Notes: generated by a model not told the origin, from the sequence alone. 64,000 nucleotides of DNA from an uncultured Gammaproteobacteria bacterium (GCA_964416445.1 CAYQEE010000004.1:47868-111867); one strand, 5' to 3'; shown: positions 1-64,000, numbered from the stretch's first letter. A program made the numbers and translations.

Positions 1-420
1 TATTTGGTAATCTTAGTTGATCAAGAGAAAGCGTTATTTTTTACATTAATTGATAATGAACTTGAAGAAAAAGGTTCTCTTCAAGATGTGAGTGTACACA
101 AAAAGGTAAAAGGTGGGTATGGGGGAGAATTTTCAGATAAAGTGACACATCGATTTCAAGAAGAACTTAAAAAACACATGGAATTGATTGCACAAAATAT
201 TGATACATTTGTTGATAATAAGCCCATCATTGGAGTTATTATCGGTGGACATAAAACAACAATGCATTATCTTAAACACTATTTACCCCAGAGGTTGAAT
301 CAAAAAATATTAGGCTATTTTATTTCAGAACTCAATATACCCTTCGAAACTATTCTTTCTCAAAGTAAACAATTTTTATCAGATATTCATCTTCGCGAGC
401 TCCAAAGGTATACTGCCTAA
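1..420 (+). CDS. Hypothetical protein, C-terminal part (the ORF is open at the window edge). Motifs VKGGYGG and IIGVIIGGHKTTMHYL are faintly eRF1/host-attachment-like.
   Basis: The ORF runs off the 5' end of the window. There is no confident family match by eye. Confidence 0.4.
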   Translation, partial: YLVILVDQEKALFFTLIDNELEEKGSLQDVSVHKKVKGGYGGEFSDKVTHRFQEELKKHMELIAQNIDTFVDNKPIIGVIIGGHKTTMHYLKHYLPQRLNQKILGYFISELNIPFETILSQSKQFLSDIHLRELQRYTA

Positions 421-455
421 ATCCATTGCTCTTTTTTCTAAAACTGTCCACTCCG

Positions 456-1184
456 TTAGCTTTGAGGAGGTTTGAATGAACTAACTAATTGATAAAGAAC
501 CGCTTTACATTGATCCGAGGAAGGACTAAAACAGACAAATGATACAACTGCTGGCGTATTGTTAAACTTATCAGCAAGACTTGTTGTAGTGACATTTGCA
601 ATATAGCCAATTCCATCATTATGTACAACGTATCCTGCTATGGCTAACTTTGAAGGATCCGGACTTTGTGGAAGGAATGAATTGTCACTCGTGGCAAACG
701 GATTTATTATTTTTTCTGGGCTATCAACAATGACGGTAAGCTGAATACCTGATGTTGCCCATCCTCCTTGTGGACTATATTGCGTATCTTGACTAACGAA
801 AGCAGCATCAACGGTATTTGCGTTATTCGATGATGTTTGTGTTATGAGTTTTAACGAGCTCGGATAGCTAAATGAATACTGGTATCGTAATGATGTATAC
901 GTATTTTGGGTACTTTCTCCCGTAGGTACTGGAGTTTGTTGGACTGAGGTAGGAGATCTCGTAGGGTTGTCATTGATCGGTACAGTTGACGAAGTTAACT
1001 GAGACATGGTATTTTTGTTTTTCACCGAACCGTGAAAATAGAGAAAGAAACCAATACTAATACCAAAGATAAATAAGATACTATTTATTATAAATTTACT
1101 CAAGAACCGATATCGTAAAGATGTTACCACGTGAACGTCTTTTCTGATTTCACTTACTTCTGATTCAAGAGAATAATCCATCAT
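456..1184 (-). CDS. Membrane-anchored Ser/Thr/Gln-rich hypothetical protein.
   Basis: 242 aa ORF with an N-terminal transmembrane helix (ILFIFGISIGFFLYF) followed by a low-complexity S/T-rich ectodomain. Confidence 0.5.
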   Translation of the reverse strand: MMDYSLESEVSEIRKDVHVVTSLRYRFLSKFIINSILFIFGISIGFFLYFHGSVKNKNTMSQLTSSTVPINDNPTRSPTSVQQTPVPTGESTQNTYTSLRYQYSFSYPSSLKLITQTSSNNANTVDAAFVSQDTQYSPQGGWATSGIQLTVIVDSPEKIINPFATSDNSFLPQSPDPSKLAIAGYVVHNDGIGYIANVTTTSLADKFNNTPAVVSFVCFSPSSDQCKAVLYQLVSSFKPPQS

Positions 1185-1226
1185 TACCTATTTAACTATA
1201 TTATCATTCAGAAGAAAAGTTAGCTC

Positions 1227-1424
1227 TTACTTATGTGATGATTTTGTTGGGAGAGAATGAGTTTGTGGTACAAACGTAACAAATGCAATAAGTCCAACCC
1301 CTATAATTGCTATCAGAAAGATTCCCAAAAACATTAATAATATATAAAACTTTTCTTTTTTAATATACGCATCATCTAAAACCTGTTCTGTTGGCAAATT
1401 TACGTGCTTATTATTTTGTTGCAT
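1227..1424 (-). CDS. Small membrane protein co-transcribed with the stomatin gene.
   Basis: 65 aa ORF with one transmembrane helix. It overlaps the stop of the upstream SPFH gene by 14 nt, suggesting translational coupling. Confidence 0.45.
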
Positions 1425-2172
1425 CTGTTTTAAGAGTTTTGATTGCTTCCTGAACTGTAGTCATAAATTGTGCTGGAAAGATAATTGTTGAATTTTTTTC
1501 AGTACTTATTTCTGCCATTGTTTGTAACGTACGCAGTTGTAATGCTACCGGATGTTTTGCAATAAGATCTGCAGCCTCACCGAGTTTTACTGCTGCTTGG
1601 AATTCTCCCTCTGCAGCAACAATTTTTGCTCTTCTTTCTCGTTCTGCTTCAGCTTCTTTAGCCATAGCCCGTTGCATATTATCAGGAAGTGTTATATCTT
1701 TAATTTCTACAGCACTCACTTCTGCTCCCCAGTTTTCCGTATGCTTATCTATCACTTTCATTATTTGCGTATTAATATCCACCGTTCGAGAAAGTAATTG
1801 ATCTAAACTAAATTGTCCAACGACATTCCTTACGGTAGTTTGGCTAATTTGATTAACGGCGCTATAAACATCTTCAACTGCCAACACTGCCTTTTTGGGA
1901 TCATTAATATGAAAGTATGCTACTGCTGCAATGTCGATAGATACATTATCTTTCGTAATGATTTTTTGAGATGGAATATTCATGGTAACCGTTCTGAAAC
2001 TTACTTTTACCATTCGTTCAAAGAGAGGAATAAGAAAAATAAGCCCAGGTCCACGAAAACCAACATATCTACCAAGAAAGAAGACTACTCCTCGTTCGTA
2101 TTCATTAACAATACGAATACTAATTAAAAAGAGAACAACAATAAGAATAACAATTCCAGTAAATAAGCCCAT
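1411..2172 (-). CDS. SPFH/band-7 (stomatin/prohibitin-like) membrane protein.
   Basis: N-terminal transmembrane helix, an SPFH core ([17 protein letters not shown]...IDIAAVAYF) and a C-terminal [16 protein letters not shown] coiled-coil typical of QmcA/YbbK-type stomatins. Confidence 0.85.
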
Positions 2173-2215
2173 ATGGCATATAATAGCTTTCCTGATTATT
2201 TTGTCAATAGCGATA

Positions 2216-2386
2216 TTATTTTTTTCTCATTGCATCAATGACAATTGCAACGATCATAATAACCAACCCCAGCCAAACAATACTTAAAGCTGGTATAAGG
2301 GATGCAAGAAAAATTCCGAGCCCAAGTCCAAACAAGCTATGCATCATGACATGGGTCGTCATGCAAGCTTTCATTTTAGCATTCAT
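2216..2386 (-). CDS. Unannotated 56 aa two-helix membrane protein, first gene of the stomatin operon.
   Basis: Reverse-strand [67 protein letters not shown] Shine-Dalgarno sits 7 nt upstream of the ATG, preceded by a TTGCAA-17-TATGCT promoter. The ORF is below the ORF-track size cut-off. Confidence 0.55.
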
Positions 2387-2407
2387 AGAAAACACCTCCT
2401 TTCCATT

Positions 2408-2436
2408 AGCATAGAGGTAGAAGTTAGCATTTGCAA
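2408..2436 (-). promoter_or_regulatory. Sigma70-like promoter (TTGCAA-17 nt-TATGCT) driving the small-ORF/stomatin operon.
   Basis: Hexamers and spacing read directly on the minus strand. The promoter lies between an upstream terminator and the SD/ATG at 2386. Confidence 0.4.
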
Positions 2437-2437
2437 G

Positions 2438-2468
2438 AAAAAAAAACAGATGGTATTGATACCATCTG
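2438..2468 (-). terminator. Rho-independent terminator downstream of the DUF218 gene.
   Basis: Perfect 9-bp stem CAGATGGTA/TACCATCTG with a TTGA loop, followed on the minus strand by a 9-nt U-run. Confidence 0.7.
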
Positions 2469-2619
2469 TTAGAGAATAGATCACCTCCTCATAATGTTTT
2501 TTCTATTAAGAATGCATTGATTATTGCATCAATATTATACTATCTGTAACATAAAAATTAAGAACAATTTTTGTAAGAAAATTATGAGAAGCAAACATTA
2601 TGCCCTTTTCAATCCGTTA

Positions 2620-3207
2620 CTATAGCCGCTTCATTATAAGATAGACCAAAATCGCAAGAGCCTCAGTGAATAAGAACTTATTCCGAAGGAGAATATTTTG
2701 TGAACAAGGACTGTTTATTGCCGGTGAAACAGAAAAATTAAGACCAAGTTTTCTTGCAATTAAAGCAGTGCGAGGCATATGCACTGGATCAGTAACAATA
2801 AGAACAGAATGAAAATTATTCTTATCCATAATATTCTTGGTAAAAACAATATTTTCAAACGTAGAATGTGCATGTGATTCTAAAATAATCTTATCTGCGG
2901 AAATACCTCTGTCACGCACCATAGTATTCATGGTAGAGGATTCGCTTGAAACTCCTCTTGCACTTCTTCCACCTGAGAGAAGTATTTTTTTCCCATATCC
3001 CTGTTCAAACAACAAGATTCCATGTTTCACACGAGCAACTAAACAAGGATTAGTTTTACTACTTCCTTTTACATTTGGTAAAGCTCCGAGAACAAGAATT
3101 ATATCTGACTTTTTACGAGTGTCAATGAATGATTTCTGATAGATATAAAAAACTTCAAAAAGGAAAACAAGAATTCCAAGTGATATGAGAATCAGCAAAA
3201 CAATCAT
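2620..3207 (-). CDS. DUF218/YdcF (ElyC/SanA-like) family protein.
   Basis: N-terminal transmembrane helix plus a DUF218 core (ILVLGA...LLSGG...HSTFEN...IVTDPVHMPR). Confidence 0.7.
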   Translation of the reverse strand: MIVLLILISLGILVFLFEVFYIYQKSFIDTRKKSDIILVLGALPNVKGSSKTNPCLVARVKHGILLFEQGYGKKILLSGGRSARGVSSESSTMNTMVRDRGISADKIILESHAHSTFENIVFTKNIMDKNNFHSVLIVTDPVHMPRTALIARKLGLNFSVSPAINSPCSQNILLRNKFLFTEALAILVYLIMKRL

Positions 3208-3216
3208 GAATAATGA

Positions 3217-3513
3217 TTATTCTCGTACAACCGTAATACTACATTCTGTGATAAGTGCTGCTATAGCACCAATTGCAGCAAGTACAGGTGCAATTGCAAT
3301 TCCAACGACACCAATGGTTAAAGGAAATTCTGCGAGGCTTTTACCTGACTTATCTTTGATAATTATTTTTCTTACATTACCTTCTTTTATTAAATCTTTT
3401 ACTTTCTCAATTACTCTATCTCCTTGAATATGAAACGTCTCTTCTTTTTTTTGCTGTTTCGTATTACTCATAGCAAGAGTATAGCATATTTTTTTGACTT
3501 TAAATAACCTCAT
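3217..3513 (-). CDS. DUF4342 domain protein.
   Basis: ETFHIQGDRVIEKVKDLIKEGNVRKIIIKD...IGVVGIAIAPVLAAIGAIAAL is characteristic of DUF4342. A GGTGG SD lies 10 nt before the first ATG at 3513. An alternative start at MSNTK (3471) is possible. Confidence 0.65.
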   Translation of the reverse strand: MRLFKVKKICYTLAMSNTKQQKKEETFHIQGDRVIEKVKDLIKEGNVRKIIIKDKSGKSLAEFPLTIGVVGIAIAPVLAAIGAIAALITECSITVVRE

Positions 3514-3529
3514 AGTATAATAGCCACCT

Positions 3530-4903
3530 ATGGCTCATCTACAGGAATCAATAAGACATCGGTTTATACGTGGTAATTATGCCAGTTGGAGTGACTTACT
3601 CTCCAGAAGATTACCTTTCGGAGGGATTGTCGAAGATTACTCATCTCTTCTTACCAACTCACAGAGATTCTTACTAGAATCTCCTACCATAGGGTATCGC
3701 TTTCTTCAAAGAGCAAAAAATGCCTTAGGAAAAAATCCTGACATCAAGATCTCATCAGTAGAGAGACAAGTTAATGGCTGGTTTACCACTGCTCAACAAT
3801 ATGCTGACCAATATGGCGTATTTGATTATAAAGGAGTTCATAAAACTGCTTTTAGTTGGCAACTCAATGGACAACCTGACGCAGCTATTATTGCTCACAC
3901 AAATATTTTGACTCGAACAAAGAAAGAATTAGCAACTATCGATGAAACTAAATTTAAATCTCCCGAAACAAAAGAATTACGAAGAAAAGAGTTACAAGCT
4001 TGGGAAGCAAGAGCAAATCATTACATTGGTATTTCATATCAATCATCACATAAAAGTGATTTTAAAAAAGCAATTGAATACCAAGAACTCGCTAAAGCAC
4101 AATATCAATTACTAATACAAGATATTTCACTTGAAAAATTATCCTCTACTCATGAACTCTCTGAATTTCAAATATCATTATTTAATGAACTACTAAATGT
4201 CTCTCGCAACTTGGAGAATAATAAAGCAAAATATGCCTATCAACGGCAAGTAAGTCCTCAGATACCACAACAAGATCATATAACAATGACACAAGCAAGC
4301 GCATTAATTCAACAAAGTGCACAACGCATGTCAGATGCAATCAATAAAGGAAAAGAATTTGTTACCCTCTCTGGAAAAGGAGCTGATACTGTTGGTATTA
4401 CTCTCAGTAAACGAGGTTTGATATACAATCACCTTGGTAATTTTCGAGCTGCTCTCACCGACCAGCTCGAAGCGCTCAATTATTTAGGACAAGTACATCA
4501 TTATTATTTTGATGGCCAAGTATTTGATGGTATAGCTGATATTTTCAGTACTATTGCACAAGAAGCAATGAACAAAACACAATTTTATGAATTAGCATTT
4601 TTAGCAGATATGGTTGCATATGGAATTCTCTGCAACTCTTCCAAACCAGACGAATACCTTGCGCAAAAAAAAAGTTATCGAGAAAAAGCAAAAGGGTTTG
4701 CTCAAGAAATACAAAAACGAAGAGGATACAATACACCGTTACTCGATACTGTAACTCCTCTTCTTGATGAAACAGTTTCTTTTGAAGCAGATATTCCTCT
4801 TATAGAGAGGTACACACAAGACATTGCTTTGACAAGAGCACAGCAATTTATTACCGACTTACTTGTTCTCCAAACCAGGACCAATTTTCTTAATCTTCCT
4901 TAA
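3530..4903 (+). CDS. Hypothetical 457 aa soluble protein with Gln/Ala-rich, helical-looking composition.
   Basis: Long ORF whose composition differs from the neighbouring K/I/N-rich proteins. No family recognised. Confidence 0.5.
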   Translation: MAHLQESIRHRFIRGNYASWSDLLSRRLPFGGIVEDYSSLLTNSQRFLLESPTIGYRFLQRAKNALGKNPDIKISSVERQVNGWFTTAQQYADQYGVFDYKGVHKTAFSWQLNGQPDAAIIAHTNILTRTKKELATIDETKFKSPETKELRRKELQAWEARANHYIGISYQSSHKSDFKKAIEYQELAKAQYQLLIQDISLEKLSSTHELSEFQISLFNELLNVSRNLENNKAKYAYQRQVSPQIPQQDHITMTQASALIQQSAQRMSDAINKGKEFVTLSGKGADTVGITLSKRGLIYNHLGNFRAALTDQLEALNYLGQVHHYYFDGQVFDGIADIFSTIAQEAMNKTQFYELAFLADMVAYGILCNSSKPDEYLAQKKSYREKAKGFAQEIQKRRGYNTPLLDTVTPLLDETVSFEADIPLIERYTQDIALTRAQQFITDLLVLQTRTNFLNLP

Positions 4904-5695
4904 ACCTTTGGTAATACTCCTTATAAAGTCAGATCGGAATGAACTGCTATTCAGAGCTTCAATAATTTGTTCAGTTATTCCCCCTTTTGTTGCTACAGAT
5001 TGCTGTAATGATAACGGTGATATTCCCGTTTTCTTCAAGTACGCGATAGTCCCACCATAAATTTGCAAGGCGACTTGATTTGCAATGTCGTTATCCAATC
5101 CGTACGATTTCATTGTATTTGCAAACAACTCTATCAAATAACTTACCAGAGCTGGACCACACCCCGGAATAAGACTCATAATGTCGAGAAGGTTCTCAGA
5201 ATCACAAATAATCACTTTTCCAAGAAGGGAAAAAAGGGAAACCATTGCTTGGTTAGTTTTACTATTCACGCTGTTATTACTTTTGTAACCAATGACTCCT
5301 TCACCAAAAGCAACAGGTATATTAGGCATTATCCTAATAATTTTTTGTTTCTTTGACGTGAATTTTTCCAGCTCTTGTAAGGAAATACCTGCAACTACTG
5401 AGATAAAAATTTTGTTCACTAACATATCTCGAAATTCCTTCACTATATGAACGGTAGCAGGTTTAACGCATAAAATTATGATATCTCCGTTGCTGATAGC
5501 CTCATTATTATTCTTAGTAACACGAATATTATAGCGTCGCGATATTTCCAATAAATGATTCCCCGAAGGATTAGAAATAATAAGATTTTTATGATCTACT
5601 TTTCCACTAAACAACATGCCTGCAAGCAAGGCCTTGCCCATATGACCAGCACCAATAATGGCTATGTTATTTACATTTTGTTTGACCTTTTCCAT
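4859..5695 (-). CDS. proC: Pyrroline-5-carboxylate reductase.
   Basis: N-terminal NAD(P)-binding IAIIGAGHMGKAL motif and a P5CR-like C-terminal dimerisation region. It is the last gene of the proBAC cluster. Confidence 0.85.
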   Translation of the reverse strand: MEKVKQNVNNIAIIGAGHMGKALLAGMLFSGKVDHKNLIISNPSGNHLLEISRRYNIRVTKNNNEAISNGDIIILCVKPATVHIVKEFRDMLVNKIFISVVAGISLQELEKFTSKKQKIIRIMPNIPVAFGEGVIGYKSNNSVNSKTNQAMVSLFSLLGKVIICDSENLLDIMSLIPGCGPALVSYLIELFANTMKSYGLDNDIANQVALQIYGGTIAYLKKTGISPLSLQQSVATKGGITEQIIEALNSSSFRSDFIRSITKGLRKIKKIGPGLENK

Positions 5696-6941
5696 ATGCT
5701 ATCCATTTATACGTAGTTAATTCCCTTAAGCCAACTGGACCTCGGGCATGAAGTTTCCCCGTTGCTGTTCCCATCTCTGCGCCCATACCAAATTCGCCTC
5801 CATCATGCAGTCTGGATGAACAATTAACCATTATTCCTGCTGCATCAACAGTGGCAATAAACTGATCAACTGTATGTGTATCTTCGGATATAATCACTTC
5901 TGTATGGCCATGTGTCCGTTGAGCTACAAAATGCAAAGCTTGTTTTACTGAAGATACTGTTTTAACAGCTAATATATTATCTAAAAATTCAGTAACATAG
6001 TCCTCTGAGGTTGCAAGGTGGCTATGTTTCATGTAGTGTTTGGATTTGGTATCAGCTCGTATTTCACATTTTTTTTCATATAAAAGCGTATCCAGTTTTT
6101 CTAAGAATTCCTGTGCAATCTGCTCATGTACGATAACAAGATCAAGAGCATTACAGACTCCGAACTTATTTGTCTTTGAGTTAACACAAACATCAAGTGC
6201 AATATCCAACCTTGCTGATTTATCTATATACATACATGCTCCCCCAGCGGCGTGATATAACACAGGAATACGAGATTTTTCAGCCACTGTAGTAGTCAGT
6301 TGATAACTCCCTCGAGGTATGACAACATCAATAAGATCATTTCTTGTTAAGACATATTCTATATCCGAGTGTGTTAATTCTAAAAAGGTAACAGCATGTA
6401 AACTGATACTAAATCGCTCAAGAACATCATGTACACATTTCACTAATTCTCTATTTGTCTGCAGAGCTTCAGATCCACCTTTTAAAATAACCGCATTACC
6501 AGCTTTAAGGCAAAGCGCCATTGCATCGATGGTTACATTTGGCCGTGATTCATATATCATTGCAATTACCCCTAACGGAAAACGCTTTTTTTGCAAAAGC
6601 ACAGCATTTTCTAATATTTTCTGTTCGATAATTTCACCAAGAACATCGTCTAGTTGTGCTACGGCTTCTAATTGATTTATCATTCCATTAAATACTTTTT
6701 CCGAAAGAGTTAATCTATCTAGAAATGCTCGAGTAAATCCTCCGTTTGTTGCCTGAGAAACATCACGGTTATTTGCCTTCATAATTCTCGTTTCATTCGC
6801 TCGCAAACACTGAGCAATTTCCATAAGAAGTTTTTTCTTCTTATAACCACGTACCTGTAATAGTTCTTTTGATGCTTTTTTCGTTAATTGTAATGATTTT
6901 TCAATCGATATATTCATATAATTAGTAAAGTCTTGTACCAA
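5667..6941 (-). CDS. proA: Gamma-glutamyl phosphate reductase (glutamate-5-semialdehyde dehydrogenase).
   Basis: ALDH-fold protein with the ProA signature (GVIAMIYESRPNVTIDAMALCLKAGNAVILKGG). It lies between proB and proC. Confidence 0.9.
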   Translation of the reverse strand: MVQDFTNYMNISIEKSLQLTKKASKELLQVRGYKKKKLLMEIAQCLRANETRIMKANNRDVSQATNGGFTRAFLDRLTLSEKVFNGMINQLEAVAQLDDVLGEIIEQKILENAVLLQKKRFPLGVIAMIYESRPNVTIDAMALCLKAGNAVILKGGSEALQTNRELVKCVHDVLERFSISLHAVTFLELTHSDIEYVLTRNDLIDVVIPRGSYQLTTTVAEKSRIPVLYHAAGGACMYIDKSARLDIALDVCVNSKTNKFGVCNALDLVIVHEQIAQEFLEKLDTLLYEKKCEIRADTKSKHYMKHSHLATSEDYVTEFLDNILAVKTVSSVKQALHFVAQRTHGHTEVIISEDTHTVDQFIATVDAAGIMVNCSSRLHDGGEFGMGAEMGTATGKLHARGPVGLRELTTYKWIAYGKGQTKCK

Positions 6942-7650
6942 TATGTTCTTCTTGAATAATTAATCTCGTCAAAATATTTTTTGTTTTCCCGTGGACAATC
7001 CAACTATTGATCCCAGCTTTTCTTGCCGTAAATGCTGCTTGTATTTTCGCTTTCATACCTCCTACTTCACCTTTATCTGTTTGTTTTATAACTGTTGCCA
7101 TTTTCATTCCTTGCGTAAAAACTTTTATTATCTGCATGTGTTGATCATAAACTCCATCCACATCCGTCATAAGAAGCAATTCATGTGCTTGGATTAGTTT
7201 TGCTATTTCACATGCTAAATTGTCATTTCCTTGAAAACTATGTAAGTCTACCATGTCATTTTCATTGACAATAACAACAATGTTTTGTTCCATCGCTTGA
7301 AGTAAAATAGTTTTTAAATTGTTTTTTTTCTTATGATCTTCGAATTCATTCTGCGTAAGAAGTAATTGAGCAATAACAATCTTATGTTTTTCAAATAGCC
7401 TAAAAAGATGAGAAGTTATATATGCCTGTCCTATTCCACCAAGCAATGATTTATTACATTCCATATCATCAACTGATTCGAATACTTTCCTTCCACAGGT
7501 TACTGCGCCAGATATCACAATAATCACCTGTACTCTATGGTTTTGAAGTATTTTAACTTGTTTAACTACAGTCTCCATTCGATACATATCGAGAATATTT
7601 TCACGAGTTGTTACAATACTTCTCCCAATTTTAATAACTATTTTTTTCAT
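6922..7650 (-). CDS. proB: Glutamate 5-kinase, short form without a PUA domain.
   Basis: Amino-acid kinase fold (MKKIVIKIG...VISGAV...). It is the first gene after the T-box terminator. Confidence 0.85.
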   Translation of the reverse strand: MKKIVIKIGRSIVTTRENILDMYRMETVVKQVKILQNHRVQVIIVISGAVTCGRKVFESVDDMECNKSLLGGIGQAYITSHLFRLFEKHKIVIAQLLLTQNEFEDHKKKNNLKTILLQAMEQNIVVIVNENDMVDLHSFQGNDNLACEIAKLIQAHELLLMTDVDGVYDQHMQIIKVFTQGMKMATVIKQTDKGEVGGMKAKIQAAFTARKAGINSWIVHGKTKNILTRLIIQEEHIGTRLY

Positions 7651-7905
7651 AAAAAAACCTCGTCATCGCTAAACACCTTTGTGTTTAACAAGGACGAGGC
7701 TACTCGTGGTACCACCTTGCTTTATCTTAAAAAAAACACACCATAAAGGTGTGCCGTTATAAGAACTTATTCGTGCTCCGATAGTTACCGACACACATAG
7801 AGAAAGATTACGGTGCTCCTCCGTCGTACTCATCGTACGCAGCTCATTGAGCGGGAAACTCAACTAATAACGCTTTTCATTTCTAGAATACCATATTTCT
7901 TTCAT
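7651..7905 (-). promoter_or_regulatory. T-box riboswitch leader, probably proline-specific, controlling proBAC.
   Basis: Minus-strand RNA contains ...AGCAAGG[UGGUACC]ACGAGUAGCCUCGUCCUUG, i.e. an antiterminator with the canonical 7-nt UGGNACC bulge (T-box motif GGUGGUACCACG at plus 7705-7720). It is followed by a mutually exclusive terminator CCUCGUC...GACGAGG+U7 (plus 7651-7699) that abuts the proB ATG. CCC/CCG candidate specifier codons occur in the upstream stem region. Confidence 0.7.
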
Positions 7906-7913
7906 GATGTAAA
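7885..7913 (-). promoter_or_regulatory. Candidate promoter (TTTACA ... TGgTATTCT extended -10) for the T-box/proBAC transcript.
   Basis: Hexamers read on the minus strand just upstream of the leader. Confidence 0.3.
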
Positions 7914-7920
7914 GTAATGA

Positions 7921-9198
7921 TCATTTCCATGAAGCTATTTCTCTTTTTACTGTTAATGCAGCTACTGCCGCTCCTTTTACACCTGCTTTTGAAATTCGAA
8001 CAAAGGTAATTCGTTTATGACAGATTTCTTGAGCATACATACTGACTTGATCTCTATAAAAGGGTACTCCCCAAAATACCGAACCTTCTATTGGGATAAT
8101 AACCCGTTTTTTAGGAAACTCCTTTGGAAACGTTACAATAATAGTTCCGATCATCGTACCAACTAACTGAGCAGATCGTTTTGTGATCCGTTGAGCAATT
8201 TCATAAAAAAGCTCATTATACATCTCATAGTTATCTTGTTGATTTGGGAGTCTTTTAAATCGTAATATATGACTCACATGCCCTGAAGAGTAAGTAGCTT
8301 GAAAATGTTTCGGAAGTATTCCCTGTTCAACATACAACTCGATAACACGTTGGAATGTTTGACCAAGGTATAATCCTGATATTTGCTTCTCTGCAATTCC
8401 TCCTCCGGGATTATTACTTTTTTCGTCGATATGCATAACAATTGGAGAAAGAGGAATATGGAAAAAACTTCCCGATTCTGTATTGTAGATATATTCTTTA
8501 ACGGTAATAGCAAGATTAAAACCCGTACCTAATACTCCACCTATTGCTGCCATTTTATCTGCTAACATAACTGCTGGAGTATCATTCAACACAACCAGCG
8601 GCACAGATCCAATAGGATACTTTTCATTAATAAAAGTAAGGAGTGTTTTTCCAATAGGTAATTTACTAATTCCTGGAATGATAAAATCTTTTGGTAATTT
8701 TTCCGAAGAAACAAGATCAATACCATACGCTTTTTTTAATGAAGTACCAGGGAATGAATAAATAATTGCGATAGCATGGGGTATTTTACCAAACAACCCA
8801 TCTAACTGAGCAAGAACATGTTCAAAAAAATCAAGTGGATTTGCAAAGATGTTTCTATTAATTTTCTTCTTAAAAAAAATATCATTCTTACCTTGTTTCA
8901 CGAGAACAGGTTTTGCATATTTATTGATTATGACTCGAGCACCATAGATATGTGTTCCTCCAATTTCTATAACAATTGCTTCCTCACCCGGAATAAGTTT
9001 TGTATGATGAACTCTTTTTAAATGAGTTGGAAGCATTTGTAAACTACTTTTCTCTTTTTGTAATCCACTTTGTAGTTCTTGTTTATACTTTTTAGAAATT
9101 TGCAGTAAATCATTTTCTGAAAATATCGTTAACCCAATCTTATCGACAAGGGTAGCAATATTAGACAAAGATTTGTGTGAACGTTTATTCGATTTCAT
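7921..9198 (-). CDS. Hexokinase-family sugar kinase.
   Basis: Hexokinase motifs are present: IEIGGTHIYGARVI (equivalent to LDLGGTN), AIIYSFPGT (equivalent to GFTFSFP), and GLYLGQ...RV in the C-terminal lobe. Confidence 0.7.
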   Translation of the reverse strand: MKSNKRSHKSLSNIATLVDKIGLTIFSENDLLQISKKYKQELQSGLQKEKSSLQMLPTHLKRVHHTKLIPGEEAIVIEIGGTHIYGARVIINKYAKPVLVKQGKNDIFFKKKINRNIFANPLDFFEHVLAQLDGLFGKIPHAIAIIYSFPGTSLKKAYGIDLVSSEKLPKDFIIPGISKLPIGKTLLTFINEKYPIGSVPLVVLNDTPAVMLADKMAAIGGVLGTGFNLAITVKEYIYNTESGSFFHIPLSPIVMHIDEKSNNPGGGIAEKQISGLYLGQTFQRVIELYVEQGILPKHFQATYSSGHVSHILRFKRLPNQQDNYEMYNELFYEIAQRITKRSAQLVGTMIGTIIVTFPKEFPKKRVIIPIEGSVFWGVPFYRDQVSMYAQEICHKRITFVRISKAGVKGAAVAALTVKREIASWK

Positions 9199-9282
9199 AA
9201 AATTATTGTGAGTACTATAGCACGTTTTTAATAGTACACACGCGACGATCCATTTCTACGATATCAATTATCTTTGTACAAA

Positions 9283-9954
9283 TTAGTGAATTCCAAAAAA
9301 TCTAAAAAAATTTTTCTCATGTCCAAGCTGTTGAAAATACGTAAGAATTCCGGTAACTTGCAAGTTATAAATAAATACTAATATTGCCGTTACAATGAGA
9401 ATGATAAGTAAGACATAGAAAATTCTTGTTGCCCAATGCAATTGGGAAAGAATTAGATGTCTTTCAATAAAATGGGGACTGTATATTTCATAAAGTAATT
9501 CTCCTAATAAAAATCCTCTTCCCGAAATAAAAAATTCTTTTGGGGTATGAAGAAAATCTTCAGTAATACGTTCTTTTTTTATATCAAATTCACTATATCT
9601 TGAGACTTCTTTAATAAACCCCATCACATATAAATTTCCAATAACATGCATTATTTCAAATTGATTCAAAGCATTCTCTTCTATCCATTGAAGATTTTCT
9701 TCATTATGAGAGATTTTTTTAGCTATTGCGATAATTTGATGGCTAATTATTTTATTGGTAATAAGAAATTGCGCGCTCAGAGGTTTACCAATATGGATAT
9801 TATCTTCCGAGTAATACCAGTAAAGGAGAGCTTTCCCATATAACCAATATCTATTCCGTGTTTTCTCTATTTTTGCCCCTTTTTTAAGGTAGTTTTGGTA
9901 AAGTTTCAGTTTCTCGAGAAATGCAAAATTACCGGGAAAATCCATGATTTCCAT
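9283..9954 (-). CDS. Hypothetical protein with a C-terminal transmembrane helix.
   Basis: 223 aa ORF with no recognisable family. Confidence 0.45.
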   Translation of the reverse strand: MEIMDFPGNFAFLEKLKLYQNYLKKGAKIEKTRNRYWLYGKALLYWYYSEDNIHIGKPLSAQFLITNKIISHQIIAIAKKISHNEENLQWIEENALNQFEIMHVIGNLYVMGFIKEVSRYSEFDIKKERITEDFLHTPKEFFISGRGFLLGELLYEIYSPHFIERHLILSQLHWATRIFYVLLIILIVTAILVFIYNLQVTGILTYFQQLGHEKNFFRFFGIH

Positions 9955-10062
9955 ACGTACCGATTACCTTACTCTACTAACTAAAAAATGTCAATTTACT
10001 CAATATTTTATCCATGAGAAGTATTCTAGTATTCTAAGCAAAAAATATGTATACTTGTTAGT

Positions 10063-10395
10063 ATGCAGAAACAGGAAGAACTGAAAATTGAAGATTTGGA
10101 AATCGGAAAAGGTAAGATAGCAAAAGAAGGAGATACTGTTATCGTTCATTATGCGGGTACGTTGCTCGATGGTACACCATTTGATAGTTCTTATTCACGA
10201 AAAACTCCTTTTGAGACTAAAATTGGCGTTGGGTATGTCATTAAAGGCTGGGATATAGGAATACCTGGTATGAAAGTGGGAGGAAAACGTAGGCTCACAA
10301 TTCCTCATCATCTAGGTTATGGAAAATATGGCGTAGGCGATATTCCAGGATTTGCCACTCTTATTTTTGAAATTGAGTTATTAAATATAAAATAA
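10063..10395 (+). CDS. FKBP-type peptidyl-prolyl cis-trans isomerase.
   Basis: FKBP core DGTPFDSSY...GWDIGIPGMKVGGKRRLTIP...LIFEIELL. Confidence 0.9.
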   Translation: MQKQEELKIEDLEIGKGKIAKEGDTVIVHYAGTLLDGTPFDSSYSRKTPFETKIGVGYVIKGWDIGIPGMKVGGKRRLTIPHHLGYGKYGVGDIPGFATLIFEIELLNIK

Positions 10396-10412
10396 TGCAC
10401 ATAAAGACGGTT

Positions 10413-10436
10413 CAGACCGTCTCTATGCACCTCAAA
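10413..10436. terminator. Hairpin between convergent genes, a possible bidirectional terminator.
   Basis: Stem AGACGG/CCGTCT with a short loop. U-runs are weak on both strands. Confidence 0.35.
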
Positions 10437-10444
10437 CGACATAC

Positions 10445-10636
10445 CTATACTGTTTCTGTATCAGTAAGATCCGAATCACTGTCAGAAGTATCCATATCTT
10501 CCTCCTGTGTTAATGTGTCCTGTGATTCTGTAGTATCTGTCATTCCAGTTTCTCCACCTTTCTGTCCTGAGTAATCATTAGAAGAACTGGTAGGATTGTT
10601 TGTATTTTGTTGATTTGTTCGTTTATCGTCTAACAT
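10445..10636 (-). CDS. Small, highly acidic Ser/Thr/Asp-rich hypothetical protein.
   Basis: 63 aa ORF (..TDTTESQDTLTQEEDMDTSDSDSDLTDTETV) with an AGGAGGTGAAAT-type SD directly upstream. Confidence 0.45.
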   Translation of the reverse strand: MLDDKRTNQQNTNNPTSSSNDYSGQKGGETGMTDTTESQDTLTQEEDMDTSDSDSDLTDTETV

Positions 10637-10863
10637 ATTTCACCTCCTTTCATGTGTAATAAGCATATTCGCAAATGAATGTAACATCTTAAACAAACAC
10701 TTGTAAGAGAAACTCAAGAATACAGAGTAATTAAATGGTCTACCTAATAACAATCTATTCGTTCAGATTTTGCTAAATTTCCTCTTTCTCATTTCTTACT
10801 TTATTTTAGTGCGCTCTTGACGAGTATACCTTACGCTATTTTTCCCGAAAGGAGGTGAAATAA

Positions 10864-11148
10864 ATGACAGGTGGAAGTATCATAACAACAGATCATAAGA
10901 AAATTAAGAAATGGACAGAAGAAAGAGGTGGAAAACCAGCTGTTGTTAAAAATACTGCAAAAAGTGGAAAAGGTGCAGGAGTATTAAGAGTAAATTTTCC
11001 TCAATACTCTACAGATTCATCTCTTCAAGAAATTACTTGGGAAGAATTTTTTTCAATATTTGATGAAAAAAAACTTGCTTTTCTTTACCAAGAAAAAACA
11101 GCAGATGGAAAAGAAAGTCGATTCTTTAAGTTTGTTAGTAGAAAATAA
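10864..11148 (+). CDS. Conserved small hypothetical protein (MTGG..ITT.H..I..W.EERGG.PA motif family).
   Basis: Strong SD GGAGGTGAAATAA before the ATG. The N-terminal motif recalls a widespread family of roughly 90 aa whose name I cannot give with certainty. Confidence 0.55.
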   Translation: MTGGSIITTDHKKIKKWTEERGGKPAVVKNTAKSGKGAGVLRVNFPQYSTDSSLQEITWEEFFSIFDEKKLAFLYQEKTADGKESRFFKFVSRK

Positions 11149-11240
11149 CTAACTTATTTAACCGGTAATACCTCTTTTTTCTATTTGTTTTAATACTATT
11201 TAGTAGGTAACTAAATTGGTATACTAAATATCTATTTATC

Positions 11241-11855
11241 ATGATGGAAATTACTTCGGTAACTTTTTTTGGGTGTTCTTGTGGAGAACCCGGTGATAAA
11301 AATTTTGAGAGCGCAAAAGAAGTTGCAAAAGCTGTGGCTCTTTCAGGAAGAAAAGTAGTAAATGGTGGTGGACCGGGTATTATGTTAGCAGCAACTTTAG
11401 GAGCTAAGGAAGGAAACGGAAAAACTACTGTAGTCTATTATACTCCGGAGTTAGCTACACGTTTCGAAGGGAAAAAAGCTATTAATTATGCTGATAAACA
11501 TTACGAAGAAGCAAATTATGTCTTACGGACAAAGCGATTATTAGAACTTGGAGATGCCTATATTATCTTTAATGGTGGTACAGGAACTATATCGGAATTT
11601 GCTATGGCTTGGGGTGTCGCTCGTCTATATTTTGGACATCACCGACCGCTTCTTTTATATGGAAACTTTTGGCAAAATATCATGGATAATTTTAAAAAAT
11701 ATATGTTTGTCAGACCTGAAGAATACAAGATATTTACTATTGTAAATTCGCCATCGGAGGTATTATCTACGCTCGATCGGTATGACAAAATTCTCAGTAC
11801 AAATAGACATAATCATAAAAATTGTACTGGTGTCGAATGTTCTCTGTTTCTTTAA
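11241..11855 (+). CDS. LOG-family Rossmann-fold nucleotide-binding protein (TIGR00730-like).
   Basis: GGGPGIM...GGTGTISEFAMAW motifs typical of the LOG/SLOG family. Confidence 0.75.
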   Translation: MMEITSVTFFGCSCGEPGDKNFESAKEVAKAVALSGRKVVNGGGPGIMLAATLGAKEGNGKTTVVYYTPELATRFEGKKAINYADKHYEEANYVLRTKRLLELGDAYIIFNGGTGTISEFAMAWGVARLYFGHHRPLLLYGNFWQNIMDNFKKYMFVRPEEYKIFTIVNSPSEVLSTLDRYDKILSTNRHNHKNCTGVECSLFL

Positions 11856-12334
11856 TTTAGTTTTGTATTTTTTTCTCTTTGCCAATCTGCCAAAACTTCT
11901 TTGACATGAGTTAAAGGGTTTACGTTTTCATAAATTTTAACAATAACTCCTTGCGGATTTATAAGAAAAGATGTTCTATTTGTTCCCATATACTCTTTTC
12001 CCATAAATTTTTTAGGGTGCCAAACATCATATAAATCAACAACCTTTTTCTCTACATCTGCCAATAGCGGAAAAGGTAATTGATATTTTTGAGCAAACCT
12101 TTCATGACTTTTCACCGAGTCTGTACTAATCCCAAAGACTAATAACTCTCCTTTTGTAAAATGGGAAAAGTTCTCTCGAATACTACATGCCTCTTTGGTA
12201 CATCCAACAGTATCGTCTTTCGGATAAAAATAGATAAGTACCCATTTCCCCAAGTAATCGGATAACGAATGTATGTCTCCATTTTGATCCGGAAGACTAA
12301 ATTCAGGTGCTTTATCATGTACATGAAGTTTCAT
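11852..12334 (-). CDS. bcp: Thiol peroxidase (Bcp-type peroxiredoxin).
   Basis: FYPKDDTVGCTKEACSIRE peroxidatic-Cys motif in an AhpC/TSA fold. Confidence 0.85.
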   Translation of the reverse strand: MKLHVHDKAPEFSLPDQNGDIHSLSDYLGKWVLIYFYPKDDTVGCTKEACSIRENFSHFTKGELLVFGISTDSVKSHERFAQKYQLPFPLLADVEKKVVDLYDVWHPKKFMGKEYMGTNRTSFLINPQGVIVKIYENVNPLTHVKEVLADWQREKNTKLN

Positions 12335-12342
12335 AACTTTCG

Positions 12343-13665
12343 TTACTTTTGAACTCGATTAACATCCCGCCAACCAATATCTGTTCTAAAATGTAAGTTA
12401 TCACCTTCAATAGATATTTTACTCATCGCGTTATATACATTATCGCGCGCTTGAATTACAGTTTCACCTTCTCCGACTATATAAAAGAGTCGGCCACCCT
12501 GTACAAAATATTTTCCATCAGTTTTTTTTACACCCGCGCCATAAACGACAATATTCTGCATAGTTAATACCTTATCAAGACCAAATATTTCTTTTCCTTT
12601 TACTCCCGAATAATCTACAGGATATCCTTTTGCCGTTGCAGCAACTGCTATACGAGCTTTCCCATCTAATTTACATACATAAGTATCTAATTCCCCGCTA
12701 ATTACTTTTTGGATAAGTTGAAAATAATCATCCGTAATTCCAGGAAGTAAAACTTCTGCTTCCGGATCACCCCATCGTGCATTGAATTCAATAACATATA
12801 CTTTTTGATTTACTAATATCCCCCCTAAATATAAAATTCCTTTATATGGTCTTCCTTCTTTTGCCAATCCAATGACTGTCTTTCTAAATATACTCTCTAC
12901 CTGCTGCTGAATGCGTGAAGTAATGACAAGAGGTGGAGTGCTGCATCCCATTCCACCAGTATTTTCGCCATTATCCCCATCGTTAACTCTCTTATGATCT
13001 TGTGCATATCCAATTACAATAAAATTATGGCCATCGCATAATGCAAACGCCGAAAATTCTTCCGCATTTGATCCATCAGTACTTTTTATCCATTTTTCGA
13101 GAAGATATGTTTTTCCAGCTTCGCCAAATTTTTGCAGTTCTTTTATTTTTTTGATTGCATCCTTATTGTCGATTGCTGGTAATGCTCCTTTCCCCTCCGC
13201 TAACCCAGACGCTTTAACAAACCAAGGTTGATCTTTTTGTTCGTTAAGATAAGCAATTCCATCTTGTTGATTTTGAAAAATAACATATTCTGGCTGTGTA
13301 ATACCAACTCGCTGCATAAACTCACGAGAAAATGCCTTATTCCACTCGATCTCTCCTGCCGCTTTTGTAGGACCAAATACTGGTATACCATTTTCTAAAA
13401 GAATATCTACTAATCCTACAGCAACAGCATTATCTTGAGCTACATCCACCAATGTAACGTGTTCTTTTTTACAAATTTCAATAATTTCACGAACGCTTGT
13501 GGTTTTTAAATGCGGATAAATTGAAACTGGAACATGAACATTTTCTTGCATTAAATCATTACCTGGAATAGCAATAATTTTCATAACTTCTGGGTTCAAA
13601 GAATATTTATGAACTAATGCCGCTCCCCGTCCTCCTCCATCGATAACAACAACTATATGCTTCAT
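12343..13665 (-). CDS. purD: Phosphoribosylamine--glycine ligase.
   Basis: MKHIVVVIDGGGRGAAL N-terminus and ATP-grasp core. The start is taken at MKHIV rather than the longer ORF start. Confidence 0.85.
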   Translation of the reverse strand: MKHIVVVIDGGGRGAALVHKYSLNPEVMKIIAIPGNDLMQENVHVPVSIYPHLKTTSVREIIEICKKEHVTLVDVAQDNAVAVGLVDILLENGIPVFGPTKAAGEIEWNKAFSREFMQRVGITQPEYVIFQNQQDGIAYLNEQKDQPWFVKASGLAEGKGALPAIDNKDAIKKIKELQKFGEAGKTYLLEKWIKSTDGSNAEEFSAFALCDGHNFIVIGYAQDHKRVNDGDNGENTGGMGCSTPPLVITSRIQQQVESIFRKTVIGLAKEGRPYKGILYLGGILVNQKVYVIEFNARWGDPEAEVLLPGITDDYFQLIQKVISGELDTYVCKLDGKARIAVAATAKGYPVDYSGVKGKEIFGLDKVLTMQNIVVYGAGVKKTDGKYFVQGGRLFYIVGEGETVIQARDNVYNAMSKISIEGDNLHFRTDIGWRDVNRVQK

Positions 13666-13669
13666 AATT

Positions 13670-15091
13670 CTAGACAGTAAAATCAATTTCTTTTTTATGT
13701 TCCCCTATATCAATAGGATATTTACCAGTAAAACAAGACGTACAAAACATGTCCTCTGATAAGCCAGTCGCTCGAATTAATCCTTCATAGGAAAGATATC
13801 CTACTGAATCAGCTCCAACAAACTGAGTAATTTCCTTAAGAGACATCGTGGATGCAATGAGTTCTTGTTGTGTCGGAGTAGCAATACCATAAAAATCGGG
13901 GTATTTTACCGGTGGAGATGCACTTAAAAGATGTACTTCTTTTGCACCTGCTCGACGCACCATATGAACCAATTTTTTAGAAGTAGTTCCCCGAACTATA
14001 GAATCATCAATAAGAATAACTCTTTTTCCTTTTAAAATTTCTCTCATAGGAATAAGCTTCATAGAAACATCTTTTTGGCGTAGAACATGAGAAGGATTTA
14101 TAAATGTTCTATGAATATAACTGTTTTTGAGTAAACCATGATCAAATCGCATACCAGTTTCTTCTGCGTATCCCAAAGATGCAGGAATCGCTGAATTCGG
14201 TACTGGTACGACAACATCCGCTTCAATTTTATTTTCATGAGCGAGTTGCCTACCCATTTCTCTGCGAACTTCATTAATACTTTTTCCAAAAATAAAGCTA
14301 TCAGGACGTGAAAAATAAACTAATTCAAAAATATCCAATTTTTGATTCCCCGAAGCTAATTGAAATGAATGTAATCCTTTTTCGTCAATAACTATCATTT
14401 CACCCGGTTTTACATCACGAAGATACTCAGCGTTGATGCTATCAAGTCCACAGGTTTCCGAGGAAATTGCATAACCATTCTCCCCAATTGTTCCTATGCT
14501 AAATGGTCGTATCCCAAATCTATCTCGAACCCCTATTAATTTATCTTTCGTAAGAATTACTAACGAAAAAGCACCAGTAAAAAGTGGGAAACTTCTTTTA
14601 ACTGCTTCTTCGATGGTTTCTCCTCGATCCATATAATATTCTAAAACTTCATGCATTAGTTCACTATCATTAAGGTGATCAATTTTCTTCCCTGTTTTTT
14701 TAAGAAACGACTTTAGGGAATCGACGACTGGTAAATTGCCATTATGTGCTAAAGCAAGTAAGTTTTTATCAGAAGTAACCGGCTGAAAATGACCAAAAAT
14801 TCCACCAAATGTAGAATAACGATTATGACCAATCGCAAAATGACCAGGTAATTTTTCTAAAGATTCATCAGAATGAACTGAACCTACTAACCCTGGACCT
14901 TTATGCGTTCTAATTTGGGATCCATCAGATGTGCTAATTCCTGTCGCCTCCTGTCCCCTATGTTGAAGTGCCCATAATCCGGAACAAACCATTCGTGCTG
15001 CGTGGTGATTTTTTATATATACCCCAAATACTGCACACTTCTCATGAAGCTCGTTGCGATAAGAAATTAACTTTTGCCTTTTTACCATCAA
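13670..15091 (-). CDS. purF: Amidophosphoribosyltransferase with an N-terminal propeptide before the catalytic Cys.
   Basis: CAVFGVY Ntn-Cys motif, a PRTase motif (VILIDDSIVRGTT) and a C-terminal 4Fe-4S Cys ligand (CFTGKYP). Confidence 0.9.
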   Translation of the reverse strand: MMVKRQKLISYRNELHEKCAVFGVYIKNHHAARMVCSGLWALQHRGQEATGISTSDGSQIRTHKGPGLVGSVHSDESLEKLPGHFAIGHNRYSTFGGIFGHFQPVTSDKNLLALAHNGNLPVVDSLKSFLKKTGKKIDHLNDSELMHEVLEYYMDRGETIEEAVKRSFPLFTGAFSLVILTKDKLIGVRDRFGIRPFSIGTIGENGYAISSETCGLDSINAEYLRDVKPGEMIVIDEKGLHSFQLASGNQKLDIFELVYFSRPDSFIFGKSINEVRREMGRQLAHENKIEADVVVPVPNSAIPASLGYAEETGMRFDHGLLKNSYIHRTFINPSHVLRQKDVSMKLIPMREILKGKRVILIDDSIVRGTTSKKLVHMVRRAGAKEVHLLSASPPVKYPDFYGIATPTQQELIASTMSLKEITQFVGADSVGYLSYEGLIRATGLSEDMFCTSCFTGKYPIDIGEHKKEIDFTV

Positions 15092-15166
15092 GAAAAACCT
15101 GCTTTCAGCAGTGGTTTATATTTAGCATACTATAACTATAGAAAAAGAGCAAGGCTATTTCATCCT

Positions 15167-15195
15167 TTGTTGAAATTGCGTTATCTTGATATAAT
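15167..15195 (+). promoter_or_regulatory. Strong sigma70-like promoter (TTGTTG-17-TATAAT) for the first EamA gene.
   Basis: A consensus -10 and a reasonable -35 with 17-nt spacing lie just upstream of the MNSPK start. Confidence 0.45.
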
Positions 15196-15208
15196 GCCTT
15201 TACATAGA

Positions 15209-16144
15209 ATGAATAGTCCTAAGATACTTGTTATCCTTACTATCATTTTTTGGAGTTTTGGTATCTTTCTCACCAGAGTGATATCTATGAAAACTCCACT
15301 ACTTAATCTTAATATCCAATTTTTCTTTCTGTTTCTCTTTTTTCTTATTTACAACATTGCATATTATCGTCATGCATTCATTCGAAAAATTTTCCATATC
15401 AAAATTGCTTATTTCTTCTTTGGATTATTTGGCTATTTTATTTATTTCATTGGGCTATTTCAAAGTTTTCGGCTTTTTAATGTGGCGTCTAATACAGCTA
15501 TATTGAACTATACCTTTCCTATTTTTACCGTTATTTTCCGAGACATTTTATTTAAATCTTCAAAACGAAAAACAAAAAAAGTGAGAATCCTTGAATATGG
15601 TGGATTGTTTCTTGGGTTTTTATCTATCATAATTGTTGCGACAAAAGGACAAGTTTTTACTTTACAATTTAGCAATATTGCTGCATTATTATGGGGGCTT
15701 CTTTCTGGAATTTCTTATGGAATTTTTAGCGCGTACAGTAGTAGTATAAAAACCGAAGATCAACCAGTTTTCTTTCTTTCTGCTACCTGTATAAGCTGGC
15801 TTATATCTCTCTTTATTGCCTTACCTGAATTTTCTTCTTTAAAACATCTTTCACTTTCAGATTATTTCTATCAAGCGGTACTTGCATTTATCGTTAACGG
15901 TTTGGGTTTTATAACATGGGCTCGGGCTAACAGATTAGCAAATATTTATCATATACCTATTTCGTCAATTGCATCTCTTTTATATATTCTTCCTTTTTTA
16001 TCTCTAACCATCATTGCATACTTTTTAAAAGAGACATCGCTCCACCATACTTATTTCGTATTAAGTCTTCTCTTATTAATTTTAGGCACCTACATATGTC
16101 AGAAATCAGAATCAATTTCTAATTTTCTTCATAATTCTTCTTGA
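15209..16144 (+). CDS. EamA/DMT-family 10-TM transporter, paralog 1.
   Basis: Multiple transmembrane helices. It shares blocks with the second paralog (ILNYTFPIFT, LLWGL..GISYG..SAYSSS, VNGLG.ITW..ANR). The start is chosen at MNSPK by alignment with the paralog; the longer ORF begins at 15074. Confidence 0.7.
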   Translation: MNSPKILVILTIIFWSFGIFLTRVISMKTPLLNLNIQFFFLFLFFLIYNIAYYRHAFIRKIFHIKIAYFFFGLFGYFIYFIGLFQSFRLFNVASNTAILNYTFPIFTVIFRDILFKSSKRKTKKVRILEYGGLFLGFLSIIIVATKGQVFTLQFSNIAALLWGLLSGISYGIFSAYSSSIKTEDQPVFFLSATCISWLISLFIALPEFSSLKHLSLSDYFYQAVLAFIVNGLGFITWARANRLANIYHIPISSIASLLYILPFLSLTIIAYFLKETSLHHTYFVLSLLLLILGTYICQKSESISNFLHNSS

Positions 16145-16180
16145 CAGACTGATGTTTTTCTTTTAGACTAAGCAAAGATA

Positions 16181-16329
16181 TTGAATCAAGAGTGATGGGG
16201 AGAGTTTTGGCTCGATGATCCATCCAGCAACCGGTTCGTAAAGCGGAAACGGTGCTCCACCCAAACCCGTAAGGGAAGGATTAGTTCGCAGTATTGCGGA
16301 AATGATAACCTCTCTTCGGAGAGGTTTTT
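16181..16329 (+). promoter_or_regulatory. SAM-I (S-box) riboswitch number 1 with an intrinsic terminator.
   Basis: AUCAAGAG...GGGGAGAG..GGCUCGAUGAUCC..CCAGCAACC...GGUGCUCCACCC...CCCGUAAGGG matches the SAM-I aptamer hallmarks. It is followed by the terminator CCTCTCTTCGGAGAGG+T7 and then the Hcy-methyltransferase ATG. Confidence 0.75.
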
Positions 16330-16343
16330 TTGTGGAGAATTTT

Positions 16344-17375
16344 ATGAAGCAACAAAAAGAAGGTATTCTAGAAAGATTAAAAAGGAATATTGTCCTCGGA
16401 GCTGAAGGATATATTTTTGAACTGGAACGTCGAGGATATATTAAAGCAGGAGCATTCGTTCCTGAAGTGATTGTCGATTTTCCAAATGCTGTAAAAGAAT
16501 TACATAGAGAATTTCTGCATGCTGGAAGTGAAGTTATTGTCGCTCTCACCTATTATGCTCATCGGGAAAAACTTAAAGTGATTGGGAGAGAAAATGAATT
16601 AGAGTCTATGAATCGAAAAGCTGTTCAAATGGCAAATGAGATAGCAAGAGAAGGTAATGCACTTGTCGCTGGAAATATTTGTAATACATGGGTCTATGAT
16701 CCTCAGAATCCTAAAAAGACTGGCGAATTAGTACGAAATATGTATGAAGAACAAATCCAATGGGCCATAAGCGAAGGAATCGATTTTATTATTGCCGAAA
16801 CACTTGAATATGTCGAAGAAGCAGTTATTGCCCTTGAAGTCATTAAAAAATATAAACTTCCTGCAATGGTAACATTCGCAGCTACCTATGATAAAAGCAA
16901 GGATGGGTATTCATGGATTGAAGGTTGCAAGATCCTTGAAGATAACGGTGCAGATATTGTTGGATTTAACTGTATACGAGGACCAAAAACAATGCTCCCC
17001 TTGTTAGAAAAACTACGAAAGAAAGTTTCTTGTTATATTGCAGCTCAACCAGTTCCCTATCGAACAACAAAACGATTACCGGCATTTCAGTTTCTTAAAT
17101 ATGAAAAAGGAAATGCATTTCCTTTATTTTTGGAGCCTTTTTTGGCAACTCGATATGAGATGGCACAAGCAACAAAAATTTTTCAAGAAATAGGAATTAA
17201 TTATATTGGAATCTGCTGTGGCGCAGGGCCACATCATGTACGGGCGATGGCTGAGGCTCTCGGAAGGATAGTACCTGCAAGCCGCTACTCTCCGGATATG
17301 TCACAACATGGTTTATTAGGTGATGATGCAGTAGTGAGTAATCACGAAAAAGGATTTCTCAAAAAATGGAAATAG
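16344..17375 (+). CDS. Homocysteine S-methyltransferase family protein (BHMT/MmuM-like; Pfam S-methyl_trans).
   Basis: Hcy-binding TIM-barrel motifs (GAEGYIFELERRGY, IGICCGAGPHH). The start is at MKQQKEG, immediately after the riboswitch terminator. Confidence 0.75.
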   Translation: MKQQKEGILERLKRNIVLGAEGYIFELERRGYIKAGAFVPEVIVDFPNAVKELHREFLHAGSEVIVALTYYAHREKLKVIGRENELESMNRKAVQMANEIAREGNALVAGNICNTWVYDPQNPKKTGELVRNMYEEQIQWAISEGIDFIIAETLEYVEEAVIALEVIKKYKLPAMVTFAATYDKSKDGYSWIEGCKILEDNGADIVGFNCIRGPKTMLPLLEKLRKKVSCYIAAQPVPYRTTKRLPAFQFLKYEKGNAFPLFLEPFLATRYEMAQATKIFQEIGINYIGICCGAGPHHVRAMAEALGRIVPASRYSPDMSQHGLLGDDAVVSNHEKGFLKKWK

Positions 17376-17394
17376 TGAAATATTTATTACCACA

Positions 17395-18549
17395 ATGAGA
17401 TTTACAACAAACGCCATACATATCGGTAATGAACCAAATACGCTTGAAGGAGGAAGTGGTGATGTTGTGGTCCCTATTCATTTAGCAACTACATTCGCAA
17501 GAGAAAAAGTATTAATTCCAACGGCTGGATATGATTATTCTCGTTCAGGAAATCCTACAAGAGCTGCTTTAGAAAAAAATCTTGCTTGTCTCGAACATGG
17601 GTCCTATGCATTTGCATATACTTCAGGCCTTGCTGCAATAACCAATGTCTTGTTTCTACTTAAACCGGGAGATCATATACTAGCAATTGATAATCTTTAT
17701 GGTGGAACATATCGGCTCTTTACTCAAATATTCCAAGCATGGGGAATTTCTCTCAGTCTAGTTTCATTTTCTCAAATGTCTGATCTTGCGAAACACATAC
17801 AAAGAAATACAAAATTAATTTATCTTGAATCTCCAACAAACCCTTTGCTTAAGATAATTGATCTTCAATCTACTGCTGATTTTGCAAAAAAATATAATAT
17901 ACTTACTGCTATTGATAATACCTTTGCTTCTCCTTATTGGCAAAATCCACTTGATTTCGGTATAGATATTGTCATTCACTCTGCAACAAAATACTTGGGT
18001 GGACATAGTGATGTAACAGCAGGATGTGTCATAGTAAACGACGATACCCTCGCTCATCGGCTAGGTTTTTTACAAAATGCTATTGGAGCAATTCTATCCC
18101 CTTTTGATAGTTACAACTTATTAAAAGGAATTAAAACATTACCGATTCGAATGAAAGAGCATGAAATGAATACTCAAAAAGTTGTAAACTTTCTACAATC
18201 CCACAAAAAAATCAAAACTATTTATTATCCCGGCCTCGTCGAACATCCAGGACATCATATTGCAAAAAAACAGATGAGAGGATTTGGTGGAATTCTTTCG
18301 TTCGAATTGCTGGGGGATATTACAAATACTATTCAATTCTTGGAAAAACTTACCTTAATCCATTTAGCAATTAGCGTTGGGGCTGTCGAATCTCTTATTG
18401 AACACCCAGCAACAATGACCCATGCTGCTGTTCCAAAAGAAGAGCGAGAAAGATGTGGACTGTCCGATACACTTATTCGATTATCAGTTGGTCTGGAAGA
18501 TAGTGATGATTTACTTAATGACCTATCCCAAGCACTTGATTCTATTTAA
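17395..18549 (+). CDS. Cys/Met-metabolism PLP-dependent enzyme (cystathionine gamma-synthase/beta-lyase or O-acetylhomoserine sulfhydrylase family).
   Basis: PLP-lysine motif HSATKYLGGHSDVTAG and overall MetB/MetC/MetY architecture. Confidence 0.85.
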   Translation: MRFTTNAIHIGNEPNTLEGGSGDVVVPIHLATTFAREKVLIPTAGYDYSRSGNPTRAALEKNLACLEHGSYAFAYTSGLAAITNVLFLLKPGDHILAIDNLYGGTYRLFTQIFQAWGISLSLVSFSQMSDLAKHIQRNTKLIYLESPTNPLLKIIDLQSTADFAKKYNILTAIDNTFASPYWQNPLDFGIDIVIHSATKYLGGHSDVTAGCVIVNDDTLAHRLGFLQNAIGAILSPFDSYNLLKGIKTLPIRMKEHEMNTQKVVNFLQSHKKIKTIYYPGLVEHPGHHIAKKQMRGFGGILSFELLGDITNTIQFLEKLTLIHLAISVGAVESLIEHPATMTHAAVPKEERERCGLSDTLIRLSVGLEDSDDLLNDLSQALDSI

Positions 18550-18551
18550 CT

Positions 18552-19508
18552 ATGCGTAACCCAAAATTTTATGTTTTCTTAACTATTATTTTATGGAGTT
18601 TCGGCTCTCTTCTCACACGTCTTATTTCGATAGATTCTCAGTTCATTTCTTTAACATTACTATTTTTTTTCACATTTCTTTTTTTTACTATTTTTTACTA
18701 TTTCCAGAATAAAAAGGATTTTTTCATAAAACTAAAACAACTAAAAATTTCTTATTTATTTTTCGGACTATTTGGTTATTTTTTTTATTATCTTGGACTA
18801 GTACAAAGTTTCCATTTATTTAAAAGTGCTTCAGAAACTACAATATTAAATTATACCTTTCCTATTTTTACTATTATTTTTACCGATCTCTTCTTTCGAG
18901 TATATACTCCGAAATCAAAATCTATCAAAATAATAGAATATTTTGGTATTTTTATAGGATTTTTAGCGGTCATTATACTTGCAACCAACGGGAACATTGC
19001 TACGCTCCATTTGACAAATACTCCAGCTCTTTTATGGGGATTAGTCGCTGGTATTTCATATGGACTATATAGCGCGTACAGCAGCAGTGTACCTTCAGAG
19101 AATCAGAGTATATTTTTGCTCAATTCGATTTTTTCAAGTCTCATATTTTCAGTTTTCATAGCAATTCCTCAAATAAACATTCTCCATAAGGTAACTAGTA
19201 AAGATTATTTCATTACAGCATTGCTTGCTTTAGTTGTGAATGGACTTGGCTATATTACCTGGACTAAAGCGAACAGATTCGCTAAAGAAAAAAATATTTC
19301 TATTTCAGAGATAGCATCTTTCTTATTTATATTACCGATACTTAACTTGCTTATTATTACCATCGTGTTAAAAGAAAATTTTTTATTTCAACCATTTTTT
19401 CTTATAACGCTCATTTGTATTCTTCTCAGCTCATTGCTTTGTCAGAAGCCTGAATTTTTTGTCAAATTAGTAAACCGCAACGATATAACAAGTGTTAATC
19501 AAGAGTGA
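18552..19508 (+). CDS. EamA/DMT-family transporter, paralog 2, co-transcribed with the S-box met genes.
   Basis: A 3-nt gap after the PLP enzyme. Conserved blocks are shared with paralog 1. Confidence 0.7.
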   Translation: MRNPKFYVFLTIILWSFGSLLTRLISIDSQFISLTLLFFFTFLFFTIFYYFQNKKDFFIKLKQLKISYLFFGLFGYFFYYLGLVQSFHLFKSASETTILNYTFPIFTIIFTDLFFRVYTPKSKSIKIIEYFGIFIGFLAVIILATNGNIATLHLTNTPALLWGLVAGISYGLYSAYSSSVPSENQSIFLLNSIFSSLIFSVFIAIPQINILHKVTSKDYFITALLALVVNGLGYITWTKANRFAKEKNISISEIASFLFILPILNLLIITIVLKENFLFQPFFLITLICILLSSLLCQKPEFFVKLVNRNDITSVNQE

Positions 19509-19642
19509 TGGGAAGAGTTTTGGCTCGGTGATCCATCCAGCAACCGATTCGTAAAGCGGAAACGGTGCTCCACCCAAACCCGTAAGGGAGGATTAATTAG
19601 CTTTATGCAAAATTATAACTTCTCTTTTGAGAAGTTTTTTTT
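19495..19642 (+). promoter_or_regulatory. SAM-I (S-box) riboswitch number 2 with an intrinsic terminator.
   Basis: The aptamer is nearly identical to number 1 (UUAAUCAAGAGUGAUGGGAAGAG..GGCUCGGUGAUCCAUCCAGCAACC..GGUGCUCCACCC..CCCGUAAGGGAGGAUUAA). The P1 helix is UUAAUC/GAUUAA. The terminator AACTTCTCTTTTGAGAAGTT+T8 is followed directly by the ATG at 19643. Confidence 0.75.
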
Positions 19643-20890
19643 ATGAAAGCAGAAACACAATTTCGATTAAGAACAGTTATTATTGGTGGAGGAATTAGTA
19701 GTTTAGGAATTCCTATTGCTGCCGATCGCCATCAGCAGCTTACTCCACTGCTGGAAAATGGATTAGTTATCATTAATCCTACCTATCAACTTGGGTTAGG
19801 TGGACTTAATAATGTTCGAATTAATTCTAATTCCGGTGGAAATGATTTTCCTGAACATGTAGCTTCTGATGGCGTTTATCAGGACGTCATGCAAAATCAG
19901 CATACACGAAGGCTTCAAAGCCGTGGAAACGATCCAGTACCACTTCCCTGGGTCGTTGCATTCACGAAAGATCTTGGCAAAACAACTGGAGCAGTATTAG
20001 AAAGTCACCCAAATGAGCATACAGGAGTAAAACAAGCAAAAGTAGAAAAAGTAATTTTTGATAGGAAAGCGCAAACGTATAAGGCATTTTCACATGAAGG
20101 TTTTATAAGTGAAGGTGAGAATCTAGTATTCGCAACAGGAGGGAAAGAGACTCTCCACAATGAACTTAATGAATATGCTAACAAGGTCATCTTTTCTGGT
20201 ACGATCTTACAAGGCGACCTAACAAAAACTGAACTATTACTCAAACAAAATCCCAAAGCACCAATTACTATCATTGGTGCTTCGCATAGCGCCTTTGCCA
20301 TGCTTAAAGAATTAGTAACATATACTGATGCTAAAGACAGATCAATTGTTATGATATACAACTATAATCCACCTACCGCATATTTTAAAAATCTCGAAGA
20401 ATATGACGCATTCATTAGAGAAGCTCAAGAAAAGAAAGCACAATTCTACCCTGCCATTCGCTCAGTTGATCCACAGAATAATAGTATTAATCGGTTTGAA
20501 GGAGTACGAAACGAGGCTAAAGATTTACTTAAACGGATTGTACTAGGAGAATTTCCCAATATTACTTTTCAGAAAGTCACTGAAGGGCTTTCTACTCTTC
20601 CACTCCTTAAGCAATCTGCGTTTATCGGACAAGCTACAGGACTTGCGAGCGAACGAATTCCAATTTATGATACTTTAGGCCAAGAAATAGGTCCCTATAC
20701 TTATAACGGACAGGTACTTGTAGATGATCAAGGAAGACTACTTGATCACCAAAAACAAGTTTTACACCAGGGATATGGAATAGGCATAGGTTATTCATTG
20801 AGACGAGGATCTATTGCTCTTGATGGAGTTAATTTCTACTATGGACAAATAGGTGACTTAGTACTTTCACAGTTACTTCCAGAAAGATGA
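19643..20890 (+). CDS. Cysteine-free flavoprotein-like protein with two dinucleotide-binding motifs; unknown function, under SAM-I control.
   Basis: N-terminal VIIGGGISSLGIPIA and mid-protein ITIIGASHSAFAML Rossmann-type motifs, plus an LVFATGG block. The arrangement recalls class-B/N-hydroxylating flavin monooxygenases. There is no Cys in the whole protein. Confidence 0.5.
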   Translation: MKAETQFRLRTVIIGGGISSLGIPIAADRHQQLTPLLENGLVIINPTYQLGLGGLNNVRINSNSGGNDFPEHVASDGVYQDVMQNQHTRRLQSRGNDPVPLPWVVAFTKDLGKTTGAVLESHPNEHTGVKQAKVEKVIFDRKAQTYKAFSHEGFISEGENLVFATGGKETLHNELNEYANKVIFSGTILQGDLTKTELLLKQNPKAPITIIGASHSAFAMLKELVTYTDAKDRSIVMIYNYNPPTAYFKNLEEYDAFIREAQEKKAQFYPAIRSVDPQNNSINRFEGVRNEAKDLLKRIVLGEFPNITFQKVTEGLSTLPLLKQSAFIGQATGLASERIPIYDTLGQEIGPYTYNGQVLVDDQGRLLDHQKQVLHQGYGIGIGYSLRRGSIALDGVNFYYGQIGDLVLSQLLPER

Positions 20891-20900
20891 TAAATACGTT

Positions 20901-21617
20901 ATGATACATAATATGTTTCAACATTATTTAAAAACAATTGGACTAAATAAACTTGCTAAGGAAGTAACCAATTATTCTTTAAATAACTTTGTAAATGAAG
21001 TATTCCAACAAAGTAAAAAAGAGTTTACTGATGCTGAACTTACTTCATTATATACATATGACATTCCAAAACTCTCCCCTGATGGTTCATGTAGCATTTT
21101 AGAAGAAAAAAACGACATCCCATATAATTTGGCGCATACTTTTGGATTAAGTGAAGATGTGACAAAACTAGCAAGTAATCCTCATACGTTACGATTATGG
21201 AGACTGCATCAAATTACACAGAAAGTTTATGACAAAACTCGTGTCGCGTGGTTTGGAATATACCGAAAAATAGAAAGCACGAAAGCTTCTTTTCTTGTTA
21301 AAGAATCGTATCTTGGTATATTCAGTAGACCAGAATTTCCACTTACCGAAATATTTGCCTTAAAAAGCAATAATTCAACCGTTGGTCTGCGTGGTAAAGC
21401 AATTGTTATCCAAGATATCGAGAATCATTCAGGTGCATATTATAAATGCGACGGAAAGGTACAAAGCGAATTCTGCACTCCCATTTTCAATAAGCGGAAT
21501 GATATTATTGGTATCCTCGATGCAGAAGCATTTCCTAAGAATTTTTTTGCTGATGAGCGACTCCTTGAAATTGCAAAGGTAGCATATGATTTAGGAGAAA
21601 TTAATTTAGGGATGTAG
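20901..21617 (+). CDS. GAF-domain protein resembling free methionine-(R)-sulfoxide reductase (fRMsr), with an N-terminal extension of about 110 aa.
   Basis: WFGIY...KCDGKVQSEFCTPIF...IGILDAEA matches fRMsr blocks (WVGFY, IACDxxSxSEIVVPI, IGVLDIDS). Confidence 0.55.
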   Translation: MIHNMFQHYLKTIGLNKLAKEVTNYSLNNFVNEVFQQSKKEFTDAELTSLYTYDIPKLSPDGSCSILEEKNDIPYNLAHTFGLSEDVTKLASNPHTLRLWRLHQITQKVYDKTRVAWFGIYRKIESTKASFLVKESYLGIFSRPEFPLTEIFALKSNNSTVGLRGKAIVIQDIENHSGAYYKCDGKVQSEFCTPIFNKRNDIIGILDAEAFPKNFFADERLLEIAKVAYDLGEINLGM

Positions 21618-21658
21618 ACAAATTTGGATACATAGTATAGTCTCAAGAGAGTATCTCT

Positions 21659-22498
21659 TTGTATATGGTTGATTCAGTCGATACAAATTTACCTGATGCT
21701 CATGAAATTGGGCATAGTAGCATAAAACATGAACAACATTCTGTTCATGAAACTCATCGAAGACATGATCATGTATCATCAAAGGATGCTATGCAGTCTC
21801 CTGAGACAACTGATGAAGCAGAAAAAATAGCATCAACCCGAGCACAACTTAACGCTCAGTTATCTGTTATCCATTCGGAACATCACAGAGAAACTCTTCA
21901 AAGAACATCCGTCGATGCATTAACAAAAATAAACGTCGCTGCCCATTTTTTAGTTCCTCCAAAAGGCAGTGTTATTGAGAATCCTGATATTTTATTACCA
22001 AAAGTATGGAAAGTTGCACATTCGATTGATACTCTAGTTCGTGCATACCCTCAACGAACACAGCAGCACGATAATGAAGGTCACTCTGCTGAAGTTATTA
22101 CTCTTCCTCACCAAGGTCTTTTAAGGAACAAAACAACTAAAATTATCAGTTATGATCATACACAAGGCCGCCTGATACGGATAGAAGAATACCTGGGGAA
22201 AGATAAGTTAATAAGTGTCGTTACTATGCCAGTTAATGCCAAAGATGCAGCAAATCTTATCAATGATGGTCAAATTTTTTCGAACCGTATCGGACCAAAC
22301 GAGAAGAGGAATGTTTTACAACCAGGAACACTGACTCAAACGGAAAATAGCCGTGATGGAAATTCAGCCCAAACTCAGGCATATGCCATGGAAGCAGTAA
22401 ACGCTCTTCAAGTTATTTCACGGTCATTTGAGAATACTCCTGTGGGAAAAGCCGCTCAAGTAAAAGCAGCTTCAGAAACATTAGTTCTTGCAGCTTAA
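21659..22498 (+). CDS. Hypothetical protein with a His-rich N-terminus (HEIGHSSIKHEQHSVHETHRRHDH).
   Basis: 279 aa ORF with Q/A/H-rich composition unlike the flanking genes. Confidence 0.45.
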   Translation: MYMVDSVDTNLPDAHEIGHSSIKHEQHSVHETHRRHDHVSSKDAMQSPETTDEAEKIASTRAQLNAQLSVIHSEHHRETLQRTSVDALTKINVAAHFLVPPKGSVIENPDILLPKVWKVAHSIDTLVRAYPQRTQQHDNEGHSAEVITLPHQGLLRNKTTKIISYDHTQGRLIRIEEYLGKDKLISVVTMPVNAKDAANLINDGQIFSNRIGPNEKRNVLQPGTLTQTENSRDGNSAQTQAYAMEAVNALQVISRSFENTPVGKAAQVKAASETLVLAA

Positions 22499-22509
22499 AT
22501 TTAGAAGTG

Positions 22510-23610
22510 CTATTGGGCGATAGTCTCCCAGGGAAACCCCTCTCGTCCAAAATGTCCGTACACAGCTGAAGACAAATAAATTGGCCTTCTCAGTTTCAAT
22601 TTTGAAAGAATTCCTGCAACTGACGTATCTAATATTTTGTTTGCAAAATCATTTAAAGCTTTTTTACTTACTTTTTCTGTTCCAAAGGTTTCTACGGTTT
22701 GCATAAGCGGCTTATGTGCTCCAATAAAATAGGCTAAACCAACTTCCGCTTTACTTGCTAATTTATGGGCAACAATATTCTTTGCAATGTAACGAGCAGC
22801 ATATGCCCCTGAACGATCTACTTTTGTTGGATCTTTTCCGCTAAAAGCTCCTCCTCCTACTCTTGCAAAACCACCATACGTATCAACAACGATTTTTCTT
22901 CCGGTAATTCCAGAATCTGCTGAGGGACCACCATGATGCCAGACCCCCGTACCATTAATAATTACATTCTTTATGTTTATGGTAAAACCATGTTCTGCTA
23001 AGACAGGAGAAATTACCTCTTTATATAATCCATCTTTTACTTCTTTTAAAGAGACTGATTCTTTATGGGGAACAGCTAATACGACTGTTGTTACTTTGTA
23101 TGGTTTACCGTTTTTGTATTCAATAGTTACTTGACTCTTCCCATCTGGGCGAAGATATGGAAGGATCGCTTTTTCTCGTACTTCATCAATTTTTCTCGTT
23201 AGTTCATGGGCTAAGATAATAGGTAACGGCATAAACTGTTTTGTCTGTGTACATGCATATCCAAACATCATTCCTTGGTCACCTGCACCTTTATGATCAA
23301 CCCCTACTTGAATTTCTGGTGATTGTTCATGAATATAAATAGAAATTGGAGAATTATAAGAAAACCCCGATCTACTGTCCGTATAACCTAATCGTTTAAT
23401 TTGTTCTCGAGCAATTTTTTCAAAAGGAATTTTTGCATTAGCAGTAACTTCGCCAGCTAAAATAACATGGCCATGGGCAGCCATCGTTTCTACAGCAGTA
23501 TGCCCATTTGGATCTTGCGCAAGAACTGCATCGACAATAGCATCACTAATCTGATCACAAATTTTATCGGGATGACCTGCGCATACTGATTCAGATGTAA
23601 AAGTGTTCAT
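22510..23610 (-). CDS. metK: S-adenosylmethionine synthetase.
   Basis: GHPDKICDQISDA, GAGDQG and DTYGG signature blocks. Confidence 0.95.
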   Translation of the reverse strand: MNTFTSESVCAGHPDKICDQISDAIVDAVLAQDPNGHTAVETMAAHGHVILAGEVTANAKIPFEKIAREQIKRLGYTDSRSGFSYNSPISIYIHEQSPEIQVGVDHKGAGDQGMMFGYACTQTKQFMPLPIILAHELTRKIDEVREKAILPYLRPDGKSQVTIEYKNGKPYKVTTVVLAVPHKESVSLKEVKDGLYKEVISPVLAEHGFTINIKNVIINGTGVWHHGGPSADSGITGRKIVVDTYGGFARVGGGAFSGKDPTKVDRSGAYAARYIAKNIVAHKLASKAEVGLAYFIGAHKPLMQTVETFGTEKVSKKALNDFANKILDTSVAGILSKLKLRRPIYLSSAVYGHFGREGFPWETIAQ

Positions 23611-23748
23611 AAAAAAACTCCCCCAAATGGAAGAGTTATGGTTATTATCTTTCCACGTTGGGCTAGAAGAAGCACCATATGTTTTTACATTGGTTGCTGG
23701 CAGGTCATTGGGCTAGTTCCCTCGCTGCTCTCTAGATAAGTTAAGAAT
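23611..23748 (-). promoter_or_regulatory. SAM-I (S-box) riboswitch number 3 upstream of metK.
   Basis: Minus-strand RNA CUUAUCUAGAGAGCAGCGAGGGAACUAGCCCAAUGACCUGCCAGCAACC...AUGGUGCUUCUUCUAGCC...GAAAGAUAA shows the P1 pairing UUAUCU/AGAUAA and the GAGGGA, GCCC.AUGA, CAGCAACC and GGUGCU hallmarks. The terminator CUCUUCC..GGGGGAG+U7 abuts the metK ATG. Confidence 0.8.
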
Positions 23749-23827
23749 CTATTACGTATAACTTACAATATCTCCTCTTTCTTGTCAATAATATTTTGCA
23801 GCATAAGAAAACTACTGAAAAAGGTAC

Positions 23828-24157
23828 TTGCAATTACACCATTACGGTATGGTACAATTTAAATCTTCTATGACAAAAACACAACAAGTATTTCAAGATA
23901 TGATGGATTACAACCAAGAATTATTTGATAACTTTAGGAAGATTCATAGTGAGTATGAGAAGAATGGACAGAAAAATCAATATATCTTTAATGAAGAAGG
24001 CGAAAAAGTTCTACAAGTTATCCGAAAATATGAGAACATTCTTTGTTCTCATTCTGAAAGTGGTAAATATAGTAAATTTTCAACGAAACTTTCTGATACT
24101 TTTTGGCAGATGATTCGCAAGCAATTTCCCAAAATTGATTGTATTGGATTACAATAA
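23828..24157 (+). CDS. Hypothetical small protein.
   Basis: 109 aa ORF. The start may be at an internal Met (MTKTQQ). Confidence 0.4.
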   Translation: MQLHHYGMVQFKSSMTKTQQVFQDMMDYNQELFDNFRKIHSEYEKNGQKNQYIFNEEGEKVLQVIRKYENILCSHSESGKYSKFSTKLSDTFWQMIRKQFPKIDCIGLQ

Positions 24158-24192
24158 TCTATTCGAATTACTAAAATTCTTATTAAAGTATC

Positions 24193-24602
24193 TTAAGATG
24201 TACTTATTCCCTGTTCATTTAACCAAATAATAAATGATTCTGGTACATCCATTGTTGATAGACGACTTTGCTTAACGAGACGAAACTCCTGAAACCGATT
24301 GGATGCTTTAATCTTTTGTAAAGTTATGAATGGTTCAGAATATTTTCTTAAAAATTTAAAATCAACAAGCCAACTCTTTTTATCATCTGGATCAGGCCTG
24401 CTATTACCGATTACTTCAGCTAAACCAACTATCGCTGCTTGACCTTGCGAATGGTAAATAAACACTTTATCACCAGGTAACATCGTTTTTAAGAAAATTA
24501 ATGCTTGGGCATTATGGATACCGCCCAAGATATTTGTGTATCTTTTGCAAAATCATCAATTGAATATTCACTTGGATCTGTTTTTGCTAAATAAAATTTC
24601 AT
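24193..24602 (-). pseudogene. EVE (PUA-like) domain gene with an apparent frameshift.
   Basis: The N-terminal EVE segment MKFYLAKTDPSEYSIDDFAKDTQISW is in one frame (ATG at 24600-24602) and hits a stop about 30 nt later. The rest of the domain (GGIHNAQALIFLKTMLPGDKVFIYHS...) continues in a second frame as the 24193..24528 ORF. Confidence 0.5.
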
Positions 24603-24613
24603 TTTTCTATTTT

Positions 24614-25126
24614 ATGAAACCGTATGAAAAGTTACAAGTCTTAGATGCTCCCCTACTTTACAGAAAAGATGAAGTATCCTATTATCTAAACAAAGGAACT
24701 GTATATCTGTTAAAAAACGACTTTTTTACGTTAATTGTTGTTTTTATCCTCTTGATAGCTGGAGGAATTTTTTTGTACGGAAAAAATTTTAAGTCTTTTT
24801 TATCTAACAATGGGAAATTAGATGTAACTCCTACCCTCGCACCAAACGCAAAAACTGAACAAATAACTATTTCTGGTTCAAATTTTACTTTCGTTCCTAA
24901 CACAATCCAAGTTACTAAAGGAGATTTAATAAAGATAACTCTTTTGAATACAAGCGGCCTTCATAATTTAACCATTCCCGCTTTGCACGTAAGCACAAAA
25001 ACAATTCATGCAGGTCAGCAAGATACTGTGCAGTTTATTGCTGATAAAACTGGTTCGTATCCGTTCTACGATGGATATGGCCACCATAAAGAATTTGGAA
25101 TGATCGGAAAATTAATCGTTCAGTAG
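24614..25126 (+). CDS. Membrane-anchored cupredoxin-like domain protein.
   Basis: One transmembrane helix followed by a cupredoxin-type beta-sandwich (FTFVPNTIQVTKGDLIKITLLNTSGLHNL...FYDGYGHHKEFGMIGKLIV). The start is taken at MKPYEK. Confidence 0.55.
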   Translation: MKPYEKLQVLDAPLLYRKDEVSYYLNKGTVYLLKNDFFTLIVVFILLIAGGIFLYGKNFKSFLSNNGKLDVTPTLAPNAKTEQITISGSNFTFVPNTIQVTKGDLIKITLLNTSGLHNLTIPALHVSTKTIHAGQQDTVQFIADKTGSYPFYDGYGHHKEFGMIGKLIVQ

Positions 25127-25129
25127 CTA

Positions 25130-25480
25130 TTAGAATCCTACCGACTTATAGAGTGTATCAAAATTTGTCATTGCTGTTTGGACTTGGTTAATGAATGGAA
25201 TCGATACCCAAACTATAATTCCAAGTGATACTAATGTCAGTACCAATGCAACTATTCCGACTATTTTTACTTGCATGAGAGGGTATCTAATATATCGAAA
25301 CGTGTATATGAGCCCAAACGGTGGTACGAGAATACTCACGAAATAAATGTACATTTGTTTAATAATGCTTATTCCCAACAACAATTCTCTCAATGATTTA
25401 CCGCATTGAGGACAATAATGAAACATTAGATCAATTTGCATTCCACAAGCGGGACATTGAGGAGAAATGACATCATTCAT
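25130..25480 (-). CDS. Zinc-ribbon (CPxCG...CPQCG) protein with two transmembrane helices.
   Basis: N-terminal Cys4 ribbon followed by a hydrophobic C-terminal half. Confidence 0.5.
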   Translation of the reverse strand: MNDVISPQCPACGMQIDLMFHYCPQCGKSLRELLLGISIIKQMYIYFVSILVPPFGLIYTFRYIRYPLMQVKIVGIVALVLTLVSLGIIVWVSIPFINQVQTAMTNFDTLYKSVGF

Positions 25481-26855
25481 GTTTTTGTACCTGTACTATC
25501 TCTGCCCCATTCTTTGTATCGTTAATTACGTATCCTAAATCTTGTATTTTCTTCCTTAACTCATCGGCAGCAGAAAAATCTCCATTCTTTCTGAACAAAT
25601 CTCTTTGCGATACTAATGCAAGAATATTACTGGGGATCTGTAACTGTTTTTTATGAGATAACTGTAATCCTAATATCTTATCTATTTCAAGCAATGTTGC
25701 AGTTTTTTCTGATGGTTCTAAAGGTTCCTTTGCTAGTTCCCAGACAATTGCGAGTGCCTTTGCGGTGTTAAGATCATCACTCATTGCATCCATAAATCGA
25801 TTTACCCAGAAGAAGTTAGGTATTCCTCCTCTTTCTTGTACTATATGACCTCGTAATTTATCTAATGACTTCTGTGCTGCATCTAACGATGCCCAGGTAA
25901 AATTCATTTCTTGTCTATAGTGAGTCTGTAAATAAAGATATCGGAGCGATAACGGATCATAACCTTTTTTAATAACATCTTGCACGGTAATAAAATTTCC
26001 TAAACTTTTACTCATTTTTTCATTCTCAACAGTGAGAAAGTTATGATGAACCCAATAACGAACAAATTGTTTTCCAGTAGCTCCTTCTGACTGTGCAATT
26101 TCATTTGTATGATGAACCGCGATATGGTCAATTCCTCCTGTATGTATATCTAAAGTCTCCCCCAATGTATTCATAGCCATTGCGCTACATTCAATATGCC
26201 AACCAGGGAATCCTCTTCCCCAAGGACTATCCCATTCCATTTGTCTTTTTTCACCTGGACGAGAAAATTTCCAAAGTGCAAAGTCAGAAATGTTCCTCTT
26301 ATCTGCTATCAATTCTACCCGAGCACCAGCTAATAGTTCATCAGGATCTTGTCTGGATAAAGCAAAGTAGTTGGGAAATTTTGCAGTATCATAATATACT
26401 CCATCTGAGGTAATGTAAACAAACCCCTTCGATTCTAGTAACTGAATTAGACTAATTTGTTCTTTAATATAGTCCGTTGCATGCATGAGATCTTTTGGCA
26501 GCTGAACTTGTAATGATTCGCAGGATTCTCGAAACTGTTTCTCGAAAAATTTCGCTATTTCCCAAACGCTTTGATTAAATTTTTTTGCACCTTTTTCCAT
26601 TTTATCTTCCCCTGTGTCTGCATCCGATGTTAAATGCCCGACATCAGTGATATTCATAACATGTTGAACCACAAATCCACGCATTTTAAGAACTCGAATA
26701 AGAATGTCGTCACCAATATACCGACGCATATGGCCGATATGTTGAAAATCGTAAACAGTAGGCCCACATGAATATATTTTTACTTTCACATTTTTATCAT
26801 CTAATGGAATAAATTCGTCAATTTGTCTTGTTAAAGTATTAAAGAGTTTTACCAT
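25473..26855 (-). CDS. cysS: Cysteinyl-tRNA synthetase.
   Basis: Class-I HIGH (HIGH at CGPTVYDFQHIGHMR) and KMSKS (KMSKSLGN) motifs, plus Zn-binding Cys and the CysRS architecture. Confidence 0.95.
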   Translation of the reverse strand: MVKLFNTLTRQIDEFIPLDDKNVKVKIYSCGPTVYDFQHIGHMRRYIGDDILIRVLKMRGFVVQHVMNITDVGHLTSDADTGEDKMEKGAKKFNQSVWEIAKFFEKQFRESCESLQVQLPKDLMHATDYIKEQISLIQLLESKGFVYITSDGVYYDTAKFPNYFALSRQDPDELLAGARVELIADKRNISDFALWKFSRPGEKRQMEWDSPWGRGFPGWHIECSAMAMNTLGETLDIHTGGIDHIAVHHTNEIAQSEGATGKQFVRYWVHHNFLTVENEKMSKSLGNFITVQDVIKKGYDPLSLRYLYLQTHYRQEMNFTWASLDAAQKSLDKLRGHIVQERGGIPNFFWVNRFMDAMSDDLNTAKALAIVWELAKEPLEPSEKTATLLEIDKILGLQLSHKKQLQIPSNILALVSQRDLFRKNGDFSAADELRKKIQDLGYVINDTKNGAEIVQVQKHE

Positions 26856-26857
26856 AG

Positions 26858-27469
26858 TTATCCTTTCGAAGCCTTACCTTCATGTGACCCTTGTTTTGGT
26901 TTTAGTAAATTCATCAACGATGATTTAACCTTTTTTCCAAAACCTTTTTTTGGCCCCTGACTCATCATAATTGGTTCCATTTGTTGTTCCTCTTTTTGTT
27001 TTCTTGCTTCTTCCTCATCTTGTTCAATTTGTTGTCTTCGTTGTAGTTCTTCTTGTTTCTTCTGATCTTTTCCTTCAGCTTTATTAATAAATTCCTCAAA
27101 ATATATATTATGAAGTTTTTTTCTCAACATATCTATTTGTTGTTGATCGTTTTGTTTTTGTTGTTCATTAGCCAGGGCATTTTGCGTATTTTGAATTTGT
27201 GGTGGTACACCACTTTGATTCGTGGTTGTACTTTTTGCATTTTGTTCATTGAGATTACTAGTATCGAAATTTCCAATATTACTTATTGCCTCATTTGGAA
27301 CTGGAGTATTGGATGACTGTGAGTTTTGGTATGGTACATTTGCACCACCTAACTGATGTTTTATTTGTTGAGCCGCAGGAGATCCAAACTTTTTAATAAC
27401 CTGAGCCGTTTTTTTTACAGAGCTTATTCCTATTTCAGATAGCGATAATCCTGAAGAACCGTCAGCCAT
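26858..27469 (-). CDS. Gln/Glu-rich coiled-coil hypothetical protein.
   Basis: 203 aa ORF, low-complexity (QQKQNDQQQ; EELQRRQQIEQDEEEARKQKEEQQ). It lies 3 nt downstream of cysS. Confidence 0.45.
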   Translation of the reverse strand: MADGSSGLSLSEIGISSVKKTAQVIKKFGSPAAQQIKHQLGGANVPYQNSQSSNTPVPNEAISNIGNFDTSNLNEQNAKSTTTNQSGVPPQIQNTQNALANEQQKQNDQQQIDMLRKKLHNIYFEEFINKAEGKDQKKQEELQRRQQIEQDEEEARKQKEEQQMEPIMMSQGPKKGFGKKVKSSLMNLLKPKQGSHEGKASKG

Positions 27470-27530
27470 AGTGAGGTTAGTGTAGCAAAGTTTCGAATCT
27501 GCTGCAAAGAACGAAAAACTTCCTTAAAAA

Positions 27531-29057
27531 TTAAAATGAAAGTAGGTCTGAATAGGAATTGATAGGCTTATCCTGTAATAATTTTTGGAAAACACCCAAA
27601 AAAGTAACATATTCTGCATTTGTCCAACCAAATCCACTTTTATCAGGATAGGTATGATTCCCTCCTCCTTCACCAGTAAGCCCGTTCCGTTTTTCAGGCA
27701 TAGTCTTGTATTTTTCAAAGAAAGAAGCTAGTGAAACTATGGCATTTTGCATAATTCTTTTAGCATGATTATAAAATCCATAATGGATTAGACCGAATAC
27801 ACTCATCATTTCTGTCGGAGACCAAATATTTGGCGCCGTCCACTGTCCGGGCATTAACATACAATTAATTGTTTCTAGATATCTCTCTGGAATACCAGCA
27901 GCAAGTAATTTTTCCTTCTCTAAAGTAGAGAACTTGGGCGGACATGAATCTAAGGCGGTTGTCATTAATCCATGTTCAGTCTCAAACCATGATAAGTTAT
28001 TAATCATTCGATCAGCCTGAGACTGTGTTGGAAGTTTACACCATAGAGTTTGAAATCCCGATAATGTTTTAAATTCATCTTTTTTTCCTCTTTTAACATC
28101 AAAATTAAAATAAAAACCTAATTCCTCATCCCAAAAGTATTTATTCATCTCCGAGATTCGAAGATCAATATGTTTTTGCCATGTTTCTGCCTCTCTTTTA
28201 TTTCCTAAAATTTCAGCAACTTCCTTAAAGTCTCTTTCGTATTTTAATAAAAAGCAATTTAAATCAATTGGTAGAAAATCAGCTGCTCGACCAGCAAATT
28301 CGGCAGTGGTATCTTTACCGCTTTCATATTCAGCTGGATAATGAGCACCAATATCTCGATCTCCCCAATTAGAGAGCGAGGTAAATTCAAATTTCCTATG
28401 ATTATAAGTATTTTTTTCATCCATACTGTCTCTATGTTTACTCATCCATACTGTTGAGTATTCTTTTTTCGCAATAGTTATATATTTCTTGAGCCATTTT
28501 TTGTTCTCCTGGATCACTAATTTATCAACAGCTTGCTTTTCAATTGAATGATAAATATCCATAATCATTGACGTTAATACAGGAGGTTGTGATCTATGAA
28601 GAAACCGAATGTCTGCTTGATTTGGGATTATATTATATTTCTGAAAAAGATACGAACAATTTTCCACAGCTCCAGTTGCTAAATATTCTCTTTCTGTTCC
28701 TATATGAGGCAATGCGGTAAACCAACTATCCCAATAAAAAAATCGAGCATGTAATCCTCCTTTAGCCATAGGCATTAAATACGGTGATGGTAATTTAATC
28801 GCGCCTGCTTTTTCATCACGCTCTGTAAATTGTTCCGGATGAACAATAAGCTCGCCCCAAAACCAGTCGATATATTGGCGAGTGTTTTCAATATTTCTAA
28901 TCATTTCAGGTTTCAAACCTTGGGTAAGAAAATACCGATATAATGAGCTATAAGGAGAGTTAGGTAGAATGACTAATTCGTGTTGATAAGGGTTGTTATA
29001 CGGTAATAATGTATTTGTTCCATTTGCAATTGGAGTAGATTGGGCAATACCTACCAT
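27531..29057 (-). CDS. Trehalase-like glycoside hydrolase (GH37 family).
   Basis: GGLHARFFYWDSWF resembles trehalase signature 1 (PGGRFxExYxWDxY). QWTAPNIWSP resembles signature 2 (QWDxPxGWxP). Confidence 0.65.
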   Translation of the reverse strand: MVGIAQSTPIANGTNTLLPYNNPYQHELVILPNSPYSSLYRYFLTQGLKPEMIRNIENTRQYIDWFWGELIVHPEQFTERDEKAGAIKLPSPYLMPMAKGGLHARFFYWDSWFTALPHIGTEREYLATGAVENCSYLFQKYNIIPNQADIRFLHRSQPPVLTSMIMDIYHSIEKQAVDKLVIQENKKWLKKYITIAKKEYSTVWMSKHRDSMDEKNTYNHRKFEFTSLSNWGDRDIGAHYPAEYESGKDTTAEFAGRAADFLPIDLNCFLLKYERDFKEVAEILGNKREAETWQKHIDLRISEMNKYFWDEELGFYFNFDVKRGKKDEFKTLSGFQTLWCKLPTQSQADRMINNLSWFETEHGLMTTALDSCPPKFSTLEKEKLLAAGIPERYLETINCMLMPGQWTAPNIWSPTEMMSVFGLIHYGFYNHAKRIMQNAIVSLASFFEKYKTMPEKRNGLTGEGGGNHTYPDKSGFGWTNAEYVTFLGVFQKLLQDKPINSYSDLLSF

Positions 29058-29141
29058 AAGAAAAAATAAATTCTCACAAAAGTGAAAGTATTATTCAGCG
29101 TATCAATGTCGAAATAAAAATGCAAGCGATAAAAGTAGTAG

Positions 29142-29915
29142 TTATATGTAAGCTAATGGAAGATGATGCTTAAAGTCATTTTTTGCCACTCTTTCTAATA
29201 CCTTCACCATAATTTCTTTAGAAATTCCTTTTTTAATTATTTCTTCACTTGTTAGCTTTTCATCAAAATAATAGGATAGAATCTGGTCTGCTTCTTTATA
29301 CGAGAAACCGAACTCTCCTTCATCTGTTTGATTTTCCCATAATCCAGCTGTCGGTTGTTTATTAATCAGTTTTGAAGGGATTTTTAATACTTTAGCAACT
29401 TCCAATACTTGTGTCTTATATAAACTTTTAATAGGTTCTAAATCTGAAGCTTCATCGCCAAATCGAGTAAAGTAACCAAGGTAATGTTCAGATTTATTTT
29501 CAGTTCCACAAACAAGAGTACCAAGCTTCTTGGAAAGGTCAAAAAGGTAGATCATTCTTACTCTTGCCATAATATTACCCATACGTAAATTATCCTGCTT
29601 GATATCAGCACTTTTGCAGATCGCATCAACGGCTTCTTTAATATTAATATGTAAGACATTCTTGGAAGGAATTCCTAATGAATCAATTAACAATTTTGCA
29701 TCTGTTACGCTTTCAGAATGAAGTTTACCATATGGCAGCATGACTGGATAGACATTATCTTTTCCTAATGCTTTTTTTGCTAATGAAGCAGAAACTGCAG
29801 AATCTATTCCTCCAGAAACTCCAATAATTACCTTATCAAATTCAGCAGAAGTAACAGCTTCTCGTATCCAATCAGATAACTTTTCCGCTAATTTTTTGTA
29901 GTCAATAGACTCCAT
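29142..29915 (-). CDS. nadE: NH3-dependent NAD+ synthetase.
   Basis: PP-loop VIIGVSGGIDSAV and the NadE fold. Confidence 0.9.
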   Translation of the reverse strand: MESIDYKKLAEKLSDWIREAVTSAEFDKVIIGVSGGIDSAVSASLAKKALGKDNVYPVMLPYGKLHSESVTDAKLLIDSLGIPSKNVLHINIKEAVDAICKSADIKQDNLRMGNIMARVRMIYLFDLSKKLGTLVCGTENKSEHYLGYFTRFGDEASDLEPIKSLYKTQVLEVAKVLKIPSKLINKQPTAGLWENQTDEGEFGFSYKEADQILSYYFDEKLTSEEIIKKGISKEIMVKVLERVAKNDFKHHLPLAYI

Positions 29916-29917
29916 AC

Positions 29918-30478
29918 TTATTTATACAACCTGTGCTTCATTATATAATTTTCTATTTTGTTTGGAACATATTTATGTATAGATAAACTGTGTCTTATTC
30001 TATCTCTTATTTCGGTTGAAGACAAATTTGTCGCAGAGTAGTTCTTGCTTAATAACTTAAAATTCGATGGAATCGATTTTATAGGATATCCCTCACGAGG
30101 TATAACAAGAAAAGGAATCATAACTATGAGCTCGTGATAATTTTTCCAATTGTGTAAATTACTTAGTTGATCACTACCAAGAATCCAATAATAACTGTTA
30201 TTAGTAACTCTAAGTAATTCCTTTACAGTATCAATAGTAAATGTATCTCCCCCTCTATGAATGTCTATTGGAGAAGATTTAATATTTGACTCTTCAATAA
30301 GATTAACCATTGCTAACCTATCAATTGGTGAAGCAACTATCGACCTCCAGGGATGAGTATTTACCGGAATAAACAACACTTGGTCAATATTTGGTCCATT
30401 TGTTAATACTTGGTGAGCAATATGTAAATGCCCATAATGCGGTGGATCAAATTTACCGCCTAATAGTGCGATATTCAT
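29918..30478 (-). CDS. nadD: Nicotinate-nucleotide adenylyltransferase.
   Basis: IALLGGKFDPPHYGHL (HxGH) nucleotidyltransferase motif. The start is taken at MNIALLGG. Confidence 0.85.
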   Translation of the reverse strand: MNIALLGGKFDPPHYGHLHIAHQVLTNGPNIDQVLFIPVNTHPWRSIVASPIDRLAMVNLIEESNIKSSPIDIHRGGDTFTIDTVKELLRVTNNSYYWILGSDQLSNLHNWKNYHELIVMIPFLVIPREGYPIKSIPSNFKLLSKNYSATNLSSTEIRDRIRHSLSIHKYVPNKIENYIMKHRLYK

Positions 30479-30511
30479 AGTAATTGTCACTATTGTAACA
30501 TAGTAAAAAAT

Positions 30512-31003
30512 TTGATTCTCTTTAACTCGTTTGAAGGAAATAATCAAAATATCAATTATTATAATTTCGGTGGAGCTAAAACTTTTGGGAAGTCATTGCA
30601 ATTTACCCCTTTTTACCAAACCTTAGCAAAAAATAATATCTTGAATTTACAAACTACGATAAGCGGAGGAACTATCAAGACTATGTTTCTTATTATGCTT
30701 TAAAATTCAAACTGGGCTAGCATTATCGGAAACTTTACTAATACTCCTTATAGTAATCAGCATCTACTCCCTCAGGCGTCGTACGCTAACAATTACTACA
30801 ATCCGATAAATGTTCATCTAAGTGAACAGAATTATATCTGGCTTGAGGCTGGATCATATACAAATATCGGTAGGAGAAGATTCCCAAGCGATGATGATCC
30901 GAGTTTTATAAATTCAACTGATGATCCAACGTTCTTAGATGAAGCGCATCTTTCATGGGAAACTTATATAGAAAATATTGACAAATCAATTAATTAACTA
31001 GGT
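30512..31003 (+). pseudogene. Asn/Tyr-rich ORF of about 164 codons interrupted by a single in-frame TAA at 30701-30703.
   Basis: The 63 aa ORF 30512..30703 and a start-less 100-codon ORF 30704..31003 are in the same frame, separated only by TAA. Confidence 0.35.
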
Positions 31004-32365
31004 TTAATTATTTACAGATTGCGTATAAAAGAGCAACTCATTATTCCAAGTCCCAAGATAATTTATTTCATTTATTTGTGTTGGATTAATCATAATTGTT
31101 TGTGGTAAGTTTGTAACTGTATTTGTAGGTATATCTATAATTGCAAATGTGCTTTTATTATTATTAAACAAATAGACTTTATTTTTCACAATAGCAATAA
31201 CGGCATATCCATTGTAACTAGATAAATCAAGAGTTTGAGTAACTGATCTCGCATTAACATTGATAATATAAATCTTTGCTCCAAGAAGATAATATATCGT
31301 CTGGTTATCATCACTTACTGCAAATTTATTAATTTGATTTGGCATATCTGAAATTGGCGCGGTTAAATTTGCAGGAAGCAATGTCCCTAAATCAATAATG
31401 GTATTTTGGCTAAGATTAGTTATATTATAGATATACAAGTTACCATATTCTGATACAAATCCATCCGGTGTTGAGTTACTATACGGTAAAGATAGAAGAA
31501 GTGAATTTGCATTCGGTAGTGAACCGATTAAATAGGGATCACTACCATTACATCCCTCTCCGTCTTTTGTTATGAATGTTGCAGAACCTGTGCTATACAA
31601 ATAAACTTCACCTTCTCCTTTACAATATGTTTGCTTAACATAATTAATTACATCCCTACCTGCAGATGAAAATAAATACGAAATGGATCCATTAGTTAAT
31701 GTTGGAAAAGGACCTATGGTTCGTAACGCATTTGAAGCAAGATTATATTCAACCAAGTAAGAATTAGGATCTGCTTGTTGAGAATAATTCGGATCAAGAG
31801 GATTAAGAATAATACTAATATAGAGTAACGAAGGAGAAATAAATGTAAGATTTGAAATTTTCGTTCCGATTTTCGTATTCGTATATATGACACGTGATTC
31901 TTGAGTTTGTAATGAGAATTGCATGACGAGATTCTGATCAACATAATAGATATTTCCAGCAGAATCAGTAATAGGTGTTTGTCCCTGGAATCCTTTTTCA
32001 GGTAAGATGCTTGTTAGTTTATTAAACGAAGAACCATTAATAGTATAAATATTTAATCTTTGTGTTGTTGGCGTAACTATTGGCGTAAGGGAAGGAGTTA
32101 TTTGATTAGTAGTAGTTACCGGATTATTCGATTGAGAACTTGAAGATTGATAAAGAATAATGAAACTCAAACCAAATATAATTGCTATTATTATTATGCT
32201 AGCAATGATAATCAATAATTTTTTATTCACTTTGTGGATCTTACTTTGGCTTTGAGAAATCTCTTTCTTTTCTTCAGAACTTGACGATTCATTTATAACT
32301 GGTTTTGACAATGATTCCATTAAGGTTATCATTCCATCCTCAGGCTTAATTGTCAATATAAGCAA
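31004..32365 (-). CDS. Membrane-anchored extracellular hypothetical protein, possibly beta-propeller-like.
   Basis: N-terminal cytoplasmic stretch, one transmembrane helix, then an S/T/N-rich ectodomain of about 380 aa. It lies immediately downstream of the sortase gene. Confidence 0.5.
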   Translation of the reverse strand: MLILTIKPEDGMITLMESLSKPVINESSSSEEKKEISQSQSKIHKVNKKLLIIIASIIIIAIIFGLSFIILYQSSSSQSNNPVTTTNQITPSLTPIVTPTTQRLNIYTINGSSFNKLTSILPEKGFQGQTPITDSAGNIYYVDQNLVMQFSLQTQESRVIYTNTKIGTKISNLTFISPSLLYISIILNPLDPNYSQQADPNSYLVEYNLASNALRTIGPFPTLTNGSISYLFSSAGRDVINYVKQTYCKGEGEVYLYSTGSATFITKDGEGCNGSDPYLIGSLPNANSLLLSLPYSNSTPDGFVSEYGNLYIYNITNLSQNTIIDLGTLLPANLTAPISDMPNQINKFAVSDDNQTIYYLLGAKIYIINVNARSVTQTLDLSSYNGYAVIAIVKNKVYLFNNNKSTFAIIDIPTNTVTNLPQTIMINPTQINEINYLGTWNNELLFYTQSVNN

Positions 32366-32386
32366 TAATTAATAGGGAGCGTAGTT

Positions 32387-33073
32387 TTACTCCTTCTTAG
32401 GAGGTTTTGCAATAACAATCAATCTCTTCCATGTCGTTCCAGGAGGCCAACAAGTCTGCAAAACGAGTTGCTCATCTGTCGTTTGTGCTTGGGTTAATAA
32501 GTTGACCTGGTCAGGATCAATAATTTCTACTTTCGTAACTTTATAATTATATCGTTGATTTTGAAAAAATAAATAAACATCATCACCAACTGACATATCT
32601 TTAAGAAGATAAAATACCGCATTATACCTTCCAACATCCCAGAAACTATCCGTTGAATGGGCAAATAAATATGTCGTTCCTAATAAACCGGGAAAAACAC
32701 TCCCTTTAGCATGAGCAACACCTTTTTTTAATGCTGGTATATAATCATCCGGATTAGAAGGGTCAATATTTGGTAATATACGCTCTGCCGCTCCTATCTT
32801 CGGAATAATAATACTAAAAAATGGATCTGGAGCAACAAGTACTTGAGTATGTGCATTTGATAAAATATTTCCCAATCCACCATTTTGATATTCTTGCTGT
32901 TGTGTTGTTGTCGCTGCGACATAATGAACACCATTCGCTCGGTCAATTTGGAATCGGATCTCCTCGTAGACAGCTGGGCCAAACGTCATTCCAACTCCAA
33001 ATAGGGCAAAGAGCACTAAAAAATTACCAATACTTCGAAGAATAAGAAAACGGATTATTTCTGATTTTGTCAC
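32387..33073 (-). CDS. Sortase-family transpeptidase.
   Basis: N-terminal transmembrane anchor, catalytic His (LFAHS) and the TLxTC motif (LVLQTCWPP). Confidence 0.85.
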   Translation of the reverse strand: MTKSEIIRFLILRSIGNFLVLFALFGVGMTFGPAVYEEIRFQIDRANGVHYVAATTTQQQEYQNGGLGNILSNAHTQVLVAPDPFFSIIIPKIGAAERILPNIDPSNPDDYIPALKKGVAHAKGSVFPGLLGTTYLFAHSTDSFWDVGRYNAVFYLLKDMSVGDDVYLFFQNQRYNYKVTKVEIIDPDQVNLLTQAQTTDEQLVLQTCWPPGTTWKRLIVIAKPPKKE

Positions 33074-33170
33074 AATTAATATTATAGCAATTTTATTTCA
33101 GTCATTTGCTAGTTTATTGCACTATTTACATTACAGATTTTTTTTATTATAATTCGCCTATTCATCAAGC

Positions 33171-33599
33171 ATGAAATTTAAAAATAAATATCTATTTATA
33201 ACACTCGTGCTTTTAGGATGGGGCATTTTAGTTACTCCAGCTTTCGGGTGGAATAAGAAACCAGAAAATCGTCCTCAAAATAACATAACTATATTAAATC
33301 ATCAGATTAATAACAGTAATACAAATAAAAATATAAACAACAACTCTCAACAACAAAACGCCATTCAAAATTCATCAAACAATATTAGTATTACTAACGA
33401 CAATAATTCCAACATCTCAAATAATAACTCGATAAATCTTACTAATAATCCAATTCCTCAGACTATTCCACTTCAGGTCGTTACGGTTGCTCCGATTGTA
33501 CAAACAACACAACTTCCGCAGACGGGTTCACCATTTCTATCGTTAGCCACGTTATTAGGTTTTGTACCTTTAGGACTTTATCTTCGTAAATTAGCATAG
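33171..33599 (+). CDS. LPXTG-type cell-wall-anchored protein, a candidate sortase substrate.
   Basis: Signal peptide, Asn-rich low-complexity region, LPQTGS sorting motif, hydrophobic segment and an RKLA tail. Confidence 0.8.
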   Translation: MKFKNKYLFITLVLLGWGILVTPAFGWNKKPENRPQNNITILNHQINNSNTNKNINNNSQQQNAIQNSSNNISITNDNNSNISNNNSINLTNNPIPQTIPLQVVTVAPIVQTTQLPQTGSPFLSLATLLGFVPLGLYLRKLA

Positions 33600-33657
33600 C
33601 TCAAATTTTCATCTTTACTTTATTGACAAGCTTAGAAACTATTTCTAAACTCAATGT

Positions 33658-35001
33658 ATGTCTATGAAGGATACCAAATCTCCATTTTTATCAGTAGGCG
33701 AATTGTGTAACGAAGCGTTTACGCATTGGAAAGAAAGAATTATTCCCTATCTGGGAACATTAATATTCTTTGGATTTCTGTGGATACTCATAACTATTTT
33801 GATAATCATCTTTGGAGGAATGGTGATCATAATTGGTCTTATTTTTACAAAATCATTTTTCACTATTTTACTCGTAGCTGGCATAGCGATTCTTCTTACT
33901 ATCTTATCCTCTATCTATTTGTTTGCTCTTTTTATATTAACTTCTGTCAATATTCTCGTTGGTAAAAAACAGTCTATTTTATCAATGATACAATCCATGA
34001 AACCATTAGTATTTGGATATATTTGGGTAGCATTAAGTTCTGCAATTTTTTTAACCGGATTATTTCCATACGGTATCATAACTTTATTTATTCTCCCCAT
34101 GATCTGGACATTTTGGAGCAGTTTCACTACCTTCGTTTATTTAGAAAAAAAAGAACATGGCTTACAAAATCTATGGACAAGTCGTGACTTATATAATCAA
34201 AAATTTTGGGAGTTATTGTTTCGAAGTTTATTACCTCTTGGAGGAAGTATTTTGATAATGATTTTTTACGTTCTAATAGCCCATTTCATTCCCCTTCAAG
34301 CCTTATCTGCAATTATTCTTTATTTCGTTTTCCACCTCCTGAATATTCTATATGGTTCGTTTGTCATCTGTTACAATTACGAATTGTATCGTCTTTTACC
34401 TAAAACCAAGAAAGCTCAGACTCCAAAGGTATGGATTATACTTTCTCTTATTGGATGGATTATCAATATTGTTCTCATCCTTTCCTTTTCATATTTTTTA
34501 TTACAAATTATTCCAAACTTTCAGCATTATTATGATTATGTAACTCATATTGATTCGTCAAAAAGCTCGACCTTTCATCAAGATACGAATACTCTCTATT
34601 ATACGTCCATCATAGGACATCCAGCGATACTTACTGATAGAACAGTTATGGTCGAAACTGTTCAAAAAAACTATCAAGCTGCCAAAGCTGATAACCTTTC
34701 ATTGCTCGAACAATTTATTCTTGTTAATGTTAGTATTACAAATACCAGTCAACATATTCTTCAATACAGTCCTTATGATTTCTTTTTAGTAAATAAAACT
34801 GGAGACTTGACTGGACCAACTTTTTCTTTCTCGCTTTCAGACTCAGCAATGTTAGGTTCAGGACAGCTTGCACCGGGTGCAAAAAAAACTGGAGCTATTA
34901 TTTTTAAAGTTATTTCCCATTCTGAACCATTTACCCTCATATACCAACCAATAATCAACTCACCAGTTAGAAAATTTGCTGTGGAAATTAACCTTAAATA
35001 A
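33658..35001 (+). CDS. Polytopic membrane protein with a C-terminal DUF4352-like extracellular domain.
   Basis: About 8 transmembrane helices followed by a beta-rich domain (ILVNVSITNTS...FFLVNKTGDLTGP...GAIIFKV). Confidence 0.55.
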   Translation: MSMKDTKSPFLSVGELCNEAFTHWKERIIPYLGTLIFFGFLWILITILIIIFGGMVIIIGLIFTKSFFTILLVAGIAILLTILSSIYLFALFILTSVNILVGKKQSILSMIQSMKPLVFGYIWVALSSAIFLTGLFPYGIITLFILPMIWTFWSSFTTFVYLEKKEHGLQNLWTSRDLYNQKFWELLFRSLLPLGGSILIMIFYVLIAHFIPLQALSAIILYFVFHLLNILYGSFVICYNYELYRLLPKTKKAQTPKVWIILSLIGWIINIVLILSFSYFLLQIIPNFQHYYDYVTHIDSSKSSTFHQDTNTLYYTSIIGHPAILTDRTVMVETVQKNYQAAKADNLSLLEQFILVNVSITNTSQHILQYSPYDFFLVNKTGDLTGPTFSFSLSDSAMLGSGQLAPGAKKTGAIIFKVISHSEPFTLIYQPIINSPVRKFAVEINLK

Positions 35002-35004
35002 CTA

Positions 35005-35751
35005 TCATAGGATAAATTTTTCAATAATATGCATAACTCCATCTTGTTCCACAGTAGGAGCAATATAATCAGCAATTGCCTTTACATCTTGTACCGCATT
35101 TCCCATAGCTATTTTAAGACCACAGGCCATCAGTAAGGGAAAATCATTATACCCTTCACCAACTCCAATAATTTCTTCTTTTTTTATTTTCAATATTTTT
35201 GATACTTCAATTATTCCATGAAGTTTTGTAGCTTCTGGATTAGTAACAGTAACATGCACATTCCCATCTTCTCCCCATGCAGAAGCAATATGGACTGCGA
35301 TAGATGAAATGTGAGAAATTTGCTGCATAAATTTATGCGCACGTTGGAGTGGAATTGGCTCTGTATATATATCAAGAGGTTCATATGGAATATAGGAGTC
35401 TGAAAGTATCTTCTCTTCACCATAATCAGCAACAATTAATTTAACTTCAAATACTTTTGCAATTTTTTTAACTTCTTCTAATGCTGTAACAGAAAGTAGT
35501 CTTTGTGAAAAAATTTTTCCTAATTTTGGATCAATAATTTGAGCACCACCAGTAATAATGCTTGGACCATATAAAGGTAATCTGTTAAAAATTGATGTAA
35601 GCGAACTTAGCGAGCGAGCTGTAGCAATTCCAACATGAACTTTTTTTTGAGCTTTTTCAATTGCCTTTACCACATTTTGTGAAGGTACACCATCTTGTCT
35701 GTTTGGAATTAGCGTGCCATCAACATCACATATTAATGCTTTATACTTCAT
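35005..35751 (-). CDS. HAD-superfamily Cof-type (IIB) hydrolase.
   Basis: DVDGTL motif I at the N-terminus and a Cof-like cap. Confidence 0.8.
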   Translation of the reverse strand: MKYKALICDVDGTLIPNRQDGVPSQNVVKAIEKAQKKVHVGIATARSLSSLTSIFNRLPLYGPSIITGGAQIIDPKLGKIFSQRLLSVTALEEVKKIAKVFEVKLIVADYGEEKILSDSYIPYEPLDIYTEPIPLQRAHKFMQQISHISSIAVHIASAWGEDGNVHVTVTNPEATKLHGIIEVSKILKIKKEEIIGVGEGYNDFPLLMACGLKIAMGNAVQDVKAIADYIAPTVEQDGVMHIIEKFIL

Positions 35752-35823
35752 AATTGAGTGTTTATTGTATCATGATTATTTTTTTTATATGATATGAACA
35801 GTGGTCATAATTAAATTTAAACC

Positions 35824-37416
35824 ATGATAAATATAGTAAAAGAGTATATGCATAAGCATATACTCTTAAATATCGTATTCGTTTTTATCGTTGTTCTCTG
35901 CCTACCAGTTCTTGTCTTATCCTTACAACAACCTCATGATTATCGCCAGGAAGCTTCGTCCTGTCCTTATTTAGGAGACGCAAAAGTATATTCCCAAGGC
36001 AACCAATGTTTTAGCTCAACAGGTTTAGGATTTAATACAGTTGGAGGGAAATATACTTGCGGACCTGTACGATGTCCTAGAGATAAAACAAGTAATTTAC
36101 CTCAGGGAAATACATGTACATATACACAAAATGGTAAATGTTACGATGGGTACGGAGGAAGTGGTTTAAATCCAAGTTCAAAAGAAGGAGGTTGTACATA
36201 TAATCAGTCTGCATCTACACCCCAAACATGTCCAAGTTCTTATCAAGTAATAGCAAAAGTTGTCGATACATCAAAAAATGCTATTAGCGGAGTCACTATT
36301 GATGTTTATGATAATGGCCATGGCGATTATACAATTACGACAGCTTCCGATGGAACTGCAAAAATTAATAGCTGGTCAGGTGATCATGTCATATTCACTC
36401 CAACTAGTAGTAATTATACTTACGACAAATCTAATATTAGTCTAACGACAAATACCTCGTTTTCGTGCGGAACACAACTTGGAATACCCCCAGCAACAGG
36501 CAATACAACAAACCCTTGCACTTTTATTGCAACTTCAGTTTCGCCATCACCTTCAGTTTCTCCTTCGCCATCACCTTCAGTTTCTCCTTTCCCTTCCCCT
36601 TCCAACAGCCCATCGCCTACTTCAACTCCCATCCCATCTCCGAGTGGAGATATCTCTCCTTCAGCGCAAATCACACCAACTGATACTCCTTTCCCTTCCC
36701 CTTCAGGAATTACGCCAACTGACACTCCAACAGATACGCCTACCGACACTCCAACAGATACACCTACCGACACTCCAACTGCAACTTTAACTCAGGTTCC
36801 TTCCACTACTTCCTCGCCTACTTCTACTCCAACCCTTGGTGTTACTACTGGCTCTCTATCCATCCATTTTCAAGGTATTGATCCAGAAAATAACACTCAT
36901 CCTAATCATCCGCAAAGACAAATTACTCTTTATTTTTATACCTCAAATAACTTTTCGGGACAGTCAAATTATTCTCTCCCTCTCTTAGTTACTTTTTCTC
37001 CAACTGACCAAAATGGTCTTTTTATCAACTCTTCATTTGACCTCTCCTCTATTCCCCCCGGGTCCTATTATGTCTTAGCGAAATCTCCTGAGGGATCACT
37101 TCGTGAAGTTCTTAATGGAACACAACAAGTCTTAATTACTGCTGGTAAAAATAATCCAATTGAACCCATTACTATACAAAATAATACTTTCACTACCCTT
37201 CGCATGGGAGATCTTGATGGTGATAATGCCGTTACTCTCACGGATTATAATATCCTTGTTGATTGTTTCGGTGACAAATCAACAAGTCCTGCTTGTAAAT
37301 CTCATAATATCTCTGACCAAACTAAAGGACTTTTTGCTGATTTGAATGATGACGGTGCAACCAATGGTATCGACTATAATATACTTCTGAGAAATTTCGG
37401 TGCTACGGGATATTAA
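35824..37416 (+). CDS. Secreted Cys-rich, Pro/Thr/Ser-repeat protein with a C-terminal dockerin-type double repeat.
   Basis: Signal peptide, Cys-rich N-terminal domain, SPSPSVSPSP/TPTDTPTD repeats, a beta-sandwich-like region, and DLDGDNAVTLTDYNIL / DLNDDGATNGIDYNIL Ca-binding dockerin repeats. Confidence 0.7.
   Translation: MINIVKEYMHKHILLNIVFVFIVVLCLPVLVLSLQQPHDYRQEASSCPYLGDAKVYSQGNQCFSSTGLGFNTVGGKYTCGPVRCPRDKTSNLPQGNTCTYTQNGKCYDGYGGSGLNPSSKEGGCTYNQSASTPQTCPSSYQVIAKVVDTSKNAISGVTIDVYDNGHGDYTITTASDGTAKINSWSGDHVIFTPTSSNYTYDKSNISLTTNTSFSCGTQLGIPPATGNTTNPCTFIATSVSPSPSVSPSPSPSVSPFPSPSNSPSPTSTPIPSPSGDISPSAQITPTDTPFPSPSGITPTDTPTDTPTDTPTDTPTDTPTATLTQVPSTTSSPTSTPTLGVTTGSLSIHFQGIDPENNTHPNHPQRQITLYFYTSNNFSGQSNYSLPLLVTFSPTDQNGLFINSSFDLSSIPPGSYYVLAKSPEGSLREVLNGTQQVLITAGKNNPIEPITIQNNTFTTLRMGDLDGDNAVTLTDYNILVDCFGDKSTSPACKSHNISDQTKGLFADLNDDGATNGIDYNILLRNFGATGY
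36540..36790 (+). repeat. In-frame tandem nucleotide repeats encoding (S/P)n and (TPTD)n linkers.
   Basis: 12-nt units of the form ACnGAyACnCCn are repeated about 6 times at 36715-36786, preceded by CCATCACCTTCAGTTTCTCCTTC repeats. Confidence 0.7.
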
Positions 37417-37424
37417 ATTTTTTA

Positions 37425-38039
37425 CTACACTGACGAATATTCTTTTCTTCCTTCTAATGCTTGTTCTAAAGTAAAGTCATCAGCATACTCTAAATCCGCT
37501 CCAATGGGTAGACCTCTACCAATACGAGTAACTTTTAGTTGAGAATTTTGAATTTTAAGTTGCTTATTCAGATACATTGCGGTAGCTTCACCCTCCATAG
37601 TAGGATTCGTTGCTATTATTACTTCTTGTATATTGGTATCATTTTTTACTCTTGTTAATAATGGTTGAATATAAATTTCATCCGGCCCTATGTTATTCAA
37701 TGGATCAATTTTCCCATGCAAGACATGGTAAACACCTTTATATTTGCCATTTTTTTCCAATGCTAAAACATCAAGTGGTTGTTCAACCACACAAATCAAT
37801 GATTTGTTTCGTATAGGATCACTACAAATAGTGCAAGGATTTGTCTCCCCAATAGTAAAACATGTTGAACAAATTACAGTTTCTTTTCTAATATTTTGGA
37901 CCGCCAATGCAAATTTATCCAACTCACTTTGAGGAACATGTAATAAGTAAAATGTTAATCGTTGAGCAGACTTCGGACCAACTCCTGGCAATTTTTCAAA
38001 AGATTCAATAACTCGTTGTATCGCTTTTGGTATTTTCAT
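37425..38039 (-). CDS. recR: Recombination protein RecR.
   Basis: HhH (LPGVGPKSAQR), C4 zinc finger (CSTCFT...CTIC) and Toprim. Confidence 0.95.
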   Translation of the reverse strand: MKIPKAIQRVIESFEKLPGVGPKSAQRLTFYLLHVPQSELDKFALAVQNIRKETVICSTCFTIGETNPCTICSDPIRNKSLICVVEQPLDVLALEKNGKYKGVYHVLHGKIDPLNNIGPDEIYIQPLLTRVKNDTNIQEVIIATNPTMEGEATAMYLNKQLKIQNSQLKVTRIGRGLPIGADLEYADDFTLEQALEGRKEYSSV

Positions 38040-38112
38040 AAATTATATGTATAATGAAAAAAGTAATATCCGAATTGTGACTTTTTGAAGTAACCACAAT
38101 AAATTTTGAGTA

Positions 38113-39033
38113 TTATCTTATTTTTATTATTTCATTAGCTATTATATCTCCTATTGATAAAACTTCAAGCTTACCAAACTTTTTATCGTCAGCAATAAGT
38201 ATGGTATCTGTCACATATATTTTATTCACAGAAGCAATATTAAGTATTTGAGGCGTTTCTGATGAAAAGACGGCATGAGTCGCAAACACATAAATTTCCC
38301 GTAAACCAAGAGTTTTCAGAACATTTGCGGCTAGAGCTATAGTTTTCCCAGAAGAAATCATATCATCAACAAGAAAAGCTCTCCTTTTTCCTTGTAAGCT
38401 CCCTTCACGTACTGCATCACCAGCTATTTGCCCAGTATTTAAATCTCTATTTTTCTCAAGTGCAACATATGGCATGTTATCGAGTAATTCAGCTATCATA
38501 CGAATACGTCGAATACCTCCCATATCTGGTGATACTAAAACTGCGTCTTCTGTATTCCAATGATTTAATGTAATAATACTACTAAAGAGTGATAATGCGG
38601 AAAGATGCATAACTGGAATATTGAATAAATCAGGGATTCTACTTGCATGCAAATCTACACTAATAAGTCGATCTATCCCTACTGATTCTAATATTTTGAT
38701 AATTACCTCCAATGAAACTGCTTCTCCATCTCGGAAAATATGGTCTTGCCGTTGATAACCAAAATACGGAACAACAGCAGTTACCGATTTTGCACCTGAT
38801 CTTTTCAGACCATCAACTATAAAAAATAATTCCATATAGTTAATATCTACCGGAGGACTTGCAGGCTGAACAATAAGACAGTCTTCATTTACGACAGAAT
38901 CAACAATTCTGATCCTGCGTTCACCATCCGGAAAAGTAAACATATCAATGGAGCTTAATGAAAGTGACAACTCTTGAGCAATTTTCTCAGCTAAAGGCTT
39001 ATTTGCAGAACCTGAAAAAATTTTCATGAACAT
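38113..39033 (-). CDS. Ribose-phosphate pyrophosphokinase paralog, divergent.
   Basis: Prs fold, but RQDH replaces RQDR and the PRPP loop is VDDMISSGKT. A GGGAG SD lies before the MFMKIF start. Confidence 0.7.
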   Translation of the reverse strand: MFMKIFSGSANKPLAEKIAQELSLSLSSIDMFTFPDGERRIRIVDSVVNEDCLIVQPASPPVDINYMELFFIVDGLKRSGAKSVTAVVPYFGYQRQDHIFRDGEAVSLEVIIKILESVGIDRLISVDLHASRIPDLFNIPVMHLSALSLFSSIITLNHWNTEDAVLVSPDMGGIRRIRMIAELLDNMPYVALEKNRDLNTGQIAGDAVREGSLQGKRRAFLVDDMISSGKTIALAANVLKTLGLREIYVFATHAVFSSETPQILNIASVNKIYVTDTILIADDKKFGKLEVLSIGDIIANEIIKIR

Positions 39034-39076
39034 ATTGTACTCCCGTACAATAATCGAATCAATGAGAATTAAGGTA

Positions 39077-40060
39077 TTACAATATGAGATCTTTTCCAAG
39101 CGATTCTCCAATAGAGATACGCTTGATTGCCTTTGCGAGTAATGGAGCTACTGAAACAATGGTAATCTTAGGATTATTCACAATTTCATCTTGTTGAAAG
39201 ATACTATCTGTGGTAATAATTTCTTCAATCTCAGACGCATTTATTTTTTGAATTGCATGACCGGAAAATATACCATGAGTTACTGCTGCCCGTACACTCT
39301 TTGCTCCCTTATCTTTAAGGTAATTTGCTGCATTCACAATTGTACCAGCTGTATCAATCATATCATCTACAAGGAGTACATTTTTACCCCGGACATTTCC
39401 TATCATTCCTAAGGCTTTTGAACTGTTATTAACCGCTATATCACGTTCTTTATAAACTATTGCAATATCTTGTGCTTGTAATAACCTTGCATACCCTGTT
39501 GCTCGAGGTACTCCACCTTTATCTGGCGATGCTATGACCAAGTCAGTAAGATTCATTTGTTGTAATGCAGGAATTAATGAAAAGCTACCGTATAAATTAT
39601 CCCAAGGAATACGAACAAATCCTTCTTGTTGTTCTGAATGAATATCGAGGGTTAAAATTCTATCTGCACCAGCATGCTCGATCATTTTTGCAACAATGGA
39701 GGCACTTATCGGAACTCGTGCCATTTCTTTTCGATCTTGTCTAGAATAACCAAAATAGGGAATAATTGCAGTAATTTCCTCTGCACTTGCACGTTTTGAA
39801 GCATCAAGTAAAAAAATTAACTCCATCAAATGATCATTTACTGGAGGCGCTGTTGGTTGAATAATAAAAACATGTTTATTTCTTATCGTCGGAATACCTT
39901 TAATTCGTACTTCTCCATCTGAGAAGATACTAATTGGTTCACAAAGTTCTTTTTGTAAAAGAGTAGCAATTTGTTGAGCTAATTGAGGATTCGAGCGTCC
40001 AGCTAGAAGAACAAAACTATTTTCTTCCTTTGAGGGTGTACTCGTCTTAACAGTTTGCAT
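39077..40060 (-). CDS. prs: Ribose-phosphate pyrophosphokinase, canonical.
   Basis: YFGYSRQDRK, DLHS and VDDMIDTAGT motifs. Confidence 0.9.
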   Translation of the reverse strand: MQTVKTSTPSKEENSFVLLAGRSNPQLAQQIATLLQKELCEPISIFSDGEVRIKGIPTIRNKHVFIIQPTAPPVNDHLMELIFLLDASKRASAEEITAIIPYFGYSRQDRKEMARVPISASIVAKMIEHAGADRILTLDIHSEQQEGFVRIPWDNLYGSFSLIPALQQMNLTDLVIASPDKGGVPRATGYARLLQAQDIAIVYKERDIAVNNSSKALGMIGNVRGKNVLLVDDMIDTAGTIVNAANYLKDKGAKSVRAAVTHGIFSGHAIQKINASEIEEIITTDSIFQQDEIVNNPKITIVSVAPLLAKAIKRISIGESLGKDLIL

Positions 40061-40179
40061 GTTCTAAGGATAATTGTATCAGGAAATTATTTACGAATCA
40101 AGAAGACCACCCAATACAAGGATATTATATGAATAATATCCTCACCCATAAATTTAGGAGACTTTTGAGAGCAAATAAT

Positions 40180-40467
40180 TTATTTTCCTCCTAAAAGACT
40201 CCCAAGTCCTCCAATCCCTCCCATTTGTTGAAGTTTTTTGGCAGCAACTTCTTGAGATTTTTTAATTGCTTCATTGATAGCATCTTTTACATCGTTGTCA
40301 TTTTTACCATTTACTTTAATTGATATAACTTTTTGATCTCCACTAATGACTACTTGTACCCCATGCTTATCAATTGTTATATGTTCACTTTGCAATGCTT
40401 TTTGAATTGCCATTGCTTGATCTCGCATCTTTTTAATATCACCTAGTCCCTGAAATGGATTAAACAT
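40180..40467 (-). CDS. ybaB: YbaB/EbfC nucleoid-associated protein.
   Basis: Fold of about 95 aa with a Gly-rich tail. It sits in the conserved dnaX-ybaB-recR arrangement. Confidence 0.9.
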   Translation of the reverse strand: MFNPFQGLGDIKKMRDQAMAIQKALQSEHITIDKHGVQVVISGDQKVISIKVNGKNDNDVKDAINEAIKKSQEVAAKKLQQMGGIGGLGSLLGGK

Positions 40468-40482
40468 TTATCATCACCTCCT

Positions 40483-41958
40483 TTACTGTTTTATGATTAC
40501 CGATACTTTTAATGGTTTACCTGTTACTTCACGAATTGCTTTCTCTATTATCTCACAAGTTTTCTGTTCTTCCAATCGTTCTTTATGAAATTTATAAGAA
40601 GTCTCAAATATAATTGTACTCTCGCTTACTTCCTTAATTTTGCTACCTCGTAATACTCCTGCTATTGAATGATTGAGTGGTTTCACTTTATATATAATAT
40701 TTTCAAATAATGTTGTTAAATCATTTACATGCTTTGAAATATCCCCCTGTTCAGCAACGAGATTATTGGTATTAACTACTTTATCTTTCGCTTTATCTCC
40801 TTCTAACATAGTTTTAATTTTTAACGTTTGCTGCTTTTTTAATAGTGAATTAATAGTTGTTTTTTGCGACGTACTTACCACAGAGTTTGGTTTATCAACA
40901 CTTGTAACTTCCTCTTCGTTACACCAAACGATCACCGCCAATTCTGTTGGTAACTGAGGTATTACTGCATATTTTGTTTGCGTATATGCTTCTGAGAATA
41001 GTGATACTAACTTGCTAATATCATGAATACTAAATGATTGACCAAACTTTGAAGTTATTTCTGAAGTTATGCCAGCTTTACTCAGAAGTAGTATATGAAA
41101 ATTCTTGAGAAGATTTTCTAGAAAGTAAGTGATATTTACTCCTTCTTCAACTATTTTTTTAATAAGTAACAATGATTTTTTTGAATCTCTCTGCGATAAT
41201 AACATGAGAAGTTCTGATGAATACTGCGTAATATTAACCATATGAAACTTTTCTTCAACAAGTTCTTTGGTGATTGGATTTCCACTGGATAACGCAACAA
41301 CTTCTTCCAATATCTTTGCTGCATCACGAAATCCTCCTTCCGCCATTTTTGCAATACTTTCTAAAGCTGCATCATTGATATTCAACTTCTCTGCTCGTAC
41401 AATTCGTTGTAACGAATGAATTATTTCGGCTTCGGATGCCAGCTGAAAATTTATACGGAAACACCGAGAAAGAATCGTAGCAGGCACTTTCTGTGGTTCA
41501 GTGGTACAAAAGATAAAGATAACATGAGAAGGTGGTTCTTCAATTGTTTTAAGAAGCGCATTAAATGCTTCAGTTGTTAACATATGCACTTCATCAATAA
41601 TATAAACTTTCTTTTTCGCTTTTGATGGTGCAAGATTAACTCTTTCTCTCAATTCTCGTATTTCATCAATTCCCCTATTAGAAGCACCATCTATTTCTAA
41701 TACGTCGATATTGCTGCCATTTGTTATTGAGAGACATTGTTCACAAGTATTATCTGGTTCTCCATTTGTAACATTCTCACAGTTGATTACTTTAGAAACT
41801 ATTCTCGCAGTCGAAGTTTTTCCTAACCCCTTTGGTCCAGTAAAAAGAAATGCGTGGGGAACTCTATTTCCTGATAAAACGGCATGAAGACTTTCCCGAA
41901 GCTGAGCGCTATCTAAATCACCAATTTTCTGAGGTCGATAAGTTCGATAATAAACCAT
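40483..41958 (-). CDS. dnaX: DNA polymerase III subunit gamma/tau.
   Basis: Walker A (GPKGLGKTS), the clamp-loader Zn module and SRC motifs. Confidence 0.9.
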   Translation of the reverse strand: MVYYRTYRPQKIGDLDSAQLRESLHAVLSGNRVPHAFLFTGPKGLGKTSTARIVSKVINCENVTNGEPDNTCEQCLSITNGSNIDVLEIDGASNRGIDEIRELRERVNLAPSKAKKKVYIIDEVHMLTTEAFNALLKTIEEPPSHVIFIFCTTEPQKVPATILSRCFRINFQLASEAEIIHSLQRIVRAEKLNINDAALESIAKMAEGGFRDAAKILEEVVALSSGNPITKELVEEKFHMVNITQYSSELLMLLSQRDSKKSLLLIKKIVEEGVNITYFLENLLKNFHILLLSKAGITSEITSKFGQSFSIHDISKLVSLFSEAYTQTKYAVIPQLPTELAVIVWCNEEEVTSVDKPNSVVSTSQKTTINSLLKKQQTLKIKTMLEGDKAKDKVVNTNNLVAEQGDISKHVNDLTTLFENIIYKVKPLNHSIAGVLRGSKIKEVSESTIIFETSYKFHKERLEEQKTCEIIEKAIREVTGKPLKVSVIIKQ

Positions 41959-42049
41959 AGGAATATATTTTACTGTAATCCTCTTGGTAATAAAATAGTC
42001 ATTCCTTCAGAATGTGGCGAAAGTATTACTAAAAAATTGAGATCACAGT

Positions 42050-42451
42050 CTATTCATGATGTAAACCGAGAAGATGAAGTAAACCGTGTTCAACTAATTC
42101 ATCTATTCTATCATCAACTAACATTTCCATCTTTATGGACTCTTTAATTACAATAGGATATGAAATAACGATATCACCTAAACGCAATTTATCTGTAGGA
42201 AGTACTGTTGGTTCTCCTTCATGCAGAGAAAAGGACAAAATATTTCTTGTTTTATCCTCCCCTTTATATTTCTTACTTAACTCTCGCATTTTTCGATCAC
42301 CGACAAATGCAAGCGATACTTCAACAGCACTTTTCACCGATTGCTTATCTAAAGTTTCTATAATCGTCTTTCTAATACGACGTCTATTAACTTTATATCG
42401 GCTTTCTACATAGAGCAGGATGGTTACATTATTTTTTGTTGTATCTCCCAT
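42050..42451 (-). CDS. ybeY: rRNA maturation endoribonuclease YbeY.
   Basis: HGLLHLLGLHHE metal-binding motif. Confidence 0.85.
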   Translation of the reverse strand: MGDTTKNNVTILLYVESRYKVNRRRIRKTIIETLDKQSVKSAVEVSLAFVGDRKMRELSKKYKGEDKTRNILSFSLHEGEPTVLPTDKLRLGDIVISYPIVIKESIKMEMLVDDRIDELVEHGLLHLLGLHHE

Positions 42452-42454
42452 ACA

Positions 42455-42643
42455 TTACCATCTTGCTGCAGCTGCTCTTGCTTGCTGTTTGTCTTTTTTC
42501 TTTTGTTTTCTTGCCTGAGAAGGTTTTAAATGAAATTTACGACGTTTTGCTTCAAAAACAACCCCATCAGCTAAGACTTTCCGCATGAATTTTCTAATTA
42601 CCGTATCATCACTATCTCCCGGCATTCGTTTAACTTTAACCAT
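42455..42643 (-). CDS. rpsU: 30S ribosomal protein S21.
   Basis: MVKVKR...IRKFMRK... basic tail. A GGGGGTG SD is upstream. Confidence 0.9.
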   Translation of the reverse strand: MVKVKRMPGDSDDTVIRKFMRKVLADGVVFEAKRRKFHLKPSQARKQKKKDKQQARAAAARW

Positions 42644-42755
42644 AATTTTAAAACACCCCCCTTCAAAATTAAGAATTTATCAAGTCTTCTCTTTATTATA
42701 TCACAGAAAAGAATTAAGAAGAAAGCAATCTTTTCTTATAAATTAGGCATAATAA

Positions 42756-43085
42756 CTACATGGCAGCTGCTTTACCTAATGGTCCAATGAGATGAAAATG
42801 GAGATGATTTACTATCTGAGCTCCTCCTCCATTTACCGATATTCTGTATCCCCTCTTTTCTAATTTATTCTCTTTAATTAATGTTTGAATAGTTGTTCTA
42901 ACTGCCTTGAACATCTGATCATCATCAAACTGGAGGAAATCCTCTATATGCTTCTTAGGAACTACTAAAATATGAACTTTCTTTACTGGATTTATATCAG
43001 GAAATGCCATCACAGCATCATCTTCATAAAGTATTTTTGCGGGAATTTTCTTATCGCGAATTTTACAAAATATACAGTCGTTCAT
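42756..43085 (-). CDS. HIT-family (Hint-like) nucleotide hydrolase.
   Basis: HLHFHLIG histidine-triad motif. Confidence 0.85.
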   Translation of the reverse strand: MNDCIFCKIRDKKIPAKILYEDDAVMAFPDINPVKKVHILVVPKKHIEDFLQFDDDQMFKAVRTTIQTLIKENKLEKRGYRISVNGGGAQIVNHLHFHLIGPLGKAAAM

Positions 43086-44005
43086 ATTGTTTTTAATACA
43101 TCAACAATTGCTTGCAAGCTAAGCGATGTAGGAATCATTTTAGGATTTTTTGTTGTACCATTCAAAAGCATCTTTTTTGAAACATGCAAAAACCAGGTTG
43201 CTTTTGGATCTAGTTCTTTCAGCTTCTCGTAAACAGTTGTTAAATCAATAGAGATCTGTTTTTCCGCCTTTTCTTTACTATTTACTGGCCGTACTTTAAT
43301 TCGTACATAACCTTTTCGTGGATCTTTTCGAACTACAATTATATAGCCCATTTTCTGAGAAAGCTTTATCACGGTATCATTCAATGTTTCAAAAGCTAAG
43401 CCCATTCCAAATCGAGTTTGAAAGACTATACCTTTTTCTTGAATTTCTTTCTCAGCCCAAATTCTATTTTCGAAATTATGCAAAAATGCATCAAGACATT
43501 CCATACAAAATCCAACATAATAGTTATCTTGATTTGGTTTAAATATTTTCAAACCCTCCAATAATCCTAGAAATGATAATTCATGATAGTCTGCTGTTGG
43601 ATTATCCCAAAAAACTTCTTGAAAGTGATCAATAGAGACAACGACATTTACTAACCTTTGAAGAGCTTCTTTCTTCACTTCCCATCTATCTCCACCTGTA
43701 GTAAAATAAACGTTCTGTTTTTTTACGTAATCCCACACTAAACTCGCTGCACTTACTTTCATATCAGAAGTTTGATGATGATCAAGAGGCCCTAATCCAG
43801 TATCGACATGAATTACTTCTTCTTCACCAATCTCTTCAATAGGACCGCTTTTATCAGAATTATAAAATTCGACATTCCGATATCTTTGCCCTGCAGGTAC
43901 AAAACGTACTTCAGCACTTTCCCAACCAGGTAAAAACCGTTTTAATAACCATACTGAGGTAATGGCATCCCAATCGGGAGAAGCATGAGTAACAATAATT
44001 TTCAT
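43082..44005 (-). CDS. DHH-family phosphoesterase (NrnA-like).
   Basis: N-terminal DHH motif I (IVTHASPDWDAITS). It overlaps the HIT gene by 4 nt. Confidence 0.6.
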   Translation of the reverse strand: MKIIVTHASPDWDAITSVWLLKRFLPGWESAEVRFVPAGQRYRNVEFYNSDKSGPIEEIGEEEVIHVDTGLGPLDHHQTSDMKVSAASLVWDYVKKQNVYFTTGGDRWEVKKEALQRLVNVVVSIDHFQEVFWDNPTADYHELSFLGLLEGLKIFKPNQDNYYVGFCMECLDAFLHNFENRIWAEKEIQEKGIVFQTRFGMGLAFETLNDTVIKLSQKMGYIIVVRKDPRKGYVRIKVRPVNSKEKAEKQISIDLTTVYEKLKELDPKATWFLHVSKKMLLNGTTKNPKMIPTSLSLQAIVDVLKTI

Positions 44006-44097
44006 GATTTTTTTTCTTATAATACCGAAAAGTAATTATACATTTCGCGTTCCCGCTTGACAATATGATAAAAATCTAAGACCATAAATATAATACC

Positions 44098-44520
44098 ATG
44101 GATTCAAAAAATCAGCTGTCACAACTTGATCCTAAAATTAAAGAAGCATACGACCGGGTTATGAATACAACAGTACATCATAATCCGACTGCCCCAGATA
44201 ATACAAACGCAACGGTACCTAATGAACACAATCCTACAACCCCTCCTAGTACTCCTCCTATTGCAAAATTATCACCAACACCCGTACAGCCAGCTGCAGC
44301 ATCATTGACACCAACTCCTCAACCAGTTGTTACCAATAACTCATTACGAAGAGAACCTGAGAAAATTCATATTGGAGGAGTACCCCATGGAGGTACTATG
44401 CAAAAGAAAAAATCAGCGGTTTCACCTATTGTCTATATTATTTGTGGATTGATATTTTTAGTAATCTATATAATTTTCTGGTTAAAATTTTTTAACGTTC
44501 CTGTTCCTTTTTTACCATAG
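44098..44520 (+). CDS. Pro-rich hypothetical protein with a C-terminal transmembrane helix.
   Basis: 140 aa ORF, low-complexity (PTTPPSTPPIAKLSPTPVQP). Confidence 0.45.
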   Translation: MDSKNQLSQLDPKIKEAYDRVMNTTVHHNPTAPDNTNATVPNEHNPTTPPSTPPIAKLSPTPVQPAAASLTPTPQPVVTNNSLRREPEKIHIGGVPHGGTMQKKKSAVSPIVYIICGLIFLVIYIIFWLKFFNVPVPFLP

Positions 44521-44532
44521 TACGAGTTTCAT

Positions 44533-46239
44533 TTACTTTGTTACAACTTTAAGAAGTTCATCAATGGTATACAAATGCACTGATTGTTCTTTGCGCCTTT
44601 TGAATTCCACTTTTTCTCCAGTTTTAGCACTGACAACAAGGCGTATGGGTATTCCTAACAAATCTGCATCAGCAAATTTTTCTCCAGGATTTACTTCTCT
44701 ATCATCATAAAATACTTGTATACCTTTCTCTTGTAAATAACTATAGAGTTGTTGTGCCTTTTCGTTTTGTCGAATTGAAATTAAATGAACCTGGAAAGGT
44801 GAAATATTTTCCGGCCAGACTAGTCCCTTCTCATCAGCAAACTTTTCAACGATTACTCCCATAACTCGTGATGGTCCTATACCATAACAACCCATATATA
44901 TTGGCTGTGATTGTCCTTTTTCATCAGTAAAGGTAAAATTAAATGCTTTAGTAAACTTTGTATGTAAAGGAAAAATATTCCCTACTTCTGCAGCTTTATA
45001 AACTTCGTAAACTTCACCAGTTGCAGGATAGATATCCCCCTCTTTCGCAACTTTGAAGTCATAATATTCTTTTGGTTCAGCAAGATCTCGTCCAAAATTC
45101 ACATTAATTGAATGATAATGCGTCTTATTTGCACCCATTTCAAAATTTTTTCTTCCTTTCATTGATTCATCCATATAAATTTTAACTTCCTGCGGAAGAT
45201 TCAGTAATCCTGCATATCCCACTTCCGCGTTAGTAACTCGCTTAACAGTTTCTGCACTAGCCAATGTTAGTTTTTCAGAATGGGTTATCTTTAAGAGCTT
45301 TTCTTCATTAATATCATATCCTCCACGAACGCCAGCTGCGATTAATTCCCCCTTCTCATTTTCAAAAAGAATAGTTTTTGTTGTTTTCTCAACAGGTATT
45401 TTTAAATAACGAGCTAATTCATCTACTCCAATAATCCCTTTCCCTTCTACTTCTTGTAATTCTTTCATGTCTTCAGCACTGTCATCAATAGGTGGAGCTT
45501 TACTTGGCGCAATCTCACGATTAAAAGTGATATTCTTGCTTTTTGCATGAAAGATAATATCCTCCCCTGCGTCGCAAACTGTTTGAAATTCATGCGAAAA
45601 ATCTTTAGTAAAATCACCACCTGACGCTAACGTTAAGAATGTGGTATGTTGGCCAATTCCTAACCTTTCAAAAACTTTCCAATACGCTTCTTTCGTTTTT
45701 TCATAATAAGCCTTTAGGTCTTCACTACTGGTATGAAAACTGTATAAATCTTTCATTCTAAATTCACGACATCGCATTAACCCTGATTTGGCTCGAGGTT
45801 CATTGCGAAACTTTGTTTGAATTTGATATACACCAATGGGAAAATCTTTATAACTTCGAATATATTCCTTTACTAACGGAGTAACTATTTCTTCGTGGGT
45901 TGGACTTACAATGTATTCAGTATCATTTTTTGCTTTCGCAAAAGCATTTGCAGGTATAGTTTTCATAAGTACATTATTTGTATTTCCTCTACCTGTTTTT
46001 TCCCAACTTTCCACAGGAGCGAGTGTTGGCATAAAAATTTCCATACCAATTTTATTCATTTCTTCACGAATAATATTCTCAATTTTATTTAACACACGTA
46101 ATCCAAGAGGTAAAAATGTATACACTCCGGCAATTTCTTGATGAATATATCCAGCCTGAATGAGCAATCGTGCATTCTTTGATTGTAGTTCAGAACTAAA
46201 TGTTTTACTTGTCTTAAAAGGCAATTGTGAATATCTCAT
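44533..46239 (-). CDS. proS: Prolyl-tRNA synthetase, bacterial type.
   Basis: Class-II motifs and a bacterial ProRS N-terminus (MRYSQL...AGYIHQ..AGVYTFLPLG). Confidence 0.95.
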   Translation of the reverse strand: MRYSQLPFKTSKTFSSELQSKNARLLIQAGYIHQEIAGVYTFLPLGLRVLNKIENIIREEMNKIGMEIFMPTLAPVESWEKTGRGNTNNVLMKTIPANAFAKAKNDTEYIVSPTHEEIVTPLVKEYIRSYKDFPIGVYQIQTKFRNEPRAKSGLMRCREFRMKDLYSFHTSSEDLKAYYEKTKEAYWKVFERLGIGQHTTFLTLASGGDFTKDFSHEFQTVCDAGEDIIFHAKSKNITFNREIAPSKAPPIDDSAEDMKELQEVEGKGIIGVDELARYLKIPVEKTTKTILFENEKGELIAAGVRGGYDINEEKLLKITHSEKLTLASAETVKRVTNAEVGYAGLLNLPQEVKIYMDESMKGRKNFEMGANKTHYHSINVNFGRDLAEPKEYYDFKVAKEGDIYPATGEVYEVYKAAEVGNIFPLHTKFTKAFNFTFTDEKGQSQPIYMGCYGIGPSRVMGVIVEKFADEKGLVWPENISPFQVHLISIRQNEKAQQLYSYLQEKGIQVFYDDREVNPGEKFADADLLGIPIRLVVSAKTGEKVEFKRRKEQSVHLYTIDELLKVVTK

Positions 46240-46292
46240 AAAAACTCACCATAGTATAGCAAGTTTTTTACATAAATGAGAGATGTAGTTTA

Positions 46293-46667
46293 TTATCTCT
46301 TATGGGTATTCAGTGGTTCACCAATTCGTCGCGGACGAATTGCATTTGATGATTGAGATGATGTTTGTATCATATCTGAAGAAGCATGCTTATGAAGAAA
46401 CTTCCCGACAAAACTTACTACTTGGAAAAATTTCATCCCGAAAAAACTTGGTGAACTTGCATGAGTAACTTTCATGTCATCCGGCCAATTCGCTTTCGTA
46501 ACAGTCACTTTCCCTACTTCAACAAGGCTCACTGGATTTTCTGATTGCGAATGACTACCTTGTCCACCGGATAAAGTAGCTTGATCACTATTTGCAACTT
46601 TCCATTGTGGGACATCATCGGTGATATTAAATTTTGGATCATATCGCGGACTTTCTGGACCTGGCAT
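46293..46667 (-). CDS. Hypothetical protein.
   Basis: 124 aa ORF with no recognised family. Confidence 0.4.
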   Translation of the reverse strand: MPGPESPRYDPKFNITDDVPQWKVANSDQATLSGGQGSHSQSENPVSLVEVGKVTVTKANWPDDMKVTHASSPSFFGMKFFQVVSFVGKFLHKHASSDMIQTSSQSSNAIRPRRIGEPLNTHKR

Positions 46668-46707
46668 ATATTTATCTTATTAAAGATTTTCTATAACTGC
46701 AAGTTAC

Positions 46708-48135
46708 CTAATAAGTAATAACTAATAATTTCGGTTCAGTCATTTCTTCCATAGCATATCGGACACCTTCTCGTCCAAAACCTGAGTCTTTAACTCCCCC
46801 ATAAGGCATATGATCAATACGATACGTTGGAACATCATTAATTATTAGACCACCTAGGTCTAACTCTTTATAAGCCTTATGAATAAGAAATATATTTTGC
46901 GTAAAGATTCCTGCTTGCAAACCGAAAGTTGAATTATTGACTTCATCTAACACTGAGTCAAAATTCTCATAAGGAATTACTGTTATTAATGGACCAAATA
47001 TTTCCATGCAATTCACTTTCATTTTTCCTGTTGTGTTTGATAATATTGTAGGCCGAATAACATTTCCTTCTCTTGTACCCCCTGAGATAACTAAAGCACC
47101 ACCTTCTTTTGCCTCCTCAATCCAATCCATTATGCGATCAGCCTCTTTTGAATTAATCAGGGAAGCTACCTGTGTTTGTGGATTTCGTGGATCACCGACA
47201 ACTAATGCTTCAACTTTTTCCTTCAATAATGATAAAAATCGATCATAAACTGATCTGTGAATAAAAACTCTTTGAGCCGAGATACAAGATTGGCCAGCAT
47301 TTGAAAATCCTCCAGTTGCAATAGCACTTGCTGCTTTCTCTAAATTTGGCGCGTCTTCATGAACCACAACTGCTGCATTTCCACCTAATTCAAGTGCGAC
47401 CTTCTTACCAGCTGCCTTTTCTTTAATACTCCATCCAACTTTTACCGAGCCGGTAAAACTAACCATTTTAACCCGCTTATCTGTTACGAGTATATCAGCT
47501 GCATCATAATCAGATGGCATGACATTTAACCCTCCGGGTGGCAGACCTGAGACTTCATATGCCTTGGCTATATGCAATGCGCTAAATGGAGTTTGTGTTG
47601 CTGGACGTACAACTACGGTATTTTTACTTGCAAGAGCTGGAATAACTTTATGCATAACAAGGTTTAGAGGAAAATTAAATGGAGAAATTGCTGCTATAAC
47701 CCCCAGTGGAAACCGTTCAACTTGAGCAGTTCTGTTTTCTCCCCAAGGTCTTCGATCAAGAGGAAATGTCTGTCCATAGAATCGTTTACATTCCTCTACA
47801 CCATCTTCAATCGTGTGTAAGGCTCTCTGAACTTCTGCTTTAGCTATCGTGATAGGTTTTCCTGCTTCATTGGAAAGATCATTCGCAACTTCTTCTAAAT
47901 TATCTTCAAAATATTTTTTTATTTTTCCCAATCCATCCGCAATTTTATAAGTAGGCAAGTTTTTTATCTGGTAAAATGCGTTATCTGCTGCTTCGATTGC
48001 TTGTTTCATCAACTCTGCATTGGCAATACCAACAGTTCCGACAATAGCCTCATCATAAGGACTCTTAATTTCCTGCGAGGCCGGAGGTGTTATCCACTGA
48101 TTATTGATAAATACTCTGGTAAATTCTGACTTCAT
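46708..48135 (-). CDS. Aldehyde dehydrogenase family protein (GapN / lactaldehyde-DH-like).
   Basis: ALDH motifs ELGGNAAVVV and FTGSVKVG, with a catalytic Cys (GQSCISAQ). Confidence 0.85.
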   Translation of the reverse strand: MKSEFTRVFINNQWITPPASQEIKSPYDEAIVGTVGIANAELMKQAIEAADNAFYQIKNLPTYKIADGLGKIKKYFEDNLEEVANDLSNEAGKPITIAKAEVQRALHTIEDGVEECKRFYGQTFPLDRRPWGENRTAQVERFPLGVIAAISPFNFPLNLVMHKVIPALASKNTVVVRPATQTPFSALHIAKAYEVSGLPPGGLNVMPSDYDAADILVTDKRVKMVSFTGSVKVGWSIKEKAAGKKVALELGGNAAVVVHEDAPNLEKAASAIATGGFSNAGQSCISAQRVFIHRSVYDRFLSLLKEKVEALVVGDPRNPQTQVASLINSKEADRIMDWIEEAKEGGALVISGGTREGNVIRPTILSNTTGKMKVNCMEIFGPLITVIPYENFDSVLDEVNNSTFGLQAGIFTQNIFLIHKAYKELDLGGLIINDVPTYRIDHMPYGGVKDSGFGREGVRYAMEEMTEPKLLVITY

Positions 48136-48144
48136 ATATTCTCC

Positions 48145-49803
48145 TTACACAGAACATCCAATTTCACTACATAATTTCTTATTTATCTCCTTCGTAAACA
48201 CTTCTACATTTTGTGAATAATCTATGGGAACATCAATAACATGAACACCATCCTCATCCATACATTGAGTAAGCAATTTTGCAAATTCTTCTGTTTTCTC
48301 CAATCGGTGACCATGCGCCCCGTAACTCTCTGCATACTTAACAAAATCGGGATTCTTAAAATCTAGACCAAAGGAAGGTAATCTCAAACTATCTTGCTTC
48401 CATTTAATCATCCCATACCCACTATCATTTAAAATAATAATAACAATACTAACTCCTAATCTTACCGCTGTTTCTAATTCTTGCGAATTCATCATAAAGC
48501 CTCCATCTCCACAGATTGCTACTACTTTTCGCTCAGGATGAACAAGTTTTGCACCAATTGCTGCAGGAAGTCCAGCACCCATTGTCGCAAGAGCATTATC
48601 GAGAAGAACAGTATTTGGTTGATATGCGGGATAATTTCTTGATATCCATAATTTAAACATGCCATTATCCAGCGTAATAATTCCATTGTCGGGCATAACA
48701 TTTCGCAATTCGCTCACAAACTTTTGAGGCAAAATTGGAAAACGGTTATCAAAGTCCATTTTATGAATATGCTCCTTAGTACGACTCTTAACCTTATTAA
48801 AGAGCGAGAAATCCCACTTACTTTGCGGCATAATTTGCTGGGTAAGTGCCCAAATAGTATGGGCAATATCCCCGATTACTTCTAACGTCGGCGAGTAAAC
48901 ATCATCAACATGAGCAGAATAAAAATTAATGTGGATTATTTTCTTATTTACATCACTTCCCATAAACGCAGGTGGTTTTTCATAAACATCATGCCCAATA
49001 ACTAACACAACGTCAGCTTTATCAAATGCACAGTGTACAAAATCGTGTTGCGATAATGCTGCCGCGCCAATATATTGTGGACTTCTCTCATCAATAACAC
49101 CTTTTCCCATTTGTGATGTTATAAAGGGTATTTTTGTCTTATTAATAAACTCAGACAGTCTAACATGAATCAATTTTCTATTTGCACCTGCAGCCACGAT
49201 AATTAATGGATATTTCGCATTTTCAATCATTGACACTGCTTGGGTAAGTGCTTTTGGATCAGGCCCAGGCCTTCTTACTTTCATTCTAGTTATAGGATGT
49301 ACATCAACTTCTTCTCGAGCAATATCTTCTGGTAATTCCAGATGCACAGCTCCCGGCCTTTCTTCTTCTGCTGTTTTGAATGCGTTTCGTAACATTGAAG
49401 GAATATTATCTCCACTGTGGATTAACTGGGCACTTTTTGTTATCGGCTGCATCGTTCCAACAACATCAATAATCTGGAATTGCCCTTGTTTACTTTTTTT
49501 AATTGGTTTTTGACCTGTAATGACTACTAAGGGCATTCCGCCAAGTTGCGCAAAAGCAACACCAGTAATCAAATTTGTTGCCCCGGGGCCAAGTGTAGAA
49601 AGGGCAACACCTGCTTTACCTGTTAACCGACCATAGGTTGCTGCCATGAAAGTTGCCGCTTGTTCATGCCGAGTAACCACAAGTTGAATTGATGATGTGC
49701 GGATTGATTCAAGTAAATCAATATTCTCTTCTCCAGGTATTCCGAATACATATCGTACCCCTTCTTCTTCAAGACAATTAACAAATAAATCAGACGCTTT
49801 CAT
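48145..49803 (-). CDS. Acetolactate synthase-type TPP enzyme, catabolic AlsS-like.
   Basis: TPP_enzyme N, M and C domains (GIPGEENIDLL...ICGDGGFMMNSQELETA). Confidence 0.85.
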   Translation of the reverse strand: MKASDLFVNCLEEEGVRYVFGIPGEENIDLLESIRTSSIQLVVTRHEQAATFMAATYGRLTGKAGVALSTLGPGATNLITGVAFAQLGGMPLVVITGQKPIKKSKQGQFQIIDVVGTMQPITKSAQLIHSGDNIPSMLRNAFKTAEEERPGAVHLELPEDIAREEVDVHPITRMKVRRPGPDPKALTQAVSMIENAKYPLIIVAAGANRKLIHVRLSEFINKTKIPFITSQMGKGVIDERSPQYIGAAALSQHDFVHCAFDKADVVLVIGHDVYEKPPAFMGSDVNKKIIHINFYSAHVDDVYSPTLEVIGDIAHTIWALTQQIMPQSKWDFSLFNKVKSRTKEHIHKMDFDNRFPILPQKFVSELRNVMPDNGIITLDNGMFKLWISRNYPAYQPNTVLLDNALATMGAGLPAAIGAKLVHPERKVVAICGDGGFMMNSQELETAVRLGVSIVIIILNDSGYGMIKWKQDSLRLPSFGLDFKNPDFVKYAESYGAHGHRLEKTEEFAKLLTQCMDEDGVHVIDVPIDYSQNVEVFTKEINKKLCSEIGCSV

Positions 49804-49865
49804 AAAAACATGTTTTAGCTATTATATGGCTTTTAAACTGTTTTATCAAACACCGAGGATAAATA

Positions 49866-50795
49866 TTATTTCTTCTTTACGTCATGACCCCCAAATTGAT
49901 GACGAAGTGCTGCAACCATTTTTGCGGCATACGAATTCTGTATTCGTTTATCTATTTTTGACTGCGTACGGAAATTTAGTGACTCTTCAATAATAGGCAC
50001 AGGCACTTGCTCATCTTTTGCTGCTTCAACTGTCCATCGTGCTTCGCCAGTTTCTGCTATTACGCCATCAATATCAGAAAGTTGAGGATCTTTTTCTAAT
50101 ACTCCCTTTGCACAATCAATAAGAAAACTCGAAATAATTGTACTATTTTGCCATATTGCCGCAACATTATTAAGGTCTAATTTATATGGTGATTTTTCTA
50201 ATACTCCAAAACCTTCTCCAATAGCTTGCATCATTCCATATTCAATACCGTTATGTACCATCTTTACAAAATGTCCTGCTCCACCTTCTCCATGATACAT
50301 ATGTCCACCTTTCGGATATGCAAGCGTATCTAGAATAGGAATAATTTCTTCATATGCGCTTTTATCACCACCAACCATAAGAGGATAGCCATTCTTTTCT
50401 GCCATTATGCCACCACTAACGCCAATTCCAAGAAACCGAATTCCTTTTGCTTGAAAGTCTTCGTACCGTCTTTGGGTATCTTTATAATTCGAATTTCCAC
50501 CGTCAATAATAATATCGCCTTGTGTAACACCCATTCCTAGCTCTTGAAGAATACTTTCTGTTGGTAATCCAGTAGGAAGCATCAACCAGAAAACACGTGG
50601 AGATTTAAGTTCCTTAAAGAAATCACCTATTGTTGAAACAGTCTTAAAAAACTCTTTTTGTGTTTCATGCTTTTGTTGAAATAAAGTCATGGGTTCCGAA
50701 GATCGATTCCAAAGTATGACATGATGACCATTTTCAACCAATTTACCAGCCATACGACTACCCATTTTCCCAAGGCCGATAAATCCAAGTTGCAT
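49866..50795 (-). CDS. gnd: 6-phosphogluconate dehydrogenase (decarboxylating), short form of about 300 aa.
   Basis: MQLGFIGLGKMGSRMA Rossmann and the 6PGDH core, adjacent to zwf. Confidence 0.8.
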   Translation of the reverse strand: MQLGFIGLGKMGSRMAGKLVENGHHVILWNRSSEPMTLFQQKHETQKEFFKTVSTIGDFFKELKSPRVFWLMLPTGLPTESILQELGMGVTQGDIIIDGGNSNYKDTQRRYEDFQAKGIRFLGIGVSGGIMAEKNGYPLMVGGDKSAYEEIIPILDTLAYPKGGHMYHGEGGAGHFVKMVHNGIEYGMMQAIGEGFGVLEKSPYKLDLNNVAAIWQNSTIISSFLIDCAKGVLEKDPQLSDIDGVIAETGEARWTVEAAKDEQVPVPIIEESLNFRTQSKIDKRIQNSYAAKMVAALRHQFGGHDVKKK

Positions 50796-50838
50796 TATTT
50801 TATTATACAGTATATCTTTCCTATGATAAATGAGTTTA

Positions 50839-51519
50839 TTATCCTATCTCATTTGCCCCATTTATAGGAGACCAACCAAAGGGGTTTGTAATATCATGCA
50901 ATCTCCCTTTATTATTAGAAATTGCATACAGCAAAGCAAAATTATTGGGCACTCGATTTGTTTCAATTATTGCTTGTATCACATCACAACAATCTCTATG
51001 GCTTAAAAAAACTTTTCTTTCTAAGATATTCGATTCATGAGGCGTATTCTCTTTATTAACTCCTCCAAATCGTATACAAATAACTTCTAATCCTTTCGTG
51101 GCATAATATCTTCCCAACGATTCCATAAATACTTTTTCAGCTCCGTATAAGCTATCTGGCGTAGGAATTTGTAATGGTGACATTAATGAAGTCTTTAGCC
51201 ATTGATAATAACTATCTGCATGTACTGAGCTAGCCATTATTACTCTTGGTATTTTTTGTTCCACTGCAGCTTGATAAACGTTATACAACATTATTGAGTT
51301 GTCTGGATTATACACATGAGTTCGATAATTATCTCTTTTCGTATCCCATGCTAAATGTATCACGACATCATGATCTTTAATTTGCTCTGCAACCTCTTGA
51401 TAGTTACGTATATCAATTTCAGGTTTCGCTAACGAAGTAATTGAAACATTTTTTAATCCATTCACCAGAATAGTCCCAATAGTACCATGTGAACCGGTAA
51501 TGGCGATTTTTTTATTCAT
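50839..51519 (-). CDS. NAD(P)-binding epimerase/dehydratase-like (short SDR) protein.
   Basis: IAITGSHGTIG glycine motif and YxxxK (YGAEK). Confidence 0.6.
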   Translation of the reverse strand: MNKKIAITGSHGTIGTILVNGLKNVSITSLAKPEIDIRNYQEVAEQIKDHDVVIHLAWDTKRDNYRTHVYNPDNSIMLYNVYQAAVEQKIPRVIMASSVHADSYYQWLKTSLMSPLQIPTPDSLYGAEKVFMESLGRYYATKGLEVICIRFGGVNKENTPHESNILERKVFLSHRDCCDVIQAIIETNRVPNNFALLYAISNNKGRLHDITNPFGWSPINGANEIG

Positions 51520-51528
51520 AAAAAAAGA

Positions 51529-52950
51529 TTAAAATATCCATTTGCGCCCATCTTTTTCAATAAGATCAAACGCTTCTTTTGGTCCCCACCCGCCGGGTTT
51601 ATAGGTATACACGGGAGACGCATTCTTTTCCCATCCATGTAAAATTGCAGTAATAAATTCCCATGAACTTGCTAGTTCATCCGAACGGTTGAAAAGCGTC
51701 TGATCTCCATAGAAAATATCTAACAGAATCTTTTGATACGCATCTGTGCCGGTTGTGTGAAATTCTTCGTTATATAAAAAATGCATTTTTGTATTGCCAA
51801 GCATTAATTTATTCCCTGGATTTTTTGCAATTATTTTAAGTCCAATTCCTTCATCAGGTTGAATATAAAAAGTTAAAACATTTCCTTCTTCAGGACATCC
51901 AATTTCCTTAAAAAGTAAATGACACGTTTGTTTAAAGATTACTGAAACTTCTACTAACGATTTATTCATTCTTTTACCTGCACGTATATAGAATGGCACT
52001 CCAGCGAAACGTTCATTTTGCAATAAAAGTTTTAATGCAACAAACGTTTCCGTTTGTGAATGAGGAGCAACATCCTTCTCACTTAAATAACCTTCATATT
52101 GTCCACGTACTACATATTTCGCTACATCCTCTGGATTGTAACATTGAATAGCAGCTATTATTTTTGCACGAGCATCCCGAACCCCCTCACTAGAAAAACT
52201 CTTTGGTTGCTCCATGGCAACTGCTGCGAGTAATTGAAGTAAATGATTTTGGGTTACATCACGCAATATTCCAACTCCATCAAAAAATCTACCCCGAGTC
52301 TGGATTCCTTTTTCTTCTGCAAAAGTTATTTGTATATGATCAATATAATTTGCATTCCAAACAGGTTCAAAAATACTATTAGCAAATCGAAATATCAACA
52401 TATTTTGTACTGTTTCTTTTCCTAAATAATGATCCACTCGAAAGACCTGCCATTCACTGAAATATTCAGATAATTTTTGATCTAGCATTTTTGCCGTATC
52501 TAAATCCTTACCAAAAGGTTTTTCTATAACAAGCTTTGCCCATTGTTTATGATCGTGAGCAAATTCGTGCTTATATTGATAAATAAATTCCAAAATTGTG
52601 TTGTAATTTGATGGAGGGGTAGCTAAATAAAGGATTCGTTCAAATGTTATATTGGATGTTGTATCAAACGTATTGAGTTTTTCTGTTAACGACTTATATG
52701 CAACACTGTCATCAAATGAGCCTTGATGATAGAGTAAATGGGATGAAAATTTATTCCATTCAGGATCTGAAACAAATTCACTAAATAAATTTGCGAAAGT
52801 CTCATTAGTCAACGGTCGACGCGCAAAACCAATAATATAAAATTGCTCTGCAAGTCCTTTTTCTTTAAATAACGAGAACAATGCAGGTATTAATTTCGTA
52901 TGGGCTAAATCTCCTGTTGCTCCGAAAATTACTAGCACAAACGGTTGCAT
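51529..52950 (-). CDS. zwf: Glucose-6-phosphate 1-dehydrogenase.
   Basis: GATGDLA and RVDHYLGKE signatures. Confidence 0.95.
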   Translation of the reverse strand: MQPFVLVIFGATGDLAHTKLIPALFSLFKEKGLAEQFYIIGFARRPLTNETFANLFSEFVSDPEWNKFSSHLLYHQGSFDDSVAYKSLTEKLNTFDTTSNITFERILYLATPPSNYNTILEFIYQYKHEFAHDHKQWAKLVIEKPFGKDLDTAKMLDQKLSEYFSEWQVFRVDHYLGKETVQNMLIFRFANSIFEPVWNANYIDHIQITFAEEKGIQTRGRFFDGVGILRDVTQNHLLQLLAAVAMEQPKSFSSEGVRDARAKIIAAIQCYNPEDVAKYVVRGQYEGYLSEKDVAPHSQTETFVALKLLLQNERFAGVPFYIRAGKRMNKSLVEVSVIFKQTCHLLFKEIGCPEEGNVLTFYIQPDEGIGLKIIAKNPGNKLMLGNTKMHFLYNEEFHTTGTDAYQKILLDIFYGDQTLFNRSDELASSWEFITAILHGWEKNASPVYTYKPGGWGPKEAFDLIEKDGRKWIF

Positions 52951-52995
52951 TACATGGATTATAAATCGAAAAGCAACAAGTGAAAAGAAGCAAAA

Positions 52996-53709
52996 TTAAA
53001 TTTTTTGATCGGTAATAAACATAGTTTTCTTTGCCATCTCCCTCATTTGATAGAATCGTGCTGGTATTTCTTCTAGACTTCCTGGGGTTAGTGCTTTATT
53101 AATTGCTTCTTTTTTATCTTTGCCAAAAATAAAAACAATAATATAGTCAAGTAATGATAACCCAGCAAATGTTAATGTAATTCTTTTTCCGAATGGACTC
53201 ATCTTATCGATAAAACTTGAAACAAAGAGATGCTTCTGAGAATTATCGAAAAGAGGATTTATAAAGTCGTTTCTATTCGGCAAAATACCAGCAGTGTGTC
53301 CATCACTACCTATACCTAAAACACCAATACTTTTAGGAAAATGAAAGAAAAGACTTCTTACTTTTTCATCATACAATTGGGCTGTTTCATCAAGTGATCG
53401 ATGTTCTTGTAGAATTGGATTAAATGGAATCTTGCGAGTAGCAAAATATGACAATAGACCTGTCTCAGATATCATTTTTTCGTTACTATTTTTATGATAT
53501 GGATTCCCATATCTTTCGTCTATCATGCCAACCGCTGCAGGTTTTATAATTTTTTCTTCTGCTAAAACTTGATAGAGTGGTTTTGGGGTCTTCCCTCCAG
53601 ATAAAAATAACACAGTTTTACTATCTACTCTTTTATAAAGTTCCTCCTTTGCAATTTCTATACCTTTCTGGATCGTTCCTGCTACGACAATTTGCATAAT
53701 GTGTTTCAT
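52996..53709 (-). CDS. pgl: 6-phosphogluconolactonase.
   Basis: SOL/DevB glucosamine-6-P-isomerase-like fold (LFLSGGKTP...IDERY). Confidence 0.8.
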   Translation of the reverse strand: MKHIMQIVVAGTIQKGIEIAKEELYKRVDSKTVLFLSGGKTPKPLYQVLAEEKIIKPAAVGMIDERYGNPYHKNSNEKMISETGLLSYFATRKIPFNPILQEHRSLDETAQLYDEKVRSLFFHFPKSIGVLGIGSDGHTAGILPNRNDFINPLFDNSQKHLFVSSFIDKMSPFGKRITLTFAGLSLLDYIIVFIFGKDKKEAINKALTPGSLEEIPARFYQMREMAKKTMFITDQKI

Positions 53710-53754
53710 TGTAAAGAAGAATCAGAAAACTAGCAAGAACAAAAATCTCTTAAA

Positions 53755-54891
53755 TTAAGGAAGCAACGGCTGATGAGTGAATAATCTGATAAGATCATGA
53801 AAAGTGAGGAAAAGGATTAGCATTAATAACAATGCCATCCCAACAGCATGGGTATAGCCTTCAATTCTCGGATTTACTTTCTTTTGGGTAATTGCTTCAA
53901 AAAGGATGAAAAATAATCTTCCCCCATCAAGTGCTGGTATCGGCAAGATGTTTAAAACAGCAAGATTTAATGAAAGTAATGATACAAGAGAGAGAACTGC
54001 ATTAAACCCAAACTGGACTGTTTCACCTGTTAATTGTGCAATGCCTACAGGGCCAGCTAATCCTTTAGGAACTGTTCTTTGAGTAGCCGCTTGAAAAATT
54101 GCATCTCCTAATCCTTGAATAATTTTCCATGAATCATTAAACGATTCTAACGTGCCAACAAATGGGGCTTGATACCAGGTATAACGTTTAGTCATAAGAT
54201 TCGCTATAGCAACCCCCATTGCACCTTCATTTTTTGGATAGCGAATACGAGGAGTAATTCGTATATTGTGTACTTGTTGGTTCGTATCCTCAATTTGTAA
54301 TGTGAGTGTCTCCCCTAAATGAGCTTTTGTAATAGAAATAAGTTGCTGTGAATTAGAAACAACACTACCATTCACGGACAAAATAGCATCGTCTTGCTTT
54401 AATCCTGCTTGATCTGCTGGAGATCCAGGAGAGACCGATTGAACGATAACATGTTGTGAAGGAACGGGAACACCTTGAACCGCAAAGAGATAAGAAATAA
54501 GAACGATCGCGAGAAGAAAATTCATAACGACACCGGCAATAACAATACTTGCCCGTTGCCATGCTGGACGGGCAAAAAAGGCTCGTTTTAGATCTTTGCC
54601 TTTTGCTTTTAAAGCAGAACTCTTTACTGAGCCTAATTTTCCTCCACCCGCTTCATCTTCCCCATAGAGTTTAACAAAACCGCCAATAGGTAAAAGATTA
54701 ATTGAGTAAAGTGTTTCACCAATTTTTTTCCCATAAATTCGCGGTGGAAAACCGAAGCCAAATTCTTCAACTTTTACTCCTAATTTTTTTGCAACTAAAT
54801 AATGACCTGCTTCATGAATAAGCACTAATACGGATAACATTAAAACAAAAACAATAATTGTGAGTATCATAGAGGCTTTTCTATCATACAA
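53755..54891 (-). CDS. rseP: RIP site-2 metalloprotease RseP.
   Basis: HEAGHY zinc motif, PDZ domain and LDGG motif. Confidence 0.9.
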   Translation of the reverse strand: MYDRKASMILTIIVFVLMLSVLVLIHEAGHYLVAKKLGVKVEEFGFGFPPRIYGKKIGETLYSINLLPIGGFVKLYGEDEAGGGKLGSVKSSALKAKGKDLKRAFFARPAWQRASIVIAGVVMNFLLAIVLISYLFAVQGVPVPSQHVIVQSVSPGSPADQAGLKQDDAILSVNGSVVSNSQQLISITKAHLGETLTLQIEDTNQQVHNIRITPRIRYPKNEGAMGVAIANLMTKRYTWYQAPFVGTLESFNDSWKIIQGLGDAIFQAATQRTVPKGLAGPVGIAQLTGETVQFGFNAVLSLVSLLSLNLAVLNILPIPALDGGRLFFILFEAITQKKVNPRIEGYTHAVGMALLLMLILFLTFHDLIRLFTHQPLLP

Positions 54892-54923
54892 GAGGATGAA
54901 AAAAAATACAACCCAACCATTCT

Positions 54924-55259
54924 TTACTGTTTCAATGTAGAAATAAATGCACTTACAATAGAAAGTATTATGCTAAAAAGAATTGCCCAGATAATATTTT
55001 CTACAATAAATCCTGGAACTAAGGCACTCACCAAAAGGACAAGTAATCCATTAATGACAAAGGTAAACAAACCTAAGGAGACAATATTTATTGGTAATGT
55101 CAGAAGAAAGAGAATTGGCTTAATGACTGCATTAACAATTCCAAGAACAATTGCTACAACAATTGCAGTTAAAAAGCTATGAACATGAACTCCAGGAAGA
55201 AGATATGCGGAGATCAAGACTGCTATTGCGCTTAATAAAAGGTTTATGATTATTCTCAT
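54924..55259 (-). CDS. DUF360 / YvlD-type 4-TM membrane protein (holin-superfamily IV-like).
   Basis: 111 aa protein with four transmembrane helices and the family's length and hydropathy. Confidence 0.6.
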   Translation of the reverse strand: MRIIINLLLSAIAVLISAYLLPGVHVHSFLTAIVVAIVLGIVNAVIKPILFLLTLPINIVSLGLFTFVINGLLVLLVSALVPGFIVENIIWAILFSIILSIVSAFISTLKQ

Positions 55260-55316
55260 ACTTGTATGATAAACCGAAATTTATTAACAAGCAATACTTT
55301 TTATCAAATTTTATTC

Positions 55317-55868
55317 TTAGATCTGTAATAATTCTTCTTCTTTCTTTTTTCCCAACGCATCAATTTTCTGAATAAATTCATCGGTTAATTTCTGTATTTC
55401 CTTTTCAAATCTTCGAATATCATCCTCTGAAAGTTGTTCATCTTTTTTTATTTCGTTTAAAGCATCATGTCGAGCTTGACGAATAAGTATTTTCCCATTT
55501 TCTAATTTTTGTTTCATTAGATGGATGAGATCTTGTCTTCTTTCTTCTGAGAGAGGTGGTATTGCTATTCTTATTACTTTTCCGTCATTGCTCGGATTAA
55601 GTCCAATATTTGCTTCTTGTATACCCTTTTGGATTTCTCCAAGAATAGATGAGTCATAGGGAGAGATAACAAGAGTTTGCGTATCTGACGAGGCAATTGT
55701 CGCCAATTCCACAACTTTCATTCGTGCTGTTCCACCATATACTGAAACGATTAAATTATCAACGAGTGATGGAGTTGCTCTACCTGTTCGAACCGTACCT
55801 AAATCTGTTTGAATAACCTGTACTGCTTTCGACATTTGCTGAGAAGTTTGTTGAACAATTGGATCCAT
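55317..55868 (-). CDS. frr: Ribosome recycling factor.
   Basis: Characteristic RRF sequence throughout. Confidence 0.95.
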   Translation of the reverse strand: MDPIVQQTSQQMSKAVQVIQTDLGTVRTGRATPSLVDNLIVSVYGGTARMKVVELATIASSDTQTLVISPYDSSILGEIQKGIQEANIGLNPSNDGKVIRIAIPPLSEERRQDLIHLMKQKLENGKILIRQARHDALNEIKKDEQLSEDDIRRFEKEIQKLTDEFIQKIDALGKKKEEELLQI

Positions 55869-55886
55869 AACGTGTTATGTGAGTCT

Positions 55887-56342
55887 TTAAAGCGCTAACC
55901 GTGCAATTCTTTTAACTGTAATATTTTCTCCTAATTTGCCAATAACTTGTTTAATTAACCCCTCTATGGTTAGTGATGTATCTTTAATATATTCTTGTTT
56001 TAATAATTCGTCAACAGTTTGCGGGTTCATTGCAGCTACTTGCATAGCAACTTCATGAGCTAATTTTTTGAATTCATCTGTTCGCGCAACAAAATCAGTT
56101 TCACACAATAATTCAACGAGTGCCCCTACTTTACCCGTTTGATGAATATATGATTCAATAAGTCCTTCTCCTGTTTCACGATCAGCTTTCTTTTCAGCTT
56201 TCTCGGCAGACCGTTTCTTAAGCCATTCAAGAGCTTTCTCATAATTTCCTGAAGATTCTTCTAATGCCCTCCGACAATCGCTTACTGAGGCAGCGGTCTG
56301 TTCACGAAGTTTTTTTAATTGTGATAAATCAATATTTGCCAT
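55887..56342 (-). CDS. tsf: Elongation factor Ts, short form.
   Basis: N-terminal UBA-like motif (LREQTAASVSDCRRAL) and the coiled-coil/dimerisation core. It lies between rpsB and frr. Confidence 0.85.
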   Translation of the reverse strand: MANIDLSQLKKLREQTAASVSDCRRALEESSGNYEKALEWLKKRSAEKAEKKADRETGEGLIESYIHQTGKVGALVELLCETDFVARTDEFKKLAHEVAMQVAAMNPQTVDELLKQEYIKDTSLTIEGLIKQVIGKLGENITVKRIARLAL

Positions 56343-56344
56343 GG

Positions 56345-57196
56345 TTACGATTCTTTTTCTTCTGTTTTTTTCGTGGTTGGATGTTTTTCTTTTTCTGATG
56401 CCTTTTGAGAAGTTGATGTTTTTTCTTCCTTTGCTTCAACAGCTTTTTCTTCTTTTTTGCTCTCTTGTTTTGCTGCATTTCCTTTTCCTTCTATCCAAGC
56501 ATCAATAATATACGATACGATTAACTGAATTGAACCAACAGCGTCATCATTTGCAGGTATTGGATAATCAATAATATCAGGATCTGCGTTTGTATCAACG
56601 ATACCTACCGTTGGTACACCAGTTCTAAATGCCTCCATGACGGCTAAATTTTCTAAATGAGTATCAATAATAAACAGCGCATCTGGTTGTTTATTTAATT
56701 CTACAATTCCACCATAAAACATTTCTAATTTTTGTCGTTCCTTATCCCATAAACCGATTTCTTTTTTGGTATATTTTGATTTCTCAAATTCATCTTTTAA
56801 TTTTGCTGATAAATCTTTTAATTTTTTATAGTTTTTTCTGACTTCAGATGCATTGGTTAATGTTCCCCCAATCCAGCGACTTGTAACTGAATAAAGACCG
56901 TCATTAATTTTCTTTTCACCTAAAGTTTCCTTTGCTCTTTTAACTTGCTCTGCAACAATTGGTTGAGCCTGTCTTTTTGAACCGACGATAACGAGTGTAC
57001 TGCCCGGTTTTTCAGCAAGTTCTTTAACAAACGCGGCAGCTTCATCAAGGCCTTTTTTTGTTAAACCTAAGTCGATAATGTGGATACCATCACGAGCTTC
57101 AAAAACGTATTCACGTGCTTTGGGGTTCTGTCGAGTCACTTGATGTCCAAAATGACACCCTGCTTCTAGTAGTTCTTCTAATGTTATCTCTTTCAT
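56345..57196 (-). CDS. rpsB: 30S ribosomal protein S2 with a Lys/Glu-rich C-terminal extension.
   Basis: LLEAGCHFGHQ and further S2 blocks. Confidence 0.95.
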   Translation of the reverse strand: MKEITLEELLEAGCHFGHQVTRQNPKAREYVFEARDGIHIIDLGLTKKGLDEAAAFVKELAEKPGSTLVIVGSKRQAQPIVAEQVKRAKETLGEKKINDGLYSVTSRWIGGTLTNASEVRKNYKKLKDLSAKLKDEFEKSKYTKKEIGLWDKERQKLEMFYGGIVELNKQPDALFIIDTHLENLAVMEAFRTGVPTVGIVDTNADPDIIDYPIPANDDAVGSIQLIVSYIIDAWIEGKGNAAKQESKKEEKAVEAKEEKTSTSQKASEKEKHPTTKKTEEKES

Positions 57197-57360
57197 AAAT
57201 CCTTATTCCTCCATTCAACGCTCACTTTACAGTCAGGATTTAATGCTGAATGTGTGTAATCACTATATTATAACTAAAAATAGATTGAATTTCAAGCAAG
57301 AGTAATCTCAATCCTACATTGCCAATTAGAATTCTTAAGCTTCCACCAATTGAGTAAACG

Positions 57361-58611
57361 CTAGTCAATGCCTGGAACAGGAAATTGTAGCGAGAATTCA
57401 ATTACTTCCTTCTTTATCTTATTCAATTGAGCTTGACTATCCTTATTTTTTAATGCTTCATCGATTAATCTTGCAATAGTCTCCATATGTTTCTCTTTCA
57501 TGCCTCGTGTTGTGACAGCAGGCGTCCCCAAACGTACTCCTGAAGGATCAAATGGCTTTCGAGGATCAAACGGGATCATATTCTTGTTGATCGATATATT
57601 AACTTCTTCCAAAGCGTGTTCTGCTTCTTTACCGGGTATACCATTACTTCCAAAAACATCTACTAACATTAAATGATTATCTGTACCTCCTGAAACAATT
57701 CGATATCCTCGTTTCTGTAATGCTTCTGCAAGAGCTTTTGCATTTTTAATTACTTGTGCTGAATATGATTTGAACGAAGGTTTTAATGCCTCTCCAAATG
57801 CAATTGCTTTCGCAGCATTAATATGATCATGTGGTCCTCCTTGAACACCAGGAAACACAGCTCGATTAATATCTTTCGCAAAAGCTTCCCGACACATAAT
57901 CATTGCACCTCGAGGTCCCCGGAGTGTTTTATGAGTGGTTGTCGAAACAACATCAAAATATGGAACTGGACTTTCTAGTTGTCCTCCTGCAATCAACCCG
58001 GCAATATGAGCTATATCCGCAAATGTTACGGCACCTATTTTATCCGCTATTTTTTTAAACCTTTTCCAATCCATATTTCGACTATACGCTGAAAATCCTG
58101 CTAAAATCATCTTTGGTTTTTCTTTCAGTGCAATCTTTTCAACTTCGTCCATATCAATGAGTTCCGTTTTCTTATCAACAAAATAAGGAATTATGGTATA
58201 TAACAAACCAGAAAAGTTAAGAGGATGTCCGTGGGAAAGGTGCCCTCCTTGATCTAAAGAAAAACCGAGTACTTTATCCCCGGGCTTAAGCAGCGCCATA
58301 TAAACAGCCAAATTTGCAGGACTTCCTGAGAGAGGTTGAACATTAACATGTTCTGCACCAAAGAGCTTTTTGGCACGTTCGATAGCAAGATTCTCAGCTT
58401 GATCAATAATTTGATTTCCGCCATAATACCGTTTACCTGGATATCCTTCTGAGTATTTATTTGTTAAGATACTCCCCATTGCTTCTAAAATCGCTGGAGA
58501 AACATAATTTTCTGAAGCAATAAGCTCAATACCTTCCTTTTGTCTTTTTTCTTCTAAGGTAATAATATCGTAGATTGCGCGGTCTTCTTTTTGTATGTAC
58601 TTTTTGTCCAT
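57361..58611 (-). CDS. glyA: Serine hydroxymethyltransferase.
   Basis: PLP-Lys motif [12 protein letters not shown] and overall SHMT sequence. Confidence 0.95.
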
Positions 58612-58673
58612 TCCTTACAAAGCTACTATAAGAAACTTTCGCATTATTTGCAAGAGGGAAAACAGTTATATTC

Positions 58674-59081
58674 TTGCTATGTTATACTCAGCATATGCAG
58701 ATGATTGCACTCATTACCGTTTTGGTAGCCTTTACTGTTTATTTTTCAACGCAAAATACGGTTGGAGTAACACTTCGTTTCGCAGATAAAACCCTTGCTA
58801 TTTTCCCTTTATACGTTATCGTCATTTTTGCATTACTTTTTGGATTTCTTATATCATATATCTTTACGTTAGCGTATCGAATATCTTCCGAAAATGAAAA
58901 GAAAAAAGGCAAATTACTTGTGCATGATGAAGAAACTATTATTAAAAATTTAAAAAAAAGGATTATAGAGTTAGAAGAAACACAAGCACAGCTAAAAATA
59001 CAAATTGCAGCGTATGAAAAGCATATTTCACCTCCTAAGTCTTCCTCAGTAACCAAAAATCAGATTGATGAGTCACAATGA
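58674..59081 (+). CDS. LapA/DUF1049-like membrane protein with a coiled-coil tail.
   Basis: Two transmembrane helices plus a charged helical C-terminus. The start is probably at MQMIAL (58695). Confidence 0.55.
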   Translation: MLCYTQHMQMIALITVLVAFTVYFSTQNTVGVTLRFADKTLAIFPLYVIVIFALLFGFLISYIFTLAYRISSENEKKKGKLLVHDEETIIKNLKKRIIELEETQAQLKIQIAAYEKHISPPKSSSVTKNQIDESQ

Positions 59082-59100
59082 ACTCACCAATCTGATAATT

Positions 59101-59253
59101 TTAGATTGTTGCTCTTCCCGTGACAAATCTTGCAAGGAATATTACTAATGCCACTACAAGCAAGAGATGAATTAATCCCCCACCTATGTTAAGTGCAACT
59201 CCACCCAACCAGGCGATAAGTAACACCATTGCGACTATCTCTAAAAGACCCAT
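59101..59253 (-). CDS. Unannotated 50 aa lmo0937-family small membrane protein.
   Basis: Reverse-strand ORF MGLLEIVAMVLLIAWLGGVALNIGGGLIHLLLVVALVIFLARFVTGRATI. A GGAGGGAAT SD sits 4 nt before the ATG. The GGGLIHLLLV motif is typical of the family. Confidence 0.6.
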   Translation of the reverse strand: MGLLEIVAMVLLIAWLGGVALNIGGGLIHLLLVVALVIFLARFVTGRATI

Positions 59254-59340
59254 AATTCCCTCCTTTCTGTTTAAGAATAGAATATTTCATTAAATCAGAG
59301 ATATAAAAAGCGCAAGAATAAGGTAAGTATGTTTTCAATA

Positions 59341-60666
59341 TTATTTGTGTATCGGAATTTGAAAATAAAATGTTGACCCTTTTCCTTTATAACTTTCTAC
59401 CCATATTTTCCCTTTATGAAATTTGACAATTTCTTTTGAAACGAATAATCCAATGCCAAATCCAGGGGACGTTTTTGCATCAACATTAATTTGATACAAA
59501 CGATCAAATATTTTATCTTGATATTTTGGTTCAATTCCAATTCCAAAATCTTCTATACTAACGGTAACCATATCTTTTACTCTTTGTGTACTAATAATAA
59601 CTTTACCCCCATCAGGAGAATACTTTATGGCATTGGTAATCAGATTAACGAGGACTTGATAAATTCTATACCGATCAGCTTCAATGAGTTTTCCAATCTT
59701 TCCTTTTATTATTATTTTATGTTTGTTTGTTATTCCTTGAATCTCATCTCTTGTGTCCTTAATAAGCACGTCTAAATTGAATTTTTCATATTCATATTTC
59801 ATTTTACCTGTTTGTATTCTCGCCAAGTCAAGAAAGTCAGTAATTAATGAATTGAGCTTTGTTGTTTGTGCTTCAATTTTTGCAATATAACGTTTTGCTT
59901 GTATTTTTTGATTTTCATTAATTTTTTTCAGTAGAACATGCAGATAAATATTTAAACTGGTAATTGGTGTCTTTAATTCATGGCTGGCAAGGTTAAAGAA
60001 TTCATCTTTATTTTTTTCTAATTCAGTTCGTTTTGCAAATTCTCTATTGATTAAATAATAGGTTAATAAAATAAGCACAATATTGAGTATCCCAGTAAAT
60101 GCTGAAGTTACAAAAAGAGTAGTATAGTTATGATCTGTTTCTGATTTTCTTAGTGCTAATAACCCCATCTCATTATTTTCCAGAGAAATAATAATATTCC
60201 GAATTTCATTCATCTTTTGTTTCCCCTGATCTTCTTCGGTTTGAATGAAAGACTGGGAAGCGTCTAAACCTTGGGTATTTATAGCGTTAATTCCTTGCTG
60301 TAATAATGAAAGTCGTTGATTTACATCTTGTTTTAATATGTTTATTCGTTTTTGAATAAATGAGTTATCCCTCGTTAGATTTTCTATTGTTGCAATATGT
60401 TTTTGAATTACTGGAGTTGATTGTTGATATGGTTGCAAATAACTTTCATCGTTTGTTAATAAATATCCTCTTTCACCAGTTTCGGCATTTATTAATGCTA
60501 TCAATGTTCTATCTAATTCACTATTGACCGCGTAGGCTCGATTTACTAGTTTAGTATTATTAAAAATAATAACCAGATTTTGATAGGTTAAGATGACATC
60601 ACCTATGGTAAATAACAATGTTAGAATTACTGCGAATATAATAAACCTGCCATAGGGTGTCTTCAT
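59341..60666 (-). CDS. Sensor histidine kinase with an extracytoplasmic CHASE3-like domain; an orphan, with no adjacent response regulator.
   Basis: Two transmembrane helices, a periplasmic coiled-coil sensor, HisKA (HELKTPITS) and HATPase_c (G-boxes). Confidence 0.85.
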   Translation of the reverse strand: MKTPYGRFIIFAVILTLLFTIGDVILTYQNLVIIFNNTKLVNRAYAVNSELDRTLIALINAETGERGYLLTNDESYLQPYQQSTPVIQKHIATIENLTRDNSFIQKRINILKQDVNQRLSLLQQGINAINTQGLDASQSFIQTEEDQGKQKMNEIRNIIISLENNEMGLLALRKSETDHNYTTLFVTSAFTGILNIVLILLTYYLINREFAKRTELEKNKDEFFNLASHELKTPITSLNIYLHVLLKKINENQKIQAKRYIAKIEAQTTKLNSLITDFLDLARIQTGKMKYEYEKFNLDVLIKDTRDEIQGITNKHKIIIKGKIGKLIEADRYRIYQVLVNLITNAIKYSPDGGKVIISTQRVKDMVTVSIEDFGIGIEPKYQDKIFDRLYQINVDAKTSPGFGIGLFVSKEIVKFHKGKIWVESYKGKGSTFYFQIPIHK

Positions 60667-60781
60667 ATCAATACTCTCATGAAGTATGAAAGATGGTAGA
60701 ATCTTACTACTTTCTTACAGATTTTGAAAGAGATACTTTGCGAGGCAGTTATCAGAGAGCATTTCTGAATCTATAAATGTC

Positions 60782-60940
60782 TTATTGAGGCCCTGCAGCA
60801 TGGGTAACTTGAGCATTTTGACCTACTGTTTGGTTAGCAAGATAGGTTGTTAACATAATACCAACTATTAAAGAAAAAAGAAAAACTAACGTAACAACAT
60901 CTTTCGTATTTCTTGATTCTTTATAGCTCGTTTTTTTCAT
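60782..60940 (-). CDS. Small (52 aa) single-TM membrane protein downstream of guaA.
   Basis: The start is taken at MKKTSYK. The longer ORF-track version would overlap the guaA 3' end. Confidence 0.3.
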   Translation of the reverse strand: MKKTSYKESRNTKDVVTLVFLFSLIVGIMLTTYLANQTVGQNAQVTHAAGPQ

Positions 60941-61013
60941 CCAAATAACCCCTATTTCTTTCATATCATTCCTTAACAATACTGTCAAGAGGAAAAGTAC
61001 TATTTTCCGTTTG

Positions 61014-62540
61014 TTACTCCCATTCCATTGTTGCTGGTGGTTTTGTAGTAATATCGTAAACGACTCGTGAAATATTCGGTACTTCATTAATAATTCTTGA
61101 TGAAATTTTTTGTAAAACATCATAAGGCAATTGTGACCAGGTAGAAGTCATAATATCATTAGATTCAACAACCCGAAGAGCAACCACTTCACCAAAAAAC
61201 TTTCCATCTCCTTTAACAGCCGTTGAAAAAGCACCGGTAAGTACCGGAAACGAAATAAAAACTTTTTCCAGTAATCCTACTTTCCTTAATTCTTCTAGAA
61301 TAATCCTATCTGACTGCTTTTCCTGGCTTAATCTTTCCGCTGTTACTTCACCTCGAATGCGGATTGCAAATCCAGGCCCAGGGAATGGTTGTTTCATGAC
61401 AAATTGTTCAGGCAACCCTAGCTTTCTTCCCAATTCCCTGACTTGGTCTTTATATAAATCTCGTAAAGGCTCAAGAAGAGTTAGTTTCATATTTTCAGGT
61501 AGTCCTCCTACATTATGGTGACTTTTTATTTTTGATGCATGCTTTGAACCTTGACTTTCGATAACATCTGAGTAAATCGTTCCTTGGAGAAGAAATTTAA
61601 CATCATGATCAGTTAACAGAAGTTTATTCATCTCTTGCTCAAATACTTCAATATAAAAATTTCCAATAACTTTACGTTTTTCTTCACTGTCAGTGACTCC
61701 TTGCAATCGTTGCAACATTTCTTTACGAACATTAACAATCACTGGGGTAATTCCATATTGTTCAAACGCTTTTTCAACTGTTTTTGCCGCATCTTCACGC
61801 ATCAATCCATTATCGACAAAAATTGGGGTAAACTGTTTGCCAATCGCTTTTGCTACTAAAGTACCTGCTACAGTTGAGTCAACTCCTCCAGATATGGCGC
61901 CAATAACATGATGCCCCTTAACTTTTTCTTGAATTTCTTTAATGAATATTTCAGGACTAATAGTAAAAGTTTTCGGTTTAACACCACAGATTTCAATAAA
62001 ATTTTTTAGAATTTGTTCACCAAACTCTGTGTGCTCTACTTCAGGATGAAATTGAATCATATATATTTTTTTCTTCTCATATTCCGCCGCGGTATTGGGA
62101 ACATGTGGTGTTGATCCAATAAGATTATATCCTTGAGGAATCTCTATGATCTCATCTCCATGACTCATCCATACCGTGAAGTCTTTTTTAACCCCTCGAA
62201 GTATTTTTGAAGTATCATCGAGTATAGAAAATAATGCAGGACCATATTCTTTTCTTCCAGAAATAACTTTTCCACCTAGAAGGTGCGCAGCTAATTGGAA
62301 TCCATAACAAATACCTAAAATTGGTATTCCTAAATCAAATATTGTCTTATCAATCGTCGGAGCATTTTTTTCATACACTGAAGAAGGTCCACCTGAGAGA
62401 ACTAATCCATCTGGCTTCTCTTTCTTAATTTCTTTTATTGCTTGCTCAGGATTAATAACCCTTGCTTGACAACCATAATCTCGAAGACGACGTGAAATCA
62501 GATGAGCTGTTTGTGAACCAAAATCAATAACAAAAATCAT
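61014..62540 (-). CDS. guaA: GMP synthase (glutamine-hydrolysing).
   Basis: GATase (ICYGFQ) plus the ATP-PPase SGGVDS motif. Confidence 0.95.
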   Translation of the reverse strand: MIFVIDFGSQTAHLISRRLRDYGCQARVINPEQAIKEIKKEKPDGLVLSGGPSSVYEKNAPTIDKTIFDLGIPILGICYGFQLAAHLLGGKVISGRKEYGPALFSILDDTSKILRGVKKDFTVWMSHGDEIIEIPQGYNLIGSTPHVPNTAAEYEKKKIYMIQFHPEVEHTEFGEQILKNFIEICGVKPKTFTISPEIFIKEIQEKVKGHHVIGAISGGVDSTVAGTLVAKAIGKQFTPIFVDNGLMREDAAKTVEKAFEQYGITPVIVNVRKEMLQRLQGVTDSEEKRKVIGNFYIEVFEQEMNKLLLTDHDVKFLLQGTIYSDVIESQGSKHASKIKSHHNVGGLPENMKLTLLEPLRDLYKDQVRELGRKLGLPEQFVMKQPFPGPGFAIRIRGEVTAERLSQEKQSDRIILEELRKVGLLEKVFISFPVLTGAFSTAVKGDGKFFGEVVALRVVESNDIMTSTWSQLPYDVLQKISSRIINEVPNISRVVYDITTKPPATMEWE

Positions 62541-62543
62541 AAC

Positions 62544-63692
62544 TTAATAATTTTCACCAGCATTAGTTATTAATACGTCGTGAGGATGACTTTCAGTAAG
62601 TGATGCCTGAGTAATTTGAATAAATTGAGATTTTTTCCATAATTCTTGAAGGTTTTTTGCGCCTATATAATAAAACCCTGACTTTATTCCTCCAAGGGCT
62701 TGATCAACGATATTTTGTACTGTTCCTTTTACTGGAACTAACCCTTCAACTCCTTCCGCAACTAAGACTCTATCATGGTAATTTTTCCCGTGAAATTCAT
62801 CTTCTGCTTTAATTTCTGCACCTTTTTTCATGGCGCCTACTGATCCCATTCCTCTATATTCTTTAAATAAATATTCGTCTTTATCTTTTTGAAAAATACT
62901 CTGAAACCTCCGAGGAACATGATTTCGATGGAGTAAAATAGTCTTCCCTGGAGCTTCTTCAGCAGCAGCAAAGAAGCTTCCCATCATAACTGCATTTGCC
63001 CCAATCGCTAAAGCTTTTACCATATCTCCTGAATATTTAATACCTCCATCTGCAATAACAGGAACCCCTTCCTTTTTAGCTACAGGCACAACATCTTGTA
63101 ACGCACTTATTTGAGGAACACCCATACCTGAAATAATACGGGTTGTACAAATAGCTCCAGGACCCATACCAACACGTAATCCATCAGCTCCCGCGGCAAT
63201 AAGTGCTTTTGCACCATCTGCCGTAGCAATACTTCCTGCGATAATATCAATATCAGGATAATGTTTTTTTATATAGGTAACCGTATCGATTACATGCTTT
63301 GCAAATCCATGTGCACTATCAACAACAATAAGTTTTACGCCTACAGAATATACAGCGGCGACACGCTTTTCGAATCCAGAACTTGCTCCAACTGAAACCC
63401 CTACTAGTAATTTTTGATCAATCACCTGTTTCGCTTCTTCTGCTTGCTGATCAATTGTTAAATTTCGGTGTATGATACCTATTCCCCCTAATTTTGCCAA
63501 TGCTATTGCAAGCTTTGACTCGGTAACAGTATCCATAGGTGACGAAATTAAAGGAATTTTAAGGCTAATTCTTTTTGATATGTGCGTGCTGAGGTCTATA
63601 TCGCTGCGCGAGAAATCAGAATAACCAGGGAGTAGCAAAATGTCATCAAATGTTAAACCAATAGGAAACGCATTCAATGTCTTATGCTCCAT
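62544..63692 (-). CDS. guaB: IMP dehydrogenase family protein lacking the CBS subdomain (short GuaB-like).
   Basis: IMPDH TIM-barrel with a catalytic Cys (GPGAICTTR). There is no CBS pair. Confidence 0.8.
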
Positions 63693-63757
63693 AGTGTACT
63701 TTACTACGGAATAAGCTAAGTGTCAAGTGAAGGGTAATTTTCAGCTATTATTTTTCC

Positions 63758-64000
63758 AGGGTAAGAAAAGTATATAAATAGTTTTTAGACGAACCTTCTC
63801 TTTTTTCTACCATTTTCGTAAACTGAGAGTAATCAGGAAAGTATACATCTGCTTGTGGAAAGGTTGCATGAACAATGGTTAAATAAAGCCTTGTAACTAG
63901 CGGTAATGCTTTTGAAAATAACTCTCCTCCTCCAATAATAAAAATTTCCTCAGTATTATCTCTTTGTGCTTCCTCGAGAGCCTCATTAAGCGAATGTGCA
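63758..64000 (-). CDS. folA: Dihydrofolate reductase, C-terminal part (the ORF continues beyond the window).
   Basis: The translated 3' end (..EEIFIIGGGELFSKALPLVTRLYLTIVHATFPQADVYFPDY..) matches the DHFR C-terminal blocks. Confidence 0.7.

Follow-up and report, generated by a model that had tools for sequence, protein, structure and literature searches.

Gene content of the purF-metK interval

The window, by which we mean the whole 64-kb stretch of DNA analysed from an uncultured gammaproteobacterium, carries three S-box leaders (RS1, RS2 and RS3) within 8 kb. The interval opens with EamA-1 (15209..16144, + strand), a DMT/EamA transporter paralogue that is divergent to purF and has no riboswitch on its 5′ side. 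The same purD-purF and EamA-1 synteny is found in one related locus, L119, there without a riboswitch. Downstream of RS1 lies hmt1 (16344..17375, +), encoding a homocysteine S-methyltransferase (Pfam S-methyl_trans, 151 bits) whose best NCBIfam match is the YitJ-type PRK08645. It is followed by a Cys/Met PLP enzyme of the cystathionine gamma-synthase/lyase family (17395..18549, +; Pfam Cys_Met_Meta_PP, 485 bits), for which the top NCBIfam matches fall under the equivalog cutoffs, and by a second DMT/EamA transporter gene, EamA-2 (18552..19508, +). Both transporters score above the Pfam EamA (PF00892) gathering cutoff of 28.2, with 42.5 bits for EamA-1 and 55.1 bits for EamA-2. The gaps between hmt1, the PLP gene and EamA-2 are 19 and 2 nt, and a terminator scan found no terminator between them, which bears out the placement of EamA-2 in one transcription unit with the other two genes by the initial annotation; the RS1 operon ends with EamA-2. 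Each aptamer also lies within 50 nt of a transporter gene, as that annotation described: the stop codon of EamA-1 at 16144 precedes the P1 helix of RS1 by 36 nt, and the final five codons and TGA stop of EamA-2 (19506-19508) fall inside RS2, overlapping its P1/J1-2/P2 region.

Three further genes stand behind RS2. ORF5 (19643..20890, +) has no Pfam or NCBIfam match, and its AF2 model (pLDDT 93.7) adopts a predicted two-domain FAD/NAD(P) flavoprotein fold that, among solved structures, comes nearest to N-hydroxylating flavin monooxygenases (TM 0.55-0.59). Its family comprises 390 cluster representatives, and ORF5 shares 27% identity with an S-box-controlled ORF of locus L036. ORF6 (20901..21617, +) encodes a GAF-like protein, as judged by alignment to GAF proteins of L036 and L122: its C terminus aligns with the GAF_2 protein of L036 at a CD..SE..P[IV]F motif (E 2e-6), and it is 57% identical to a GAF protein that the S-box operon of L122 encodes. 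The cargo of RS2 thus recurs 3′ of S-boxes in both loci. ORF7 (21659..22498, +), a hydrophilic orphan ORF, is the last gene before the convergent metK; it has no Pfam or NCBIfam family match and no homologue in any retrieved locus. The SAM synthetase gene metK (22510..23610, -; assigned by Pfam and by TIGR01034, 470.7 bits) is preceded by RS3 (23616..23742, -), with its aptamer at 23642..23742, its terminator at 23637..23616 and only 64-65% identity to RS1 and RS2. Methionine and SAM genes are accordingly found 3′ of the S-boxes RS1 (hmt1, the Cys/Met PLP enzyme and EamA-2) and RS3 (metK).

SAM-I aptamers and their expression platforms

RS1 (16181..16285, +) and its paralogue RS2 (19494..19597, +) both match the Rfam SAM-I (S-box) model RF00162 over its full length, positions 1-108. 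The matches span 16180..16286 (41.0 bits, E 1e-6) and 19493..19598 (41.4 bits, E 7.7e-7) and fall short of the gathering cutoff of 44.4 bits. When cmscan is run with default settings on the full window, the sole SAM-I hit is the metK leader (23642..23742, -; 52.5 bits). Homologous leaders in six other loci (L003, L010, L013, L016, L067 and L082) likewise score 33-40 bits, so the sub-cutoff score is a property of this aptamer variant and is not peculiar to RS1 and RS2. The suggestion that cmscan should call SAM-I on these intervals is therefore borne out by significant full-length matches (E about 1e-6), although both lie under the cutoff; because they do, taking the missing default call literally as a refutation would yield a false negative. 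We built a custom covariance model, R1, from 46 homologous aptamers of other genomes, leaving out the window's own copies. Its scores are 108.8 bits for RS1, 102.8 bits for RS2 and 62.2 bits for the metK leader, and it detects no further credible aptamer copy in the 64-kb window.

In the RF00162 matches both aptamers carry the conserved blocks AUCAAGAG, GAUGA, CAGCAACC, GGUGC and GGAUUA, and single-sequence folds recover P2, P3 and P4 in both, and P1 in RS2. Across the 46 homologues, pairing is retained in 93.6% of cells in P1, P2 and proximal P3, compared with 19-48% when the partners are slid, in a count that omits P4 and distal P3, where the MAFFT columns shift. In the same set 15 of the 21 pairs are invariant, and compensatory changes occur in 4 only, in P2b and outer P1. 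Both aptamers have a short P4 of 3 bp closed by a GUAA loop, a SAM-I variant typical of uncultured, CPR-like lineages. On this sequence evidence RS1 and RS2 are genuine SAM-I aptamers, and the initial description of two EamA paralogues each followed by such an aptamer holds.

A putative sigma-70 promoter for the RS1 leader (16141..16169, +; TTGACA, 17 nt, TAGACT; 10 of 12 matches in a promoter scan) overlaps the stop codon of EamA-1. The expression platforms of RS1 (16271..16333, +) and RS2 (19584..19642, +) were delineated by terminator scan and folding, with both MFE and constrained folds for RS1. Constrained folding predicts an antiterminator in RS1 formed by AAGGGAAGG paired with CCUCUCUU, which competes with an intrinsic terminator (stem 16307..16326, then a T-run), and one in RS2 formed by AAGGGAGG paired with CUUCUCUU, which competes with a terminator at 19617..19636, also followed by a T-run. 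Each antiterminator helix joins the 3′ strand of P4/P1 to the 5′ terminator strand, and in these fold models antiterminator and intrinsic terminator are mutually exclusive. The C-to-U and G-to-A changes that distinguish the RS2 terminator from that of RS1 are compensatory. GAGAAG, the 3′ strand of the RS2 terminator stem, is the sole Shine-Dalgarno-like motif ahead of the ATG at 19643. Our search revealed no convincing promoter for RS2 alone, the candidates being TTGTCA-17-TCAAAT and TTGTCA-19-TATAAC, both picked out by visual inspection; RS2 may thus serve chiefly to attenuate, internally, transcripts initiated at RS1.

Origin and arrangement of the leaders

Taken together, it is probable that the purF-metK interval comprises three ordinary S-box attenuation leaders for the gene groups downstream of them, with RS2 a young paralogue of RS1. 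RS1 would control hmt1, the Cys/Met PLP enzyme and EamA-2; RS2 would control the flavoprotein ORF5, the GAF-like ORF6 and ORF7; and RS3 would control metK. At high SAM the aptamer is predicted to close P1, leaving the intrinsic terminator to form and transcription to halt just 5′ of the start codon. At low SAM the 3′ side of P4/P1 would instead form an antiterminator with the 5′ terminator strand, and the operon would be transcribed. The presence of an EamA gene before both RS1 and RS2 would then follow from gene order: EamA-1 appears to be an old paralogue whose position is fixed beside purF, hence upstream of RS1, and EamA-2 is probably upstream of RS2 as the final gene of the RS1 operon.

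The initial annotation had regarded the location of a riboswitch 3′ of a transporter gene as unusual. In both RS1 and RS2, however, aptamer, antiterminator and intrinsic terminator lead straight into the start codon of the gene behind them, and this order identifies the two elements, at the level of sequence, as ordinary 5′ leaders. It is extremely improbable that they act instead on the upstream EamA genes as SAM-dependent 3′ terminators or 3′-UTR elements, with their position after the transporter reflecting function. The terminator scan detects no separate intrinsic terminator between either EamA gene and its aptamer, so read-through EamA transcripts must reach the riboswitch terminator, and the EamA-2 stop codon does lie within RS2. 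Yet termination past a complete ORF leaves the expression of that ORF unchanged in known S-box systems, a start codon directly follows every leader, and in relatives leaders of this type stand before hmt, a metF-like gene, X-hmt2 or metK, whatever lies 5′ of them. Adjacency to EamA is also unconserved (L119, L120, L121 and L082), which bears equally on the proposal that EamA and SAM-I aptamer were duplicated as one module. That a single segmental duplication gave rise to two such modules, the transporters then diverging while the aptamers were kept identical or homogenised, is disfavoured and seems highly improbable to us, even though paralogous EamA genes stand immediately 5′ of near-identical aptamers, the EamA-1 orthologue of L118 has an RS1-type leader downstream (with an IS1595 transposase intervening), and an S-box also lies 3′ of the EamA-2 orthologue in L003. 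The two proteins share 51% identity over 301 aa and belong to separate orthologue clades (P0013, P0014, P0015 and P0017 for EamA-1; P0002-P0010 for EamA-2), with EamA-2 nearer to P0002 of L003 (60%) than to EamA-1 (51%), so the split between them, as judged from the sequences, is ancient and older than these lineages. DNA identity between the RS1 and RS2 regions is about 50-65% in EamA coding DNA (with peaks of 80%), drops to 30-36% just 5′ of P1, reaches 94-96% in the aptamer core and is 64-80% in the expression platform; the 60 nt upstream of RS1 and RS2 are 60% identical, no more than background, and similarity is at background level between each EamA 3′ end and P1. The post-EamA S-box of L003 is another leader type, with a platform 47% identical to that of RS2 and different genes behind it. 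With the R1 model we found no riboswitch 3′ of the EamA-1 orthologues in L119 and L120 or of the EamA-2 orthologues in L082 and L121, and the arrangement anticipated in relatives does not recur there. Given the ancient EamA split and the loss of similarity just 5′ of P1, a duplicated module of EamA and riboswitch is not supported by the sequences. The profile does agree with two earlier observations, that the aptamers are closer to each other than the EamA genes are and that the platforms have diverged relative to the aptamers.

The alignment of the aptamer cores contains 3 substitutions and 1 indel, in line with the roughly three differences first reported, and identity from P1 to P1 is 93%. 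Near-identity of this kind could arise from functional constraint alone, with both leaders old, separately inherited and free of recent duplication or conversion. The core ATCAAGAGTGATGG...TGAYCCATCCAGCAACC is unaltered in 32 representative genomes from several phyla and in 77 metagenome contigs, some 60% of the positions in the aptamer do not vary within the class (64 of about 105 columns at least 90% conserved), and aptamers from different loci are up to 87-95% identical. The variant is near-invariant in P1, P2 and P4 over many phyla, and the raw 96% identity therefore exaggerates how recent any copy is. We accordingly compared RS1 and RS2 over the columns that are free to vary, about 41 in number, where their identity is 76-83%, against a between-locus background with a mean of 39% and a 99th percentile of 72%. 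They are mutual best matches at these columns, although their value only moderately exceeds that between RS1 and its L118 orthologue (68%; 45% for L122). In P3, 17 of 18 positions match, against a background mean of 44%; the RS1 orthologues of L118, L122 and L104 share its promoter and terminator but differ in P3, and the equivalent leader pair of L003 is only 27% identical there (67% overall). Constraint as the sole explanation is thus unlikely, and it is reasonable, from their mutual closeness at free positions, that RS2 was recently copied from, or converted by, the RS1 leader. The earlier proposal of a recent segmental duplication or gene conversion is consequently reasonable for the riboswitch and unsupported for a segment containing EamA.

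The preferred reading, with RS2 as the younger leader, also accommodates the direction of transfer. L118, L104 and L122 keep the promoter context CTTGAC...TTTTCTTTTAnAnT in their purF-side leaders; L118 and L104 also have the very terminator stem of RS1, and L122 a close variant of it. From this shared promoter and terminator sequence RS1 is taken to be the ancestral leader at the site. The RS2 platform is 76% identical to that of RS1 and 47% to that of RSb in L003. RS2 would have been derived later, in an event much younger than the split between EamA-1 and EamA-2: either a leader of ~150 nt would have been duplicated or the aptamer would have undergone gene conversion.

More tentatively, the S-box leaders of this lineage may be recombining regulatory cassettes, in which conversion or crossover homogenises neighbouring copies and swaps the operons behind them. 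An aptamer of ~100 nt that is near-invariant and occurs several times in a genome could serve as the substrate. In the window the leader pair has 96% identical aptamer cores and 76% identical platforms, and a pair in L082 shows the reverse, with platforms 96% and aptamers 82% identical. In four genomes the conserved purF-side leader precedes non-homologous cargo: hmt1, a metF-like gene, X-hmt2-GAF and an unknown gene. More speculatively still, ribosomes finishing EamA-2 could block the folding of RS2 on polycistronic transcripts, in which case SAM gating there would be limited to transcripts from RS2's own promoter.

Comparison with known systems and the role of EamA-2

The leaders resemble the S-box leaders of B. 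subtilis (yitJ, metIC and metK) in their predicted four-helix SAM-I aptamer, in the competition between antiterminator and terminator, and in being OFF switches on SAM, here predicted from sequence. The two systems also share targets, namely a protein with a homocysteine S-methyltransferase domain, a Cys/Met PLP enzyme and metK, and both have several paralogous leaders per genome. RS1 and RS2 differ in being of the short-P4, uncultured CPR-like type and below the Rfam cutoff, and the leaders of the window differ in their density, with three in 8 kb and two of them near-identical. In addition, the 3′ strand of the RS2 and RS3 terminators also serves as a ribosome-binding site, and the cargo adds an EamA transporter and unannotated enzymes.

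A tandem riboswitch consists of two aptamers in one 5′ UTR. RS1 and RS2 would likewise be sensors of the same ligand in series on one strand, and if RS2 lacks its own promoter, transcripts of ORF5-7 would meet two SAM checkpoints. We rejected the term in its defined sense, as the two lie 3.2 kb and three ORFs apart and each has a full platform with a complete terminator, with RS1 having its own promoter.

The E. coli mmuP-mmuM operon pairs an S-methylmethionine permease with a homocysteine S-methyltransferase, the transporter being co-transcribed with the methyltransferase and derepressed at low methionine or SAM. The same logic is proposed here for hmt1 and EamA-2, with the difference that MmuP is an APC family protein under the MetJ protein whereas EamA-2 is a DMT/EamA protein under a riboswitch. 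In three other contexts (L003, L082 and L121) an EamA-2 orthologue lies directly 3′ of hmt, and this adjacency in relatives supports, from sequence context, a methionine-related transport function; the window differs in that the PLP gene intervenes. The hmt genes of these four loci are 70-84% identical, with hmt1 of the window at 70-71% to the others, and the hmt-EamA operon of L082 also encodes a SAM hydroxide adenosyltransferase. Neither EamA protein belongs to a curated subfamily, the sole match being a weak one to YddG (NF050091; 37.1 and 37.2 bits, against at least 300). We found no association of an S-box with EamA in the searchable literature.

EamA-type SAM transporters exist in the obligate intracellular bacteria Rickettsia and Chlamydia: Rickettsia prowazekii RP076 and Chlamydia trachomatis CTL843 are DMT proteins with two EamA domains that transport SAM, the chlamydial one also SAH (PMC3104491). 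The two are about 20% identical and under no riboswitch control, and EamA-2 is likened to them at the family level only; the organism of the window retains metK. These proteins nonetheless show that the EamA fold can transport the metabolite to which RS1, the proposed switch for EamA-2, would respond. Overall, EamA-2 appears to be a conserved partner of the homocysteine methyltransferase that would be switched on when SAM is low, and it most likely moves the methyl-donor substrate of that enzyme, S-methylmethionine or SAM, or a related methionine-cycle compound.

Two short-P4 SAM-I leaders between purF and metK

The interval opens with purD (12343-13686) and purF (13670-15091) on the reverse strand, continues on the forward strand through EamA-1 (15209-16144), the homocysteine S-methyltransferase gene hmt (16344-17375), a Cys/Met PLP enzyme gene (17395-18549), EamA-2 (18552-19508) and three genes without a Pfam or NCBIfam match, ORF5 (19643-20890), ORF6 (20901-21617) and ORF7 (21659-22498), and closes with metK on the reverse strand (22510-23610). 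Uniform GC (31-40% over 10-28 kb) argues against a horizontally acquired island; GC of the window is about 35%, and TTG starts are frequent. The named MetK relatives (about 70%) all belong to Microgenomates-group CPR (Roizmanbacteria, Daviesbacteria, Levyibacteriota), and several of the MAGs that carry the aptamer, at 68-70% identity in MetK or Hmt, bear the title "uncultured Gammaproteobacteria". The window encodes both purF and purD, which are unusual in CPR genomes.

Across the whole window, a default Rfam scan makes a sole SAM-I call, the metK leader RS3 (23642-23742, reverse strand, 52.5 bits), and misses RS1 and RS2, the aptamers that follow EamA-1 and EamA-2, which fall slightly under the RF00162 gathering cutoff of 44.4 bits. 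Rescanning with an E-value threshold, however, recovers both as full-length RF00162 matches, RS1 at 16180-16286 (41.0 bits, E 1e-6) and RS2 at 19493-19598 (41.4 bits, E 7.7e-7). A custom covariance model built from 46 homologous aptamers of other genomes and metagenomes, with the window copies left out, gives scores of 108.8 bits for RS1, 102.8 for RS2 and 62.2 for the metK leader, and finds no further credible S-box copy in the 64 kb; a match at 55095-55187 on the forward strand (14.6 bits, E 0.29) is probably noise. The full-length matches and the 103-109 bits in the custom model establish that the two SAM-I elements of the initial annotation are real, although the RF00162 scan it proposed finds them only at the relaxed threshold.

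RS1 and RS2 share a SAM-I variant in which P4 has 3 bp and a GUAA loop. In the window and in loci retrieved from other genomes and metagenomes (L003, L010, L013, L016, L067 and L082), this variant scores 33-41 bits, so default Rfam annotation misses it in these uncultured lineages, and RS1 and RS2 would be wrongly dismissed at that threshold. DNA pattern scans for the aptamer were used besides protein search and contig look-ups. The RNAalifold consensus of the class alignment left out P1 and gave an odd P4, and it was replaced by pair counts on a hand-written P1/P2/P3 structure; P4 stays outside these counts because the MAFFT columns shift at a GGGA(A)GG indel.

Behind both aptamers lies an intrinsic terminator on the forward strand with a T-run after the stem (16307-16326 for RS1, 19617-19636 for RS2), and then the start codon of the next gene (16344 and 19643). 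RS1 and RS2 are thus 5' leaders of the genes after them, not elements of the genes before them, and the earlier view of an unusual riboswitch placement 3' of a transporter gene is not supported. By constrained folding, the P4/P1 3' side pairs with the 5' strand of the terminator to form the antiterminator, AAGGGAAGG with CCUCUCUU in RS1 and AAGGGAGG with CUUCUCUU in RS2; the RS2 terminator carries a C-to-U change, matched by a compensatory G-to-A on the opposite strand. RS1 has a good promoter match, TTGACA-17-TAGACT (16141-16169). Read by eye, the 3' end of EamA-2 offers only weak promoter candidates for RS2, so that the main action of RS2 may be internal attenuation of RS1-initiated transcripts. 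Gene content, leader anatomy and synteny are direct observations; all three units, behind RS1, RS2 and RS3, would be repressed by SAM. The arrangement is neither a tandem riboswitch nor of the 3'-acting kind; the interval is a standard S-box regulon cluster with a short-P4 aptamer variant.

Two local features of the leaders touch on translation. In RS2 and RS3 (19629-19645 and, on the reverse strand, 23610-23625) and in the leaders of L118 (about 2990-3004) and L122 (about 13607-13625, reverse strand), the start codon directly follows the terminator T-run, and nothing resembles a Shine-Dalgarno sequence except the stem's 3' strand (GAGAAG or GGAGAGG), a placement by which the hairpin could block translation besides terminating transcription. 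The last five codons and TGA stop of EamA-2 (19494-19508) fall within RS2, in the 5' strand of P1, J1/2 and the beginning of P2, and terminating ribosomes could interfere with RS2 folding on read-through transcripts. This overlap is not conserved, the gap being 37 nt in L003 and 20 nt in L082.

EamA-2, but not EamA-1, in the S-box regulon

The gaps between hmt and the PLP gene (19 nt) and between the PLP gene and EamA-2 (2 nt) contain no terminator, so the three genes form a single unit behind RS1, as initially annotated; EamA-1 is not part of the S-box regulon. The two proteins are 51% identical and belong to a rare family (36 clusters among 5.8 billion proteins), in which EamA-1 groups with the homologues P0013, P0014, P0015 and P0017 and EamA-2 with P0002-P0010. 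These separate clades place the paralogue split before the lineage split. Homologues were collected by protein search and contig look-ups, which replaced a pattern-based genome scan with EamA-2 alone (546 pattern matches, 0 confirmed).

Gene neighbourhoods in both clades bear on the proposal of a duplicated [EamA + riboswitch] module. On the EamA-1 side, L119 (PurF 81%) keeps purD-purF divergent from EamA-1 as in the window, followed by a convergent gene and no riboswitch, and L120 has a PIG-L gene after EamA and no riboswitch. L118, the closest relative with EamA-1 (69-70%), has an RS1-type leader 1.8 kb downstream, past an IS1595-family transposase that, with two small ORFs, occupies 1903-2748 on the reverse strand. 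On the EamA-2 side, the order in L003 is S-box, hmt, EamA, S-box, a gene X, a second methyltransferase gene hmt2, topA; in L121 it is hmt, EamA, GAF_2, topA, with no riboswitch. L082 (6685-11307) carries two serial S-box operons, one with a short "core" MetE (Meth_synt_2 only, 366 aa) and one in which a DUF62-type SAM hydroxide adenosyltransferase of 420 aa precedes hmt and EamA, then topA, with no riboswitch after EamA. The separate clades and the lack of a riboswitch after EamA in L119, L120, L082 and L121 speak against the module; the conserved unit is hmt then EamA-2 under an upstream S-box, not EamA then riboswitch.

We infer that EamA-2 serves the homocysteine methyltransferase. The reading we favour is that it would import a methyl donor, S-methylmethionine or SAM, since in E. 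coli an S-methylmethionine permease is paired with MmuM. The same reading draws on the L082 operon, where a SAM-cleaving enzyme beside hmt and EamA hints at SAM itself as the methionine source taken up, and on the EamA-type SAM transporters of Rickettsia and Chlamydia (PMC3104491).

Relationship and origin of the two leaders

Sliding identity along the two [EamA + leader] stretches is about 50-65% for the EamA coding DNA, 30-36% for the roughly 70 nt that precede P1, 94-96% for the aptamer core, 64-80% for the expression platform and about 50% for the downstream genes. The aptamers are therefore more alike than the EamA genes, as had been claimed; the cores are three substitutions and one indel apart, and identity from P1 to P1 is 93%. 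The motif ATCAAGAGTGATGG...TGAYCCATCCAGCAACC is, however, unchanged in 32 representative genomes (many Patescibacteria, "uncultured Gammaproteobacteria" MAGs, a Weeksellaceae MAG and an Acidiferrales MAG) and on 77 metagenome contigs, about 64 of 105 aptamer columns show conservation of 90% or more in the class, and aptamers of unrelated loci reach 87-95% identity. Judged on this class-wide comparison, raw RS1/RS2 identity overstates the recency of the copy.

The informative sites are the distal P3 stem-loop and about 20 other free positions. RS1 and RS2 agree at 17 of 18 P3 positions and at 76-83% of about 41 variable columns, the lower figure being inflated in differences by the MAFFT shift at the indel (10 counted vs about 7 by eye). 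Corresponding values are 71% and 68% for RS1 against its L118 orthologue, 44% and 39% for the background mean and 84% and 72% for the background 99th percentile; against L122, RS1 matches at 45% of the variable columns. Set against this background, the figures argue that RS1 and RS2 are each other's closest relatives, moderately so and not dramatically.

The promoter context of RS1 recurs in the purF-side leaders of L118, L104 and L122, and its terminator stem CCTCTCTTCGGAGAGG is identical in L118 and L104, with a close variant in L122; the P3 sequences of these leaders differ from that of RS1. RS2 has the aptamer core of RS1, including P3, and nothing in common with it upstream of P1, and its platform is of the RS1 type (76% identical, vs 47% for the second L003 leader, RSb). 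L122 (MetK 79%) carries just one S-box in its purF-metK interval, driving X, hmt2 and an ORF6 orthologue; with its two leaders, the window interval is thus an enlarged form of this arrangement. Most simply, this lineage would have gained a second copy of the RS1 leader, or RS1 would have converted a leader already in place, well after the two EamA genes diverged. A recent copying or conversion of the riboswitch, as first proposed, is reasonable; a duplicated module that includes EamA, whose split is older, is not supported.

The two L082 leaders (6788-6812 and 8081-8104) have platforms 96% identical and aptamers only 82% identical, the reverse of the window pair, which suggests repeated partial homogenisation between neighbouring leaders. 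Promoter and terminator of the purF-side leader are retained in four genomes (window 16120-16346; L118 2790-3083; L104 800-1040 and L122 13600-13830, both reverse strand) with non-homologous first genes: hmt1, the hmt described here, in the window, X294-hmt2-GAF in L122, an ORF without assigned function in L118 and, judged by eye, an apparently MetF-like ORF in L104. A second conserved S-box operon type (L003 11152-13050; L122 11821-13609, reverse strand) consists of a gene of 294-326 aa with a weak Methyltransf_25 match (31% identity between the two loci), then hmt2, a different homocysteine S-methyltransferase gene; its two copies share 57% identity with each other and only 23% with hmt of the window.

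Cargo of RS2 and place among S-box regulons

A word-indexed homology search recovered ORF5 alone; an exhaustive HMMER search yielded a family of 390 cluster representatives with no Pfam model, whose members give weak Pyr_redox_2 and Lys/Orn-oxygenase matches. Its confident AlphaFold model (pLDDT 93.7) is nearest to N-hydroxylating flavin monooxygenases (TM 0.55-0.59, about 13% identity), and ORF5 is predicted to be a flavoprotein with an N-hydroxylating-monooxygenase-like fold. L036, from a Saccharimonadales MAG, has the order S-box, GAF_2, ORF5-like gene (27% identity, E 2e-36), topA; the ORF6 C-terminus aligns with its GAF protein, making ORF6 GAF-like, and the ORF6 orthologue in L122 (57% identity) is the last gene of the S-box operon. 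The stretches concerned are 19643-21617 in the window and, on the reverse strand, 5308-7267 in L036 and 11112-13765 in L122. From these associations, the SAM/methionine regulon may include ORF5 and ORF6 as new members, perhaps for salvage of methionine sulfoxide or a related pathway. ORF7 (279 aa, TTG start) is hydrophilic and rich in His, Ser, Thr and Gln; it is an orphan for which none of the retrieved loci or libraries supplied a homologue, and it may be lineage-specific or no genuine gene at all.

The initial annotation thus read the sequence correctly and framed it wrongly, and these findings leave the understanding of S-box control unaltered. What is new is the conserved membership of an EamA transporter in the S-box regulon, a young leader paralogue and the unannotated flavoprotein/GAF cargo; the searchable literature holds no earlier report of an S-box and EamA association and nothing relevant on riboswitches in Patescibacteria. 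The systematic under-calling of the short-P4 variant, which is common among uncultured CPR-like bacteria, is relevant to metagenome riboswitch censuses. RS2 places an unannotated pair, a GAF-like protein and a flavoprotein resembling monooxygenases, in the SAM regulon of two or more distant lineages. The hmt-EamA pair is rare, with 36 protein clusters, and its place under S-box control is conserved; it is a candidate for a new S-methylmethionine, SAM or methionine-cycle transporter in organisms with reduced biosynthesis.
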